64,000 bases of DNA from an uncultured Chloroflexia bacterium (GTDB lineage: Bacteria; Chloroflexota; Limnocylindria; Limnocylindrales; CSP1-4). Under the pieces are notes generated by a model, which worked only from the letters and a program-made list of their open reading frames with translations, was not told where the DNA came from and did not search any database. The translations under genes were made by a program, and so were the position numbers. Of the stretch, positions 1 to 64,000 are shown one piece after another (positions within the stretch are counted from its first letter, which is position 1; each line of letters starts with the position of its first letter). The stretch is from assembly GCA_963746845.1 (NCBI GenBank), contig CAVVCZ010000004.1, positions 480,001 through 544,000 on the forward strand, written 5' to 3'.

Positions 1-65
1 AGCTCCTGACCGCGAGCGGGATCGTCAGACCGGCGGCGACGGCCGGTCGGCGCTAGCGGGCGAGT

Positions 66-959
66 GTGACGGATCCGCGGCCGATCGGGGTCTTCGACTC
101 GGGCGTCGGCGGGCTCACCGTCCTCCGCGAGATCCTTCGGCGGACCCCGAACGAGTCCACGATCTACCTGGGTGACAACCTCCGCGCGCCCTACGGCGTG
201 CGCCCGGACGACGAGGTTCGCTCGTTCTCGATCGAGGCCCTCGACGAGCTGGCGGCCCGGGACGTCAAGGCGATCGTCGTGGCCTGCAACACCTCGACGG
301 CGGTCGCGCTCGGCGATTTCCGGCGGCGGTACGACCTGCCGATCCTCGGCGTCGTCCGCCCCGGGGCGGTGACGGCGGCACTGACGACACGGAACCGGCG
401 AGTCGGGGTCATCGCGACCCCGGCGACGGTCCGCTCGCACGCCTACTTCAACGCGATCAAGGACGAGAACCCCGCGGTCGAGGTGTACGAGCACGCCACG
501 CCCGCGTTCGTGCCCCTGGTCGAGGCAGGCCGGCTCGGGGGCGAGGTCGTCGAGCGCATCGTCACCGAATCCCTCGCGGCGCTCCTCGGCGAGCGCGACG
601 CGGCCGGGGAGTTCGTGTTCCCGCTCCCGCCCTCGGCGCGGATCGACACGCTGCTCCTCGGGTGCACCCACTATCCGCTGCTCAGCGAGGTGATCTCGGG
701 CGTCGCCGGCGAGGGCGTCGCGATCGTGGACTCCGCGACGGCGACGGCGTCAGCGCTCGTCGAGCTGCTGGCGATCAACGGCCTCGAGGCACCCGAGCCG
801 GGGCCCGGCAGTGCGACCGGCGGCGGCGCGAACGTCGCCCCCGCGCATGTCCAGCTGACCACCGGCGACGTCGACGCGTTCCGGGTCGTGGCCGAACGGA
901 TCTTCGGCGAGGCGTTCCCGGATGTGGCGTCCGTGGACGTCGCTGCGGTGCCCTCGTGA
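66..959 (+). CDS. murI: Glutamate racemase
   Basis: PIGVFDSGVGGLTV, ACNTS and LGCTHYP motifs with both catalytic Cys. Confidence 0.96.
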   Translation: MTDPRPIGVFDSGVGGLTVLREILRRTPNESTIYLGDNLRAPYGVRPDDEVRSFSIEALDELAARDVKAIVVACNTSTAVALGDFRRRYDLPILGVVRPGAVTAALTTRNRRVGVIATPATVRSHAYFNAIKDENPAVEVYEHATPAFVPLVEAGRLGGEVVERIVTESLAALLGERDAAGEFVFPLPPSARIDTLLLGCTHYPLLSEVISGVAGEGVAIVDSATATASALVELLAINGLEAPEPGPGSATGGGANVAPAHVQLTTGDVDAFRVVAERIFGEAFPDVASVDVAAVPS

Positions 960-1030
960 CGGCCCGTGCGTGACGGCTCAGCCGGGATGCCGCGCGTCAC
1001 TCGACGCCGGGACGTGACAGGATGTCCGTC

Positions 1031-2254
1031 ATGAGCCAGAACCAGCGATCCACCGGTTCCGCCCGTCCGGCCTGGCGCGACGACCGCGTCTGGCAGGCCG
1101 GGTTCCTCGTCGGCTCGGCGCTCGGTGCCGCGGCAACGGTGATCGGCCGGCGCGCCGAGCAGGCGGCCCGACAGGGCCTCGTCGACTGGCCCGCGGCCGA
1201 ACGCGTCGCGATCGGGCGCCTGCGGGCCACCCCCGGCACGCTGGCCCCGGCGGAGCTCCGCGCGACCGAGCCGTTGTACGCCGACGCCATGGGGCGGATC
1301 GTTCCGCGGCTCTCGGCCGCGCTGGGGACAGAGCTGCCGGGCGTGGTGGAACGATCGGCGGTCGTCGACCGGGCGGGCTGGGTCCACGCGAACATCGCCA
1401 CCTTCGCCCAGCTGATCGGCCAGCTCGAGACCGAGCTGCTCGATCAGGTGATGCCGGCCGGCGGCGGGCTCGCGAAGGCGACCATGGCCCTCGCCAACCG
1501 ATGGGTGACGACCCGCCAGCTGGGCTACCTGCTCGGCTTCATGGGCTCGAAGGTCCTCGGCCAGTACGACCTCGCCCTGCTGACCGCCGAGGCGACGCCC
1601 GGCAAGCTGCTCTTCGTCGAAGAGAACATCCGCCAGACCGCGAAGGTCCTCGACGTCCCGCTCGAGCCGTTCCGGACGTGGATCGCGTTGCACGAGACGA
1701 CCCACGCGTTCGAGTTCGAGGCCCATCCGTGGCTCCGCCCGTACCTCGCCGAGCGCCTGGAGCGGCAGCTTCGGCTGTTCGGCAAGGAGGCGAGCGGGCT
1801 CGGTCGCGAGGCGCTCCGGAGCCTGGGTCGCGCGATCCGCGGCGACAGTGACGGCGCCGAGCACTGGCTCGAGCGGCTGATGACGGACGAGCAGCGGACC
1901 CTCTTCCGCGAGACCCAGGCCGTGATGAGCCTGCTCGAGGGGTTCAGCGACTACGTGATGGACGAGGTCGGGCGTGACCTCGTGCCCGGGGTCGAACGGA
2001 TCAGCGCGAAGTTCCACGAGCGTCGCCAGGCGCGCAAGTCGCCGTTCGAGCGGGCGGTGATGCGGCTGACCGGCATGGACGTGAAGATGGAGCAGTACCG
2101 GAAGGGCGAGCAGTTCGTGTCGGCCATCGCCGCCGCGGGCGGTCCGCCCGCGTTGAACCTCCTGTGGTCCGGTCCCGACGCCCTGCCACGCCACGGCGAG
2201 ATCGACGACCCGGCTGCCTGGCTGCGACGGATGGGAGCCGCGGCGAGCGCGTGA
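1031..2254 (+). CDS. Zinc-dependent metalloprotease (zincin-like, DUF2342-type putative hydrolase)
   Basis: IALHETTH (HExxH) and LLEGFSDYVMD motifs, KVLGQYD motif; start could be 1022. Confidence 0.85.
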   Translation: MSQNQRSTGSARPAWRDDRVWQAGFLVGSALGAAATVIGRRAEQAARQGLVDWPAAERVAIGRLRATPGTLAPAELRATEPLYADAMGRIVPRLSAALGTELPGVVERSAVVDRAGWVHANIATFAQLIGQLETELLDQVMPAGGGLAKATMALANRWVTTRQLGYLLGFMGSKVLGQYDLALLTAEATPGKLLFVEENIRQTAKVLDVPLEPFRTWIALHETTHAFEFEAHPWLRPYLAERLERQLRLFGKEASGLGREALRSLGRAIRGDSDGAEHWLERLMTDEQRTLFRETQAVMSLLEGFSDYVMDEVGRDLVPGVERISAKFHERRQARKSPFERAVMRLTGMDVKMEQYRKGEQFVSAIAAAGGPPALNLLWSGPDALPRHGEIDDPAAWLRRMGAAASA

Positions 2255-3318
2255 CGACCGGTCAGCTCCGCCAGACCGCGGGACCCGGCTCCGGGGTCGG
2301 CGGCGCCCCACTGGCGATCGCGCTCTCGCCAATCCTGTCGGCGCGCTATCGGGCCCAGGACCTCGAACGGATCCGCGCGGCCGCGCCCGGTGCGCGGATC
2401 GTGACCTTGTCGCGCGAGGGCCTGACCGACGAGCCGGTCGACGACGTCGAGGTCCTCCTCCGCGGCTGGCTGTCCTCGGACGCATTCGACCGGCTGCTGG
2501 CCCGGGCGCCGCGCCTGACCTGGGTCCATTCGGCCTCGGCCGGGGTCGAGCGGGCGCTCACGCCCGCTGCCCGCGAGCGCGACCTTGTGATCACGAATGC
2601 CCGCGGCGTGTTCTCGCGGCCGATCGCCGAGTACGTCCTGATGATGATCCTGGCCGTCAGCCGACGGCTTCCCGGTCTCCTGGAGCTTCAGCGCGAGCGG
2701 ACGTGGCAGCCGCTCGAGGGAGTCGAGCTGCGCGACGTGACGGTCGGCATCGTGGGCCTGGGGTCGATCGGCCGAGCGGTCGGGGCGCTGGCGACCGCGT
2801 TCGGCTGCCGGGTGGTGGCGGTTCGGCGGCGGTCCGACGAAGGAGCCGCGGCATCCGTCGCTGACGGCGAGCCCCGCGCGTTCGGCGAGGTGATGCTGGA
2901 CCGGGTCGGTGGACCCGAGCTCCTGCCGGAGCTGCTCGGCGAGTCCGACTTCGTCGTCCTCGCGGCGCCCTTGACGGCGGCGACCCAGAACATGATCGAT
3001 GCGACCGCCCTCGCCTCGATGAAGCCGGGCGCCTGGCTGATCAACATCGCCCGCGGCGCGCTCATCGACGATCGGGCGCTGCTCAACGCCTTGCGCGACG
3101 GCCAGATCGGCGGCGCCGTCCTGGACACCTTCCGCGACGAGCCGCTTCCGCCGACGTCGCCGTTCTACGATCTGCCGAACGTGATCGTGACGCCCCACAC
3201 GTCGTGGTCGAGTGGTCGTGTGCTGGACCGCAGCGTCGAGCTGTTCTGCGACAACCTCCGCCGGTTCGCGACCGGCGAACCGCTGCTGAACGTCGTCGAT
3301 CCGACCGCGGGGTACTGA
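2251..3318 (+). CDS. D-2-hydroxyacid dehydrogenase
   Basis: GIVGLGSIG Rossmann motif, LINIARG, LDTFRDEPLP, TPHTS; GTG start overlaps the upstream stop. Confidence 0.9.
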   Translation: MTTGQLRQTAGPGSGVGGAPLAIALSPILSARYRAQDLERIRAAAPGARIVTLSREGLTDEPVDDVEVLLRGWLSSDAFDRLLARAPRLTWVHSASAGVERALTPAARERDLVITNARGVFSRPIAEYVLMMILAVSRRLPGLLELQRERTWQPLEGVELRDVTVGIVGLGSIGRAVGALATAFGCRVVAVRRRSDEGAAASVADGEPRAFGEVMLDRVGGPELLPELLGESDFVVLAAPLTAATQNMIDATALASMKPGAWLINIARGALIDDRALLNALRDGQIGGAVLDTFRDEPLPPTSPFYDLPNVIVTPHTSWSSGRVLDRSVELFCDNLRRFATGEPLLNVVDPTAGY

Positions 3319-3423
3319 CCGGGCGACCTGCGGTTCGCGACCACGTCTCGGCCTCGTCGCTGTCCCGTCGGATCGTCCGATTGCGCACGCCGCCGGAAAC
3401 CACTCCCCGTCCTCGCCGGTCCG

Positions 3424-3503
3424 TCCGAGTTCGGAGTCCGGAAACGGACAATCGGGTCTCGGGCGTTCCGCCGTTCGGTCCGACCTCGGAGTCCGATGTC
3501 GGA
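3424..3503. repeat. Three TCCGA-N2-TCGGA palindromes in the intergenic region upstream of ychF
   Basis: Palindromes at 3424-3435, 3479-3490 and 3492-3503; near-identical 18-mers GTCCGANNTCGGAGTCCG at 3423 and 3478. Confidence 0.6.
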
Positions 3504-3625
3504 TGATCCGTCGGAGAACCAGGGTAATCTCGCGCGGCGTTCGATCTCGGACCATCGGAACGGCGAGCGGGCCGCGGAGGCTCCCACAACCGCCGGACCG
3601 CCGGGGAGACCGGTAGGATCGCTCG

Positions 3626-4729
3626 ATGCAGATCGCGATCGTCGGGCTGGCCGGGGCGGGCAAGACCACCGTCTTCAACACGCTGACCCGGGGCCATGCC
3701 GACACCGGGGGCTTCGGCGGGATGGAACTCCACGTCGGCGTCGTCAAGGTCCCCGATGAGCGCCTCGACCGGCTCGCCGCGATCTTCAAGCCGAAGAAGA
3801 TCGTCCAGGCGGACGTCACGTACGTCGACCTGCCCGCGCCGCCCGCGTCGACGGAGGGTCACGTCGGGACGGAGGACCTGCCCGCGGAGCACCTCGCGCG
3901 GCTGCGGGACTCGGATGCGCTCCTCCACGTCGTCCGCGCGTTCGAGGATCCGTCGAACCCGCACCCGGAGGGCTCGGTCGACCCGGCCCGCGACCTCGAC
4001 CGGCTGGACACCGAGTTCCTCCTCGCCGACCTGGCCCTCGTCGATCGCCGGCTCGAGCGGCTGAAGACGTCCGGCCGCCACGGCACGCCCGCCGAGCGGG
4101 AGTCGAACGAGCGCGAGGAGGCCGTCCTCGTCCGTCTCGACGCCTCGCTCCAGGCGGGCTCGCCGATCCGGGACGTCGCCCTCGAGCCGGAGGAGGAGAA
4201 GGCGATCCGCGGCTTCCGGTTCCTGACCCAGAAGCCCGTGCTCGTTCTCCTGAACATCGGCGAGGGCGAGATCGCCGCGGCCCCGACCCGGGTCGCGACG
4301 CTCGCGGCCGACTACGGGCACGACAGCACGCTCGTCGATGCGCTGTCCGCCCGGATCGAGATGGAGCTCGGCGAGCTGGAGCCGGACGAGGCCGCGGTGT
4401 TCTCGGAGGAGCTCGGGATCGCGGAGTCCGGCCTCGACCGGGTGATCGCCCTCAGCTACCGCCTGCTCGGGCTGATCTCGTTCCTGACCGCCGGCCCGGA
4501 CGAGGTCCGCGCCTGGCCGATCCGCGACGGCTCCAACGCCGTCGACGCCGCGGGTGCCATCCACACGGATCTCGCGAAGGGCTTCATCCGGGCGGAGACG
4601 GTCGCGTACGACGACCTGCTCACGCTCGGTTCGATGGCCGAGGCGAAGAAGGCCGGCAAGCTCCGCTCGGAGGGAAAGACCTACCGGGTCCGTGACGGCG
4701 ACGTCGTCGAGATCCTGTTCAGCCGGTAG
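3626..4729 (+). CDS. ychF: YchF/Obg-family ATPase (divergent)
   Basis: VKVPDERLD, LLHVVRAF, AGAIHTDLAKGFIRAE and EGKTYRVRDGD motifs; -10 TAGGAT 6 nt before the ATG. Confidence 0.9.
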   Translation: MQIAIVGLAGAGKTTVFNTLTRGHADTGGFGGMELHVGVVKVPDERLDRLAAIFKPKKIVQADVTYVDLPAPPASTEGHVGTEDLPAEHLARLRDSDALLHVVRAFEDPSNPHPEGSVDPARDLDRLDTEFLLADLALVDRRLERLKTSGRHGTPAERESNEREEAVLVRLDASLQAGSPIRDVALEPEEEKAIRGFRFLTQKPVLVLLNIGEGEIAAAPTRVATLAADYGHDSTLVDALSARIEMELGELEPDEAAVFSEELGIAESGLDRVIALSYRLLGLISFLTAGPDEVRAWPIRDGSNAVDAAGAIHTDLAKGFIRAETVAYDDLLTLGSMAEAKKAGKLRSEGKTYRVRDGDVVEILFSR

Positions 4730-4741
4730 GCCCGCAGGCAG

Positions 4742-4762
4742 GCCATCCGAGTTGCGGATGGC
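4742..4762. terminator. Hairpin between convergent genes
   Basis: GCCATCCG-AGTTG-CGGATGGC perfect 8-bp stem. Confidence 0.5.
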
Positions 4763-4789
4763 ACACTGCCACCGCGGCGAGCAGGGCGG

Positions 4790-5158
4790 TCAGTTCGTGC
4801 GGCCGCCCTCGCCGTCGGGGTCGAACTCCGCGACCACCGACCGGAAGTCGGCGTCCCGCTCGTCGTCGAAGTCGTCGTCCTCCGGGCCGATGTCCGCGAG
4901 GAAGTTCTCGCTCTCCACGGTCGAGACGTTGACCGCGGCGGAGAGCCGCTCGTCCGAGATGAAGATGAAGCCATGCTCGCGTTCGAGCTCGACGGCGATC
5001 GCCTCGATCAGCGTATCGTCCTCGTAGGACTCCTGGATGCGCCGGCGGATCTGCTGGACGAGCTCGAAGAAGTCGTCCGGATCCATCTCGTCGTCGCGCG
5101 CGAGAAGGACGTCGGAAAAGACCTCTTCGTCGCCCTCGTGCAGTTCGTAGAAGTTCAA
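4790..5158 (-). CDS. Acidic hypothetical protein (~122 aa)
   Basis: TTG start preceded by GGAG; typical codon usage; sequence MNFYELHEGDEEVFSD... Confidence 0.7.
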   Translation of the reverse strand: MNFYELHEGDEEVFSDVLLARDDEMDPDDFFELVQQIRRRIQESYEDDTLIEAIAVELEREHGFIFISDERLSAAVNVSTVESENFLADIGPEDDDFDDERDADFRSVVAEFDPDGEGGRTN

Positions 5159-5255
5159 ACGCCGGCTCCGGTCGGGGGAGGGATGGGATGGACGGTCAGT
5201 ATCGCATGCAGCCTCCCGCCCCTGACATGACGCTCTCCGACGAACCGACGCCCGG

Positions 5256-6248
5256 ATGACGGAGCCCGCCGGGACCCCGACCGTCGTCGTCGTCGGAGCC
5301 GCGGCACGGGACCTCGTCGGCGACGATCCACGCGGGTGGCGGCTCGGGGGCGGGGTCTCGTACTCCGCGCTGACGACGGCCAATCTCGGTCTGGCGACCG
5401 GCGCCGTGATCGGCGTCGACGACGAGGCGGCGTCGTCCGCCGAGATCGAGATGCTCCGGGAGGCCGGCGTCGACGTCCGGCTCGTGCGGCTGGACCGCGG
5501 CCCGGTCTTCGTGAACATCGAGCGGCCGGAGGGCCGCCTCCAGCTGTGCGAGGAACGGTCCGATCCCGTCCCGGTCGAGTCCGTCCCGGCGGCCTGGCGC
5601 GACGCGCCTGGCTGGATCCTCGCGCCGGTCGCGGCCGAGCTGCCGCCGGACTGGGCAGACCTGCCGCCTCCCGGCGCGTACGTCGCGCTCGGCTGGCAGG
5701 GGCTGCTCCGCGAGCTCGTTCCGGGCGAGCCGACGCATCACGTCGAGCCGCATCGCGATCCGATCGTCCTGCGAGCGAACCTCGTCGGTCTGTCCCGGGA
5801 CGACGTCGAGCGCGACACCACCCTGGCCGACCTCTATCGGATGGTCGGGCACGGCAACCTGCTGGCCGTCACCCACGGCGACCAGGGTGGGCTGATCGTC
5901 CACGGGACGCATCGCGACGAGCATGGCGAGAGCGTCCTCGAGCTCCGCCACTACCCGTCGATCCTGAGTCACGCCCCGGTCGACCCGACCGGTGCGGGCG
6001 ACGTGTTCCTCGCCGCCCTCGCCGCGGCCCGGATCGAGCCACGGCTCGTCGGGGGCCGGATCGCCCAGGGCCTCGACCTGCTGCTGGCCGCGGCAGCCGC
6101 GTCGCTCGTTCTCGAGGGCCCGGGGCTGCACGGCGTCCCGACCCGAACCGCGGTTCGCGGGCGGATGGCGGACGGGCTGGGGCGGGCGGTGGCGGCGCCC
6201 GCGATCATGGCGGCTCCCCCCACGAACGGAGCCGGCCCGGCCGACTGA
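5256..6248 (+). CDS. PfkB-family carbohydrate kinase
   Basis: LGGGVSYSA N-terminal motif and DPTGAGDVF C-terminal signature. Confidence 0.88.
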   Translation: MTEPAGTPTVVVVGAAARDLVGDDPRGWRLGGGVSYSALTTANLGLATGAVIGVDDEAASSAEIEMLREAGVDVRLVRLDRGPVFVNIERPEGRLQLCEERSDPVPVESVPAAWRDAPGWILAPVAAELPPDWADLPPPGAYVALGWQGLLRELVPGEPTHHVEPHRDPIVLRANLVGLSRDDVERDTTLADLYRMVGHGNLLAVTHGDQGGLIVHGTHRDEHGESVLELRHYPSILSHAPVDPTGAGDVFLAALAAARIEPRLVGGRIAQGLDLLLAAAAASLVLEGPGLHGVPTRTAVRGRMADGLGRAVAAPAIMAAPPTNGAGPAD

Positions 6249-6251
6249 GCG

Positions 6252-7301
6252 TCAGCCGGTGGGGCCCGGTCCGGTGGAGCCGCGCACCTCGAGATGAACG
6301 GGCAGCACGAGCCGGGGAGCGGGCGCGGCGTCGGCGCTCGATCCGTTCCCGGTCGCGACGCCGGCCAGCCGTTCGGTGAGCGTCGCGACCGCCCATCGGC
6401 CCATCTCCGCGGTCTCCTGCCGGATCGTCGTCAGGGCCGGCTCGGCGTAGGCCGCGAAGGCGACGTCGTCGAAGCCCACGATGCTGAGGTCGTCCGGGAC
6501 GTGCAGGCCGTGCCGCCGGATCGCCCGGAGCGCCCCGATCGCCATCAGGTCGTTGTACGCGATGACCGCCGTGGGACGGCTCCGCCCGCCCGCGGACAGG
6601 ATCTCGTCCATCGCGACCTCGCCGCCGGGGACCGTCGGCGCCCCGCTCCCGATCATCGGACCGGCGGCGCGCGGGTCGACGCCCGCCGCCTCGAGCTCGT
6701 CCCGGACGCCCGCCAGCCGCTCCGGTGCGTCCAGGTTCCGGGGCGGGGGCATCAGGTAGCCGAACCGGCGATGTCCGAGGTCGAGCAGGTGGCGCGCGGC
6801 GGCTCGACCACCCGCGTGGTTGTCGGAGGCAACCGAGGGGAGATCGACGTTCGAGGCGTTGGTGTTGACGAGGACGACCGGCAGCGGCGCGCTCGCCAGC
6901 CACTCGCGCTGGCGCATGCCGATCGTGCTCGCCGCGATGATCAACCCGTCGACCCGCCGCTCCACGAGGATGTCGAGGTAGGAGGCCTCGCGCTCCGGAT
7001 CCTCGTCGGCATTGCACAGCAGGATCGCGTAGCCCTCGGCGTTCGCGGCGTCCTCCACGGCGCGGACGAGCTGCGGGAAGTACGGGTTCTCGATGTCGGT
7101 GACGATCAGGCCGAGCGTCAGCGTCGCCCGCCGCTTCAGCGAGCGAGCGACGAGGGACGGCCGGAAGTCGAGCTCCCGGGCGGCGACGAGGACACGCTCG
7201 CGCGTCTCCGGCCGTGCCCGGCCCACCCCCGACAGCACGCGACTGACGGTCGCCGTCGAGACGCCCGCCTGGCGGGCAACGTCGGCGATCGTCGTGGCCA
7301 T
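6252..7301 (-). CDS. LacI-family transcriptional regulator of the inositol cluster
   Basis: TIADVARQAGVSTATVSRVL HTH; SIVGFDD and LTTIRQ motifs. Confidence 0.95.
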   Translation of the reverse strand: MATTIADVARQAGVSTATVSRVLSGVGRARPETRERVLVAARELDFRPSLVARSLKRRATLTLGLIVTDIENPYFPQLVRAVEDAANAEGYAILLCNADEDPEREASYLDILVERRVDGLIIAASTIGMRQREWLASAPLPVVLVNTNASNVDLPSVASDNHAGGRAAARHLLDLGHRRFGYLMPPPRNLDAPERLAGVRDELEAAGVDPRAAGPMIGSGAPTVPGGEVAMDEILSAGGRSRPTAVIAYNDLMAIGALRAIRRHGLHVPDDLSIVGFDDVAFAAYAEPALTTIRQETAEMGRWAVATLTERLAGVATGNGSSADAAPAPRLVLPVHLEVRGSTGPGPTG

Positions 7302-7309
7302 CGAAGGCC

Positions 7310-8230
7310 TCAGGGGTGCCCGGTCTCGTCGACGATGGGCACGGTATCGGGATCCGTCCCGATCGGGACGGCCGGGATGTCCTCGCCGGCGGCCTCGCGC
7401 TGGGCGAGCACCTTCAGGTCCGCCTGGAGCTCCTCGAGCTCGGAGCCGCCGCCCATCAGGGCATGGAGCTGCTCCGCGTTGAGCTCGCCCCGGCGGTAGG
7501 TGCCGCCCGATCGGCCGCGGGTGAGGATCGTGAACGAATCGCCGATCGGCAGCGCGTGCTGGACGTTGTGGGTGATGAAGATCACGCCGAGGCCCTTGTT
7601 CCGGGCCGCGATCGCGTGGCGCAGGACGATCGCCGATTCCTTGACCCCGAGCGCCGACGTGGGCTCGTCGAGGATCAGGACGCGGGCGCCGAAGTACTCC
7701 GCCCGGGCGATCGCCAGCGTCTGACGCTCGCCGCCGGACAGCGTCCCGACGAGCTGCTCGGTGTCGCGGACGTCGATCCCGATGTTGTGCATCTCCTCGC
7801 GCGCGATCGTCGCCGCCTTGGCGGCATCGAACCGGCGGAGCGGACCCCAGCCGATCGTCGGCTCGTTGCCGAGGAAGAAGTTCCGGCTGATGCTCATCAA
7901 CGGCATGACCGACAGGTCCTGGTAGACCGTCGCGATCCCCGCGTCGAGCGCGTCGCGCGGCGAGCTGAACGTCACCGGGTTGCCGTCGACGGCGAGCGTC
8001 CCGTCGTCGGGCGGATGGACGCCCGAGAGCGTCTTGATCAGGGTCGACTTGCCCGCGCCGTTGTCCCCGAGCAGGCAGGTGACCTGGCCCGAGCGGACCT
8101 CGATCGACACGCCCTCCAGGGCGACGACCGCCCCGAAGTACTTCGAGATGTTGCGGGCCTCGAGGAGGGGCGGATCCTGGGATCCGCCGGGATCGGGGGT
8201 ACCGGCCGGTGCGGCCGAGGTCATCGTCAT
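7310..8230 (-). CDS. Sugar (inositol) ABC transporter ATP-binding protein
   Basis: GDNGAGKS Walker A, LSGGERQ signature, ILDEPT; AAGGAGG RBS; the ORF-track extension upstream is spurious. Confidence 0.93.
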
Positions 8231-8241
8231 CACGGGCCTCC

Positions 8242-9321
8242 TTACCGCAGCCCGGCGAACCGGCGCCGGATGAAGTTGTTGAGCACGACCGCCGTGAGGA
8301 GCAGGGTCCCCGTGGCGATCTTGTTCCAGTCGGCGTTGATGCTCGCGAACACGATCCCGATCTGGGCCATGCCGAGCGCCAGCGCGCCCAGCGCCGTGCC
8401 GACGACCGAGCCGTACCCGCCGGTCAGCAGACAGCCGCCGATGACGGCCGTCGTGATGGCCGTCAGCTCGAGGCCGCCACCGCGCAGGATGTCGGCCGAG
8501 CTGAACCGCATCGACTGGATCGCGGCGAGGATCGAGGCGGACAGTGCGGTGAGCGCGAACAGGGTGATCTTCACCCGCGCCACCGGGACCCCGAGGTTGC
8601 GGGCCGCGGCCGGTGAGCCGCCGACGCCGGCGATCCAGTTGCCGAACTTGCGGCGGCCGAGGATGTAGGCGCCGATGGCCGCGATGACGACCCACCACAC
8701 GATCGACACCTGGAAGTCGACCGTCTGCCCGTCGATCACGAACGAGTACTTCCAGTTGAAGAGGCCGGCGAGCGGGTCGGCCGCGATCCGGGCCGGGTCG
8801 ATCGGGATGTAGGTGATGTTCGTCACGATCGAGGTCATGACCGACGACAGGCCGGCGATGATGAACAGCGTGGCCAGCGTGACGATGAACGACGGGAGGC
8901 CGGTCCGGACCACGATGAACCCGTTGACCGCGCCGAGGGCGGTGGCGGCGGCCATCGCGATCAGGATCGACAGCCAGATCGGGAGCCCCCAGATCGTCGA
9001 GCAGATCCCGATGAGGATCCCGGCGAAGCCGACCATCGAGCCGACCGACAGGTCGAACTCGCCGGCGATCATCAGGAGCGCGACGGCCGTTCCCACGACG
9101 CCGGCCTGGGCCGCGACGTCGAGGTAGCCGAGCGTGCCCTGGATGCTGTAGAAGGCGTTCGTCCCGCGGGCGACCGAGAGAACGAGGAACACCAGCCAGA
9201 CGAACACGACGATGACGAGCGCGCCGGCGGCCGGTCGCGCCAGGAGCCGTTGGGCGAGGGAGACGCGGCGGAGTCGCTCGGGGGCGGGTGCAGGGCCGGC
9301 GTCGGCGGTGGTGGTCGCCAT
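8242..9321 (-). CDS. Sugar (inositol) ABC transporter permease
   Basis: [16 protein letters not shown] and [10 protein letters not shown] motifs; many TM helices. Confidence 0.93.
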
Positions 9322-9345
9322 CGAAGCCTCCGGAGTGGCGAGTGG

Positions 9346-9400
9346 GGGAGGGACCGGGCCCGCGGCCCGGCCCCTCCCGAGGCGTCGGTCGCCCGACGCC
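9346..9400. terminator. Two intercistronic hairpins downstream of the binding-protein gene (mRNA stabiliser or partial terminator)
   Basis: GGGAGGGACCGGGCC-CGC-GGCCCGGCCCCTCCC and GGCGTCGG-TCGC-CCGACGCC. Confidence 0.55.
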
Positions 9401-9413
9401 CATGAGCGTCAGG

Positions 9414-10421
9414 TCAGCGCAGCCCCTTCGCCGCGAGGGCGATGACGTTGGCCGCGTTGTCCTTGGTGACGAAGCCCGGGCCGGTCATGATCAGGCCGGT
9501 CCCGTCGCCCGTCGGCAGGTTCCCCGTCTCTGCGTAGTTCGTGAGGATCACGATCGGCAGATAGCCCTGGAGGAACTGCTGCTGGTCGATGGCGAAGTCC
9601 ATCTTGCCGTCCTTGATCGCCGTCAGGACGTCGGCGCTCAGGTCGAAGGTCGCGAGATGGATCTGCTTGCCGGACGCCGCGACGGCCGCGAGGGCTGGCC
9701 CCGCCACCGACGGTCCCAGGGTCAGGATCCCGTCGATCGTCGGATCGGCCTGGATCGCGGCAGCGATCGCGGCCTGCATGCCGGCCGGATCGGAGATCTT
9801 GCCGGTCAGGATCTTGTCCTTGCCGTCGATGCCGAGCGCCTGGAAGAAGCCGTTGCAGCGCAGGGTCAGCGCCTGGTTGCCGACCTCCTGGTTGAAGCAA
9901 CGCGGGTTCTTCACGCCCGCGTCCTTGAACCGCTGTCCGGCGCCGATTCCCGCCTGGAGCTCGGTCTGCCCGACGTGGGCGAGGATCCCGAGGCTCTTGA
10001 ACACGTCGGAGCCCGAGTTCATCGAGACGACGGGGATGCCGGCCGCCACGGCCTTCTTGATCGACGGGCTCAGCGCGTCGGCGTTCGGGATCGAGACGAC
10101 GAGGCCGGTCGGCTTCTTCGCGACGGCCGCGTCGATCAGGGCGGACATGCCGGGCATGTCGCTTTCCGCGCCCGGTGCGCTGTAGTTCGCGGTGACACCC
10201 ATGTCGGCCGCGCCGGCCTTGACGCCGTTGCGGACGACGCCCCAGAACCCGTCCTGGGCCTGGCCGTGGGTCACGATCTCGATCTTGATGTCGCCGCGCT
10301 TCACGAGCGCGCCGTCGGGTCCCTTCGCCGTGCCACCGCCGGACGGCGAGGCCGTCGCGTTGCAGGCGGACAGGACGATGGCGAAGCCCGCGACCAGTCC
10401 GAGCACCTTGCGTGTGTGCAT
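9414..10421 (-). CDS. Sugar ABC transporter substrate-binding lipoprotein
   Basis: LSAC lipobox; VTHG..DGFW, ATFDLS and [11 protein letters not shown] motifs typical of inositol-type binding proteins. Confidence 0.92.
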
Positions 10422-10570
10422 GCCGTTCGCTCCTCCATGGAATTGACCTTGGGCGGTCGATCGGTCCACGACCGATCACTCCGCGATCTCCGTCCTCCTT
10501 GTCACTGCGTCCGGATCGTCCATCGACCCGTCGACGCCGGCACCTCCTTTCACCGACCGGAACCGGTCGA

Positions 10571-11572
10571 TCAGCTGTCCGGGATCTCCTCGACACGCAC
10601 CGGTCGGTGCTCGTGGAGCGAACGGGTGGCGGCCTCCGCGATCCGGATGGCCTGGACGCCGTCGCGCGCCGTGCACGGGCTCGGCAGCTCGCCGCGGGCC
10701 ACGCGCACGAACGTCGCGAGCTCCTCGGCGTAGGCGTCCCCGAACCGGTCCATGAACTGGGCCCACGGCGGACCCGCGGGCGGCGGGACGCCCGGCTCGA
10801 CGGAGCGCATCGGGGTCCGCGGGCCGAGGCCGACGCTGACCGAGTCGCCCGAGCCGAACAGCTCCGCGCGGATGTCGTAGCCGAGCGGGTCATGGCGCGC
10901 CGACGTCAGGACGCCGAGCACGCCGTCGTCCATGCGGAGCGTCGCGACGCCGGTGTCGACGTCGCCGTACTTGGCGAACACGGGGAAGCCACGGACGCCG
11001 CCGTCGGCGTAGACCTCGACGACCTCGTGGCCGGTCAGCCACCGGATGACGTCGAAGTCGTGGATGCTGAAATCCCGGAACAGGCCGCCGGACTGTGGGA
11101 TGTACGACTCGTGGGGCGGCGCGGGATCGTGGCCGGCGAGGCGGTAGGCGTAGAGCGTCCCGAGCGCACCGGTCTCGACGAGCCGGCGGGCCTCGCGGTA
11201 GCCGGCGTCGAAACGGCGCTGGAACCCGAGCTGGAACCGGATCCCCGCGTCCTCGACCGTTCGGGCGACCGCGATGGAGGCCGCGACGTCGAGCGCCAGC
11301 GGCTTCTCGCAGAACGTCGGGAGCCCGCGTCGCGCCGACATCGTGATCAGTGCTGCATGGGCGGACGTCGCGGCCGCGATGACGACAGCGTCCGCCCCGT
11401 CCAGGGCCGCGTCGACGCTCGGAGCCGCGGTCGCACCGACGGTCGCGGCCGCATCCGCTGCGGAGCTCGGCACCTCGTCCGCGATGATCAGGGCATCCAC
11501 GCCGCGCGTCTTCGACAACAGCCCCGCGTGGAACCGACCGATCCGGCCCGCGCCGATCAGGGCGATCTTCAT
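10571..11572 (-). CDS. iolG: Inositol 2-dehydrogenase (Gfo/Idh/MocA)
   Basis: IGAGRIG, FCEKP, GFQRRFD and GGLFRDFSIHDFD motifs; iol cluster context. Confidence 0.85.
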   Translation of the reverse strand: MKIALIGAGRIGRFHAGLLSKTRGVDALIIADEVPSSAADAAATVGATAAPSVDAALDGADAVVIAAATSAHAALITMSARRGLPTFCEKPLALDVAASIAVARTVEDAGIRFQLGFQRRFDAGYREARRLVETGALGTLYAYRLAGHDPAPPHESYIPQSGGLFRDFSIHDFDVIRWLTGHEVVEVYADGGVRGFPVFAKYGDVDTGVATLRMDDGVLGVLTSARHDPLGYDIRAELFGSGDSVSVGLGPRTPMRSVEPGVPPPAGPPWAQFMDRFGDAYAEELATFVRVARGELPSPCTARDGVQAIRIAEAATRSLHEHRPVRVEEIPDS

Positions 11573-12582
11573 GCGATGTGCCCCGCGTCATCCGCGACGG
11601 ACCCGGGGCGACCGGAGACGCGTCGCAGCGCCGCGCCGAGCACCCGCCGGCCGATCGCCGCGCTCTCCGCCGGTGGCGGCCAGCCGCTGTCCTGCTCGAC
11701 CATCAGCCAGCCGTCGTAGGACCGCTCGGCCAGGACGCCGAGGATCCCGTCCAGGTCGAGGAGGCCCGCGCCGAGCTCCGTGAAGAGGCGTGCCCGGATC
11801 CCCGCCGCGAACCCCGCCACCCGGCCGCTCCGCAGCCCGGCGAGGACCTCCGGATCGACGTCCTTCAGATGGACGTGCTCGACGCGCGGGCCGTACCGGC
11901 GGAGGGCCGCCACCGGATCTCCGCCGCCGACGATGTAGTGCCCGACGTCGAGGCAGAACGGCAGGACGTCGGCCGCGATGGAGCCCGCCAGGCGATCCAC
12001 CTCCTCGGGGGTCTCGACGTACGTCCCGGCGTGGGGATGGAACGCGAGCCGCGCCCCGGCGCGGCGCGTCTCGTCGGAGATCGCCGCGAGGAGATCCACG
12101 GTCCGCGCCCAGCCGTCGTCGGTCAGCCGCGGGGCGGCCGCGTCACGGGCGTGACCGGCGAACGGGTCCCGCTCGGGGCTGCCGTCGAACGCGATGCACA
12201 GCACCTCGCCGCCGCCGTCGACCAGCAGCCGGATGCGCTCGCGGACCCCCTCGAGCGAGCCCGCGACCGGACCGGCGGGAGTGGCTCCGAACCACGCATA
12301 GACCTCCGCGAGGCGGAGGCCGCGGGCCGCGAGGATCCCGCGCAGCGCGTCGCCCTCCGGGAACCCGAGGCCGAGCTGGGTCCCGTCGTAGCCGGTCCGG
12401 GCGATGTCGTCGAGGACGACCTCCGCGGTGGCGTTCAGGCGGAGCTCGGGCACGTCCACGTTGTTCCAGAGGATCGGGACCGTGCCGATCGGGGCGTGGG
12501 CGAGCGGCCCAGCCACGGCGAGTCGTCGGCGCAGCCGCTCGGCCTGCTCGACGAGGGCGGGCGGTGGCGAGGCGACGGTCAT
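11569..12582 (-). CDS. iolE: Myo-inosose-2 dehydratase (TIM barrel)
   Basis: PILWNN, FHPHAGTYVET, LDVGH, HVHLKD, FTELGAG and WLMVEQD motifs; ATGA-coupled to the upstream gene. Confidence 0.82.
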   Translation of the reverse strand: MTVASPPPALVEQAERLRRRLAVAGPLAHAPIGTVPILWNNVDVPELRLNATAEVVLDDIARTGYDGTQLGLGFPEGDALRGILAARGLRLAEVYAWFGATPAGPVAGSLEGVRERIRLLVDGGGEVLCIAFDGSPERDPFAGHARDAAAPRLTDDGWARTVDLLAAISDETRRAGARLAFHPHAGTYVETPEEVDRLAGSIAADVLPFCLDVGHYIVGGGDPVAALRRYGPRVEHVHLKDVDPEVLAGLRSGRVAGFAAGIRARLFTELGAGLLDLDGILGVLAERSYDGWLMVEQDSGWPPPAESAAIGRRVLGAALRRVSGRPGSVADDAGHIA

Positions 12583-14399
12583 CGGTGCTGTTCCTCCGCG
12601 CGGCCCTCGAGCCAGCGCGCATGCTGCTCCGGGTGGTTCGGCGGGCTCGGGGCGTCCCACCAGCCGGTCTTGTCCGGACCGGCCCGCTCCAGATCACGAT
12701 CGACCTTCACGTGGACGAGGGAGGGCCCTCCGGACGCGAGCGCCCGTCCCACCGCCGGCCCGACCTCGTCGGGATGGGCCGCGGTCTCGCTGTGCAGGCC
12801 GAACGCCGCCCCGATCGCCCGGAAGTCGGGGGAGTAGACCGAGCCGTCCGGGGTCAGGAAGTCGGTCCAGGCCGTCCGGCCGAAGAAGCTCTGCTGGCCG
12901 CCCTTGATGCTGATCCAGCCGGAGTTGTCGAGGACGACCGTGCAGACCGGGGCGCCGGCGAGAACGGCGGCCTGGAGCTCCTGCATCGTCTGGAGGAAGT
13001 CCCCGTCGCCGCAGACCGCGAGGACCTGTCGCTCGGGCTTCGCGAGCTGGGCGCCGATCGCGGCCGGCAGCGTGAACCCCATCGTCGAGAACCCGCCGGA
13101 CGTGAGGTGGGTCCGCGGCTGGCGGGTGACCCAGCGCTGTTTGACCATGCCCTGCGGGAGGCCGGCCCCGGTCACGACGATCGCGTCATCGCGCGTCGCG
13201 CCCTGGACCTCGCGGACCGCGCGGGCCATTGACATCGGCACCGCGTCCGATCCGGACTTGCCCTCGACCAGCTCGTACCACTCGCCCTTGAGCCGCTGGA
13301 TCTCGTCGTAGTACGGCGTGTCGCGGTAGACGTCCGGACCGCCGCCCGGACCGAGGGCCGTCAGCAGGTCCAGGAGGGCCGCCTTCGCGTCGCCGACCAG
13401 GGCCACGTCGACCGGGTAGTTCTTGCCGATCTCGCGCGGGTCGATGTCCACCTGGATCAGGCGCGACGGCGGGATCGCGAACGTCACGCCCTTGCGGTAC
13501 GAGGAGGCCGACCAGTCGGTGAAGCGGTTGCCGACCGAGACGACGACGTCCGCCGATGCCGCCAGCCGGTTGCCGCAGGTCGAGGCCGTGTCGCCGATCG
13601 TCTGGGCGGACAGCTCATGAGTCTCGTCGATCGCGCCCTTGCCGTTCCAGGTCGTGACGACCGGGGCGCCGAGCCGCTCGGCCAGCGCGACCACCTCGTC
13701 CCACGCCTCGGCGAGGATCGCCCCGCCGCCCGCGACGATGACCGGGCGGGCCGCCTCGCGGAGGCGGGCCGCGGCGCGCTCGACGTCGTCGGACGCCGGC
13801 CGGACCCGGCCCCGCGCCCGGCGCGACGAGGGCACCGGCAGCTGGACGTCGGCGGCCTCCGCCTGGACGTCCATCGGCAGGTCGAGCAGGACCGGGCCGG
13901 GCCGTCCGCTCGTCATGGCGTTCCAGGCGCGGTGGAGGACGAAGGGCAGGTCGTCGACGCGGGACGGCTGCCACCACTCCTTCACGAGCGGCTCGAACAC
14001 GCGCGGGTTGTCGGCGTGGTGGCGGCGCTCCAGCTCCTGGAACAGCCCGTGGCCGCGCATGTACGTGTGGGGCGAGCCCGTCGCGAGGGCGACGGCCGTC
14101 GAATCGACGTACGCCGTGCCCATCCCGATCACCGTGTTCATCGCGCCGGGCCCGATGCTCGTGAACGCGAGGATCGGCTGGCCCGTGGCGCGATACCAGC
14201 CGTCGGCGAGGTGCACGGCCGATTGCTCGTGCATGACCTGGACGGTCCGGATCGCGTCGCGTCGATCGAGGAGGGCGTCGGTGATCGCCCAGGAGCCGTG
14301 ACCCGGGATCCCGGCGACGAGCGGCACGCCCTCGTTGACGAGGTGCTCGACGAGGATCTGGGCGCCGGTCAGCCGGGTCCGCGTCGTGGGATCGCTCAA
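12579..14399 (-). CDS. iolD: TPP-dependent enzyme, IolD-like ring-opening acylhydrolase
   Basis: RLTGAQ, GIPGHG, TSIGPG, GDGDF..N TPP motif and C-terminal WWD as in IolD; iol context; sequence is divergent. Confidence 0.72.
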   Translation of the reverse strand: MSDPTTRTRLTGAQILVEHLVNEGVPLVAGIPGHGSWAITDALLDRRDAIRTVQVMHEQSAVHLADGWYRATGQPILAFTSIGPGAMNTVIGMGTAYVDSTAVALATGSPHTYMRGHGLFQELERRHHADNPRVFEPLVKEWWQPSRVDDLPFVLHRAWNAMTSGRPGPVLLDLPMDVQAEAADVQLPVPSSRRARGRVRPASDDVERAAARLREAARPVIVAGGGAILAEAWDEVVALAERLGAPVVTTWNGKGAIDETHELSAQTIGDTASTCGNRLAASADVVVSVGNRFTDWSASSYRKGVTFAIPPSRLIQVDIDPREIGKNYPVDVALVGDAKAALLDLLTALGPGGGPDVYRDTPYYDEIQRLKGEWYELVEGKSGSDAVPMSMARAVREVQGATRDDAIVVTGAGLPQGMVKQRWVTRQPRTHLTSGGFSTMGFTLPAAIGAQLAKPERQVLAVCGDGDFLQTMQELQAAVLAGAPVCTVVLDNSGWISIKGGQQSFFGRTAWTDFLTPDGSVYSPDFRAIGAAFGLHSETAAHPDEVGPAVGRALASGGPSLVHVKVDRDLERAGPDKTGWWDAPSPPNHPEQHARWLEGRAEEQHR

Positions 14400-14419
14400 C
14401 AGGTCCCCTTGCGATACGA

Positions 14420-14433
14420 TGTAATCGTTTACA
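14420..14433. promoter_or_regulatory. LacI-family operator
   Basis: TGTAATCGTTTACA, a near-perfect palindrome with central CG, just downstream of the iolD promoter. Confidence 0.8.
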
Positions 14434-14446
14434 CGCGCGGATCGAG

Positions 14447-14475
14447 AGCGTAGGCACCTCGTTGCCGCATGTCAA
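14447..14475 (-). promoter_or_regulatory. Sigma70-type promoter of the iolD operon
   Basis: TTGACA-N17-TACGCT on the minus strand. Confidence 0.75.
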
Positions 14476-14638
14476 CGGTCGTGTTGCGACCCGGAGCCGA
14501 CGCAGCGTACGCGTCGCGTGGGGCGTCGTCGATGCCAGCGCGTTGGTCTCCGCACGGGCGTCGCGGTAAGGTGTCGACGATGCAGCCGGTCGTCGGTGCG
14601 GGCGGCGGGCATGCGACGAAAGGGCAGGGGTCGAGACG

Positions 14639-16192
14639 ATGACGCAGGTGGCCGAGCCGGGGCGCGCCCGGGCCGAGACGCAGGGAGGCCCGACCCTCGG
14701 GGCCGTCCATCACTGGATCGGCGGGGCGATCGTGGAGGGCACGTCCGGGCGTCGCGGTCCGGTCTACGACCCGGCGACAGGCCGGATCGCCCGTGAGGTC
14801 GACTTCGCGACCGTCGACGAGGTCGGAGCGGCGGTCGCCGCCGCCAGGGCCGCCTTCCCGGCGTGGCGGGCCACGTCGCTGTCGAAGCGGACCGAGATCC
14901 TGTTCCGCATCCGCAATCTCGTCGAGACCCATCGGCGCGAGCTCGCTGCGCACCTGACCGCGGAGCACGGCAAGGTGCCGTCCGACGCGCTCGGCGAGAT
15001 CGCCCGCGGCCTCGAGAACCTCGAGTTCGCCTGCGGGATCCCGAATCTCTTGAAGGGCGGCTTCACGGAGCAGGCCTCGACCGGCGTCGACGTCTTCCAG
15101 ATCCGCCAGCCGCTCGGCGTCGTCGCCGGAATCACGCCGTTCAACTTCCCGGCGATGGTCCCGATGTGGATGTTCGGCAACGCGATCGCCTGCGGCAACA
15201 CGTTCGTCCTGAAGCCGTCCGAGAAGGACCCGTCCGCATCGATGTTCCTCGCCGAGCTCCTCCACGAGGCCGGCGTCCCGGATGGCGTGTTCAACGTCGT
15301 CCACGGCGACAAGGTCGCGGTCGACGCGATCCTCGAGCACCCGGACATCTCGGCGGTGTCGTTCGTCGGCTCGACCCCGATCGCCCGGTACATCTACGAG
15401 ACCGGCACGAAGAACGGGAAGCGGGTCCAGGCCCTCGGCGGGGCGAAGAACCACATGATCGTCCTGCCGGACGCCGACATCGACATGGCCGCCGATGCCG
15501 CGGTCTCCGCGGGCTACGGCTCGGCGGGCGAGCGCTGCATGGCGATCGCGACGGTCGTCGCGGTGGGCGCGGTCGCCGACCCGCTGGTCGACGCGATCAA
15601 GGCCCGGCTCCCGAAGATCAAGGTGGGTCCGGGGAGCGATCCCGAGGCCGAGATGGGCCCGCTGGTCACGCGCCAGCACCGCGACAAGGTCGCGTCCTAC
15701 CTCGAGTCGGGCCCCGCCCAGGGTGCCACGCTCGTCGCCGACGGCCGCGACCACCCGCTGTACGACGAGTCCGAGGGCGGCTTCTTCCTCGGTGTCTCGC
15801 TGATCGACCACGTGACGACGGACATGGACGCGTACCGCGACGAGATCTTCGGCCCGGTGCTGACGGTCGTTCGCGTCGACACCTATGAGGAGGCCGTCCA
15901 CCTCGTCAACGACAACCCGTACGGGAACGGCACCGCGATCTTCACGCGGGATGGCGGTGCCGCCCGCCAGTTCCAGTTCGAGGCCAACGCGGGGATGGTC
16001 GGGATCAACGTCCCGATCCCGGTTCCGGTCGCCTACTACAGCTTCGGCGGCTGGAAGCACTCGCTCTTCGGCGACCTGCACATGTACGGCCCCGAGGGGA
16101 TCCAGTTCTACACGCGGGCGAAGATCGTGACCCAGCGCTGGCCGGACCCGGGGACCTCGAAGATCGACCTCGGGTTCCCGCGGACGCGCTGA
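14639..16192 (+). CDS. iolA: CoA-acylating (methyl)malonate-semialdehyde dehydrogenase
   Basis: GITPFNFPAMVPMW, KPSEKDP, GGAKNH, GERCMA and INVPIPVP motifs. Confidence 0.95.
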   Translation: MTQVAEPGRARAETQGGPTLGAVHHWIGGAIVEGTSGRRGPVYDPATGRIAREVDFATVDEVGAAVAAARAAFPAWRATSLSKRTEILFRIRNLVETHRRELAAHLTAEHGKVPSDALGEIARGLENLEFACGIPNLLKGGFTEQASTGVDVFQIRQPLGVVAGITPFNFPAMVPMWMFGNAIACGNTFVLKPSEKDPSASMFLAELLHEAGVPDGVFNVVHGDKVAVDAILEHPDISAVSFVGSTPIARYIYETGTKNGKRVQALGGAKNHMIVLPDADIDMAADAAVSAGYGSAGERCMAIATVVAVGAVADPLVDAIKARLPKIKVGPGSDPEAEMGPLVTRQHRDKVASYLESGPAQGATLVADGRDHPLYDESEGGFFLGVSLIDHVTTDMDAYRDEIFGPVLTVVRVDTYEEAVHLVNDNPYGNGTAIFTRDGGAARQFQFEANAGMVGINVPIPVPVAYYSFGGWKHSLFGDLHMYGPEGIQFYTRAKIVTQRWPDPGTSKIDLGFPRTR

Positions 16193-16332
16193 TGGTCGAC
16201 TCGCTCGCCGGGCGCAACGGCGACGACCTCATCGTCAGCCTCGACTTGATCGAGATCAACGAGGCATTCGCCGCGCGTGGCGATGGCCATCGAGCGGGTC
16301 GGGGCGGCCGCGTGATGGGACCCGGCCGATGA
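16192..16332 (+). pseudogene. Collapsed thiolase (acetyl-CoA acyltransferase) remnant
   Basis: 46-codon ORF containing DLIEINEAFAA (thiolase NEAF motif); another frame gives VAMAIERVGAAA-stop (16313-16315), resembling a thiolase C-terminus. Confidence 0.7.
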
Positions 16333-17444
16333 CCCTCACCCGGATGCCCGCGCCACCGCTCGCCGACACGCCGCTCGGGCGGACGATCGCGACCACCCCC
16401 ACCGACATCTGGAACGATTCGTGCGCGATCGACGAACTCACCTACGCGATCTCGTTCGGGGCGGTCGGCGCGACCGCCAATCCGACGATCGTCACCGACG
16501 TCTGGAAGGCGGAGCCGACGCGCTGGCGCGACCGCGTGCGGCAGCTCACGGCCGAGCGGCGGGACGCGAGCGAGGTCGACCTCGCCTGGACCATCGTCGA
16601 CGAGATGTCCGTGCGGGCGGCGCCGCTGCTGACCCCGGCCTTCGAGGCCACCGAAGGGCGCCAGGGCCGCCTGTCCACGCAGACCGACCCGACCAACCAT
16701 CGGTCGCCCGAGCGGATGCTCGCCCAGGGGCTGCATTTCACCGGGCTCGCACCGAACATCATCGTCAAGTTCCCGGCGACCGCCGCGGGCCTCGTGGCGA
16801 TGGAAGAGGCGACCGCCAACGGCGTGAGCGTCAACACGACGGTCTGCTTCTCGGTCGCCCAGGCGGTCGCAGCGGCCGAGGCGATCGACCGGGGTCTCCG
16901 GCGGCGCGAGGCGGCCGGGGAGTCGACCGCATCCATGGGCCCGGTCGTCACGATCATGATGGGAAGGATCGAGGACTGGCTCCGGATCCAGACGGAGCGA
17001 GACGGCATCGTCGCCGACCCGACGGCCGTCCCGTGGTCCGGCGTCGCGGTGTTCAAGCGCGCCTACGGGATCTTCCGCGAGCGCGGGTTCCGTGCCCGGC
17101 TCCTCGGGGCGGCGATCCGGCACCACCTGCACTGGTCGGAGCTGATCGGCGGCGACGTCGTCATCACGATGCCCGCCGCCTGGCAGCGCCGGTTCAATGC
17201 GTCCACGATCGAGGTCCGGCCCCGGATGGACGATCCGGTCGACGCCGGGATCGTGGAGGGGCTTGCCGCCCACTACCCGGATTTCGTCCGCGCGTATGAG
17301 CCGGACGGGCTGACCGTCGCGGAGTTCGATTCCTTCCCACCCACGGCACGGACGCTCCGGGCGTTCATCGCCTCGTACCACGAGCTCCTCCACCAGGTGA
17401 CCGACGCGATGATCCCGAACCCCGACCTTCGCCCCGGGTCCTGA
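16329..17444 (+). CDS. Transaldolase-family protein
   Basis: IWNDS, GATANPTI, GRLSTQ, IVKFPAT (Schiff-base Lys), VNTTVCFS..Q and MMGRIED motifs. Confidence 0.9.
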   Translation: MTLTRMPAPPLADTPLGRTIATTPTDIWNDSCAIDELTYAISFGAVGATANPTIVTDVWKAEPTRWRDRVRQLTAERRDASEVDLAWTIVDEMSVRAAPLLTPAFEATEGRQGRLSTQTDPTNHRSPERMLAQGLHFTGLAPNIIVKFPATAAGLVAMEEATANGVSVNTTVCFSVAQAVAAAEAIDRGLRRREAAGESTASMGPVVTIMMGRIEDWLRIQTERDGIVADPTAVPWSGVAVFKRAYGIFRERGFRARLLGAAIRHHLHWSELIGGDVVITMPAAWQRRFNASTIEVRPRMDDPVDAGIVEGLAAHYPDFVRAYEPDGLTVAEFDSFPPTARTLRAFIASYHELLHQVTDAMIPNPDLRPGS

Positions 17445-17447
17445 GCC

Positions 17448-18374
17448 GTGGCCGAGCCCGAGATTCCGGCCCGCGCTCTGCCGAGCGACCTCCCATCCGA
17501 CGACCTCCTCCTGCGTCCCGACGCCTCCGGCGAGGTCGCGTTCGACGCCGAACGGGCCGGCTGGCGGTATCTGTCGCTCGAGGTGCGAGTCGTGCCGGCC
17601 GGCGGCCTCCGCATCGCCGGTTCGCCGGGTCAGGAGACGTGCGTCGTCGTCCAGTCCGGCCACGACGTCTCGCTGGCCGATCCCGACGGCGGGCGGTGGG
17701 CGCTCCCGGGGCGCGAGACCGTGTTCTCGGATCTCCCGTCCGCGCTGTGGCTGCCCGACGGCCGCGAGCTGACGGTGACCGAGGGCCGCCCGTCGGAGCG
17801 GCCGGCGACGATCGTCGTCGCGCGTGCGCCGCGATCCGGCCGCGACGGGGTCGCCGCGGAGCCGATCCCGATCGCGCCGGCCGACGTCGCGGTCGAGACC
17901 CGCGGCGCCGGCAACGCGACGCGTCAGATCGCGCACATCGTCACGCCGTCGTTCCCGGCCGACCGCCTCGAGGTCGTCGAGGTCTACACGCCGTCGGGGA
18001 ACTGGTCGAGCTGGCCCCCGCACAAGCACGACATCGACGCGATGCCCGGCGAGGCGGTCCTCGAGGAGATCTACCACTACCGGTTCCGACGTCCTGCGGC
18101 GTGGGCCGTCCAGCGCGTCTACCGCGCCGACCGCTCGCGCGACGCGATCTTCGAGGTGCACGACGGCGACGTGGTGCTCGTCACCGACGGCTATCACCCG
18201 TTCGCGGCGGCGCACGGCGACGACGCCTACTACCTCAACGCCCTGGCCGGCGACCGGCGGACGATGGCCTGCTCGTTCGACCCGGATCTCGACTGGGTGC
18301 GCGAGACGTGGTCCGCGATGGCGACCGACCCGCGCGTGCCGCTCGTCCCGCCGGCGGCCGTCCCCGTCGCCTGA
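17448..18374 (+). CDS. iolB: 5-deoxy-glucuronate isomerase
   Basis: EVYTPSGNWSSWPPHKHD, LEEIYHY, GYHP and YYLNALAG motifs. Confidence 0.95.
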   Translation: MAEPEIPARALPSDLPSDDLLLRPDASGEVAFDAERAGWRYLSLEVRVVPAGGLRIAGSPGQETCVVVQSGHDVSLADPDGGRWALPGRETVFSDLPSALWLPDGRELTVTEGRPSERPATIVVARAPRSGRDGVAAEPIPIAPADVAVETRGAGNATRQIAHIVTPSFPADRLEVVEVYTPSGNWSSWPPHKHDIDAMPGEAVLEEIYHYRFRRPAAWAVQRVYRADRSRDAIFEVHDGDVVLVTDGYHPFAAAHGDDAYYLNALAGDRRTMACSFDPDLDWVRETWSAMATDPRVPLVPPAAVPVA

Positions 18375-19747
18375 GCCCGCCGCCGCAGGCGATCCACGCG
18401 GGCGGTCAGGCTCCGCTCCGTGAGCGGATCGCCCATGCCGAGCCGCCGCCGGGCCTCGGCCAGCGCGACCGCTCGCCGGGTCGCCTCGAGCGCACCGACC
18501 GGATCGGCCAGGCGGTGCTCGCGCAGCTTCGCGATCTCGATCCAGGCGTGGATGGCGACGGCCCCGCCCCGGCCCGTCAGCTCGTGCCACGCGCCGATGG
18601 CGTCGTCGTAGCGGCCCATCCGTCGGAGGAGCCGCGCCCGCTCGATCCCGACGCGCTCCGGTGTCCAGGGCGAGTCCAGGCGGCCCTCGACGGTCCGCGA
18701 CCACGACGCCGGTCGGCGGTGGCTGCCGATGTCCGCGACCCGGTGTGGATGCCACCATGGCCGGCGCGGGTCGTCGTCGCCGTCCGCCTCGACGGGCGCG
18801 TCTCCGCCGAACGGCGACAGCACGGGCTCCGGCGGGCGGCCCGGATCCAGCGCGGCGTCAAGGCACGCCAGGGCGTCCTCGAGCCGGCGGTCCCGGGCGA
18901 ACGCACGGGCGAGGCCGGCGAGGTCGCCGCGCGGCGCGGACGGGCGCACGCTCGCGTCGGCGTAGTCGATGTCGATCCGGCCGAGCAGCCGGGCGAGCGA
19001 GCGCACGTCCTCCCGGTTGTGGCGGACGACCTCCATCAAGGGCTCGGCGGGGGCGCCGCGGAGGAAGTCGAGGAACCGGCCCGGGATCTGCCAGCCCTCG
19101 ACGTCGCCGTGGCGGTGGGTGCCGAGCAGCTCCGTCTCGACCGTTCGGAGCCGTGCGTCGGTCATCCGGTGCCGGAACACCCGCCGCACGAACGGCAGCA
19201 GGTCCAGGTGGCCGGCGAGCGGCGGTGGTGCGGCCCGCGTCATCCGGTAGCGAGCGGTGAGCAGCGGCCAATCGAATCCCCGGCCGTTGTACGTCACGAG
19301 CCAGGCCTCGGGCGGCAGGTGGCGGGCCACGCGGGCGAGAAGCCCGGCCTCCGCGGGGTGGTCCGGCAGCAGCAGCTGGACCTGGCGGAACCGGTCGTCC
19401 TCCCACCACCCGAGCCCCACGAGGAACGCGACCGTGCCGGACGCCGTCGCGAGGCCGGTGGTCTCGGTGTCGAGGCAGACGAGCGGCACGTCCGGCGGCG
19501 GCAGGCCCGGGAGCCCGGCGAGCCGCTCGCGGTCCAACGGGAGGATCACGGTCGCGGGCTCGCATCGGACGACGGGACCGGCCGGGTCGAGCAGGAGCTC
19601 CCCGTCGACCGCCGCGGCCAGGCGCCGGCCGAGCTCGATCGAGCCGTGGCCGACCCCGCCATCGCCGCGATCGCCGGGCTCTCGTCCGGCCGCTGCGAGC
19701 GTCGCGCGGTAGTTCGCCAGCCGGCGTTCGAGCGTCGCCCCGCTCAT
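18230..19747 (-). CDS. YprB/MrfB-like RNase H-fold (DEDDh) exonuclease with C-terminal TPR-like helices
   Basis: LDTETTGL, VTYNGRGFDWP, HLDLL and HNREDV motifs; coupled to the helicase; 3' end overlaps iolB. Confidence 0.85.
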   Translation of the reverse strand: MSGATLERRLANYRATLAAAGREPGDRGDGGVGHGSIELGRRLAAAVDGELLLDPAGPVVRCEPATVILPLDRERLAGLPGLPPPDVPLVCLDTETTGLATASGTVAFLVGLGWWEDDRFRQVQLLLPDHPAEAGLLARVARHLPPEAWLVTYNGRGFDWPLLTARYRMTRAAPPPLAGHLDLLPFVRRVFRHRMTDARLRTVETELLGTHRHGDVEGWQIPGRFLDFLRGAPAEPLMEVVRHNREDVRSLARLLGRIDIDYADASVRPSAPRGDLAGLARAFARDRRLEDALACLDAALDPGRPPEPVLSPFGGDAPVEADGDDDPRRPWWHPHRVADIGSHRRPASWSRTVEGRLDSPWTPERVGIERARLLRRMGRYDDAIGAWHELTGRGGAVAIHAWIEIAKLREHRLADPVGALEATRRAVALAEARRRLGMGDPLTERSLTARVDRLRRRAQATGTAAGGTSGTRGSVAIADHVSRTQSRSGSNEQAIVRRSPARALR

Positions 19748-22071
19748 CGGGCCGCCGCGACCGCGGCCTCCGGCTCGGCGAGGGTGTCGGTGCGCGGTCG
19801 GAGCTGGTCGAGCAGACGGAGCGCCAGGGCCCGCGCATCGACGTCCGGCTCCAGGCGCGGACCCGTGCACGCGGGACAGCCGCTCTCGCAGTCACAGCCG
19901 CGGATGAGGTCGGCGGCCGCCGAGATGAGCTCGTCGTGGCGATCCCACAGCCGCGGGCTCAGCCCGATCCCGCCCGGCACCGCCTCGTACAGGTAGATCG
20001 TCGGCGCCTCGTGGTGGGGCGACCGGACCTGGGTCACGAGCCCGAGGTCCCGCGGGTCGACCATCAGGAGCACCGCGGCGACCGTCTGGATCGCCCGCCC
20101 GGCGCCCATGAGCGCGATGTCCAGCTCGTTCCGCCGCCAGCCGCCGGCCGCGCCCTCGGCGGTGAGCCAGTAGGCGGTTGTCTGGAGCTCCAGCTCGGGC
20201 AGGTCGATCGGGCCCCAGCCGACGTTCTCGTCCGTCCCGAACTTCAGCTTCTTGAAGAGGGTCACGAGGCTGGCGACCATCACCTCACCGTGGACCCGCC
20301 GGCCGCCCGGCGCCTGCGCCTCGCCGAACACGTCGAGCGGCTTCAGGGTCACCGCCCGGTTGGCGTACGTGTAGTGGTCGGCGTCGATCCGGTGGACGTA
20401 GGCCTTGCGCTCGCCCCACTCGAGCCGGTCCACGTAGTACTGGACCGACTCGTGCATGTAGATCGCCCGCTCGTGGACGAGGACCTGGGCCGAGAACAGG
20501 TCGACCTCGCCGAGGACCCGCGGCCGGTCCGGCGTCGTGTCGATGATCACGACGTTCTCCGGGGCCGCGCTCCGGAGCGACACCTCCGACGCGGGGAAGT
20601 TCTCGGAGCTCCAGTACCAGCGCCCGTCGTCCGCTTGGCGGACGTGCCCGGACTCTGCGACGAATGCGAGCAGCTCATCCGCGGCAGCGGGACCGAAGAC
20701 CTCGCCCGGCTCGAACGGCAGCTCGAACGTCGCGCAGCGGAGGTGGGCGATCAGGACGTGGAGGTTGTCCGGGTCCAGCCGGGCCTCCTCGGATCGGCCG
20801 TCCAGCAGGAACTCCGGGTGGTGGACGACGTACCGGTCGACCGGTGCTCCGGACGACACGAGGATCGCGACGCTTGTCGCCCCGCGCCGGCCGGCCCGGC
20901 CGATCTGCTGCCACGTGGCCGCGACGGACCCCGGGTAGCCGGCGAGGATCGACACGTCCAGGCGGCCGATGTCCACGCCGAGCTCGAGCGCGTTCGTCGC
21001 GACGACCCCGAGGATCTCGCCGTCGCGAAGCCCGCGCTCGATCGAGCGCCGCTCGAGCGGGAGATAGCCGCCGCGGTAGCCGCGGACGCGCGAGCGCGGA
21101 CCGAGGTCCTGACGCAGCGCCTCGCGGAGCGTCGACAGCATGATCTCGACGGCCGTGCGGCTCCGTCCGAACACGACCGTCTGGCGGCCCGCCCGGAGGA
21201 ACGGGATCGCCCAGCGATGGGCGACCGTCATCGACGACCCGCGTGCCCCGGTCGCGCGATCCGTGAGCGGCGGCTCCACGAGCAGGACGTGCCGCTCGCC
21301 GCTCGGAGCGCCGTTGCGGTCGACGAGCATCGGCGTCCGGCCGGTCAGCGTCGAGGCGAGCTCGGCCGGGTTCGCGATCGTCGCGGAGCAGCACACGATC
21401 ACCGGCCGGCTGCCGTAGTGGGCGCACAGCCGCAGGAGGCGCCGGATCACGTTGGCCACGTGGCTCCCGAACACCCCACGGTAGGTGTGGAGCTCGTCGA
21501 TGACGATGACCCGGAGCTGCTCGAACAGCTGGAACCACTTCGTGTGATGGGGGAGGATCGCCGAGTGGAGCATGTCCGGGTTCGTCACGACGACTTGCCC
21601 GGCGCCGCGGATCGCCGAGCGGATCGGGGCCGGCGTGTCCCCGTCGTACGTGGCGGCCGAGACGGTCAGGCCGGCGGCCCGCGACAGCTCGCCGAGCTCG
21701 GCGACCTGGTCCTGGCCCAGCGCCTTCGTCGGGAAGAGGAACAACGCGCGGGCGGCCGGGTCGTCGGCGATCGACTGCAGGACCGGCAGCGCGTAGCACA
21801 GCGTCTTGCCGGACGCGGTCGGGGTGACGACGACGACGTCGTTCCCGGCCCGAACGGCCTCGATCGCCTCCGCCTGGTGCGTGTACAGCCGTTCGATCCC
21901 GCGACTCGCGAGGCCGGTCCGGATCCCCGGATCGAGCCAGTCCGGGAAGTCCCGCCACGACGCGACTCTCGCCGGCAGGACGGCGTGATGGGTCACGCCA
22001 TCGGCCATCGACGGGTCCTCGAGCAACCGATCGAGGACGACGTCCGTCGCGGCCGGCGCATAGGTTCGCAT
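19744..22071 (-). CDS. YprA/MrfA/SftH-like DEAD/DEAH helicase with DUF1998 C-terminal Zn domain
   Basis: TPTASGKT, DELH, SAT, ATNALELGVDIG, QIGRAGR and CDCESGCPAC motifs. Confidence 0.93.
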   Translation of the reverse strand: MRTYAPAATDVVLDRLLEDPSMADGVTHHAVLPARVASWRDFPDWLDPGIRTGLASRGIERLYTHQAEAIEAVRAGNDVVVVTPTASGKTLCYALPVLQSIADDPAARALFLFPTKALGQDQVAELGELSRAAGLTVSAATYDGDTPAPIRSAIRGAGQVVVTNPDMLHSAILPHHTKWFQLFEQLRVIVIDELHTYRGVFGSHVANVIRRLLRLCAHYGSRPVIVCCSATIANPAELASTLTGRTPMLVDRNGAPSGERHVLLVEPPLTDRATGARGSSMTVAHRWAIPFLRAGRQTVVFGRSRTAVEIMLSTLREALRQDLGPRSRVRGYRGGYLPLERRSIERGLRDGEILGVVATNALELGVDIGRLDVSILAGYPGSVAATWQQIGRAGRRGATSVAILVSSGAPVDRYVVHHPEFLLDGRSEEARLDPDNLHVLIAHLRCATFELPFEPGEVFGPAAADELLAFVAESGHVRQADDGRWYWSSENFPASEVSLRSAAPENVVIIDTTPDRPRVLGEVDLFSAQVLVHERAIYMHESVQYYVDRLEWGERKAYVHRIDADHYTYANRAVTLKPLDVFGEAQAPGGRRVHGEVMVASLVTLFKKLKFGTDENVGWGPIDLPELELQTTAYWLTAEGAAGGWRRNELDIALMGAGRAIQTVAAVLLMVDPRDLGLVTQVRSPHHEAPTIYLYEAVPGGIGLSPRLWDRHDELISAAADLIRGCDCESGCPACTGPRLEPDVDARALALRLLDQLRPRTDTLAEPEAAVAAAR

Positions 22072-22085
22072 GGGCGACCTCGAAA

Positions 22086-22115
22086 TCGAACAGGCGTGCG
22101 ATTTACGGGAGCATA
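22086..22115 (-). promoter_or_regulatory. LexA-type SOS box and -10 element of the helicase-exonuclease operon
   Basis: TCGAAC-AGGC-GTGCGA (22086-22101), one mismatch to TCGAAC-N4-GTTCGA; -10 TATGCT at 22115-22110. Confidence 0.65.
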
Positions 22116-22167
22116 GCAGGAGGCTCCGCGACGCTTGTGACAGGTTGGCTGTCACGACGGCGTCGAG

Positions 22168-22743
22168 TTGACACGTCAGCTGCGGGCAGCTACGCTCCCC
22201 GGAACCGTGGACGACCCGAGCGCGCCCCAGCGCCCCTTGCGCCGCCGCCGCCCCGAGGCACCCGTCGAGGCCGACGAGATCGTGCCCGCCGGCGGGGCGA
22301 CGGACGACACCGACGAGACGCCGGCCGGCCGGGTCGACCTGACCGGCCTGTCGATCGCCGGGATCACTCGACGCCGCGTGGGCTGGGTGTCGGCCGGCCT
22401 CGTCGCCGTCTGGATCGTCGTCCTGTTCGCCCGTCAGGTCGGCGACGCCCAGGCCGCCAGCACCCAGGCCGCCCAGCTCGCGACGGACAACGCCGCCCTG
22501 TCCGACGAGGTCGATGCCCTCCAGAAGGAGCTCGACCTGATCGTCGAGCCCCAGTACGTCGGCCTGGAGGCGCGCGCCCATCGCTTCGGCAGCCCGCGCG
22601 AGATCCCGTTCGCCCTGGATCCTTCGGTGGCGGCGCCCGTCGACGGCGCGCCCGGCTCGGCGTCGGTGCGTCTCGGAGCCACGACGGATCGCCAGACCCC
22701 GCTCGAGTCCTGGCTCTCGCTCCTGTTCGGCCCGTCCGGCTGA
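22168..22743 (+). CDS. FtsB/DivIC-like septum formation initiator protein
   Basis: Single TM then coiled coil ending PQYVGLEAR..F..PRE; start uncertain. Confidence 0.7.
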   Translation: MTRQLRAATLPGTVDDPSAPQRPLRRRRPEAPVEADEIVPAGGATDDTDETPAGRVDLTGLSIAGITRRRVGWVSAGLVAVWIVVLFARQVGDAQAASTQAAQLATDNAALSDEVDALQKELDLIVEPQYVGLEARAHRFGSPREIPFALDPSVAAPVDGAPGSASVRLGATTDRQTPLESWLSLLFGPSG

Positions 22744-22765
22744 CGGCGCCTCACCGAGGGAGTGG

Positions 22766-22811
22766 TCGCCGGCACGCGCCGTCTCGTTGGGGCAACGGCG
22801 CGCACCGGCGA
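22766..22811. terminator. Hairpin between convergent genes
   Basis: TCGCCGG/CCGGCGA and CGCGCCGT/ACGGCGCG stems. Confidence 0.5.
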
Positions 22812-22818
22812 TGGATGG

Positions 22819-25272
22819 TCAGGCGACGTTGGCCTCGCTGACCGGGGTGAGGTGGCGGGTGACCGCCGTGCCGGCCGGACGCGACCGGCGAATCGGCGTC
22901 GCGATGGTCGTGGCCGTCGGCGCGATCGCGTCGGGGGCCATCGGCCGGGCGAAGAAGTAGCCCTGTCCGTACGTGCAGCCGAGGGCGCGCATCCGGTCCG
23001 CCTGCTCGGCGTCCTCGATGCCCTCGGCGACCGTGGTGATCCGGAGCGACTCGCTCATCGCGACGATCGCCCCGGCGAGCGCCGCGGACTTCGCATCCGT
23101 GCCCGGCGTCTGGACGAACTCGGAGGCGATCTTCAGCGTGTCGACCGGGAACTGGCGCAGGTGGCTCAGCGAGAAGTAGCCGGTCCCGAAGTCGTCGATC
23201 ACGACGTGGACGCCGAGCTGGCGGAGCGACTCGAGCGTCGCGATGGTCGCCGGCGTCGCCTTCAGGAGCGCGGTCTCGGTGATCTCGAGGCGGAGCCGAT
23301 GCGGATCGAGCTGGGCGGCGGCGAGCGTCGAGGCGACGGACTCCACGAAGTCGACCTGCTGGATCTCGCGGGCGGACACGTTCACACACAGGAACAGCGG
23401 CTCGGCCGACACGTCCGGTGACCAGGCCATCGCCTGGCGGCAGGCCTCGCGCAGGACCCAGCGCCCGATCGGCAGGATCGCGCCGTTCTCCTCGGCGATC
23501 TCGATGAAGTCGCCCGGCGGGACGATGCCGCGCTCGGGGTGGTCCCAGCGGACGAGGGCCTCGACGCCGGCCATCGTGCCGGTCGCGAGCGAGACGATCG
23601 GCTGGTAGACGACCCGCAGCTGGCCGAGCTCGACCGCGGTCTGGAGCTGGGCACCGAGCTCGTGGCGTTCGCGGATCGCGGCGTGCATTCCCGGGTCGAA
23701 CATCGCGAACCCGGCCTTGCCGTTCGCCTTCGCCAGGTACATGGCAACGTCCGCGTTGCGGACCAGGTCGGCCGCGCTCTCGGTGCCGTCGACGGCGCTC
23801 GCGATGCCGATGCTCGCGGTGACCGAGACGTGGTGGCCCTCGATGAGGTACGGCGCGCGCAGCTCGCGGACGAGCCGCTCGGCCATGGCCGTCGAGCGCT
23901 TCAGGTCCGGTGTGTCCTCGGTGAGGATCGCGAACTCGTCGCCGCCGAGGCGGGCCACGAGGTCGTCCTCGCGGACAGAGCCGGAGATCCGCTCGATCAC
24001 GGCAACCAGGAGGGCGTCGCCGGCCGCGTGTCCCAGCGTGTCGTTGACGACCTTGAAGTCGTCGAGGTCGATGAACAGGACGGTGCTGAGGGACGGCCGG
24101 TTGGCCCGGCCGCGCGGCGCGACGAGCACGCGCTCGAGGCTCGACTGGAACATTCGGCGGTTCGCGGCCCCGGTCAGCGAGTCGCGCTCGGCGAGGTCCT
24201 GCACGTTGCGGAGCAGCACGGCGTTGCGCAGGTTGAGGGCGGCGATCGCGCCGAGCTGGCCGAGGTTCGCCGCGAGCCTCCGCGAGATGCCGGGCAGGAC
24301 GCGGCCTCCCAGCTCGACGACGATCGCGCCGACCGGCTCGCCGTCCGCGATCATCGGTGAGACGAGGACCCGGCGAGCCTCCGGCAGCATGCCGGTCAGC
24401 ACCGGGTTCGCGGCCTTGTCGAGCCGTCCATAGGCGATCGGCTCGCGTCGTTCCCAGGCGGCGGTGACGACACGATCCGGCGTCTCGGCGACGGTCGGGA
24501 CCGTGGCGACGCCGTGCGACGCAAGGACGACGGCGCGCCCGTCGCTGGCGCCGAGGACGACGCCGCGGCGGAAGCCGAAGCGCTCGACGACGCCCTCGAG
24601 GACGATCCGCGCCTGGTGGACGGGATCGGCGACGTCGTCCAGCTGGGCGCCGAGATCGACCAGGGTCTCCATGTCCGCGCGACGAAGTCGGAGCTCGCGC
24701 TCGTTCAACGCCGAGAAGGCGCAGGTGGCGAGGGCGAACAACCAGAAGCTCGTGACGTTCAGAACGGGCATCCGCTCGAACTCGATCCCCTGGCCCGGGA
24801 CGACATCCACGGGCGGGACGAGGAGCGCGGCCTGGGCGTACAGGACGACGAACAGCAGGAGCGAGTGCCAGAGCGCGATCTTCAGCCCGGTCCGGTACGA
24901 GCAGAGGAGCGAGACGCCGACGAGGTGGAGGAACACGAGGAACCGGAGCGGGCTCTGCGTGCCACCCGTCGCGTACATCGCGAAGGCCAGGAAGATGCCG
25001 TCCACGAGGAGCATCACGCTCAGGACCATGAAGCCGCGCGAGCCGATCGCCCGGCGCAGCCACTCGCCCGCGATCGAGAAGGCGACGAAAGCGACGCTGA
25101 GCTCGACCATCGCGAGGAAGGGGATGCCGAGCAGCTCGGGCCGGACCGCCGCCCAGGCGATGACGACCGCGGCGATCGCGAGGCGGAGCGCGAGGAGCTG
25201 GGTCATCCGCTCGCTGAGGGCGGAGAACTCGCTGCCCTCGTGGGCCGCGAGCGTCGCCCGGGTCGTCGTCAT
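22819..25272 (-). CDS. Membrane GAF-GGDEF-EAL diguanylate cyclase/phosphodiesterase
   Basis: N-terminal TM bundle, GAF-like region, RxxD I-site (REDD), GGDEF, EAL and DDFGTGY motifs. Confidence 0.93.
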
Positions 25273-26705
25273 CCGTGGTCCTCGTCGGCGTACGGCAGGA
25301 CCGTATCGGCGGCGGTCATCGGAGCGGACCGGAGCTTCGGATCACCGCCGTCGACCCGCGACTGGACGACGAGGAAGAGGAGCACCGCGAGCATCAGGGC
25401 CAGGGGGAAGCCGAACGTCACCACCACGGCCGCTGCGGCAGCGGGCTGGACGGTCGGGCCGATCCGGTCGGCGACGCTGCGGACGAACACGCCGACGAAC
25501 TCGATCGGGTTCTTCGGCCGTGCGGCGAGGGGCACGAGCGGCTGGACCGTCGTCGTGAGCGTGGTGTTGTCGGAGCCGGAGCCGTGACCGGTCGAGCCGC
25601 CGGTGCCGGCGGAGCCACCGGTGCCGGACGACCCGCCGGATCCGGTCGGGTCGTCCGGGCCACCGAGGCTGCCGACCGGCGGGAGGAGCCCGGCCAGCGG
25701 GTTCGCGGCATTGACCTCGGGCTCGCTGTCGGGGACGTCCGACGAGGACGGTTCCGGGCTCGCGCTCGGCGCGGGCGACGGCTCGTCGGACGCCGACGGC
25801 GTCGGGGCCGGGGTCGATGACGGCACGAGATTGGGCGCCGGCGTTGGCACCGGTTTGGGTGTCGGCGTTGGTGTCGGCGTGGGCGTGGGCGTCGGCGTGG
25901 GCGTCGGCGTCGGCGTGGGCGTGGGCGTGGGCGTGGGCGTCGGCGTTGGCGTTGGCGTGGGCGTCGGCGTCGGCGTCGGCGTTGGCGTGGGCGTCGGCGT
26001 CGGCGTCGGGGTAGGAGTGGGAGTGGGCGTCGGTGTGGGCGTCGGCGTCGGCGTGGGCGTGGGCGTCGGCGTCGGCGTAGGAGTGGGAGTCGGCGTCGGA
26101 GTGGGAGTCGGCGTGGGCGTCGGCGTCGGTGTGGGCGTCGGCGTCGGGGTCGGGGTCGGCGTGGGCGTCGGCGTCGGGGTCGGGGTCGGCGTGGGAGTCG
26201 GCGTCGGGGTCGGCGTCGGCGACGTCCCCGAGATCGTTCGATGCACGACGTCGACACGCTCGCCGATCGACGGGAACGAGCCCGAGTGCCAGTCGAGGGC
26301 GTCCGCGTCGAAGCCCAGGATCCGGTCCTCGCCGGCGTTGTCCGCGACGTAGCTGACGGAGCACTCGCCGCCCCCGTCGGTGTGGCAGCTCATGTCCGGG
26401 CTGAAGATCGATCCGCCCGGATCGTTGTCGCTGCCGCCGAGGAAGAAGAACAGGATCGTGTGACCGGACGGATCGGGATTGCCATCCTCGTCGTGGATCG
26501 ACGCGTGGAGGACGACCGTGTCGCCCTGCGCCGTCGTGCCGTCCTCGGGTGTGACGTCGAGGCCGGGTTGGCCCGAGGCGGCCAGGGCCGTGATCCCGGT
26601 CATGGGGACCGCCATCGGCAGGATCATGGATGCCACGAGGGCGAGACCGGACAGGACCGCGATCCCGGAGGCGCGGCGGCGGATCGTTCGTGTCGAGCGG
26701 TCCAC
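25269..26705 (-). CDS. Secreted/surface protein: signal peptide, Ig-like domain, (PT)60 stalk, C-terminal TM anchor
   Basis: Basic plus hydrophobic N-terminus, beta-rich domain with 2 Cys, PT tract, C-terminal [28 protein letters not shown]; GGGAGG RBS. Confidence 0.85.
25857..26219 (-). repeat. Hexanucleotide tandem repeat encoding P(TP)60
   Basis: 363 nt of alternating CCN/ACN codons with synonymous variation. Confidence 0.97.
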
Positions 26706-27103
26706 GGGTCACCTCCCTCGCTGGTGCCCAGTCCCGGCGAGTGAGCGTAGCCCCGGTGGCTCCGTCGGCCGTGACACCCGATTGGCGGTCGAGCGCACGA
26801 ACCGTATGGGGCGCACCGAACACGACCGAGAGACGAAGTAGTACCCGGGCCGCGACGCCCGCCGTAGGCCGGTGCACCGGTGCCACGGTGCATCCGCGCA
26901 CGTCCCACGCGGACGGGGGGTCGAACGTCCTGTCGCGTGGCCGGTCGGGGGCGATGGTGGGCGGTCCGGGTCCATCGCCGGCCGCGGACGTCGAGTCGAT
27001 CCCGCATCGTCGCCGACCCGATCCACAGGGCGAGGCGACCCCACCGGACCGCCGACCAGCCCGTATCGTGGGCACCGAGGAACGATGGAGGAGGGGCCCG
27101 CGC

Positions 27104-29443
27104 GTGACCGAACGCACCGATTCCGGCGGCACGGAGCAGCCATCGGCACGTCCGTGGATCCGCGCCGACGGCTGGGCGAAGGCCACCGGGCAGGCGCGCT
27201 ACACCGCGGACCTCGCATCTCCCGGTCTCGTCCACGCCCGTCTGCTGCTCGCCGGGCGGGCCCATGCGCGGATCCGCCGGCTCGACACGACCCGGGCCCG
27301 CACGCTCCGCGGCGTCGTCGCCGTCCTGACCGCGGCTGACGTCCCCGATCGTCGCTACGGCTCGTTCGACTTCGTCCTCGATCGGACCCTGTTCGCCCGC
27401 GACGTCGTCCGGTTCGAGGGAGAGGTCGTCGCGGCGGTCGCGGCCCTCACGCCCGAGATCGCGTCGTCGGCACTCGAGGCGATCGAGGTCGACTACGAGG
27501 ACCTGGCGCCGATCCTCGACGTCGAGGCAGCGCTCGAGCCCGGGTCCGCCCTGGTCCACGAGGCGGTTGCGACGTATGCCCACGACCCGGAGATCGCCCC
27601 GGCCGGGAACCTCGCCAGCCGCTCCACGGTGGTCAAGGGGGATGCCGCGGCCGCCCTCGAGACGTCGCCGATCGTCGTGCGCGAGCGGTACGTCGCCGAC
27701 ATGGCCCACCCCGTCCCGATCGAGCCGCACAGCGTCACCGCGGAGTGGGCGGGCGACCGGGTCACGATCCATTCGAGCACCCAGGTCCCGTTCACCGCCC
27801 GGAAGATGACCGCCGAGGTCCTCGAGATCCCCGAGCAGTCGGTGCGGGTCGTCGTCACCCATCTCGGCGGGGGGTTCGGCGGCAAGTGCGACTTCCACTT
27901 CGAAGCGCATGTCGCCGCTCTTGCCCGCGCGGCCCGCCGGCCGGTCCGCCTCGTCCTGACCCGACGCGAGGAGTTCGTCGCACCGGACAAGGTCACCCAC
28001 GGGATGGTCGTCGACGTCACGACGGGCCTCTCGGAGGACGGCACGATCCTCGCACGGACCGCGCGGATCATCCTCGATTCCGGCGCCTATGCCAGCGACA
28101 CCCCGGTCCTCGGCCAGGTCGCGGCGATGATGGTCGCCGGCCCGTACCGGATCCCGCACGTCGACATCGAGGCGCTGTGCGTCTACACGAACCGGACGCC
28201 GTCCGGCTCCGTCCGCGCGCCGACCGGCCCGCAGGCGTGCTGGGCGATCGAGGGGCACCACGACGTTCTTGCCGCGCGGGTCGGCCTCGATCCGGTCGAA
28301 TTCCGGCGGCGGAATCTCGTCCGGGACGGCGACGAGGGCCCGACCCGGCAACGACACGAGGGCAACGGGGCGATCGAGACCCTCGAGCTGGCGGTCGAGC
28401 GCGCCCACGCCGCCGGGCCGCTCGGCCCGAACGAAGCGATCGGGGTCGCCTCGGGCTGGTGGTTCAGCGCGCCGGGACCATCCGGCGCGTTCGTCCGGAT
28501 CGAGTCGGACGGCAGCGGCCGGATCGTCACCGGCGCCCAGGAGAACGGGACTGGCGCGGTGATGGGTCTTGCGATCCTCGCGGCGGAGGAGCTGGGCATG
28601 CGTCCGGAGCAGTTCGCGATCACCTGCCAGGACACGGACACCGGCCCATACGACGGCGGCAGCTCCGGCAGCCAGACGACGTTCAACAATGGGCGTGCGG
28701 TCGTCGAGGCCGCCGTCGAGGTCCGCCGGCAGTTCCTGGAGCTGGCCGCCGCGGCACTCGAGGCGAGCGTCGACGACCTCGAGCTGGCCGACGGCTCCGT
28801 CGGCGTGAAGGGCAGCCCCGACCGCAAGGTCACGATCGCACAGCTCGCGTCGACCGCCCATGACGGCGCGCTGCTCCTCGCCCGCGGCTCCGGGATGCCG
28901 CCACCGTCGCCGGACTGCGACGTCTCGGGCTGCGTCGGCCGCCTGGGGTTCGAGTCGTTCGCCGCGCCGACGTACTTCTGCCATGCGGTGCGGGTCACGG
29001 TCGACCGGGCGACCGGGATCACCCGGACGACGAAGGTCGTCGCCGCCACGGACGTCGGTCGCGTGATCAACGGGACCGGAGCCCTTGGCCAGGTCACCGG
29101 CGGTGTCGTGATGGCGCTCGGCAACGCGACGCTCGAGGGGACGACGTACGGCGACGACGGCCGGCAGCGGAACCCGTCGCTGCTCGACTACAAGCTGCTC
29201 ACCAGCGCCGACGCGCCCGAGATCGAGGCGATCTTCGTCGAGAACCCGGCGTCGGACGGTGGACCCCGCGGATTGAAGGGCGTCGGCGAGCCACCGATCG
29301 TCCCGACCGCGGGCGCCGTGGGGAACGCCATCGCCGCCGCCACCGGCGCGAGGGTCCGGCACCTGCCGATGACACCGGAACGCGTCTGGCGGGCGATCGC
29401 CGGCGCGGACGACGGCGTCGCGGTGGCGGGATCCGCCCGATGA
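27104..29443 (+). CDS. Xanthine dehydrogenase-family molybdopterin-binding (large) subunit
   Basis: KATGQARY, GGGFGGK, DVGRVIN and KGVGEPP motifs; GGAGG RBS before the GTG. Confidence 0.93.
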   Translation: MTERTDSGGTEQPSARPWIRADGWAKATGQARYTADLASPGLVHARLLLAGRAHARIRRLDTTRARTLRGVVAVLTAADVPDRRYGSFDFVLDRTLFARDVVRFEGEVVAAVAALTPEIASSALEAIEVDYEDLAPILDVEAALEPGSALVHEAVATYAHDPEIAPAGNLASRSTVVKGDAAAALETSPIVVRERYVADMAHPVPIEPHSVTAEWAGDRVTIHSSTQVPFTARKMTAEVLEIPEQSVRVVVTHLGGGFGGKCDFHFEAHVAALARAARRPVRLVLTRREEFVAPDKVTHGMVVDVTTGLSEDGTILARTARIILDSGAYASDTPVLGQVAAMMVAGPYRIPHVDIEALCVYTNRTPSGSVRAPTGPQACWAIEGHHDVLAARVGLDPVEFRRRNLVRDGDEGPTRQRHEGNGAIETLELAVERAHAAGPLGPNEAIGVASGWWFSAPGPSGAFVRIESDGSGRIVTGAQENGTGAVMGLAILAAEELGMRPEQFAITCQDTDTGPYDGGSSGSQTTFNNGRAVVEAAVEVRRQFLELAAAALEASVDDLELADGSVGVKGSPDRKVTIAQLASTAHDGALLLARGSGMPPPSPDCDVSGCVGRLGFESFAAPTYFCHAVRVTVDRATGITRTTKVVAATDVGRVINGTGALGQVTGGVVMALGNATLEGTTYGDDGRQRNPSLLDYKLLTSADAPEIEAIFVENPASDGGPRGLKGVGEPPIVPTAGAVGNAIAAATGARVRHLPMTPERVWRAIAGADDGVAVAGSAR

Positions 29444-30369
29444 CGAGTCGGTTCGCCGCTCCGACGCGTCTGGGCGACGCCCTGGCCCTGCTGGCCGCCG
29501 ATCCCGCAGCCCGGCCGGTCGCCGGCGGGACCGACCTGGTGGTCGCCGCGCGCCAGGGCCGGCGGACACTGCCCGAGGCGATCGTCGCCGTCGACCGGGT
29601 CGAGGAGCTCGCCGGCGCGGGGGTCGGCTCCGACGATGGGGCGCTCGTCCTCGGGGCGCTGACGACGCACGCCTGGCTGGCCGGGTCGCCCGATGTCCGA
29701 TCCCGATGGTCCGCGCTCGCCGACGCGGCCGCGATCATCGGATCGCCGGCGACCCGGGCGATGGGCACGATCGGCGGCAACCTGATGAACGCGTCCCCGG
29801 CTGCCGACACGACGGGTCCGCTCGTCGTGCTGGATGCGGTTGCGTCGCTCCGGTCGGCAGATGGCGGCGCCCGGGTGGTGCCGGTGTCCGCTCTCGCGGC
29901 CGGACCCGGACGGACCGTCGCCACGGCGACGGAGCTGCTGACCCACGTCCATGTCCCGGGCGGGGGCCCCGGGAGCGGCAGCGCCTACATCCGGCTCGAG
30001 TTCCGACGGGCGATGGAGATCGCCGTCGTCGGGGCGGCCGTGTGGGTCACGATCGCCGGCGACGGGACGATTGCCGCTGCCCGGGTGGCCCTGACGGCGG
30101 TCGCCCCGACGGTCATCCGCTCGCCCGGTGCGGAAGCGGCCCTCGCGGGCGCGCGCGCGAGCATCGATGCCGGTGAAGCCGGTCGGGCCGCAGGCGCCGC
30201 CGCCCCGCGCGATGCCGCGCCGATCGACGACGTCCGGGCGAGCGCCGACTACCGGCGGGCGATGCTCGACGTCGTCGTCCGGCGAACGGTCGCCGCCGCG
30301 ATCGCCCGCGCCCGGGGCGAGGACATTCCGGTCCCGGCCTCGCGCTGGGCCTTCGGCCAGGAGTCCTGA
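29440..30369 (+). CDS. Xanthine dehydrogenase-family FAD-binding (medium) subunit
   Basis: AGGTDL, TIGGNLMNASPAAD and PIDDVRASADYR motifs. Confidence 0.93.
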   Translation: MTSRFAAPTRLGDALALLAADPAARPVAGGTDLVVAARQGRRTLPEAIVAVDRVEELAGAGVGSDDGALVLGALTTHAWLAGSPDVRSRWSALADAAAIIGSPATRAMGTIGGNLMNASPAADTTGPLVVLDAVASLRSADGGARVVPVSALAAGPGRTVATATELLTHVHVPGGGPGSGSAYIRLEFRRAMEIAVVGAAVWVTIAGDGTIAAARVALTAVAPTVIRSPGAEAALAGARASIDAGEAGRAAGAAAPRDAAPIDDVRASADYRRAMLDVVVRRTVAAAIARARGEDIPVPASRWAFGQES

Positions 30370-30373
30370 GGTG

Positions 30374-30850
30374 ATGGAGCCGCTCCAGCTGACGGTCGAC
30401 GGCGTCGAGCTGTCCGCGTCCGTCGACCCCGGCCGAACGCTGCTCCGGGTCCTCCGCGACGACCTGGGTCTGACCGGGACGAAGGAGGGCTGCGACGACT
30501 CCGAATGCGGCGCCTGCATGGTCCTCGTCGACGGCCGGCCGGTGAACTCCTGCTCCTACCTCGCGCTCCAGGCGGCCGGCCGATCGATCACGACGGTCGC
30601 CGGCCTCGCCGGCGCCGATGGCGAGCTCCATCCGCTCCAGCGCGCGTTCCTCGAGGGGGGCGGCATCCAGTGCGGGTTCTGCACGCCCGGGATGCTGATC
30701 TCGGCCGCGGCGCTGCTCGCGACCGACGCGGACCCCTCGGAGGAGGCGATCCGCGACGCCCTGGCCGGCAACCTGTGCCGGTGCACGGGCTACCAGCCGA
30801 TCATCCGCGCCGTCCGGCAGGCCGCGGCGGACCTGCGAGCCCGGCCCTGA
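30374..30850 (+). CDS. Xanthine dehydrogenase-family 2Fe-2S (small) subunit
   Basis: [20 protein letters not shown] and NLCRCTGY motifs. Confidence 0.95.
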
Positions 30851-30851
30851 C

Positions 30852-33200
30852 TCAACGCCAGTCGGGGAAGCCGGAGCTGGCATTCGGGATCGAGAACGTC
30901 CCGGCCTGCGTCCCGTTGCGGTCGACGATCACGATCGCACCCGCCCGGGCGAAGGCGATGTACACGCTGTCCGGAGACCACGTGGGGTCGTTCGCGTTCT
31001 CGTCGCCGGACGCGATGATCTTGCCCTCCTTGCCGTCCGATCGCATCAGCCACAGCTCTTTCGGCGCCGTCTTGGTCGCGCGGCGCGTGGCGGCGATCCA
31101 GTTGCCGTCGGGCGACCACGAAGGGTCGTCGTAGATCCCTTGGTCGGAGGTCACGGGAACGACGTTCTTGCCATCGCTCGCCCGCATCGTGTAGATCCAC
31201 TGGCGTCCGGCCCGCCTCGAGGCGAACGCGATTCTGTCGCCCTGCGGCGACCAGCTCGGGTCCCAGTCGTCCACCACATTGGTGGTCAGTCGCTGCGGCA
31301 GGCCGGTCAGGTCCGCGATCGCCCGGCGATAGATCTCGAGGTTTCCGAAGGAGCGGTCGCTGGCAAAGGCGATCGTCAATCTGTCGGGTGACCAGGCCGG
31401 GTTCAGATCCTCGCTGTGATGCGTGAAATTCGGCATCGGCTTGCCGTCGCTCGTGACGATCGAGAGCCCTGTCGGCCCTCGGTAGACGACCTGCGTCCGA
31501 TCCGGGGACCAGGAGGGGTCCGTCTGGGTCCCGGTCCCGGACACGAGCGAGGTCGGGCTGGAACCGTCGGGTGGCGCGACCCACAGGTCCGCATCCCCCC
31601 CGACCACGGCGCCAAACACGATCCTCGTATCGGGCAGGATCGGCCCCACGACGACGGCCGACGAGCCGTTGCTCGCGGACGGCGCGGCCGGCGATCCCGA
31701 AGCCGCCGCCGCGCTGGACGACGCCACGGCGGTCGAGCCCGACGCGGCCGCGGCGCTGCTCGGCCGCAGGCTCGCGGTCGGCGACGCACAGTCGCGCCCG
31801 ACGCAGGTGAACGCAGCGAGACCGACGCCGGCGACCAGGGCGAACGCCGAACCAGCCAGACCGATGACGGCGATGCGCTTCCGCCTCGCGCGCCGCTCGG
31901 CCTCGGCCTGGGCGGCAGCAGCCGCCGCCGCAGCCGCGGCCTCCTCGTGCGCCTTCCGCTCCGCCGCGGCATCCGCCTCGGCCTTCGCCCGCGCCTGACG
32001 GTCGGCCGCGGCCCTCGCCGCGGCGAGCGCTTCCGCCGCCGCCCCGGCATCGGCCGCGGCCTTCTCCCGCGTCTGCCGGTCTGCATCGGCCGCGGCCTTC
32101 TCCTGCGCTTGCCGGTCCGCCTCGGCCTTGGCGGCAGCGATCGCCGCCGCCTCCGCGGCCTCCTTCGCGACCCGATCCGCTTCGGCCTGCTCCTGCGCCC
32201 GCCTGTCGTCCTCGGTCGGGGCGTCTGCCAGCTCCGCGAGCAGCCGCTTGGCCCCCGACGACACCTTCTGGCTATCGTCCGCCGCGAGGCCCTCGATGGC
32301 CAGCCGCGCGCTCGCGACCATCACGGGGTCGGCCGACGCCGCCAGCGTCCCGAGCTCCGTCAGTGCTGCGAGCCGATGGACCGTGTCGGGGCTGGTGAGC
32401 AGGGTCCGGACGTCCTCCGGGAGCTGCTCGATGCTCCCGGCGGGACGGGCGCTGCGGGCGATCATCCAGTCGCCCTCGGCGTTGAACTCCCACTTGGTGG
32501 GCGTCTGCCCCGGCGACGCCTCGCGCACCTTGTCCGCGAGGTACTCGAACAGCTCGTTGATCGTGACGGCGCCGTCCCGGTTCCGGTCGGCCTCGCCGGA
32601 CTTCAGCCCATCGACGAGGGCCTTCGTGAAGACCGACGGCTCGGGCGTGCCGACGCGGTTCCCGCTCTCGAATGCGTACTGGACCGCGTTCGATGCCGTA
32701 ATGACGACGCGGCCGGTCCCGCCGGGCCCGCCGAGATGCTCCTTGATGCCCGGCGAGTCGATGCCTACACGGTGGACCATGCCCGCTGCGAAGGCCCCGC
32801 CGAAGCAGCAGTCGAGGAAGATGGCGATCTTCTCGGACCGGCAGTCGTTCATGAGCTGGCGGAGCCAGTCCGTGTCGAGCGCCGTCGCCTTCAGCAGCCC
32901 GACCTCCGTGTCCGAAGCGGCCAGGTACAGCTGCCCGGATTCGTCCTTGAGGCCGTGGCAGGAGAAGTGAACCAGCAACAGGTCGTCGCGGTCCCGATGC
33001 GCGAAGAACGCCTCCAGCGTCTTGCGGAGTGCCTGCACCTTCGAGTTCAGTGCCACCTGGACGTCGAACGCACCGATCTCGTCGTCGCCGAGGACCTTCC
33101 GGAGGGCACTGGCATCCTGACGTGGCGCGTCGAGCGGCGGCAGTCGGGTGTCGCTGTACCGGTTGGTCGCGACGACGAGGGCGTGTCGGGCTTCGACCAC
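30852..33200 (-). CDS. Caspase-like (peptidase C14) protein with coiled coil, TM helix and C-terminal TolB/PD40 beta-propeller
   Basis: HFSCHG and FLDCCFGG catalytic dyad; Ala/Glu-rich helix; RRKR followed by a hydrophobic TM; five P-x-WSP[DQ] repeats. Confidence 0.88.
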   Translation of the reverse strand: MVEARHALVVATNRYSDTRLPPLDAPRQDASALRKVLGDDEIGAFDVQVALNSKVQALRKTLEAFFAHRDRDDLLLVHFSCHGLKDESGQLYLAASDTEVGLLKATALDTDWLRQLMNDCRSEKIAIFLDCCFGGAFAAGMVHRVGIDSPGIKEHLGGPGGTGRVVITASNAVQYAFESGNRVGTPEPSVFTKALVDGLKSGEADRNRDGAVTINELFEYLADKVREASPGQTPTKWEFNAEGDWMIARSARPAGSIEQLPEDVRTLLTSPDTVHRLAALTELGTLAASADPVMVASARLAIEGLAADDSQKVSSGAKRLLAELADAPTEDDRRAQEQAEADRVAKEAAEAAAIAAAKAEADRQAQEKAAADADRQTREKAAADAGAAAEALAAARAAADRQARAKAEADAAAERKAHEEAAAAAAAAAAQAEAERRARRKRIAVIGLAGSAFALVAGVGLAAFTCVGRDCASPTASLRPSSAAAASGSTAVASSSAAAASGSPAAPSASNGSSAVVVGPILPDTRIVFGAVVGGDADLWVAPPDGSSPTSLVSGTGTQTDPSWSPDRTQVVYRGPTGLSIVTSDGKPMPNFTHHSEDLNPAWSPDRLTIAFASDRSFGNLEIYRRAIADLTGLPQRLTTNVVDDWDPSWSPQGDRIAFASRRAGRQWIYTMRASDGKNVVPVTSDQGIYDDPSWSPDGNWIAATRRATKTAPKELWLMRSDGKEGKIIASGDENANDPTWSPDSVYIAFARAGAIVIVDRNGTQAGTFSIPNASSGFPDWR

Positions 33201-33364
33201 GACGGGGCTCCATGTCCGGCAGGCACGACCGAGCGCCGGCGACACCCGGGTCTCTGCCACGGTCGTTGTACGTGTCGCGCGTCTCGGACCCGTCACGCCG
33301 CGATGCGCCGCGGTCGCGGGTTCCGCTACGCTGCGTCACCGACGGCCGGATCGGGAGCGAACCT

Positions 33365-36300
33365 GTGATCTGCTCGAGCTGCGGGTCGGAGAACCTGCCG
33401 GGACAGCGGTTCTGCGGAAGCTGCGGGACGCCGCAGGCGGTGGCGTGCACCGTGTGCGGCTCGGCGAACCCTGCCGGCCAGCGGTTCTGCGGCAGCTGCG
33501 GGACGGAGCTGGCCGGGTCGGCCGGCGAGACCCGGCCTGCGGCGGCAGCCGGCGCCGCCGCGACGCCCGGCGCCGAGCGGCGGCTCGTGAGCGTCCTCTT
33601 CGCCGATCTCGTCGGCTTCACGCCGTTCGCCGAGGAACAGGACGCCGAGGACGTCCGGGAGACGCTGACGCGCTACTTCGCGATCGCCACCCGGATCGTC
33701 GAGCGCTACGGCGGCACGATCGAGAAGTTCATCGGCGACGCGGTGATGGCCGTCTGGGGTGCTCCGACCGCCCGCGAGGACGATGCGGAGCGCGCCGTGC
33801 GGGCCGGGCTGGACCTGGTCGACGCGGTCCAGGAGCTGGGCCCCGGGATCGCCGCTCGCGCCGGCGTCATGACCGGCGAAGCGGCGGTGACGATCGGGCA
33901 GGTCAACCAGGGAATGGTCGCAGGCGACCTCGTGAACACGGCCGCCCGCGTGCAGTCCGTCGCGCCGCCCGGTGGGGTGCTCGTCGGCGAGGCGACGATG
34001 CGAGCCGCCGGCGCCGCGATCACGTTCGAGGCGGCCGGGGACCAGACCCTGAAGGGCAAGTCGAGCCCGGTCGCGACGTGGCGCGCCGTCCGCGTCGTCG
34101 CGCAACGGGGCGGCCACGGCCGGAGCGACCTGCCCGAGCCGCCGTTCGTCGGTCGCGAGGACGAGCTCCGGCTGCTCAAGGACCTCGTCGGGAGCGGGGA
34201 TCGGCGCACGCAGCTGGTCTCGATCACCGGACCCGGCGGGATCGGCAAGAGCCGGCTCGCATGGGAGCTGGAGAAGTACATCGACGGGATCGCCGGCGAC
34301 GTCTACTGGCACCGCGGCCGCTCGCCGTCGTTCGGTGACGGGATCACCTTCTGGGCCCTCGGCGAGATGGTCCGCCGGCGCGCCGGTCTGGCCGAGGACG
34401 ACGACGCCGACACGTCACGGGCGCGGATCCACGCCACGGTCGCCGAGTACGTGACCGAGGACGACGATCGTCGCTGGGTCGAGCCCGCGCTCCTGACGCT
34501 CCTCGGCGTCGAGCCCTCGCCGGCCGGCGGGCGCGACGTGCTGTTCGCGGCGTGGCGGATCTTCTTCGAGCGGATCGCCGAGCGGGGCCCGACGATCCTC
34601 CTGTTCGAGGACCTCCAGTGGGCCGACTCGGGGCTGCTCGACTTCATCGAGCATCTCCTCGAGTGGTCGCGCGGCGTCCCGCTGCTCGTCGTGACGCTCG
34701 CCCGGCCGGAGCTGTTCGACCGGCGACCCGACTGGGGCGCGGCAACGCGCCAGCTGACCCGGCTCGACCTCGAGCCACTGGGCGACGACGCGATGCGCCG
34801 GCTCCTCGCCGGGTTCGTGCCCGGTCTGCCCGATGCCGCGGCCGACGCGATCATCGGCCGCGCCGACGGTGTCCCGCTGTACGCGGTCGAGATCGTGCGG
34901 TCGCTCGTCGCCGATGGCCGGATCGAGCTCGTCGACGGGGTCTACCGGCCGGTCGGAGAGCTCGGCCTCCTGTCGGTGCCGGACACGCTCCGGAGCCTGA
35001 TCGCGTCGCGCCTCGACACCCTCGATCCGGCCGATCGGAGTCTCGTCGCCGACGCCTCGGTCCTGGGGCAGGTGTTCACGACGAGCGGGCTGGCCGCGAT
35101 GTCCGGCGTCGCGCCCGAGACCCTCGCGATTCGGCTCCGCTTCCTCGTCCGCCGGCAGCTCTTCGACATCGAGGTCGATCCGGCCTCACCGGAGCGAGGG
35201 CAGTACCGGTTCGTCCAGTCGCTGATCCGGGAGGTTGCCTACGCGACGCTGGCGCGCCGGGAGCGGCGCGACCGGCATCTCACCGCGGCGCGGTTCTATG
35301 AGTCCCTCGGCGACGAGGAGCTGGCCGGGGCGCTGGCCAATCACTACGTCTCGGCCCACGCGGCGTCCGAGCCCGGACCAGAAGCGAACGCGGTCGCCGT
35401 TCAGGCCCGGCTGGCACTGGGTGCCGCGGCGGATCGGGCGGTCGACCTCGGCGCGCACGACCAGGCGATCTCGTACCTTCGGGCCGCGATCGCGATCACG
35501 ACCGACCCGCGCGATCGTGGCCACCTCCTCCTGCGCGCGGCCGAGTCGGCCCGGCCGGCCGCGGACATGCCCGCCGCGGAGGCGTTCGCCGAGGAGGCCC
35601 GCGCGATCGCGGCCGCATCTGACGACCCGGAGGCGGCGGCGCTCGCGACCGCGCTCCTCGGCGAGATCCTGATCGACAACGGACGGGTCGATCGTGCGGT
35701 GGTCCTGCTCGAGGAGACGATCGCGGGTCTTCCCGCCACGATTTCGGATGTCACCCGGGCCGGCCTGTACACGACCCTGTCACACGCCCTGATGCGGACG
35801 GGTGCGTCCGATGTCTGCATCGAGGCGGCCGACAAGGCGCTGGCCATCGCCGAGCACCTCGACCTCGAACTCATCGTGTCGGAGGCCCTGAACAACAAGG
35901 GGTCGGCCCTCGGCTACCTGGGCCGACGACGCGAGGCCCTCGCGCTGCTGCGAGCGGCCGTGGACATCGCCCGAGCCAACGGCTACGTGGCATCAGAGAT
36001 CCGCGCCCTGATGAACGTGTCCGCGTCCGAGGAGGACGTCCTCGTCGCCCACGACGTCTGTGTCGAGGCATTCGAGCTCGCGATCCGGGTCGGCAACCGC
36101 TCGCTCGCCTGCTGGACGCTCGAGAGCCGGCGGTTCAACGCCTACTGGCGCGGCGACAACTGGGACGACGCCCTGGCGCACGACGTCTTCACCGAGCTCG
36201 ATCTCGGCGGCGGTTCGCTCGCCGACCTCGACGCGATCCGGTCGCTCTGGTTCACGGGTCTGCTGGCCGGAGCGCGCGGAGTGGCCACGGACGATCTCAT

Positions 36301-36889
36301 CGATCGGGCCGCTGAACATGCGGCTCGAGTGTCCGATCCGCTGGCCGTCTCGTGCCTGCAGATCCTCCGGTCCGAGCGGTTCCTGTTCGCGGGCGAGTTC
36401 CGTGCCGCGTTCGACGGGGCCATCTGGGAGAGCGGATACGCGGACTCGATCCCATTGCACGTGCTGCTCACCGCACGCGCGGCTCTGTGGGCCGGCGACC
36501 TCGACCGCGCGCACGACGTCGTTCGGCTCGCGACGGGCGTCGCCATGTCGGACTCGTTCCTCCTGGCCTGCCGAGGCGTCGCCGACGCCGCAGTTGCGGC
36601 GCTCGAGGGCCGACCGGATGAGGCGCTCACCGAATACCGATCCGCGATCGCCGCGATGTTCCGGATCCACGCGGACTTCACGGCCGCCTGTGTGTGCCTG
36701 GACCTGGTCGTCGCCCTCGGCCCGGCGCATCCCGCCGCCGGCGACGCCGCCGCGAACGCCCGTCGGATCTTCGAGCGTTGTGGGGCCCGGGCCTATCTCG
36801 AGCGCCTGGACACCGCGCTCGCCGGCGACGGGGTCGTGGTGGCGCGACCGACCGGGACGGCGATACAATCGGGCGCCTTGGCGGAGTAG
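33365..36889 (+). CDS. Double zinc ribbon - class III adenylate/guanylate cyclase - STAND (AAA) ATPase - TPR-like protein
   Basis: Four CxxC pairs, VLFADLVGFT, EKFIGDAVM, GDLVNTAAR, GPGGIGKS and LFEDLQWAD motifs; helical repeat C-terminus. Confidence 0.92.
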   Translation: MICSSCGSENLPGQRFCGSCGTPQAVACTVCGSANPAGQRFCGSCGTELAGSAGETRPAAAAGAAATPGAERRLVSVLFADLVGFTPFAEEQDAEDVRETLTRYFAIATRIVERYGGTIEKFIGDAVMAVWGAPTAREDDAERAVRAGLDLVDAVQELGPGIAARAGVMTGEAAVTIGQVNQGMVAGDLVNTAARVQSVAPPGGVLVGEATMRAAGAAITFEAAGDQTLKGKSSPVATWRAVRVVAQRGGHGRSDLPEPPFVGREDELRLLKDLVGSGDRRTQLVSITGPGGIGKSRLAWELEKYIDGIAGDVYWHRGRSPSFGDGITFWALGEMVRRRAGLAEDDDADTSRARIHATVAEYVTEDDDRRWVEPALLTLLGVEPSPAGGRDVLFAAWRIFFERIAERGPTILLFEDLQWADSGLLDFIEHLLEWSRGVPLLVVTLARPELFDRRPDWGAATRQLTRLDLEPLGDDAMRRLLAGFVPGLPDAAADAIIGRADGVPLYAVEIVRSLVADGRIELVDGVYRPVGELGLLSVPDTLRSLIASRLDTLDPADRSLVADASVLGQVFTTSGLAAMSGVAPETLAIRLRFLVRRQLFDIEVDPASPERGQYRFVQSLIREVAYATLARRERRDRHLTAARFYESLGDEELAGALANHYVSAHAASEPGPEANAVAVQARLALGAAADRAVDLGAHDQAISYLRAAIAITTDPRDRGHLLLRAAESARPAADMPAAEAFAEEARAIAAASDDPEAAALATALLGEILIDNGRVDRAVVLLEETIAGLPATISDVTRAGLYTTLSHALMRTGASDVCIEAADKALAIAEHLDLELIVSEALNNKGSALGYLGRRREALALLRAAVDIARANGYVASEIRALMNVSASEEDVLVAHDVCVEAFELAIRVGNRSLACWTLESRRFNAYWRGDNWDDALAHDVFTELDLGGGSLADLDAIRSLWFTGLLAGARGVATDDLIDRAAEHAARVSDPLAVSCLQILRSERFLFAGEFRAAFDGAIWESGYADSIPLHVLLTARAALWAGDLDRAHDVVRLATGVAMSDSFLLACRGVADAAVAALEGRPDEALTEYRSAIAAMFRIHADFTAACVCLDLVVALGPAHPAAGDAAANARRIFERCGARAYLERLDTALAGDGVVVARPTGTAIQSGALAE

Positions 36890-36954
36890 CTCAGTGGTAG
36901 AGCAGGGGACTCATAAGCCCTTGGTCGGTGGTTCAAATCCGCCCTCCGCTACCA
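36880..36954 (+). tRNA. tRNA-Met (CAT), probably elongator
   Basis: GGCGGAG/CTCCGCT acceptor stem, D-arm, CTCATAA loop, GGTTCAAATCC T-arm, encoded CCA; -10 TACAAT at 36864-36869. Confidence 0.95.
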
Positions 36955-36968
36955 CCTCGATCCACTCG

Positions 36969-37001
36969 GACGCCCGGCACCGGACCCGGTGACCGGGCGT
37001 C
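36969..37001 (+). terminator. Hairpin after the tRNA
   Basis: GACGCCCGG-CACCGG..CCGGTG-A-CCGGGCGTC. Confidence 0.55.
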
Positions 37002-37165
37002 GTGCCGTCGATGGACGGCCCGTGCATCCGTGACGGCGATCCGGGCGAATCCACGAGTGAGCGCCTGACGACCCGGACCTTGGTCTCATGGGACCGTCAC
37101 GATGCGGCGCTATACTCGATCGGCTGGCTGCCGCGCGGCGGCGCCACTCATTCCCGGAGGCTCCG

Positions 37166-39079
37166 TTGAATTCCAGGTTCTTCCGCAACGGCGTGGTGAT
37201 GCTGGCCCTGGTGGTCGTCGCCCTCGCCGTTGTCTTCACGGTGGTCAACCAGACCTCGCCGAGCAACGACATCCCCTACTCGAAGTTCCTCGACAACGTC
37301 GCGGCGGGCAAGGTGACGACAGTCGAGCAGGAAGCCTCGACGCTGACCGTCACCCCGAGCGACGGCTCCGCGAAGTACACCGTCGTCGTCCCCGGCCTGC
37401 TGGCTGATCAGGTCCTCAATGACATGCGGACCGCGGCCGCGGGCAAGGTGCCGGTCCCCACGTTCGGGGCGAAACCCGCGCCGGACAACGGCTGGATCAG
37501 CATCCTGATCACGGGTCTCCTGCCGATCCTGATCATCGGCGGGTTCATCTTCTTCATGATGAGACAGGCCCAGGGCACCAACAACCAGGCGCTGTCCTTC
37601 GGGAAGTCGCGGGCCCGGATGTTCCTCGGCAACAAGACCGTCGTCACCTTCGCCGATGTGGCGGGCGTGGACGAGGCGAAGACCGAGCTCCAGGAGGTCG
37701 TCGAGTTCCTGAAGTACCCCGAGAAGTTCAACTCGCTCGGGGCGCGGATCCCGCGCGGCGTGCTCCTCGTCGGACCTCCGGGAACGGGCAAGACGCTGAT
37801 GGCGCGCGCCGTCGCCGGTGAGGCCGGGGTGCCGTTCTTCAGCATCTCCGGCTCGGAGTTCGTCGAGATGTTCGTCGGCGTCGGCGCGAGCCGCGTCCGC
37901 GACCTGTTCGACCAGGCCAAGCGCAACTCGCCGTGCATCGTCTTCGTCGACGAGATCGACGCGGTCGGTCGCCAGCGTGGCGCCGGCCTCGGTGGCTCCC
38001 ATGACGAGCGCGAGCAGACCCTGAACCAGATCCTCGTCGAGATGGACGGCTTCGACACGAACACGAACGTGATCGTCGTCGCCGCCACGAACCGGCCGGA
38101 CGTCCTCGACCCGGCGCTCCTGCGCCCCGGTCGGTTCGACCGTCAGGTCATCCTCGACCGGCCGGACATGAAGGGTCGCGTCGCGATCCTCAAGGTCCAC
38201 ACGAAGGGCAAGCCACTCGACAAGGCCGTCGACGTCGAGGGCGTCGCGCGCCTCTCGCCGGGCTTCTCCGGCGCGGACCTTGCGAACCTCGTCAACGAGG
38301 CGGCGATCCTGTCGGCGCGCCGCAACAAGAAGGTCATCGGGATGACGGAGTTCACCGAGGCCCTCGAGCGGATCGTCGCGGGGCCAGAGCGGAAGTCGCG
38401 GATCATCTCGGACGCCGAGAAGGCGATCATCGCCTACCACGAGGGCGGCCACGCGGTCGTCCAGCGGATCCTCCCGAAGTGCGATCCGGTGGCCAAGGTC
38501 ACGATCATCAGCCGCGGCATGGCCCTCGGGTACACGATGGCCCTGCCGACCGAGGACCGCTATCTCCAGTCCAAGACCGAGTTCGAGGACAAGATCGCGG
38601 GGCTCCTCGGCGGGAACGCCTCGGAGCGGCTCGTCTTCGGGGACACGACGACGGGCGCCAGCAACGACATCGAGAAGGCGACCGACCTGGCCCGCCGGAT
38701 GGTCACCGAGTTCGGGATGAGCGATCGTCTCGGCCCGTTGTCCTTCGGCAAGCGCGACGAGCTCGTGTTCCTCGGACGCGAGATCGGCGAGCAGCGGAAC
38801 TACTCCGACGAGGTCGCCAAGCAGATCGACGAGGAGGTCCGGGCGATCATCGATCACGCCTACGAGCGGGCGATGGACGTCCTGGTCACCCACCGCGACA
38901 AGCTGAACGCGCTGGCGGAGAAGCTCGTCGCGGAGGAGACGGTCGATGCCGAGGGCTTCGAGGCCCTCTTCACGGATATCCCGCCGAAGTCGGGGCTCCG
39001 GGACGCACCCCCGCTCATCGTGGGCCCGAACCAACCGACCCCGGGCGCCCAACCCGCCCCGAGCCCGTCGCCGGCCTGA
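37166..39079 (+). CDS. ftsH: ATP-dependent zinc metalloprotease FtsH
   Basis: Two TMs, [25 protein letters not shown] and HEGGH motifs; GGAGG RBS; -10 TATACT at 37111. Confidence 0.98.
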
Positions 39080-39112
39080 CCGCCGGGCGACTCGCCCCAC
39101 CAGCGTCACCTT

Positions 39113-39139
39113 CGATCCCGGGCCGATGGCCCGGGATCG
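39113..39139 (+). terminator. Hairpin after ftsH
   Basis: CGATCCCGGGCC-GAT-GGCCCGGGATCG perfect 12-bp stem. Confidence 0.65.
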
Positions 39140-39190
39140 TTGCATCCGTCGTCCGGCGGCCATGGGCCCGGCCCACGTACCATCGCGCGC

Positions 39191-40600
39191 ATGACCACCA
39201 CCAACCCCGCCACCATCGACCCCGTCGTCGACGCCTGGCTCGACGGCCACGCCGGGGAGCGCCTGGAGTCGTACAAGGCCTTCCTGCGCATCCCGAGCAT
39301 CTCGGCGCTCCCCGAGCACGCCGACGACTGCCGGCACGCCGCCGAGTGGATCGCCGACGACCTGCGCCGGATCGGCGTCGAGCACGTCGAGGTCGCCACG
39401 ACCGAGGGTCACCCGATCGTCTACGGCGACTGGCTCCACGCTCCGGGCGCCCCGACCGCCCTCGTCTACTGCCACTACGACGTCCAGCCGGTCGACCCGG
39501 TCGAACTGTGGGACTCGCCGCCGTTCGAGCCGGCTGTCGTGGACGGCCGGATGCTCGCCCGCGGTGCGTCGGACGACAAGGGCCAGATCCACATGCATCT
39601 CCGCGCCGCGGAGGCACTCCTGGCGACCCACGGGGCAATCCCGATCAACCTGAAGTTCGTCTTCGAGGGCGAGGAGGAATCGAGCAGCGCCCATCTCGAT
39701 GCCTGGCTCGAGACGAACCGCGAGCGCGTGGCCGCGGACGTCGCGATCATCAGCGACACGGGCTTCTTCGAGGGCAACGTCCCGGCGATCACCGTCGGCC
39801 TGCGGGGCCTGATGTACGCCCAGATCGACGTCGTCGGCACGGCCGTCGACCTCCACTCCGGCGGTTTCGGCGGGGCCGTCCAGAACCCGGCCAACGCCCT
39901 CGCGACGATCATCGCCGCGCTGAAGGGTCCGGACGGCCGGATCCTCGTCCCGGGCTTCTACGACGACGTCCTGCCGCTGTCCGCCGACGACCGGGCCCAC
40001 TTCGCGGCCCTGCCGTTCGACGAGGCCGTCTACCTCGATCACCTCGGCCTGCCCGAGCTGTTCGGCGAGGTGGGCTACACGACACTCGAGCGACGCGGCG
40101 GCCGACCGAGCCTCGACGTGAACGGGTTGTGGGGCGGGTTCCAGGGCGAGGGGTCGAAGACGATCATCCCCGCCCACGCGCACGCGAAGGTCAGCTGCCG
40201 GCTCGTCGCCGACCAGGACCCGACGCGGATCTTCGAGGCCCTCCGGGCCTACGTGGCGCAGATCGCCCCGCCGGGGGTGACGACGACCGTGCGCTCGCTG
40301 GGCGGCGGCCGGCCGAGCCTGACCCCGGTCGACCATCCGGTGACGCAGGCGGCGGCCCGTGCCCTCGAGGCGACGTTCGGGCAGCCGCCGGTCTTCGTCC
40401 GTGAGGGCGGCTCGATCCCGGTCTGCGCGTCGTTCGAGTCGATCCTCGACGAGCCGGTCGTGCTCATCGGGTTCGCGCCTGCCGACGGCCATGCCCACGC
40501 CCCGAACGAGTGGATGGACCTCGGCAACTACGAGACCGGGATCCGCACGATCGTCCGTCTCTGGGACGAGATCGCCGCCCTCCCGACGCTCGAGACGTAG
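39191..40600 (+). CDS. M20-family dipeptidase
   Basis: HYDVQP, ARGASDDKG, EGEEE, DLHSG, GGSIP and HAPNE motifs. Confidence 0.93.
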   Translation: MTTTNPATIDPVVDAWLDGHAGERLESYKAFLRIPSISALPEHADDCRHAAEWIADDLRRIGVEHVEVATTEGHPIVYGDWLHAPGAPTALVYCHYDVQPVDPVELWDSPPFEPAVVDGRMLARGASDDKGQIHMHLRAAEALLATHGAIPINLKFVFEGEEESSSAHLDAWLETNRERVAADVAIISDTGFFEGNVPAITVGLRGLMYAQIDVVGTAVDLHSGGFGGAVQNPANALATIIAALKGPDGRILVPGFYDDVLPLSADDRAHFAALPFDEAVYLDHLGLPELFGEVGYTTLERRGGRPSLDVNGLWGGFQGEGSKTIIPAHAHAKVSCRLVADQDPTRIFEALRAYVAQIAPPGVTTTVRSLGGGRPSLTPVDHPVTQAAARALEATFGQPPVFVREGGSIPVCASFESILDEPVVLIGFAPADGHAHAPNEWMDLGNYETGIRTIVRLWDEIAALPTLET

Positions 40601-40698
40601 GACTTTCGGCCCTCCATCCCGTCCGCTTTCGGGCGGCTGCGCGGAAAAACCCCGGTGCTACGATGCAACCCGATGTCGTACCGGGAGGACGAGCGAGC

Positions 40699-41772
40699 GT
40701 GACCGAAACCGTCGATTCCACCGCCGCAGGACAGAGCTGGCGGCTGGACGCCGACACGGGCAGCATGGCGCCTCGATCGGCGCTGGACGTCCTCGTCGAC
40801 CTCAATGACAAGGTCGTGTCCGGCAAGGTCAGTGAATACCAGCCCGTCCCGCTCGGTTTCACGCCCCTCGACAAGACGATCGGCGCCGGCCTCCGGGCCG
40901 GTGAGCTGCTCCTCATCGGTGGTGCCCAGGGCACCGGCAAGACGACGATGGCCCTCCAGATGGCGCGCAACGTCGCCTCCGGTGGGCAGGCGAACGTCCT
41001 CTACATCTGCTTCGAGCACGACGAGCAGTACCTGCTCAACCGCCTGATCGCGATGGAGTCGGCGCTCGCCCACCTCCCGCACAAGACCGGCGCGATCAAG
41101 ATCCAGGACGTCCGCAAGGAGATCCTGGGCACATGGATGGCCGAGGGCGGCGGGGTCGCCCAGCTCGCGAGCAATCCGCGCCTCCGCCCGTCGCTTGACC
41201 GGATCGCCCGCTACGGCCAGAACCTGTTCCTGCTCCGTGGGTCGCAGACCGCGTCGACGGTCGAGAATATCCGCAAGCTCGTCCAGCAGCATCGGGAGCT
41301 GAGCGGCGACCGTCGGCTCGTCGTCTTCGTGGACTATCTCCAGAAGGTCCCCCAGATCCCGGAGCCGAACAGCGAGGTCGAGAAGGTCACGTACGTCGTG
41401 AACGGCCTCAAGGACGTCGCGCTGTCCGAGGACGTCCCGATGATCAGCATCGTGGCCGCCGACAAGGAGGGCCTGAAGGCGTCGCGCCTCCGGAACTTCC
41501 ACCTGCGCGGCTCGTCGGCGATCAACTACGAGGCCGACATCATCCTGATCCTCAACGAGAAGTACCACATCGTCGCCAAGGTCAACATCGAGTTCAACCC
41601 GTACCAGGCGCAGCGCTTCCGCGACTGGGTGGTGATCTCGGTCGAGAAGAACCGCGGCGGCCAGGACAACGTCGACCTCGAGTTCGAGAAGCACTTCGAG
41701 TTCTCCTGCTTCGACCCGAACGGTCGAACCGTCCAGGAGAAGCTGATCGAGGAGCGTCTCTACAACGACTGA
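40699..41772 (+). CDS. Stand-alone DnaB-like (SF4/RecA-fold) ATPase lacking the DnaB N-terminal domain
   Basis: LLIGGAQGTGKT, VFVDYLQ, LRGSSAINYEADIILIL and VEKNRGG motifs; GGGAGG RBS. Confidence 0.85.
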   Translation: MTETVDSTAAGQSWRLDADTGSMAPRSALDVLVDLNDKVVSGKVSEYQPVPLGFTPLDKTIGAGLRAGELLLIGGAQGTGKTTMALQMARNVASGGQANVLYICFEHDEQYLLNRLIAMESALAHLPHKTGAIKIQDVRKEILGTWMAEGGGVAQLASNPRLRPSLDRIARYGQNLFLLRGSQTASTVENIRKLVQQHRELSGDRRLVVFVDYLQKVPQIPEPNSEVEKVTYVVNGLKDVALSEDVPMISIVAADKEGLKASRLRNFHLRGSSAINYEADIILILNEKYHIVAKVNIEFNPYQAQRFRDWVVISVEKNRGGQDNVDLEFEKHFEFSCFDPNGRTVQEKLIEERLYND

Positions 41773-41794
41773 CGCTCCGCCGCGGCGTCACCCT

Positions 41795-41819
41795 CGACCC
41801 GGCCGACGCGGCCGGGTCG
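41795..41819 (+). terminator. Hairpin after the DnaB-like gene
   Basis: CGACCCGGCCG-ACG-CGGCCGGGTCG perfect 11-bp stem. Confidence 0.6.
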
Positions 41820-41857
41820 CTGGATTCCCGGGCCCGTATCACAACCGGCGACCCACG

Positions 41858-41932
41858 TCTTCCACATTTCGTCCACACTCGGTTGCGTTTCGTGGACGAT
41901 TGCGGGGCACGACCTCGCAAACTCGTGGATAA
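41858..41932. promoter_or_regulatory. Cluster of four DnaA-box-like 9-mers
   Basis: TCTTCCACA (41858, +), TCGTCCACA (41869, +), TCGTCCACG (41891-41899, -) and TTATCCACG (41924-41932, -). Confidence 0.55.
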
Positions 41933-41937
41933 GGCCG

Positions 41938-41966
41938 TTGCCTCGGCACACCCCGCCGCCTATGGT
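41938..41966 (+). promoter_or_regulatory. Sigma70-type promoter of the ncRNA
   Basis: TTGCCT-N17-TATGGT ending 7 nt before the first base of the terminal helix. Confidence 0.75.
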
Positions 41967-41973
41967 TCGTCTT

Positions 41974-42159
41974 GCCCGAAGGGGCCATCGCAAACGGACA
42001 GGCGAGGCGAGGGGTGACCCGCGCAGCGCCGCCGGTCCGGTCGGACGAGTCGCAAGGCGCGTCCCGGTCGTGACCGCCGATCCAGAAGCCGACCGGCCGA
42101 GATCACATCAAGGTTCGTCGCTTCCAGGGTCGCCACCGGGCGGGCTGGTTCCTTCGGGC
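41974..42159 (+). ncRNA. ~186-nt structured ncRNA, 6S RNA-like candidate
   Basis: 14-bp closing helix GCCCGAAGGGGCCA/TGGTTCCTTCGGGC; inner helices GGTGACCC/GGGTCGCC and GCCGGTC/GACCGGC; unpaired bubbles; own promoter and trailing TTTT. Confidence 0.7.
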
Positions 42160-42252
42160 GTTTTCGTGTGTCGGTCGGGGCGCGTTCGGGACCCGCGGGA
42201 TACACTCGGCCGACTGACACGCCCCGCTGAACGCAGGCCGTTGGAGTGCTCG

Positions 42253-42798
42253 ATGAGCCCATCCCCGACAGACTTTCCCGCGGTCGTCGAGGTCGTCGTG
42301 GAGATCCCCCGCGGCAGCCGGAACAAGTACGAGTGGGACGAGACGGCCGGCGTCTTCCGGCTCGATCGCGTGCTCGCGTCGGCGGTCCATTACAACTTCG
42401 ACTACGGGTTCATCAGCGACACCCGCGCGGGTGACGGCGACCACACCGACGCCCTCCTCCTGATCGACGAGCCGACGTTCCCCGGCTGCCGGGTGTGGGC
42501 CCGCCCGATCGGTGGCCTGGAGATGCGCGACGACAAGGGCCCGGACTTCAAGGTCCTGTGCGTCGCCGTCGCGGACCCGCACCAGGCCCACGTCAAGCGG
42601 CTCGACCAGGTCCGGCCCCATCGGCTGGTCGAGATCGAGCACTTCTTCAACACCTACAAGCTGCTCGAAGCGAAGGAGACCGACGTCCTTGGCTGGCGCG
42701 ACGCCGCACGGGCGCGGGAGGTGCTCATCGCCGATCGCGCGATCTGGCGCACGGAGCACGCCGCCGAGCCCGGCGCCGCCGCGGTCCGGCCCGGTTGA
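42253..42798 (+). CDS. ppa: Inorganic pyrophosphatase (family I)
   Basis: VEIPRGSRNKYE, LDRVL, DYGFI, DGDHTD and HFFNTYK motifs. Confidence 0.93.
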   Translation: MSPSPTDFPAVVEVVVEIPRGSRNKYEWDETAGVFRLDRVLASAVHYNFDYGFISDTRAGDGDHTDALLLIDEPTFPGCRVWARPIGGLEMRDDKGPDFKVLCVAVADPHQAHVKRLDQVRPHRLVEIEHFFNTYKLLEAKETDVLGWRDAARAREVLIADRAIWRTEHAAEPGAAAVRPG

Positions 42799-43373
42799 TC
42801 GAGGAGCCGCGCCTCTTCATCGCGGCCCCGCTGGACGATGCCGCCCGGGATGCGGTCGAGGCCGTCGTCGCGCCCGTCCGGGCGGGCGAGCCGGAAGGTC
42901 GCGGCGTCCGCTGGGTCCGCTTCGAGGGCCTGCACGTGACGCTCCGGTTCCTCGGCCCGACGCCCGAGTCGCGGGTGGCCGGCCTCGCCGACGCCATCCG
43001 CACGACCGCGACCGGCGAGACCCCCATGACGATCCGGATCTCCGGCGCCGGGGCCTTCCCGCCGCACGGTCGGCCGCGGACGCTGTGGCTCGCGATGACC
43101 GACGGCGTCGACCGCCTGACGGGCGTCGCATCCCGGCTCGATGACGCGCTGGCGGAGGTCGGGTGGGCGCGCGAAACCCGGCCGTTCCGGGCACACCTGA
43201 CGCTCGCACGGGCCGATGGCGTCCGGGCCGGGCCGGCGACCGCGGCGGCCCTGCGCCAGGCCGCGGCCGACATCGCGATCGATGCCGTCCTGGATCGGAT
43301 CGTCCTGTTCGAGAGCATCACCGGATCCGGCCGGGCCCGGTATCTCCCCCGTGCCGAGGCGCCTTTCGGGTGA
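42795..43373 (+). CDS. thpR: RNA 2',3'-cyclic phosphodiesterase (2H family)
   Basis: RLFIA, LHVTLRFLG and FRAHLTLAR (two HxT motifs); TTGA overlap with ppa. Confidence 0.9.
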   Translation: MIEEPRLFIAAPLDDAARDAVEAVVAPVRAGEPEGRGVRWVRFEGLHVTLRFLGPTPESRVAGLADAIRTTATGETPMTIRISGAGAFPPHGRPRTLWLAMTDGVDRLTGVASRLDDALAEVGWARETRPFRAHLTLARADGVRAGPATAAALRQAAADIAIDAVLDRIVLFESITGSGRARYLPRAEAPFG

Positions 43374-43477
43374 CCCGGCGGCCAGTCCGGCGAGACGGCT
43401 CGGACAGGTCCCGGTGCTACCATCGACAGTCCGCGGAGCGGATTCCCTGATCCCCCGGAAGGAGCCCTCGTCGCACC

Positions 43478-44617
43478 GTGACCCAGACGCAGCGTGGCCG
43501 CCTGGTCGTCGCGTTTGGGATCCTGAATCTCGTCCTGGCAACGGTGGCGCTGACCGCCGGGATCTTCGCGCCGGTGCGGCCGTCGGAGGTCGCCACGGCC
43601 AGCGGGAGCCCGACGTCGACGGCCTCCGACATCGCCGCGAGCATCGCTCCGAGCACCTCCCCGAGCGGTTCGTCGGCCTCATCGAGCCCGGCATCGTCTC
43701 CCTCGTCGGCGACCTCCCCGTCCTCGTCGGCCTCCGGGTCGTTCGCACCGGGTGCGTCCTCGTCGAGCGTCCCGGGTGGCTCGCCCGCGGGATCGCCGAC
43801 GTCGAGACCGGGCGGCCCGACGTCGACACCGGGCGGCCCGACCACGACCCCTCCGTCCGGCCCGACGACCGGCCCGACTGCGACGCCTGGGCCGACGGCG
43901 ACACCTCGCCCGACCGCCACGCCGCGTCCGACGCCGCGTCCGACACCGAGACCCACGCCGCGCCCGATACCGACGCCCAGACCGACCCCGATCCCGACCC
44001 GGACCCCGACGCCGCCGCGCCCGACCCCGACGCCCACCCCACCGCCGAGTGGCGAGCCCAGCGCGCCGCCGAGCGGCCAGCCGACGCCCGTCCCGACCCC
44101 GACGCCCACCCCACCGCCGAGTGGCGAGCCCAGCGCGCCGCCGTCCGGCCAGCCGACCCCGACGCCGACGAACGTCCCGTCGACCGAGCCCTCGAAGGAG
44201 CCGAGCGAGCCGCCGTCGACGGAGCCGTCGAAGGAGCCCACGTCGACGCCGTCGGACGAGCCGACGAGCACGCCGTCGAAGGAGCCCACGTCGACGCCGT
44301 CGGACGAGCCGACGAGCACGCCGTCGGACGAGCCGACGAGCACGCCGAGCGAGCCAGAGGACTCCGCAACGCCGTCCCGACGCCCGCCACACTCGCACCC
44401 GCCGTGCGAGGGGACGGCTCAGGGAGGATCCGGCTACCGCGACACCGCCGACCCATCGTCGGGCTCGTGCGCGCCCGGCGGGCATGACGACGAGTCATCC
44501 CACGGGATCGTGCTGGTGCCGTTCCTGCTGGGGAGCGGGTTGCTGACGCTGACGACCCGGATCCGGCGGCGGGGTCGCCAGGTGGGGCGGCGTCGGCGCG
44601 CGCGGTCCCGCGCCTGA
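43478..44617 (+). CDS. Pro/Thr/Ser-rich low-complexity membrane/surface protein
   Basis: N-terminal hydrophobic helix, repeat-rich body, C-terminal hydrophobic segment and Arg-rich tail; AAGGAG RBS. Confidence 0.75.
   Translation: MTQTQRGRLVVAFGILNLVLATVALTAGIFAPVRPSEVATASGSPTSTASDIAASIAPSTSPSGSSASSSPASSPSSATSPSSSASGSFAPGASSSSVPGGSPAGSPTSRPGGPTSTPGGPTTTPPSGPTTGPTATPGPTATPRPTATPRPTPRPTPRPTPRPIPTPRPTPIPTRTPTPPRPTPTPTPPPSGEPSAPPSGQPTPVPTPTPTPPPSGEPSAPPSGQPTPTPTNVPSTEPSKEPSEPPSTEPSKEPTSTPSDEPTSTPSKEPTSTPSDEPTSTPSDEPTSTPSEPEDSATPSRRPPHSHPPCEGTAQGGSGYRDTADPSSGSCAPGGHDDESSHGIVLVPFLLGSGLLTLTTRIRRRGRQVGRRRRARSRA
44021..44350 (+). repeat. Intragenic tandem repeats (72-nt duplication; 24-nt EPTSTPS[D/K] units)
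   Basis: Identical 51-nt block at 44021 and 44093; five EPTSTPS units. Confidence 0.85.
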
Positions 44618-44858
44618 CGCGGTCGGGCAACGGGCCGTTGTCCCGAGAAACAATGGAGCGGGTCGCTCCGGGGGGAGCGGAGCGACCCGCTGGGCGGTCA
44701 CCTGCCCGAGTGACCGGCCGGTCGCCCGAAGGCGAACCCGGGTCGATTGTTCCCGCTGGCCCCCATGCGCGGCATCACGCAAGCGACGTAAAGATCATTC
44801 AGGCCGTCAGTCGGATCGGTGGAGATTCCTGAACGTTCGCCTCGATTACGATGCGTGA

Positions 44859-45110
44859 ATGCCAAGGCTTGCCTGTTGGGCGTGCGGTCGACAGATCTGG
44901 ACGACCGTTCCGCTCGAGTCCCTGTTCGCCGAGGAGCGCCGGTGTCCCCGCTGTGGAGCGTTCCTCAGCCAGGAGCGGCGGGAGACCGATCGACGGACGT
45001 CCAATCGACGCCAGAACCCGGACAACGACCCCGGACCGCCGGCTGGCGTGGAGGAGCGCCGGGTCGAGGATCGCCGGAAGGAGCGACGACGCCGGTCGGT
45101 CAGCTCGTGA
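44859..45110 (+). CDS. Small zinc-ribbon protein with RRxxx repeats
   Basis: CWAC...CPRC; ERRETDRRTSNRR and ERRVEDRRKERRR; -10 TACGAT 6 nt before the ATG. Confidence 0.75.
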   Translation: MPRLACWACGRQIWTTVPLESLFAEERRCPRCGAFLSQERRETDRRTSNRRQNPDNDPGPPAGVEERRVEDRRKERRRRSVSS

Positions 45111-45789
45111 CCGGGTCGGTCGGGCGGGGCGGCTCGACGAGCCCGTAGCGGAGGGCGAACGCCACCGCCTCGAGCTTCGAGTGCACGCGGAGCTTGCCCA
45201 TGATGTTCTGGACGTGCGTCCGGAGCGTGTTCGGGGCGATGAACAGGCGCGCGCAGATCTCCGGTGTCGACAGGCCCTCGGTCAGCGCCCGGAGTACGTC
45301 CAGCTCCCGGGGCGTCAACGGCTCGATCACGCGTCGCTCGTCGGTCCGCTCGCGGGCCACCGCGACGCGGCGGGCGATCTCCACGGTCACCGATCGGGGG
45401 AGGAGCGTCTCCCCGGCATCCGCGGCACGGACCGCGAGCACGACCTCCTCCGCCGCCCGATCCTTCGTCAGATAGCCGTCCGCACCCGCCTGGATCGAGT
45501 CGAGCACCGTCTCGTCGTCGGTCAGGGCCGTGACCATGACAACGCGTGCATTCGGCCAGCGCGTCTTGATCAGCCGCGTGGCGTCGGCGCCGGTCCCGTC
45601 GGGGAGGTGGTAGTCCATCAGGACGACGTCGGGTCGCTCGCGGGAGAGCTCCTTCGCCTCCGCGACCGTGCCGGCGATGCCCATGACCTCGATGTCGGGC
45701 TCGCGGGCGAGCATGGCCGAGAGGGAGTCCGCGAGGAGCCGATGGTCCTCGACGAAGAGGACCCGGATGCGCCGTCCGTCGGCGCTCAT
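45100..45789 (-). CDS. NarL/LuxR-family response regulator (orphan)
   Basis: FVEDH, VLMDYHLPDG and GYLTK motifs; LTPRELDVL...THVQNIMGKL HTH. Confidence 0.93.
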   Translation of the reverse strand: MSADGRRIRVLFVEDHRLLADSLSAMLAREPDIEVMGIAGTVAEAKELSRERPDVVLMDYHLPDGTGADATRLIKTRWPNARVVMVTALTDDETVLDSIQAGADGYLTKDRAAEEVVLAVRAADAGETLLPRSVTVEIARRVAVARERTDERRVIEPLTPRELDVLRALTEGLSTPEICARLFIAPNTLRTHVQNIMGKLRVHSKLEAVAFALRYGLVEPPRPTDPVTS

Positions 45790-45914
45790 CGGAAGCGGCT
45801 CCGAACCGACGCCACGTCCCCCCTCCATCGATCGGTGCGTGACCGACCAGCCTGCCGGCACCGGCACGTCGCGCTCGAGGATACCAGCGCCGAACGGGCT
45901 GACATACTCCATGG

Positions 45915-46745
45915 GTGCGGGTGGCGATGCTGGGGCTGGGGCTGATCGGGGGGTCCGTCGCGCGGGCGGCGATCGGCGCCGGGATGACCGTTCGGGCGTG
46001 GACGCCCGCCGGCGCGGGCCCGCGCCTTGCCGTCGACGACGGCATCGCACCGGCGGCGAGCCCCGACGAGGCGGTGGACGGCGCCGACCTCGTCGTGCTC
46101 GCGGCACCGCCGCTCGCGACGCTCGACCTGATCGACGAGCTGGGCGCCGCGGCGCGGCTGGCCCCGGACGTCGTCGTGACCGACGTGACGAGCACGAAGG
46201 TCGCGATCGTGGATCGGGCCCGCGCTGCCGGTCTCCGGTTCGTCGGCGGTCATCCGCTCGCCGGCCGGGAGACCACCGGATACGCGGCGTCGGAGCCGGA
46301 CCTGTTCGTGGATCGGCCGTGGGTGATCGTGCCGCCCGATCCGCCCGACACCGACGCCGAGACCCGGGTCGAGACGCTGGTCGCCGCCTGTGGCGCGCGG
46401 CCGGTCCGGATGAGCGCCGTCGCCCACGACCGGGCGGTCGCGGCGATCAGCCATCTGCCGCTGCTCGTCGCTGCGGCGCTGACAGAGACCGTCGCCGGGT
46501 CGGCCGACTGGGAGGTCGCCCGGGGTCTCGCGGCCGGCGGTTGGGCGAGCATGACGCGTCTCGCCCGGGGCGATGCCGGGATGGGGGCCGGCATCCTCGC
46601 GACGAACCACGCGGAAGTGGCCGCGAGGCTGCGCGAGCTCGTGGCGACGCTCGACGCCTGGGGGGCGGATCTCGAGCGGGCGGACGCGGACACCCTGCGC
46701 GACCGTCTCGCCGCCGCTCGGACGGCCCTCGGACAGTCGGGATGA
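45915..46745 (+). CDS. tyrA: Prephenate/arogenate dehydrogenase family protein
   Basis: GLGLIGGS, TDVTSTK, VGGHPLAG, HDRAVAAISHLP and MTRLA motifs. Confidence 0.88.
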   Translation: MRVAMLGLGLIGGSVARAAIGAGMTVRAWTPAGAGPRLAVDDGIAPAASPDEAVDGADLVVLAAPPLATLDLIDELGAAARLAPDVVVTDVTSTKVAIVDRARAAGLRFVGGHPLAGRETTGYAASEPDLFVDRPWVIVPPDPPDTDAETRVETLVAACGARPVRMSAVAHDRAVAAISHLPLLVAAALTETVAGSADWEVARGLAAGGWASMTRLARGDAGMGAGILATNHAEVAARLRELVATLDAWGADLERADADTLRDRLAAARTALGQSG

Positions 46746-47353
46746 CCGACGAGCTGGTCCTCGTCGTGCCGACGGCCGATCTCCTCGATGAGGTCGCCGA
46801 CGGGGCGTCCTGGCTCGGGATCCGGCCGGCCGGGGCGGATCGGCTCGGCGAGCTGATCCGGCGCCGGGGCGCGTTCCGGCCGCGGTCCGCCATGGAGGCA
46901 GACGAGACGTGGAAGCAGGTCATCCCGTACCCCGTCCTTCGCGACGGCGACGCCTGGTTCCTCATGCGCCGGACGAAGGCCGGTGGTGACGCCCGACTGC
47001 ATGACCGCTACTCCATCGGCGTCGGCGGTCACGTGAACCCCGAGGACGGCGGGCTCGACGGCGACCTCATGGCGGCGCTCCGCCGGGAGTGGCTCGAGGA
47101 GCTCGCCGTGGACTTCGTCCCGGAGTTCCGGTTCGTCGGGCTCCTCAACGACGATTCGACCGCGGTCGGGCGCGTGCACGTCGGGCTGGTGTACGAGGCC
47201 GACGCGGCCGGCCGCCCGGTCACGATCCGCGAGACCGACAAGCTGAGTGGCGCGTTCGTGCCGGCGGCCGAGGTCGAGGCGGTCGCGGATCGCCTCGAGA
47301 CGTGGAGCCTCCTCGCGTTCGAGTTCCTCGCCGCGCGACCCGCGCTACGATGA
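46742..47353 (+). CDS. Predicted NUDIX-family phosphoesterase
   Basis: KQVIPY, SIGVGGHVN, REWLEE, GLLNDD and VGRVHVGLV motifs. Confidence 0.8.
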   Translation: MTDELVLVVPTADLLDEVADGASWLGIRPAGADRLGELIRRRGAFRPRSAMEADETWKQVIPYPVLRDGDAWFLMRRTKAGGDARLHDRYSIGVGGHVNPEDGGLDGDLMAALRREWLEELAVDFVPEFRFVGLLNDDSTAVGRVHVGLVYEADAAGRPVTIRETDKLSGAFVPAAEVEAVADRLETWSLLAFEFLAARPALR

Positions 47354-47369
47354 TCCGCGGAGGTTCCCG

Positions 47370-48716
47370 GTGAGCCACCGTCTCGGTCACCGCCGGTTCG
47401 CGGCAGCGGCGCTCCTCGCGGGCGCAGGGCTCGTGGCATTCGCATCGACGTCCGTCGGCGCGGCGACGGCGGGCGCCGTCCTCGTCGCCCCGACCACCGG
47501 CGAGGTCGACGCGGCGATGGCGACGAGCATCAAGAACGCCCTCAGCACCGCCGCCGACAGCCAGGCGGCCGCCCTCGTGATCAAGCTCAACACGCCCGGC
47601 GGCAGCCTCGACGCGATGATGGACATCGTGTCCTCGATCCTCGAGGCCCACGTCCCGGTCATCGTCTGGGTCGCCCCGTCCGGCGGGTTCGCCGCCAGCG
47701 CGGGGACCTTCATCACCCTCTCCGCCAACCTGTCCTACATGGCGCCGGGGACCCGGATCGGCGCGGCGTCGCCCGTGGACTCGAACGGCCAGGACATCAC
47801 CGGGACGATGGGCGAGAAGGTCCGCAACGACGCGATCGCCTTCATCCGCTCGATCGCGGAGACCCGCGGCCGCCCGGTCGACTGGGCGGCCTCGACCGTC
47901 AGCGAGGCGCGCTCGTCGTCCGCCGTCGAGGCCGTGTCCCTCGGGGTCGTCGACGGGATCGCGGCGACGATCGATCAGGTCGTCGCGCAGGCGAACGGCA
48001 AGGTCGTGAAGGTCCAGGGCCAGGACGTCACGCTGGCGCTGACGGGCGCCCCGATCGAGGAGCTCGGCTCGAACCCGCTCGGCGGCATCGTCGGGCTGCT
48101 CGCGAACCCGAACGTTGCCTTCCTCCTGTTCACCGTCGGCGTGCTCGCACTGCTGTTCGAGATCCAGAACCCGAGCGTCCTCGTCGGGATCTTCGGCGTC
48201 ATCGCGATCGTCCTGTCGCTCGTCGGGTTCGCCAACCTGCCGACGAACGTCGTCGGGCTCGTCCTGCTCGGGATCGGGCTCGTGCTGTTCGCTCTCGAGC
48301 CGTTCGTGCCGAGCCACGGCCTGCTCACGATCGGCGGCCTGGCCGCGTTCATCGTCGGCGGCTCGATCCTGTTCAACGAGCCCGTGCCGGGCGCGCCGGA
48401 CGTGCGCGTCGGACTCCCGCTCCTGATCACGGCCGGTGTCGCGGGCGCGGCGTTCGGACTCCTGATCACGGCGGTCGCGATCCGCACCCGCCGGATGGCG
48501 AGCCCGGAGAGCACGCAGCCCGCGACCGTTCCCGTCGGAACGATCGGCGAGGTGGAGCTACCGCTGACGCCGCTCGGCTCGATCCGCGCCAGCGGCGAGG
48601 AATGGTCGGCCCGGACGGCCGACGATCGGCCGCTGGAACGTGGGACGTCGATCCGCGTCATCGGATCGGACGGCCTGACGGTGCTCGTCGAACCCGAGTC
48701 CGGCGCACTACCCTGA
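47370..48716 (+). CDS. nfeD: NfeD-family membrane-bound serine protease (long form)
   Basis: LNTPGG, AASAG and IGAASPV motifs, TM region, C-terminal OB fold (GEEWSAR). Confidence 0.9.
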   Translation: MSHRLGHRRFAAAALLAGAGLVAFASTSVGAATAGAVLVAPTTGEVDAAMATSIKNALSTAADSQAAALVIKLNTPGGSLDAMMDIVSSILEAHVPVIVWVAPSGGFAASAGTFITLSANLSYMAPGTRIGAASPVDSNGQDITGTMGEKVRNDAIAFIRSIAETRGRPVDWAASTVSEARSSSAVEAVSLGVVDGIAATIDQVVAQANGKVVKVQGQDVTLALTGAPIEELGSNPLGGIVGLLANPNVAFLLFTVGVLALLFEIQNPSVLVGIFGVIAIVLSLVGFANLPTNVVGLVLLGIGLVLFALEPFVPSHGLLTIGGLAAFIVGGSILFNEPVPGAPDVRVGLPLLITAGVAGAAFGLLITAVAIRTRRMASPESTQPATVPVGTIGEVELPLTPLGSIRASGEEWSARTADDRPLERGTSIRVIGSDGLTVLVEPESGALP

Positions 48717-48739
48717 TCCCGTCACCCTAGGAGGCATCC

Positions 48740-49669
48740 GTGGAGCTCGTCATCGCCCTCGCGACCCTGGCGTTCGTCGTCGTGGTCCTGCTGGTCATCC
48801 TGTACCTGTCGGTCCGGGTGGTCCAGCAGTACGAGAAGATGCTCGTCTTCCGCCTCGGCCGGACGAACGAATCGATGGTTCGCGAGCCGGGACTCCGGTT
48901 CCTCGTCCCCGTCATCGACCGGCCGGTCAAGGTCGACATCCGCGAGCAGTTCATCGAGGTCCCGAGCCAGACGACGATCACGAAGGACAACGCCCCGATC
49001 AACGTCGACTTCCTGATCTACTGGCGGATCGTCGACCCGCTCCGGAGCGTGGTCAACGTGGCCAACTTCGCCGGGGCGCTTCAGGGCGTGGCGACCACGA
49101 CGCTCCGAGCCGTGATCGGCGACATCTCGCTCGACGAGGTCCTGTCCAAGCGCGACCAGATCAACGAGCTCCTCCGCGTCAAGCTCGACGAGCAGACCGA
49201 GCGCTGGGGTGGCAAGGTCACGACCGTCGAGATCCGCGAGATCATCCCGCCGCGCGACGTCCAGGACGCGATGAACCGTCAGCTGACCGCCGAGCGAACG
49301 CGGCGAGCCGTCGTCACCGAGTCGGAAGGCAACCGCCAGGCGGCCATCAACGTGGCCGAGGGCCAGAAGCAGTCGGAGATCCTCAAGGCCGAGGGCGAGC
49401 GGCAGGCCGCGATCCTTCGGGCGGAGGGCTTCAGCCAGGCCCTGACCCGGATCTTCAGTGCCGCCGCGGGCGTCGACGAGAAGACGATGGCGCTCCAGTA
49501 CCTCGAGGCCCTCAAGGCGCTCGGGGCAAGCCCGTCGACGAAGTTCATCATCCCGGCGGAGCTCAACCGGCTGCTCGAGTCGACGGCGGGGTACATCCAG
49601 GTCGGGATGGCCCCACGACCGAGCGGCGGCGGGAGCCTCCCCGGCGGGTCGGAGACGGCCGGGCGGTGA
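48740..49669 (+). CDS. SPFH/band-7 (stomatin-like) protein
   Basis: VFRLG..PGL, ITKDN, TTLRAVIG and AERTRRA motifs. Confidence 0.93.
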   Translation: MELVIALATLAFVVVVLLVILYLSVRVVQQYEKMLVFRLGRTNESMVREPGLRFLVPVIDRPVKVDIREQFIEVPSQTTITKDNAPINVDFLIYWRIVDPLRSVVNVANFAGALQGVATTTLRAVIGDISLDEVLSKRDQINELLRVKLDEQTERWGGKVTTVEIREIIPPRDVQDAMNRQLTAERTRRAVVTESEGNRQAAINVAEGQKQSEILKAEGERQAAILRAEGFSQALTRIFSAAAGVDEKTMALQYLEALKALGASPSTKFIIPAELNRLLESTAGYIQVGMAPRPSGGGSLPGGSETAGR

Positions 49670-50661
49670 TCGGGCCCTCCGCGACGCGGATCCTGGACGC
49701 GCCGCGGTACGGTCCGGACGAAGCCGGCCTCAAGCCGGCGATCGACGCGCTCGGCGGCGAGGTCGTCCGGCTCCGGGCGCGCGACGGCGTCAAGCTCCAC
49801 GCGCGCTGGCTCCCCGCGGAGCCCGAGGCGGACTGGAAGACCGATCCGTACGAGGCGATCCTGCTGCTCCACGGCTGGACGGGCTCGGTCGCGCCCGACC
49901 TCGTCGAGCTCGGCCCGTCGCTGCGTCGGACGGCCGGCGTCCTCGGCCTCGACTTCCGCGGGCATGGCGGATCGGATCCGTCGCCCACGACGTTCGGGCT
50001 GCGCGAGATCGAGGACGTCGCGGGCGCCATCGACTGGCTCGGTGAGCGGGGGATCCGTCGCGTGGCCCTGATCGGCTCATCGATGGGTGGTGTCGTCGCC
50101 ATCGCCTCGATCGTCGCGCTGGGGGACGGATCCCTCGCGGCCGCCGACCACGATCCGCACGGCCCGGCGGCGAGCATCGACGCGCCGCGACCGGCGATCG
50201 TCGCGGTCGTGGCCGAATCGGTCGCCCCGGACCTCCGGATCCCGATCGCCAACCGGATCCCGTACCCGATCGGTGGCCCGTTGCGCCGCGCCCTGGCGGG
50301 CCGGATGTTCGACGCCGCGTCGGCCGAGATGGGCGGCGATCTCCGGGCGATGGAGCCGGGGCGGGTCGTCGCGCTCGTCGAGCCCGTGCCGCTCCTGCTG
50401 GTCCATGGAACGGCCGACCGGACCGTGCCGCCGGCGGACGGGCGCCGGCTCGCGGCAATGGCCGGACCGAGCGCGGAGCACTGGGAAGTGCCGGGCGCAG
50501 ACCATGGCCAAGCACACCGGACCGCACCGGCGCAATGGGACGATCGGGTGGGGGGATTCCTCCGTCAGGCGTTCTTCGGAGCGCGGGACGACCGCGCTAT
50601 GATCGCCCCGCCGGTCGACGAGACCGACTCCCTCGTGTCGAGGGGCCAGGAAGGAGTCTGA
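49666..50661 (+). CDS. Alpha/beta-fold hydrolase
   Basis: LLHGW, DFRGHG, GSSMGG, HGTADRTV and ADH catalytic-triad motifs. Confidence 0.88.
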   Translation: MIGPSATRILDAPRYGPDEAGLKPAIDALGGEVVRLRARDGVKLHARWLPAEPEADWKTDPYEAILLLHGWTGSVAPDLVELGPSLRRTAGVLGLDFRGHGGSDPSPTTFGLREIEDVAGAIDWLGERGIRRVALIGSSMGGVVAIASIVALGDGSLAAADHDPHGPAASIDAPRPAIVAVVAESVAPDLRIPIANRIPYPIGGPLRRALAGRMFDAASAEMGGDLRAMEPGRVVALVEPVPLLLVHGTADRTVPPADGRRLAAMAGPSAEHWEVPGADHGQAHRTAPAQWDDRVGGFLRQAFFGARDDRAMIAPPVDETDSLVSRGQEGV

Positions 50662-51836
50662 TGGCGGCCAAGATCCTCGTCGTCGACGACGACCCGAACG
50701 TTCAGCGCCTCCTGCAGTACACCCTCAAGCAGGAGGGCTACGAGGTCGTCATGGCCGCGGACGGGGCCGAGGGGTTCCGCCTGTGGGGGTCCGAGGCGCC
50801 CGACCTGATCCTCCTGGACGTCATGCTTCCGAAGCTCGACGGCTACCAGGTCGCGACGAAGATCCGGACGGAGGAGGGGACCACCGGTCACGTCCCGATC
50901 ATCATGCTCACGGCCGAGCGCGAGGTGGAGCAGAAGGTCCGCGGACTGCGCGCGGGTGCCGACGACTACCTGATCAAGCCGTTCCACCCGGCCGAGCTGA
51001 TGGCCCGGATCAAGAGCCTGCTGGCGCGGTTCGCGCCGCAGGAGACGCTCGTCGGCCGCCCGCCGCTGGGACGCGTTCTCGCCCTGTACGGCGCGAAGGG
51101 CGGGGTGGGGACGACGACGATCGCGATCAACGCCGCGATCGCGTTGCACCGCGAGCTCGGGCGGAAGGTCTGCCTCGTCGACGGCAACCTCCAGTTCGGC
51201 GACCACCGGGTGTTCCTGGACCTCGGCCTCGACAAGAAGTCGATCGTCGACATCGTGACCGCGCCGACCATCGACCAGGACCTCGTCCGCCAGGTGATGG
51301 TCAAGCACGATTCGGGGGTGGACCTGCTCCTCGCCCCGCCGTCGCCGGAGACGGCCGAGCTCGTGACCCAGGAGCACATGCCGATCATCCTCGACCTGCT
51401 CCGCGGGCTGTACGACTACATCGTCATCGACATCGACAAGCGGCTCGACGACATCAACCTCGGGGTCCTCGAGGCGGCCGACACGATGTTCGTCGTGATG
51501 ACCGCGGACCTGTCGTGCCTGAAGAACGTCCGGCTCGTGCTCGAGACGATCGGGCACCTCGGCTACGAGGCGGGCAAGGTCCAGCTCGTCCTGAACCGCT
51601 CGAACGCGTTCACCGGCATCAACGTCAAGAACGCCGAGGGCGCCCTGAAGCGGACGATCGACCACCAGATCGTCAACGAGTACCGCGGCGCGATCAGCGC
51701 CCTGAACTCGGGTGCGCCGTTCATGTTCACGAAGGCGGACTCGCTGCTCGGCCGGTCGCTCCTGGAGTTCGCCCGCGTCGTCGACAAGGCGCCGGCCGCG
51801 GGCGCCGTGGGTCAGGCCGCGCTCGCTCGCGGCTAG
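50661..51836 (+). CDS. Response regulator receiver fused to CpaE/TadZ-like (MinD/ParA-fold) domain
   Basis: VVDDD, LLDVMLP and KPF receiver motifs; GAKGGVGTTT deviant Walker A, DGNLQFGD and VLNR. Confidence 0.88.
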   Translation: MAAKILVVDDDPNVQRLLQYTLKQEGYEVVMAADGAEGFRLWGSEAPDLILLDVMLPKLDGYQVATKIRTEEGTTGHVPIIMLTAEREVEQKVRGLRAGADDYLIKPFHPAELMARIKSLLARFAPQETLVGRPPLGRVLALYGAKGGVGTTTIAINAAIALHRELGRKVCLVDGNLQFGDHRVFLDLGLDKKSIVDIVTAPTIDQDLVRQVMVKHDSGVDLLLAPPSPETAELVTQEHMPIILDLLRGLYDYIVIDIDKRLDDINLGVLEAADTMFVVMTADLSCLKNVRLVLETIGHLGYEAGKVQLVLNRSNAFTGINVKNAEGALKRTIDHQIVNEYRGAISALNSGAPFMFTKADSLLGRSLLEFARVVDKAPAAGAVGQAALARG

Positions 51837-51927
51837 GCCGCCCACTCTTCGGCGGCGGCCTGCGCGGTCGATCCCCCGTGAACCCGCGGTGCAGTCCGGG
51901 GTAAGGGCCGCCCGCTAGGGTCGGGCG

Positions 51928-53505
51928 GTGCTCGCAACGCTGCTGTCGTCCGCGATCGTCGGGCTCGACGGTCGGGTCATCCGCGTCGAGGTCGATGTCG
52001 CCCCGGGTCTGCCCGGGTTCACGATCGTCGGCCTTGCCGACGCCGCGCTCCAGGAGGCGCGCGAGCGGGCGCGCGGCGCGATCCGGAACGCCGGATTCAG
52101 CCATCCGCCGCGGCGGATCACGGTCAACCTGGCTCCGGCCGAGCTGCGCAAGACCGGCGCGTCGCTCGACCTGGCGATCGCGATCGGGATCCTGCTCGGG
52201 TCGGAGCAGGTCCGTGCACGACCGGGCCGGCTGGCACTGATCGGCGAGCTGTCCCTCGGCGGCGACGTCCGGTCGGTGCCGGGGATCCTCCCGATGGTCG
52301 TCGCGCTCCGTCGGCGCGGGGTCCGGCGGGTCATCGTGCCTTCCGACGCGGCGGCCGAGGCGCGACTCGTCGACGATCTCGAGATCGTGGGCGTGGGTTC
52401 CCTGCGCGACGCCGTCGAGGCGGTGCGTCGCCGACCGGGTCGGTCGCGACGACCGACGCCGCCGCGGCTCGAGCTGGCCGACGCCGCGTCCGGGTCGTCG
52501 GCGCCGACGGAGACGACGCCGTCTGACGTCGGCCTGCCGCCCGACGATGCTCCGGACCTGTCCGAGGTCCGGGGACAGCTCGAGGCGCGCCGGGCCCTCG
52601 AGATCGCGCTGGCCGGCGGCCACGGGCTCCTGCTGGTCGGACCGCCCGGTTCGGGCAAGACGCTGCTCGCGCGGACGATCCCCGGGCTCCTGCCGCCGCT
52701 CCACGACGCGGAGGCGCTCGCGGCGACCATCGTCGCGTCCGTCGCCGGCGACGGACCGATCGACCGGCTTCGCCGCCGGGCGCCGATGCGGGCACCGCAT
52801 CACACCCTGTCGTACGCGGCGATGGTCGGTGGCGGGCCCCGGATGTCGCCCGGCGAAGTGACCCTCGCGAACCACGGGGTGCTGTTCCTGGACGAGCTGC
52901 CGGAGTTCTCGCGCGATGTCCTGGAGGCGCTCCGCCAGCCGCTCGAGGACGGCCACGTCGCGGTCGCCCGGGTCGGCCGGGCGACCCGCTTCCCGGCCCG
53001 GTTCCAGCTCATCGCGGCAATGAACCCCTGTCCATGCGGCATGGCCGGCGACCCAGACGCCTGTTCGTGCCCGAGCGGCACCCCGGAGCGATACACGGGC
53101 CGAATCTCCGGCCCGCTCCGCGACCGGATCGACCTGTGGGTGACGATGCCGCGGGTCCCGCCCGCCGCGATCGTCACCGGTCGGGAGCCGGAGGGCTCCG
53201 CCGTGGTCGGTGCGCGGATCGCGGCCGCGCGGGTCCGCCAGTCCGAGCGTTCGGGTCGGCTCAACGGGCGTCTGACGGGGCGAGCGCTGCGCACGGCGTG
53301 CGACCTGTCGACGGCTGCGCGGAACCGGGCGGTGGGCCTCGCGACGCTCGAGGCCCTGTCCGGACGAGGCACCGAGCGGCTCCTCCGCGTCGCCCGGACG
53401 ATCGCGGACCTGGCCGGCGCCGACGCCGTAGACATCGACCATCTCGACGAGGCGTCGCGGTTCCGGTCGGTGTCGTCGCGTCAGCGGACCCGCGAGGCAA
53501 GCTGA
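51928..53505 (+). CDS. comM: YifB/ComM Mg-chelatase-like AAA+ ATPase
   Basis: IVGLADAA, ITVNLAPA, GPPGSGKT, RAPHH, LFLDE and AMNPCPCG motifs. Confidence 0.93.
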   Translation: MLATLLSSAIVGLDGRVIRVEVDVAPGLPGFTIVGLADAALQEARERARGAIRNAGFSHPPRRITVNLAPAELRKTGASLDLAIAIGILLGSEQVRARPGRLALIGELSLGGDVRSVPGILPMVVALRRRGVRRVIVPSDAAAEARLVDDLEIVGVGSLRDAVEAVRRRPGRSRRPTPPRLELADAASGSSAPTETTPSDVGLPPDDAPDLSEVRGQLEARRALEIALAGGHGLLLVGPPGSGKTLLARTIPGLLPPLHDAEALAATIVASVAGDGPIDRLRRRAPMRAPHHTLSYAAMVGGGPRMSPGEVTLANHGVLFLDELPEFSRDVLEALRQPLEDGHVAVARVGRATRFPARFQLIAAMNPCPCGMAGDPDACSCPSGTPERYTGRISGPLRDRIDLWVTMPRVPPAAIVTGREPEGSAVVGARIAAARVRQSERSGRLNGRLTGRALRTACDLSTAARNRAVGLATLEALSGRGTERLLRVARTIADLAGADAVDIDHLDEASRFRSVSSRQRTREAS

Positions 53506-54801
53506 GTGACCGGACCGCCGACCGAGCGCGAGGCGTGGGCGCTCCTCCTCTCGATCGACGGTCTCGGGCCGGCGGCGTTCGGTGCCCTGCTCGGGGCGTA
53601 CGGTGGCGGGCTCGCGATCCTCGAGACGGCGTCGCGACGCGGGGCGGCCGGGGCGTTCGCGGCGGTCGCCGCGGCGGCGCAGGGACGACGGTCGGTTCAC
53701 GATCTCGGTCGGCGGATCGTCGAGCTGGCGAGGGACCCGGCGGAGGCGCTCGAGATCCTCCGTGCCTCCGGCGTCGACATCCTGACCCTGGATGACGCGG
53801 CATACCCGGCGCGGCTCCGGGCGATCGAGCTCCCGCCGCCGGCACTCCTCATCCGGGGCGATCCCGCTGCACTCTCGGCGGCGCGGTCGTTCGCGATCGT
53901 CGGAACCCGGAAGCCGACGGAACGCGGCCGGCTGGTCGCGGCCCGGATCGCCGCGACGATCGCGAGGGCCGGCGGCGTCGTCGTCTCCGGTCTGGCCGTC
54001 GGGATCGACGGCGCGGCGCACGCCGCGACGGTCGCGGAGCGCCGTCCGACCGTCGCGGTGCTGGGCTCCGGCCACGACCGTCTCTTCCCGCGGTCGCACC
54101 GCCGCCTCGCCGACGACATCGTCGGAACGGGCGGCGTCCTGATCTCCGAGCGGTTCCCGGACCGGACGGCCAACCGGCAGACGTTCCCGCAACGGAACCG
54201 GCTGATCAGCGGTCTGGCCGAGGCGACGATCGTCGTGGAAGCCGGGCTCCGGAGCGGGGCCCTGATCACCGCGGACCGGGCGCTCGGCCAGGGCCGCGAC
54301 TGCTATGTCGTCCCCGGTCCGATCGACGAGCCTCGTTCCGCCGGCTGCCTCGCGTGGTTCCGCCTGTTCCCGGATGTCGTCCGGCTGGTGACCGGCATCC
54401 CGGAGCTGCTCGCCGACCTCGGGCTGGACCCGAACGGCACCTCGGTGGACGGGGGACGGGTCGCGCTGCCATCTGTCGAGGCCCAGTTGATGGAGCTGGG
54501 ACCGACGGCCGCCGAGGTCGCGCGGTCGCTCATCGAGGGTCACAACTCGATCGACGAGCTCGTGTCGGCGACCGGTCACGCCCCGGCCACGGTGCTCGGA
54601 GCGATCACCCTGCTCGAGATGCGTGGTCTGGCGACGTCGACATATGGTCGCTACCGCGCCGCCGGCCGGCTCGCCTCGACGACTCCGGGATCCGTCGTCA
54701 CGCGACACGCGACCCGCGGGGTGGAACGACGTCGGCGGGATGGCCCGAGCCGCTCGGCGCGCCCACCCCCGGAGTTGCCGGTCTCCGCGAGCTCATGCTA
54801 G
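53506..54801 (+). CDS. dprA: DNA-processing protein DprA
   Basis: AIVGTR, VSGLAVGID, FPQRNRLISGL and VVEAGLRSGALIT motifs. Confidence 0.93.
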   Translation: MTGPPTEREAWALLLSIDGLGPAAFGALLGAYGGGLAILETASRRGAAGAFAAVAAAAQGRRSVHDLGRRIVELARDPAEALEILRASGVDILTLDDAAYPARLRAIELPPPALLIRGDPAALSAARSFAIVGTRKPTERGRLVAARIAATIARAGGVVVSGLAVGIDGAAHAATVAERRPTVAVLGSGHDRLFPRSHRRLADDIVGTGGVLISERFPDRTANRQTFPQRNRLISGLAEATIVVEAGLRSGALITADRALGQGRDCYVVPGPIDEPRSAGCLAWFRLFPDVVRLVTGIPELLADLGLDPNGTSVDGGRVALPSVEAQLMELGPTAAEVARSLIEGHNSIDELVSATGHAPATVLGAITLLEMRGLATSTYGRYRAAGRLASTTPGSVVTRHATRGVERRRRDGPSRSARPPPELPVSASSC

Positions 54802-54891
54802 GGTGCCCCTGGTCGCACAGCTCACCCGTCGCGACCGACAGCCCCGAGACGGTGTCTCGTCCCCCAGCGAACCGAGCAGGAGACTGTCGTA

Positions 54892-56556
54892 TTGCGCAAG
54901 GTCGCCGCCGCGGCCCTGGCCGTCCCCATCTTCGCGATCCTCTACCTCCCGCTTCTTGCCCGGAGGTCGGTCGCAGCCAGGGCCGTACTCCTCGGAACCG
55001 TCGGGATCGTCGTCGCCCTCGGGGCGTTCGGACTCTCCCGGCCGGCGCCCACGGCGGCGACCGCACCCGAGCCCCCGATCAGCGCGCTACCCGACGACGC
55101 GTTCCGGTCGATCTCGGCCGACACGAGCCTCGAGGCCGGGGTCCCGATCCACTTCAGCGAGGCGATGGACGCGACGAGCGTCGCAGCCGCCTTGACCGTC
55201 GAGCCGCAGACCGCGGTCGATCTGGTCTGGAGCCCTGACCACAAGACGCTGACGGTGCGCCCATCCAACCACTGGGCCGCGGGCACCTACCACGTGATCA
55301 CCGTCGCACCGGGCGCCCTCGCGGCCTCCGGCCGGCCGATGTCCGCCGTCGTCCGCGCGGCCTTCGTGACCCGGACCCTCACCACGGGCCGGATCGAGGC
55401 CGGGGGCGCCGCCGACGCGGCGTCGATCGGGACCGCCTTCCGCCTGACCTTCGATCGCCCCGTCGCGACGAGCGCCGTCCAGGCCGCGCTCCGCGTGACG
55501 CCCGCGGTCAAGGGCACGCTGATGGCCGTGTCCGCGCGCCTCGACTCGTCGTTGGGATCGGCCCTGTCCTTCGTCTTCACCCCGAACACGTCCCTCGTGC
55601 CCGGCACCGCCTACCACGTCGCGCTCGACGGCCTGACCGATCTCGACGGGTCGCCCGTCCAGGTCGTCGAGGACCTGTCGCTCACGACGGTCCAGGCCCC
55701 GGCGGTGGTCCGGTTCCGCCCGGCGAACGGCGCGAAGAACATCGATCGCCACGCGACCCTGTCCGTGCGCTTCACGACCGGGATGGACCATGCGACCACG
55801 AAGGCCGCGCTCCGGGTCACCGCCAACGGCAAGCCCGTCGCGGGGTCCGTGCAGTTCGCCGAGGCGAGCACCGTCCTCGTCTTCCGGCCGACCAGCGCCC
55901 TCCCGGCGTCGGCGACCGTCGTCATCAGCATCGGCGCGGGCGCCTCGTCCGCACTCGACGTGCCGCTCGGCAAGACCACGACGGCCACCGTCCACACCGT
56001 GGCCGCCCCCAAGCCCGTCGTGAAGACGAAGACCGTCCGGACGACGGGCCATACCACGTCCGGCGGCTCGGGTGGCGGCGGGGGCGGATCGGTCGGCGGC
56101 GGCAGCTGGGGCGCGGTCGAGACGTACTACCTCCGCCTGATGAACTGCACCCGGACCGGCGGCTGGGTGAGCTCGAGCGGCAGCTGCACGAGCCCCGGTG
56201 GCCGGAACGTGGCGGCGCTCAAGCTGGACAGCGGGATCTCCTCGAAGGTGTCCCGGCCGTACGCGAAGAAGCTCGCGGTGGGCAACGACTGCAGCCACTT
56301 CATCGGCGGCAACCCGGGCGACCGGCTGAGCGCGGCGGGCTACCACAGCTACCGCTGGGCCGAGAACATCGGCTGCCGCTCGTCGGGCAGCGCCTACGCC
56401 GCGGTCCTCGGCTCGCACCTCTTCTTCCAGGACGAGAAGTCCAGCAACGGCGGGCACTACGTGAACCTGATGAACTCGGCCTACGACCGGGTCGGGATCG
56501 GGGTCTGGGTGTCCGGCGGCCGCGTCCGCCTCGTCATCGACTTCTACCACCCCTGA
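54892..56556 (+). CDS. Membrane-anchored protein with three Ig-like (Big_5-type) domains and a C-terminal CAP/SCP-like domain
   Basis: Three repeats with F-S/D/T-x-x-M/V cores; C-terminal CSH, AENIG, GHYVNLMN and VGIG motifs. Confidence 0.78.
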   Translation: MRKVAAAALAVPIFAILYLPLLARRSVAARAVLLGTVGIVVALGAFGLSRPAPTAATAPEPPISALPDDAFRSISADTSLEAGVPIHFSEAMDATSVAAALTVEPQTAVDLVWSPDHKTLTVRPSNHWAAGTYHVITVAPGALAASGRPMSAVVRAAFVTRTLTTGRIEAGGAADAASIGTAFRLTFDRPVATSAVQAALRVTPAVKGTLMAVSARLDSSLGSALSFVFTPNTSLVPGTAYHVALDGLTDLDGSPVQVVEDLSLTTVQAPAVVRFRPANGAKNIDRHATLSVRFTTGMDHATTKAALRVTANGKPVAGSVQFAEASTVLVFRPTSALPASATVVISIGAGASSALDVPLGKTTTATVHTVAAPKPVVKTKTVRTTGHTTSGGSGGGGGGSVGGGSWGAVETYYLRLMNCTRTGGWVSSSGSCTSPGGRNVAALKLDSGISSKVSRPYAKKLAVGNDCSHFIGGNPGDRLSAAGYHSYRWAENIGCRSSGSAYAAVLGSHLFFQDEKSSNGGHYVNLMNSAYDRVGIGVWVSGGRVRLVIDFYHP

Positions 56557-56595
56557 TCGTGGCGGGCCGCTGACCCGCGGCCGCTGATACCGGCC

Positions 56596-57009
56596 GTGCC
56601 ATCGGCCGCCGGGACCATCGGGCGGGAGACAGCGCCGCAGCCGACGACGACGATCCGGCCCGTGATCCGCAACGCCGTCATCCACATCGCGAACGAGCAG
56701 CCGCTGCTCGCGGACCTCTATGCCATGCCGATCTCGACGGACGTCAGCCTCGTCTGCACGAACGTGCGCATGCTCGACGGCAAGAAGCCGGTGTTCGTCG
56801 ACCGCTCGAGCTCCGTCTTCGTCTTTCCGTACCTCCACGTCCGGTTCATCGAGATCCCGGCCGGAGCGGCCACCGGTCTCGAGACCGATCAGGACGACGA
56901 CGCGCTCGTCGCGGTCGCGGCGGCGGCCGCCAATGGCGAGGGCAACGGGGAGGTCGACGCGGATCTCGAGCTCGACGAGGACTTCCTCCGCCGGATCCGC
57001 GACGTCTGA
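56596..57009 (+). CDS. Conserved hypothetical protein
   Basis: IHIANEQP...DGK...RFIEI beta-rich core with acidic tail; start may be GTG 56662. Confidence 0.7.
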   Translation: MPSAAGTIGRETAPQPTTTIRPVIRNAVIHIANEQPLLADLYAMPISTDVSLVCTNVRMLDGKKPVFVDRSSSVFVFPYLHVRFIEIPAGAATGLETDQDDDALVAVAAAAANGEGNGEVDADLELDEDFLRRIRDV

Positions 57010-57084
57010 GGCGACGACCCGAGCGATCAACCGCGAAGTCGCGGTTGGCCGAGCGCGAAGGAGCCGGTGCTAGACTCCGCCGCG

Positions 57085-59535
57085 ATGTCCAAGAACCTCG
57101 TGATCGTCGAGAGCCCCGCCAAGGCCCGGACGATCGAGCGCTACCTGGGCCCGGACTACCGGGTCCTCGCTTCCTACGGTCATGTCCGCGACCTCCCCGA
57201 GAATCCCGGCAAGGGCAAGTTCGGGGTCGACGTGGACCATGACTTCGCCCCCGAATATGTCATCTCGGATGATCGCCGCAAGCAGGTCGCCGAGATCACC
57301 AAGGCCGCCAAGTCGGCCGACCAGGTCTTTCTCGCCACGGACCTCGACCGCGAGGGCGAGGCGATCGCCTGGCACGTCGCGGAGGCCGCGAACGTCCCTG
57401 CGTCGAAGACCCAGCGAGTGACCTTCAGCGAGATCACGGAGGGCGCGATCCGCGAGGCGTTCGCCCATCCGCGCGAGATCGACACGAACCTCGTCGATGC
57501 GCAGCAGACGCGTCGGATCGTCGATCGGCTCGTCGGTTACACGCTCAGCCCACTGATCAGCCGCAAGGTCCGCTCGGGGCTGTCGGCCGGACGCGTCCAG
57601 TCCGTCGCGGTCCGGCTCGTCGTGGAGCGCGAACGGGAGATCGGCGCGTTCACCGCCCGCGAGTACTGGACGCTGGAGGCGCTCCTCGCCACCGCCGCGG
57701 GCGAGACGTTCGGCGCCGAGGTCGTCCGGATCGACGGAGCCGCGCTGGACGTGTCCGACGGGGACACCGCCGAACGGCACGCCGGCGCGCTGCGGGAGCT
57801 CCGGCCGCTCGTCACGAAGGTCGGGACCCGCAAGCAGAGCCGCAGCCCGGCCCCGCCGTTCACGACCTCGACGCTCCAGCAGGAGGCGAGCCGGAAGCTC
57901 GGGTTCAGCCCGAAGCGGACGATGTCGGTCGCCCAGCGGCTGTACGAGGGCGCGGACACCCCGGACGGCCACGTCGGACTCATCACCTACATGCGAACCG
58001 ATTCCGTGGCGATCGCCGGCGTCGCGATGGGCGAGGCCCGGGACGTGATCCGCTCGCGCTTCGGCGATCCGTACTCGATGCCCAAGGGCCGGGTCTACAA
58101 GACCAAGACGAAGGGTGCCCAGGAGGCCCACGAATCGATCCGTCCAACGTCGTTCCGGCGCGACCCGGACTCGCTCGCGGGATCACTCTCGGGCGACGAG
58201 CTTCGTCTGTACCGGCTGATCTGGCAGCGGGCGATCGCCTCCCAGATGGCCGCCAAGGAGCTCGAGACGACCACGATCGACCTGGCCGACGGGCAGTACG
58301 AGCTGCGGGCGAGCGCGACGAAGACGCTGTTCGACGGGTTCGCCGCGGTCTACACCGAGGGTCGCGACGACGGCGAGGAGGACGACGCGGAGCGGAGCCT
58401 GCCGCCCCTCGTCGAAGGCGACGCGACGACGGTTCGCGACGTCACCCCGACCCAGCACTTCACCGAGCCGCCGCCGCGGTTCACCGAAGCGACGCTGATC
58501 AAGGCGCTCGAGGAGCACGGGATCGGTCGCCCGTCCACGTACGCCGCCACGATCTCCACGATCGTCGACCGCGGCTACGTCCGGGTCGAGGAGCGCCGGC
58601 TCCACCCGGAGCCGGTCGCGCTCGTCGTCACGGACCTGCTCGTCGAGCACTTCGGCGACTACGTCGACCTGGCGTTCACCGCCCGGATGGAGGAGGACCT
58701 CGACGAGGTCGCCCGGGGCGAGCGCGACTGGGTGCCGCTGCTCCAGGCGTTCTACCCGCCGCTGCGTGACCGCGTCGACGAGGTCCGCAAGACGACGCGC
58801 AGGAGCGACTTCACGACCGAGCCGACCGACGAGGTCTGCTCCGAGGGCCATCCGATGGTGATCCGGCTCGGCCGGAACGGGCGGTTCCTCGCGTGCTCGC
58901 TCTTCCCGGAGCACAAGGAATCGCGACCGCTCCCGGGCGAGGAGGCCCCGCCGCAGGCCGGTGAGGGCGAGGTGTGCCCGCAGTGCGGCGAGGGGACGCT
59001 CGTCGGCAAGCGCGGCCGGTTCGGCCCGTTCGTGGGCTGCTCGCGCTACCCGGACTGTGCCTACATCAAGAAGGAGGGCCCGCCGCCGCCCGAGCCGCTC
59101 GGGTTCGACGTGCCGTGCCCGAAGAACAACGACGGCAACCTCGTGGCACGCCGCGCACGTCGGACCGGCAACGTGTTCTACGGCTGCTCGAACTACCCGA
59201 AGTGCGACTACACGACGAACTTCGCGCCGGTCGGGGCCGTCCACGACACGGACGACGGCCCGGTCGCGCGTCACGGTGAGACGGGGATCTGCCTGCGCTG
59301 CGGCGCGGATGTGCCGCTGCCCGAGGGCGAGGAGCTCGTCGGACGCCGGCTCGAGGGTGGCCCGCCGAACCCCGAGGCGCTCGCGAAGCCGGCCCGAGGC
59401 GGGGCACGCCGCGGGTCCGGGTCGGGCGGCTCGGCGCGCGCCGGACGCAGCACGCGCGGATCGGGCGGTCGAGCCGGCGGCACCGCACGAGGTGGGCGGC
59501 GCACGGCCCCGACCGGGACCGCGCCGGACGCGTGA
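57085..59535 (+). CDS. topA: DNA topoisomerase I
   Basis: [36 protein letters not shown] and GIGRPSTY motifs; C-terminal Zn ribbons. Confidence 0.98.
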
Positions 59536-60533
59536 CGGCCGCGGCGGCTGAGACGGCCCTGCAGGACTTCCTCGGGTCGCTCGCGGCCCGCGACACCTCC
59601 CCCCACACGCAGCGGTCCTACGCGGGCACGATCCGCTCCTATCTGGACTGGCTGACGAACCGCGGCGTCGACTGGCGGACGCCCGGGCGCGGCGATCTCC
59701 GTGCCTACCTCGCGGTCCTCGGCATGGGTCACGCCCGAAGCTCCACGGCCCAGCGTCTCGCCGCGATCCGCTCGTTCCACCGGTTCGTCGCGCGGGAGGG
59801 CCTCGCCCCGGGCGACCCGTGGGGCGCGATCGCGACGCCACGTCTGCCACGTCGTCTGCCGCGCGTCCTCGAGGTCGAGGAGGTCGAGCGCCTGCTCGCG
59901 GCGGTCGACGACGCCGTTGCGGCCGATGACGGGGCGGCGGACGAGGTCGCGATCGCCATCTCGCTCCGCGACCGGGCGATCGTCGAGACCGCCTATGCGG
60001 CCGGCCTCCGGATCAGCGAGCTCGCGGCGGCGGACCTCGCCTCGCTCGACCTCCGTCGTGGTGAGATCCGGGTCCTCGGCAAGGGCCGCAAGGAGCGGGT
60101 CGGGTTGCTCGGGCGGCCGGCCCGCCTGGCCCTCGAGGGCTACCTCGCGGATGGGCGGCCGATTCTCGCCGCCCGCCGCGCCGTCAGCGCGGACGACGCC
60201 GGCCCGACGGCCGTCTTCCTGAACCACCGCGGCGAAGCACTCGGAGTGCGCGGCCTCCGGTACCGCCTCGAGCTGCTGCGTCGCCGCGCCGGGCTGCCCG
60301 TGGGCGTCTCACCCCATACGCTGCGCCATTCCTTCGCGACGCACCTGCTCGAGGGCGGTGCGGACCTCCGGGTCGTCCAGGAGCTGCTCGGCCACGAGAG
60401 CCTCGCCACGACCCAGGTCTATACCCATGTCTCACCCGCCCGCCTCCGGGCCGCCTACCGTGGCGCGCACCCGCGGGCAGCCCGGCCGACGCCGGGCCCG
60501 GACGCCGCTCCGCTCGACCGCCGCCCCGCGTGA
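59532..60533 (+). CDS. xerC: XerC/XerD-type tyrosine recombinase
   Basis: [27 protein letters not shown] and LLGH..TTQVY motifs; position after topA. Confidence 0.88.
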
Positions 60534-62101
60534 CGTCGTCGCGGGCCCTCGCACGGGCGGGGCTGATCGTCTCGGGGGCGTTCCTCGTCTCGCGCGTGCT
60601 CGGCTGGGTCCGGGTCGTCGTCATCGTCAACGCGGGCCTGTCCGGGTCGGAGCTCGACACGTTCTTCGCGGCGTTCCGGCTGCCCGATCTCGTCTTCCAG
60701 CTCGTCGCGGCCGGTGCGCTGTCCTCCGCGGTGATCCCGATCGTCTCGAGCCTGCTCGCGACGGACGAGACCGCACGTGCCTGGCGGGTCGTCTCGACGA
60801 TCGCGAACCTGATGCTGATCGGGCTCCTCGTCCTCGGCGCGGTCGTGTTCATCGCCGCGCCGGTGCTGATCCCCGCGATCACCCCCGGGTTCAGCCAGGC
60901 GCAGTGGGACCGGACCGTCGAGCTCACCCGGATCATGATCCTCGGCCCGATCTTCCTCGCTCTCGGCTCGCTCGCGACGAGCGTCCTCAACGCCCAGGGC
61001 CGGTTCGCGGCCGCCGCGGTCGCGCCGATCGTCTACAACCTCGCGATCATCGGCGCGGCGTGGCTCCTCGCCCCGACGTACGGAGTCGTCGGCCTGGCGA
61101 TCGGCGTCGTGGCCGGGGCGATCGGCCATCTCCTCGTCCAGATCCGCCCGATCCGCGCGCTCGGCTACCGCTACGACCGGCAGATCGACCTGTCCGACCC
61201 CGAGGCCGGCAAGGCCCTGAAGCTGATGGCGCCGCGGGCGCTCGGGCTCGGCGTCAGCCAGATCACGTTCGTCGTGCTGACGTCGCTCGCCTCGACGATG
61301 GTCACGGGCTCCGTCACCGCGTTCAACGTCGCGTTCACGCTGCTCCAGATCCCGATCGGGGTGATCGGCGTGCCGCTCGGCGTCGTCGTCCTGCCGTCGC
61401 TGTCACGCGAGGCCGCGGTCGGCCGGCTCGAGGGCTTCGCCGGGCTGATCTCGCGCGCGATCCGCCTCGTCGTGTTCGTGATGCTCCCGATCACGGGGAT
61501 CTCGATCGTCCTGCGCGACGACATCGTCCGGCTGCTGTTCGGCTACGGCCAGTTCGACCAGACCGCGATCGACCTGACCGCGGCGACGTTCGCGGCGTTC
61601 CTCGTCGGGCTGACAGCGCACGCCCTGATCGCGATCCTGGCTCGGGCCTTCTACGCCCGCCAGGACACCCGGACCCCCGTTGCCGCTGCGATCCTGGCGG
61701 TCGTCGTCAACACGACCCTGGCGGTCGTCCTCGCGGATCCGCTCGGGCTTCCGGGCCTCGCGCTCGCGATCGCCATCGCGGCCTGGCTCGAGACGATCGT
61801 CCTCGTCGTCCTGCTCAAGCGATCGCTCCCGGAGCTGGCCATCCGTCCGGTCCTGTCGCTTGGCGCGCGGACCATGATCGTGGCGATCCTCGGGTCGCTC
61901 GCGGCGGCGGGTGTCGGCGCCGGGCTCGCGCTCGCGCTCGGCGCCGACCCGTCGCGCGCCGGCCTGCTCGTCCGGATGGTCGTCGTGACGGTCGTCTGGC
62001 TTCTGACGTCGGCCGGGCTTGCCGCCGTGTTGCGGATCACCGAGCTGCCCGCGATGATCGGTCTCGTGCTCGACCTGGTCCGCCGGCCCCGCGCCGCATG
62101 A
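60530..62101 (+). CDS. murJ: Lipid II flippase MurJ
   Basis: [23 protein letters not shown] and [11 protein letters not shown] motifs. Confidence 0.95.
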
Positions 62102-63204
62102 CGATGACGGCGGAGCGCGCCGCCGGACCGGATGCCGTCGACCCGGCCGGCGACATCTTGTGGGACGGGTTCGTCGAGGCCGGGCACCCCGGCTCCTATC
62201 TGCAGCTGAGCGGCTGGGCCAGGGTGAAGGCGGTGAACGGCTGGACCACCGAGCGGATCCGGACGGCGCCGAACGGGGGCGAGGACGGTGGCGTCGGCGC
62301 CCAGATCCTGCTCCGCCGACCGCGGCCGCTGCCCTGGGCGATCGCCTACGCACCGCGGGGTCCGGTGGCCGGCCGGTGGGACGATCGGACGATCGAGGAC
62401 TTCACGGAGGCGGCTCGCGACGCGCTGCGGCGGGTCGGCCGGGTCTCCCATCTCAAGATCGACCCGGAGATCGAGCTGGACGGGCCGCTCGATCCCGACG
62501 GCGCGATGCGCCGGCGCCTCCGGGCCGCCGGGTGGCGCCCCGCCGATCCGATCCAGCCGAGCGCGACGCGGATCATCGACCTCGCGGCGGACGAGGCGGC
62601 CCTGTGGGGCGACCTGCGGAAGAAGTGGCGGCAGTACGTGAACAAGGCCCGGTCCGCCGGGATCGTCGTGACCGACGCCGGCGGCGACGCGCTCCCCGAG
62701 TTCTACCGGATCTACCGCGAGACCGCGGATCGGGCCGGCTTCCTCATCCGGACCGAGGCGGCCTACCGCGACGTGTGGGAGGCGTTCGGTCCGTCCGGCC
62801 GGGCCCGCCTCCTGTTCGCCCGCCGCCCCGACGGCGAGGCGGTCGCGACGCTGTTCCTCGTGCGGAGCGGCGATCGCGTCGTCGAGCCGTACGGCGGGAT
62901 GACAGCGGACGGCGGTGACAGCAGGGCGAACTACCTCCTGAAGTGGGAGGCGATCCGGACATCGCGCGAGCGGGGGGCCGCCAGCTACGACCTGTGGGGC
63001 CTCGCGACGGGCGGGATCGCCCATTTCAAGACCGGGTTCGGCGGCCGCGAGGTCCGCTACATCGGGGCGTGGGACCTCGTGCTGGACCCGCTCGGGCGGC
63101 AGGCCTACATCCGGGCCCAGGAAACCCGGGTCTGGTGGGCCCGGCGCCGGCACGGGATCGCGGGCGATTCGAACGCCAGCGCGTTCGGGGGCGACGCCGC
63201 TTGA
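62098..63204 (+). CDS. FemABX-family peptidoglycan bridge aminoacyltransferase
   Basis: LQLSGWARVK, YAPRGP, LKIDP, NYLLKWEAI, YDLWG and FKTGFGG motifs. Confidence 0.9.
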   Translation: MTMTAERAAGPDAVDPAGDILWDGFVEAGHPGSYLQLSGWARVKAVNGWTTERIRTAPNGGEDGGVGAQILLRRPRPLPWAIAYAPRGPVAGRWDDRTIEDFTEAARDALRRVGRVSHLKIDPEIELDGPLDPDGAMRRRLRAAGWRPADPIQPSATRIIDLAADEAALWGDLRKKWRQYVNKARSAGIVVTDAGGDALPEFYRIYRETADRAGFLIRTEAAYRDVWEAFGPSGRARLLFARRPDGEAVATLFLVRSGDRVVEPYGGMTADGGDSRANYLLKWEAIRTSRERGAASYDLWGLATGGIAHFKTGFGGREVRYIGAWDLVLDPLGRQAYIRAQETRVWWARRRHGIAGDSNASAFGGDAA

Positions 63205-64000
63205 CCTCGATCCGGGCCGCGACGCCGGCCGAGCTCGTCGACTGGGACGAACGGACGGTCGACGTCGCCGGCGGCCACGTCCTCCAGTCACGAGCGTGGG
63301 CCGAGCACCGCGTCGCGACCGGCTGGGAGGCCGACCACCTCGTGTTCGAGGACGGGTTCGCGGTCCTCGTCCTGCGGCGGGCGCTGGCGGGGGTCGGTGG
63401 CTGGAGCGCCTACGTCCCGCGCGGTCCGATCGCGGCCGGGGCGGCGGCCGAGCGGACGGCCGAACGGCTGGGTCTGCTCGCCGACCACCTCGCGGGCCGC
63501 GGCGTGGCCGTCGTCGCAAGCGACGCGGAGATCCCCGCCACCTCGGGCTACCCGGCGCGGCTCTCGGCGCTGGGCTTCCAGCCGATCGAGGAGATCCAGC
63601 CGTCGCGCCACCGGGTGACCGTCCCACTCGCCGGCCGGGACGAGGACTCGGCGTTCGCGGCGATCGCGAAGTCGACCCGCCAGCGCATCCGCGGGGCCGA
63701 GACCGACGGGATCGTCGTCGTCCGTCACGACGGGCGGCTGCCGCCCGCCGGGGTGGGGGAGGGGTTCGCCCATCCCGCCGAGCCCGTCGAGATCGCCCTG
63801 GACCGGTTCTACGATCTGCTCCTCGAGACGGGCGAGCGGCTCCACTTCACGTTCGGGCCACGCGACGCGTACCTCGCCTGGTGGCGGGCGGCCCTCCGGG
63901 CCGGACACCTCGTCCTCCTCGAGGCCCGCACGCCCGAGGGCGAGCCGCTGGCCGGCCTCGTGCTGTACCGCCACGGGGAACGGCTGTCGACCGTCCACTC
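63201..64000 (+). CDS. Second FemABX-family transferase (partial, runs off the window end)
   Basis: TTG overlapping the previous stop; own translation gives GGHVLQSRAWAEH, AYVPRGP, EIQPSRH and KSTRQRIR; absent from the ORF track because it has no stop in the window. Confidence 0.85.
   Translation, partial: MTSIRAATPAELVDWDERTVDVAGGHVLQSRAWAEHRVATGWEADHLVFEDGFAVLVLRRALAGVGGWSAYVPRGPIAAGAAAERTAERLGLLADHLAGRGVAVVASDAEIPATSGYPARLSALGFQPIEEIQPSRHRVTVPLAGRDEDSAFAAIAKSTRQRIRGAETDGIVVVRHDGRLPPAGVGEGFAHPAEPVEIALDRFYDLLLETGERLHFTFGPRDAYLAWWRAALRAGHLVLLEARTPEGEPLAGLVLYRHGERLSTVH

Follow-up and report, generated by a model that had tools for sequence, protein, structure and literature searches.

The unannotated DNA about 90 nt upstream of ppa, and on the same strand as this gene, raises the question of what is encoded there. 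A sequence-only reading of the window (i.e., the whole 64,000-nt stretch of DNA that was analyzed) had proposed an independently transcribed, structured noncoding RNA, interpreted either as a lineage-specific RNA polymerase-binding RNA similar to 6S or Ms1 RNA or as a new class of small RNA (sRNA). We examined this locus by comparative genomics, structure prediction, and metatranscriptome contigs.

Promoter, boundaries, and conservation of the locus

The promoter, the helix joining the 5' and 3' ends, and the T-run of the original proposal are all found where it had placed them (Table 1). Read directly from the sequence, TTGCCT (41938-41943) and TATGGT (41961-41966) are separated by a 17-nt spacer and followed by 7 nt (TCGTCTT) and then G41974, the segment 41974-41987 can pair with 42146-42159 via 13 standard pairs plus A-U, and GTTTT occupies 42160-42164. 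Strict sigma-70 promoter and terminator scans report no site at the locus, which is uninformative here because the -35 is weak and the "terminator" stem is a long-range closing helix. Family-wide, the first three -35 columns are T in 100, T in 143, and G in 95 of 160 rows, with the remaining positions lacking conservation; these column counts, like the 159 upstream regions and 151 unique RNAs described below, derive from loci selected by their 5' pattern and therefore cannot speak for diverged members.

Of 36 same-genus genomes, 32 contain a long blastn match to the locus (hereafter copy A), with identities of 74-94%; none of the 24 sister-family genomes does. The genus alignment contains a conserved block from DnaA-box-like motif 1 to directly past the T-run, its indels have lengths that are not multiples of three, and both flanking genes are present at 21 of the 28 genus loci examined. 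Folding is strand-specific, with -105.2 kcal/mol and z = -3.63 for the + strand (0 of 200 shuffles as good) compared to z = -1.0 for the - strand (29 of 200 shuffles as good).

Table 1. Features of copy A and its upstream region (positions in the window).
Feature	Position	Strand	Basis
DnaA-box-like motif 1, TCGTCCACA, forward, about -105	41869..41877	+	genus alignment, kept as CGTCCACA
DnaA-box-like motif 2, CGTGGACGA on + (TCGTCCACG on -), about -83	41891..41899	-	sequence, alignment
DnaA-box-like motif 3, CGTGGATAA on + (TTATCCACG on -), -50 to -42	41924..41932	-	sequence, alignment
Weak -35, TTGCCT	41938..41943	+	family-wide conservation of TTG only
-10 box TATGGT (TAnnnT), followed by conserved discriminator TCGTCTT	41961..41966	+	sequence, genus alignment
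RNA (copy A), about 186-191 nt, predicted +1 G to end of T-run	41974..42164	+	fold, conservation, covariation, RNA contigs
P1 5' arm, GCCCGAAGGGGCC	41974..41986	+	invariant in 29/29 orthologs
P2 5' side CGG, partner 42136-42138	41995..41997	+	alignment, consensus fold
Arm 1, hairpin with GYGA (GNRA-type) tetraloop and two AG/AG internal loops	42001..42030	+	consensus fold
Arm 2, outer helix CGGUC/GACCG and inner hairpin with GCAA cap	42033..42076	+	consensus fold
Arm 3, long hairpin presenting the type-1 loop	42078..42132	+	consensus fold
Type-1 loop GAGAUCACAUCAA, candidate effector module	42099..42111	+	conservation, reuse in paralogs
P1 3' arm, GGUUCCUUCGGGC, terminator together with the U-run	42147..42159	+	paralog and ortholog comparison
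GUUUU tail	42160..42164	+	sequence conservation stops here

A three-arm RNA structure with covariation support

The consensus fold of 29 orthologs consists of a closing stem, P1/P2, bearing three arms. The same three-arm fold is seen in ~180-nt variants from other genera; distant variants of this length match the copy A model over its full length with an insert-rich alignment and were left out of the pair counts. Paired cells make up 98.5% in the consensus fold, and 12 of 55 predicted pairs display compensatory changes, compared to 4.9 ± 1.3 in shuffles (none of 500 reaches 12) and at most 5 in slid controls. The helices are thus supported by covariation among relatives. All 12 compensatory pairs are located in the arms, with 4 of the 5 pairs of the inner hairpin of arm 2 and 6 of the 15 pairs of arm 3 affected, and the loop-closing pair of arm 1 alternates between G-C (15 orthologs) and A-U (14). 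In some orthologs, P2 is longer and reaches 7 bp (CAAACGG/CCGUUUG). The 5' arm of P1 is common to all five paralogs of the genome (see below), where two positions are R or Y, and every one of the 151 unique family RNAs pairs at 12 or more of the 13 P1 positions, which is in part a consequence of how the search was built. P1 is invariant in sequence despite being a helix.

The internal helices previously drawn from this one sequence fare less well than its outer stem. Helix 42013-42020/42127-42134 clashes with the local hairpin 42001-42030 that is kept in all 29 orthologs, and 42031-42037/42091-42097 can be drawn here but competes with the consensus helices 42033-42037/42072-42076 and 42094-42097/42112-42115. 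The unpaired A-rich segment noted at 42098-42115 is real and represents an invariant hairpin loop, GAGAUCACAUCAA at 42099-42111, with GAUCACAUCAA unchanged in 29 of 29 orthologs. Arm 1 shows a CAGG...GNRA...GCAGC pattern that brought SRP RNA to mind; this candidate was rejected, given that the SRP RNA of the genome is encoded elsewhere (C4:1259871-1260135; 167.8 bits).

Expression in soil metatranscriptomes

Part of the stretch is present in 19 RNA runs from 16 studies. In four soil metatranscriptome runs, each from a different study, contig cover at the locus is restricted to 41982-42159, and neither 41796-41963 nor 42180-42275 has any contig depth. The summed word depth over 41982-42159 is 10^2 to 5x10^3, compared to 6-14 and 0-38 for the flanking genes, values that come from contigs assembled from runs chosen for containing this stretch; contig depth cannot rank genes. 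Adapter letters adjoin contigs at 41982-41993 and at 42159, and no contig among the four runs starts at 41974. The uncovered flanks are consistent with a discrete RNA, while they do not in themselves prove its ends. Taken together, conservation, fold, covariation, and metatranscriptome contigs support the view of an unannotated, independently transcribed, and structured noncoding RNA with its own promoter and terminator.

A family of paralogs with exchangeable hairpin modules

Copy A is one of five paralogs in its genome with lengths of 78 to 190 nt, the other members being 78-90 nt long. All five are alike in an invariant 13-bp closing helix, a TAnnnT -10 box, the promoter spacing (7 nt from TAnnnT to the G in copies A, B, C, and E, 8 nt in copy D), and two to four DnaA-box-like motifs. 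The genes that they adjoin or face are mutually unrelated.

The 5' module of these RNAs is found in all 43 genus genomes at one to four copies each, with no match for a reversed-pattern control. In a sample of the class, it is present in 122 of the 137 genomes of one family and in 0 of 16, 2 of 92, 2 of 153, and 0 of 2 genomes of the others (4/263), a distribution that supports the notion of a lineage-specific RNA; the module-bearing relatives are Candidatus Limnocylindrales (Chloroflexota). It is almost certain to us that these loci form a real sRNA family, in line with the new sRNA class that the sequence-only reading had offered as an alternative. This family is best read as confined to a single taxonomic family within the Limnocylindria (soil Chloroflexota), with copy A as the long "A-type" member.

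Beyond the closing helix, 2 types of hairpin modules recur. The type-1 loop of copy A, GAUCACAUCAA, is also found in paralog E and, as the variant GAUCGCAUCAA, in paralog D, and 73 of the 151 unique family RNAs carry one to three copies of this loop. Type-2 hairpins, which are capped by CUUG, are present in 32 of the 151, again at one to three copies per RNA, and none of the 151 contains both types together. A type-1-like hairpin on contig C9 was discarded since it coincides with the end of a coding gene.

DnaA-box-like motifs at fixed positions upstream of the promoters

The three motifs upstream of copy A resemble the DnaA box consensus TTATCCACA/TTGTCCACA, and their identity as boxes rests on this consensus and on the match to the motif at oriC. 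Motif 3 lies 5 bp upstream of the -35, and in the genus alignment the boxes are conserved and the spacers between them are not. Across the family, the motif positions are fixed at about -110, -90, and -50: among 159 unique upstream regions, most have a forward core at -120 to -105, 136 have reverse cores starting at -95 to -85, and 144 have reverse cores starting at -55 to -50. At least two RTCCAC cores are present in 157 of 159 unique 130-nt upstream regions, with a mean of about 3.2 compared to 0.16 predicted by the genome rate. The densest core cluster of the genome (9 cores) is located between dnaA and dnaN, and clusters of at least three strict boxes occur genome-wide only at oriC and in the promoters of copies A and B. 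A six-core cluster on contig C6 was rejected as a codon artefact inside an SbcD-like gene. The genome encodes a single protein with DnaA domain IV. Given clustered boxes of the oriC type that keep constant positions upstream of the promoter, it seems fairly probable from the sequences that DnaA controls these promoters.

Alternative explanations for the locus

The proposal that the ~190-nt RNA is the 6S/Ms1-like RNA of its lineage and binds RNA polymerase via open-promoter mimicry draws on a size of about 186-191 nt, a long closing stem, and very high abundance in metatranscriptomes. Furthermore, canonical 6S RNA was not found in this 92%-complete genome with a model of limited sensitivity (matches in only 5 of 14 control genomes); the best candidate (18.9 bits compared to a cut-off of 46.4) lies away from copy A at C4:156392 and was rejected because it folds poorly (z = +1.61, i.e., worse than shuffles) and looks like coding sequence. 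Though its size and abundance fit 6S RNA, copy A is one of five paralogs with a common promoter and closing helix, and the 78-90-nt members with the same promoter, P1, and loop are too short for promoter mimicry. Covariation backs three fully paired arms rather than a large two-sided bubble, and conservation is highest in a hairpin loop and not in a bubble. The Rfam check for 6S suggested earlier is negative, with no match in 41700-42350 at E<=10; the whole window at gathering score yields nothing except a tRNA elsewhere, and copies B and C give nothing beyond a spurious malK-III match of 19 bits that falls in a promoter and on the wrong strand. 6S RNA binds the RNA polymerase holoenzyme and serves as a template for pRNA, and Ms1 binds the core enzyme. 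Ms1 is an actinobacterial RNA of about 300 nt, and the analogy to it is without basis since the lineage belongs to the Chloroflexota (Limnocylindria) and not to the Actinobacteria. Lacking an Rfam match and showing a three-arm fold in a multi-copy family, the RNA is thus very improbable as a 6S/Ms1-like molecule.

Other explanations place the function in the DNA or in the neighboring gene. Slightly less improbable is that the loci are DNA-level sites titrating or reactivating DnaA, similar to datA or DARS, with a secondary role for the transcript, e.g., in modulating DnaA occupancy. The fixed three-box array (forward, reverse, reverse) at 2-5 loci per genome, composed of boxes of the same type as those at oriC, would fit this view, but the transcribed part is conserved at least as well as the boxes and shows compensatory pair changes, the RNA reaches high levels, and a pure DNA-site model leaves the conserved hairpin modules without a function. 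A leader or attenuator acting in cis on ppa, suggested by proximity to this gene on the same strand and by the synteny kept in the genus, is extremely improbable: copy A has its own terminator, contigs do not cover 42180-42275 between the RNA and ppa, paralogs are located beside unrelated genes, and neither flanking gene is found at 34 of the 44 ~180-nt relatives outside the genus loci, where flanks are mostly short. Several copies per genome with identical inverted termini and variable interiors might also evoke a mobile or repeated (MITE-like) DNA element that ends in the 13-bp terminal inverted repeat. This idea can practically be dismissed given the low copy number (1-5 per genome), the syntenic position across the genus, conservation that continues beyond the repeat, for about 105 nt upstream, into a promoter, interior covariation, the strand-specific fold, and high expression of the locus.

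More serious is the alternative that the same DnaA-box-driven family acts by antisense, using GAUCACAUCAA as an mRNA-pairing seed of which two to three copies provide several, though we still regard it as rather unlikely. The loop of 11-13 nt is unpaired in the consensus fold, invariant among the orthologs, and reused across paralogs, and repeated seeds are known from other sRNAs such as the C-rich loops of RsaE/RoxS and 6C RNA. However, all three exact 11-mer matches outside two sRNA genes fall in coding sequence that, by our reading, runs in the loop's own sense (D-H-I-N codons), and no perfect antisense site was therefore found in the genome; a genome-wide search for the loop complement using exact and one-mismatch 11-mers gave nothing convincing, and wobble-tolerant 9-mer scans returned 236 scattered matches with no evident gene-start pattern. 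The second module, a closed CUUG-capped hairpin with a conserved stem, offers no seed, and antisense action leaves the sequence invariance of P1 unexplained. Searches of the 92%-complete genome for known RNA-binding partners did not find Hfq (PF17209), CsrA (PF02599), or Ro/TROVE (PF05731), and the unrelated neighborhoods of the five copies yielded no candidate partner. We accordingly rejected an Hfq-dependent sRNA, a YrlA-like bacterial Y RNA, whose 5'/3' stem is bound by a Ro/Rsr protein usually encoded close by (the neighboring genes here are unrelated), and a CsrA sponge of the CsrB/RsmZ type, given loops of GAUCACAUCAA or CUUG hairpins instead of GGA-containing loops. Overall, binding or titration of a protein appears somewhat likelier than antisense pairing, with the former a tentative preference short of an even chance and the latter less likely still.

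A possible RNA-level output of DnaA

The best explanation overall, about evenly poised between right and wrong in our judgment, is a stable, very abundant, DnaA-controlled, and trans-acting sRNA family. DnaA would bind the three boxes at about -105, -83, and -46 and control, most likely activate, a promoter whose -35 is weak (TTGnnn) and whose -10 is TAnnnT, with transcription predicted to start at G41974 based on spacing and RNA contigs. The newly made 3' arm would then anneal to the 13 nt at the 5' end of the RNA, giving the invariant helix P1, which together with the U-run may terminate transcription and bury both RNA ends, so that the RNA would accumulate; termination and stabilization are our reading of the observed structure and abundance. 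P1 would carry a variable cargo of hairpin modules, in copy A the GYGA-capped hairpin, the GCAA-capped hairpin, and the long arm with GAGAUCACAUCAA. Through these modules the RNA may work in trans, and its output could couple DnaA status (i.e., replication initiation potential) to another process. In a bolder and rather doubtful version, DnaA would directly drive a regulon of abundant structured RNAs built on a protein-recognized P1 handle with interchangeable modules, which would titrate or scaffold a factor and possibly feed back on DnaA or initiation. In this version, an RNA family without an equivalent in model bacteria would relay replication status at the post-transcriptional level in these soil Chloroflexota.

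If DnaA control holds, this would be the first sRNA family found with promoters built of DnaA boxes, and it would connect the initiator protein directly, and in a testable way, to regulation at the RNA level. The literature that we searched contains neither a family of structured RNAs under DnaA boxes nor a regulatory RNA described for Limnocylindria/Ellin6529-type Chloroflexota, which are common in soil and uncultured. Since the RNA is prominent in soil metatranscriptomes of many studies, it also makes a practical activity marker for this group. The design is also unusual in that an invariant closing helix, doubling as a terminator, is combined with swappable hairpin modules.

Comparison with known systems

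CsrB/CsrC and RsmX/Y/Z are protein-titrating sRNAs that resemble this family in their abundance, in having several paralogs per genome with one type of upstream transcription factor site, and in repeated hairpins with conserved loops. They differ in the loop motif (GGA compared to GAUCACAUCAA or a CUUG-capped hairpin here) and in the upstream sites (GacA/UvrY compared to DnaA-box-like motifs), and the family described here has its 5' and 3' ends tied together by an invariant closing helix. Vibrio Qrr1-5 and the streptococcal CiaR csRNAs similarly comprise scattered or tandem paralogs with common promoter architecture and sequence blocks, but act with Hfq or as antisense RNAs through a shared linear seed. 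In our family, the shared block is a terminal helix, the two interior classes are never mixed, and Hfq was not found in the 92%-complete genome. DnaA is known as a transcription factor at B. subtilis sda and in dnaA autoregulation, where DnaA-box clusters likewise lie just upstream of the promoter of a small regulator; its known targets are protein-coding, whereas those proposed here are structured RNAs.

Like 6S RNA (RF00013), copy A is about 185-190 nt long, abundant, stable, independently transcribed, and paired at its ends in a closing stem, yet it does not match the 6S model, has three arms instead of a rod with a central bubble, and belongs to a multi-copy family with 78-90-nt members and DnaA boxes in the promoter. 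The Chloroflexi-1 RNA motif (RF01698; PMC2864571) is also a candidate sRNA of Chloroflexota from comparative genomics and is listed in that paper only for Chloroflexus aggregans; it is included in Rfam and does not match the loci of copies A, B, and C. Two sRNAs with links to replication and the control of the cell cycle, Sinorhizobium EcpR1 (PMC4414408) and Caulobacter CcnA (PMC8959179), either act on cell-cycle regulators or are driven by other regulators, according to their abstracts. Without sequence relation to either of them, the family described here would have its link upstream, in the apparent DnaA sites of the sRNA promoters themselves.

A conserved, discrete RNA gene upstream of ppa

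The sequence-only reading of this locus had proposed a 6S/Ms1-like RNA of ~186 nt upstream of ppa, and the promoter, start at G41974, closing helix and GTTTT that it described are all found where it had put them (listed in the table). The RNA gene, which we call copy A, is real and its ends were correctly placed. A generic promoter and terminator scan reported no site at the locus, which fits the weak -35 element and a "terminator" stem that is a long-range helix.

When positions 41930-42170 were compared by blastn to 61 genomes (the source genome and 60 relatives), long matches of 74-94% identity appeared in 32 of the 36 same-genus genomes and short end matches only in the remaining 4, with no match in 24 sister-family genomes (~1 Mb each). 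An alignment of 30 loci has sharp conservation borders: three short conserved boxes with unconserved spacers are followed by TTG, the -10 box and the whole RNA, and similarity drops off immediately past the T-run. RNA length varies from 187 to 195 nt among these loci through 1-2-nt indels, and copy A is therefore not coding. Copy A is thus a conserved, discrete gene with its own promoter and terminator; the alignments include row L008 (from G010, a genome flagged as unpublished), on which no statement rests.

Both flanking genes are present at 21 of 28 genus loci examined, and the other loci have one neighbour only, for which short contigs may be the cause. The upstream ATPase (DnaB_C/KaiC-like) scores 79 bits versus a DnaB cut-off of 385 bits, and the source genome encodes its canonical DnaB elsewhere. 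This gene directly precedes the DnaA-box-like sites and is under unusually strong constraint: over the C-terminal 32-70 residues it is 98-100% identical at seven loci of other MAGs, five of which have just 78-88% identity in the ppa N-terminus. At gathering score, Rfam models match nothing in the window but a tRNA gene. Three long ORFs lack a Pfam match, and some of these may be spurious, lying opposite real genes in this 71% G+C DNA.

Features of the copy A locus (window positions) and related loci in the source genome (contigs C1, C4, C5 and C6)
Feature	Position	Strand	Remarks
tRNA gene	36880-36951	+	
ORF, 1116 aa	37148-40498	-	no Pfam match
Distant DnaB_C-type ATPase	40510-41772	+	upstream flanking gene
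TTGCCT (-35)	41938-41943	+	sequence reading
TATGGT (-10)	41961-41966	+	17 nt after TTGCCT
Predicted start	G41974	+	7 nt past TATGGT; sequence reading
Copy A	41974-42164	+	190 nt
Terminal helix	41974-41987 with 42146-42159	+	sequence reading
P1 (closing helix)	41974-86 with 42147-59		13 bp; RNAalifold
P2			short helix; RNAalifold
Arm 1	42001-30		GYGA tetraloop, two AG/AG internal loops; RNAalifold
Arm 2	42033-76		inner hairpin with GCAA cap; RNAalifold
Arm 3	42078-42132		loop GAGAUCACAUCAA at 42099-42111; RNAalifold
GTTTT	42160-42164	+	directly 3' of terminal helix
Inorganic pyrophosphatase (ppa)	42253-42798		downstream flanking gene
ORF, 658 aa	42654-44630	-	no Pfam match
ORF, 423 aa	43216-44487	+	no Pfam match
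Copy B	C4:715981-716068 (L031:1482-1569)		88 nt
Copy C	C4:716808-716894 (L031:2309-2395)		87 nt
Copies B and C	C4:715981-716894		tandem, same strand
Copy D	C5:350490-350413	-	78 nt
Copy E	C6:166183-166104	-	80 nt
Canonical dnaB	C1:60387-61694		
dnaA	C1:206693-208397		
Candidate oriC	C1:208468-208713		nine cores within 246 bp
Putative dnaN	from C1:208755		ORF after dnaA

Expression in metatranscriptomes

Parts of a 411-nt query are contained in 19 RNA runs from 16 studies, all of them soil, rhizosphere or freshwater metatranscriptomes, with a maximum share of sampled query words of 0.36 in any run; these runs were chosen through matching this stretch itself. Contigs of four runs (four studies), placed on 41700-42400 at ≥90% likeness, cover 41982-42159 with zero cover at 41796-41963 and 42180-42275; these are assembled contigs. 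Summed word depth is ~10^2 to 5x10^3 within the RNA, 6-14 at the end of the upstream gene and 0-38 in ppa, counted with one figure per contig and with relatives' transcripts included (many pieces are 90-99% alike). Library adapter letters adjoin the contigs on both flanks (5' at 41982-41993, 3' at 42159), which in assembled data does not prove the exact RNA ends. Within these limits, the data agree with a short, discrete RNA of very high abundance and disagree with DNA carry-over and with a ppa leader.

A three-arm fold supported by covariation

The plus strand folds at -105.2 kcal/mol (z = -3.63; none of 200 shuffles as good), the minus strand at z = -1.0. RNAalifold on 29 full-length orthologs (contig-truncated L021 excluded) gave a consensus of closing helix P1, a short P2 and three arms, with 98.5% of the cells in this structure paired. 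Both sides changed at 12 of 55 pairs, a number that none of 500 shuffles attains (4.9±1.3). Slid controls gave 1-5 such pairs, and this second control is generous to the structure given its prediction from the same alignment. The compensatory pairs fall into arm 1 (one), the arm-2 hairpin (four) and arm 3 (seven, of which one in the basal and six in the main helix). The relatives' loci bear out a structured RNA, with internal helices different from those originally proposed. P1 is uninformative by covariation because it does not vary, with 12 of the 13 pairs the same throughout all 29 sequences; this constancy is a finding in its own right.

A paralog family with exchangeable interiors

Other loci also match the blastn query over its first ~35 and its last ~23 nt, and the source genome has five copies (A-E). 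A TAnnnT box precedes GCCCGRAGGGGYC by 7 nt in copies A, B, C and E and by 8 nt in D, and the 3' end is GGTYSCTTCGGGC plus a T-rich tail in all five. The paralogs' neighbours are unrelated (GTPase, MBL-fold hydrolase, PNP/UDP phosphorylase and MoaA). Copies B and C lie ~830 nt apart with a minus-strand ORF of 229 aa without Pfam match between them, and tandem copies 0.3-1.4 kb apart (one or two pairs ~3 kb) recur in many family genomes.

The pattern TANNNTNNNNNNNGCCCGRAGGGG occurs 1-4 times in each of 43 genus genomes (43/43) and its reversed control not once. Among 401 genomes of the class (the source genome and 400 others), it is present in 122 of 137 from the same taxonomic family, spanning ~30 genera, and in 0/16, 2/92, 2/153 and 0/2 genomes of the four remaining families. 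Two genera of the home family, g4 and g24, mostly lack the 5' module (present in 1/11 and 3/7 genomes) with most genomes ~90% complete or better; this could reflect loss or a diverged module, and in both cases the two genera offer a helpful comparison in the search for the partner. A stricter pattern hit at least 122 stretches in a species-representative genome collection, and the matches listed are nearly all in MAGs titled Candidatus Limnocylindrales, Limnocylindria, Chloroflexota or "uncultured Chloroflexia", so that the lineage is soil Chloroflexota and not Actinobacteria.

Family loci were picked by the 5' pattern and their 3' arms by a regular expression, so that P1 pairing is in part built into the set. 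Of 174 5' modules, 161 had a 3' arm no more than 300 nt away, and these yielded 151 unique RNAs. Their lengths cluster at 60-99 nt (n = 61), 100-159 nt (n = 24) and 160-199 nt (n = 65). Type 1 modules, stems presenting GAUC(A/G)C(A/C)UCAA (the GAUCACAUCAA loop), are found at 1-3 per RNA in 73 of these RNAs; type 2 modules, closed hairpins GGUG-CUUG-CAUC with covarying forms such as GGUA-CUUG-UAUU, at 1-3 per RNA in 32. The two are never combined (0/151; loci L036-L169), suggesting two functional subclasses on one chassis, and 46 RNAs fit neither module pattern. In other genera, the ~180-nt class comprises two further variants (22 and 8 unique sequences) that retain P1 and the GUGA- and GCAA-capped arms and carry a CUUG cap in place of the type-1 loop on the third arm; the copy A covariance model recovers them full length at 30-58 bits.

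DnaA-box-like sites at the promoters and at the likely oriC

The DnaA-box consensus is TTATCCACA, or TTGTCCACA in high-GC bacteria, and the conserved upstream boxes, which read (T/C)(C/T)(G/A)TCCACA or, in the opposite orientation, CGTGGA(C/T)AA, agree with it at 8 of 9 positions. At least two RTCCAC cores are present in 157 of 159 unique 130-nt upstream regions, where the genome-wide rate predicts 0.16 (1, 2, 3, 4, 5 and 6 cores in 2, 26, 84, 37, 9 and 1 regions). Core positions are fixed, with one forward set at -120 to -105 and two reverse sets, one at -95 to -85 and one at -55 to -50.

The densest core cluster of the source genome lies in the interval from dnaA to the following gene, which by its position is taken to be dnaN, and consists of four reverse and then five forward cores followed by an AT-rich stretch; from this setting we take it as the likely oriC. 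The 2 kb preceding dnaA showed no cores of this kind, and another dense cluster inside an SbcD-like gene is a codon artefact. By a stricter box definition, three-box clusters occur in the genome at this oriC and in the copy A and copy B promoters only.

A single gene of the source genome encodes a DnaA DNA-binding domain, and DnaA would bind the promoter boxes and set the transcription rate. Conservation of the -35 hexamer is limited to TTG, and 5 bp separate the hexamer from the end of box 3 on its upstream side. Such a layout would be expected of an activator-dependent promoter, though control may instead be by repression.

Identity and likely mode of action

It seems very improbable that copy A is the 6S RNA of its lineage. 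Canonical 6S was not found in the source genome, leaving this niche formally open, but neither an Rfam search nor a whole-genome 6S search gave a model match at the locus, the three-arm fold is wrong for 6S, and the paralogs are short, unlike 6S; the original 6S/Ms1-like assignment finds no support. One weak 6S match in the source genome has a poor fold. SRP RNA was dismissed with the genome's own copy present elsewhere (large type, 167.8 bits), and so were CsrB-, Y-RNA- and Hfq-type identities, as Hfq, CsrA and Ro/TROVE genes were not found in the 92%-complete assembly. A cis-acting leader of ppa and a MITE-like repeat are very improbable identities too.

The hairpin modules may be the working parts of the RNA, with P1 probably ending transcription and shielding both termini. 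We lean towards action by protein binding or titration because the modules recur in variable number, their two types never mix, one of these types forms a closed hairpin with a tetraloop on a conserved stem, and the P1 sequence is kept though any complementary arms would fold equally. A strong rival is that the type-1 loop serves as an antisense seed; a search of the source genome found no convincing sites complementary to it, which again favours protein binding.

Relation to known RNAs

The larger finding is the family itself: in an uncultured soil lineage, RNAs with DnaA-box promoters share one closing helix that does not vary and carry hairpin modules that can be swapped. Neither a DnaA-box-driven sRNA family nor ncRNA work on Limnocylindria was found in open-access full-text literature. 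The nearest items are CcnA (PMC8959179) and EcpR1 (PMC4414408), and Chloroflexi-1 (RF01698) is recorded for Chloroflexus aggregans (PMC2864571).
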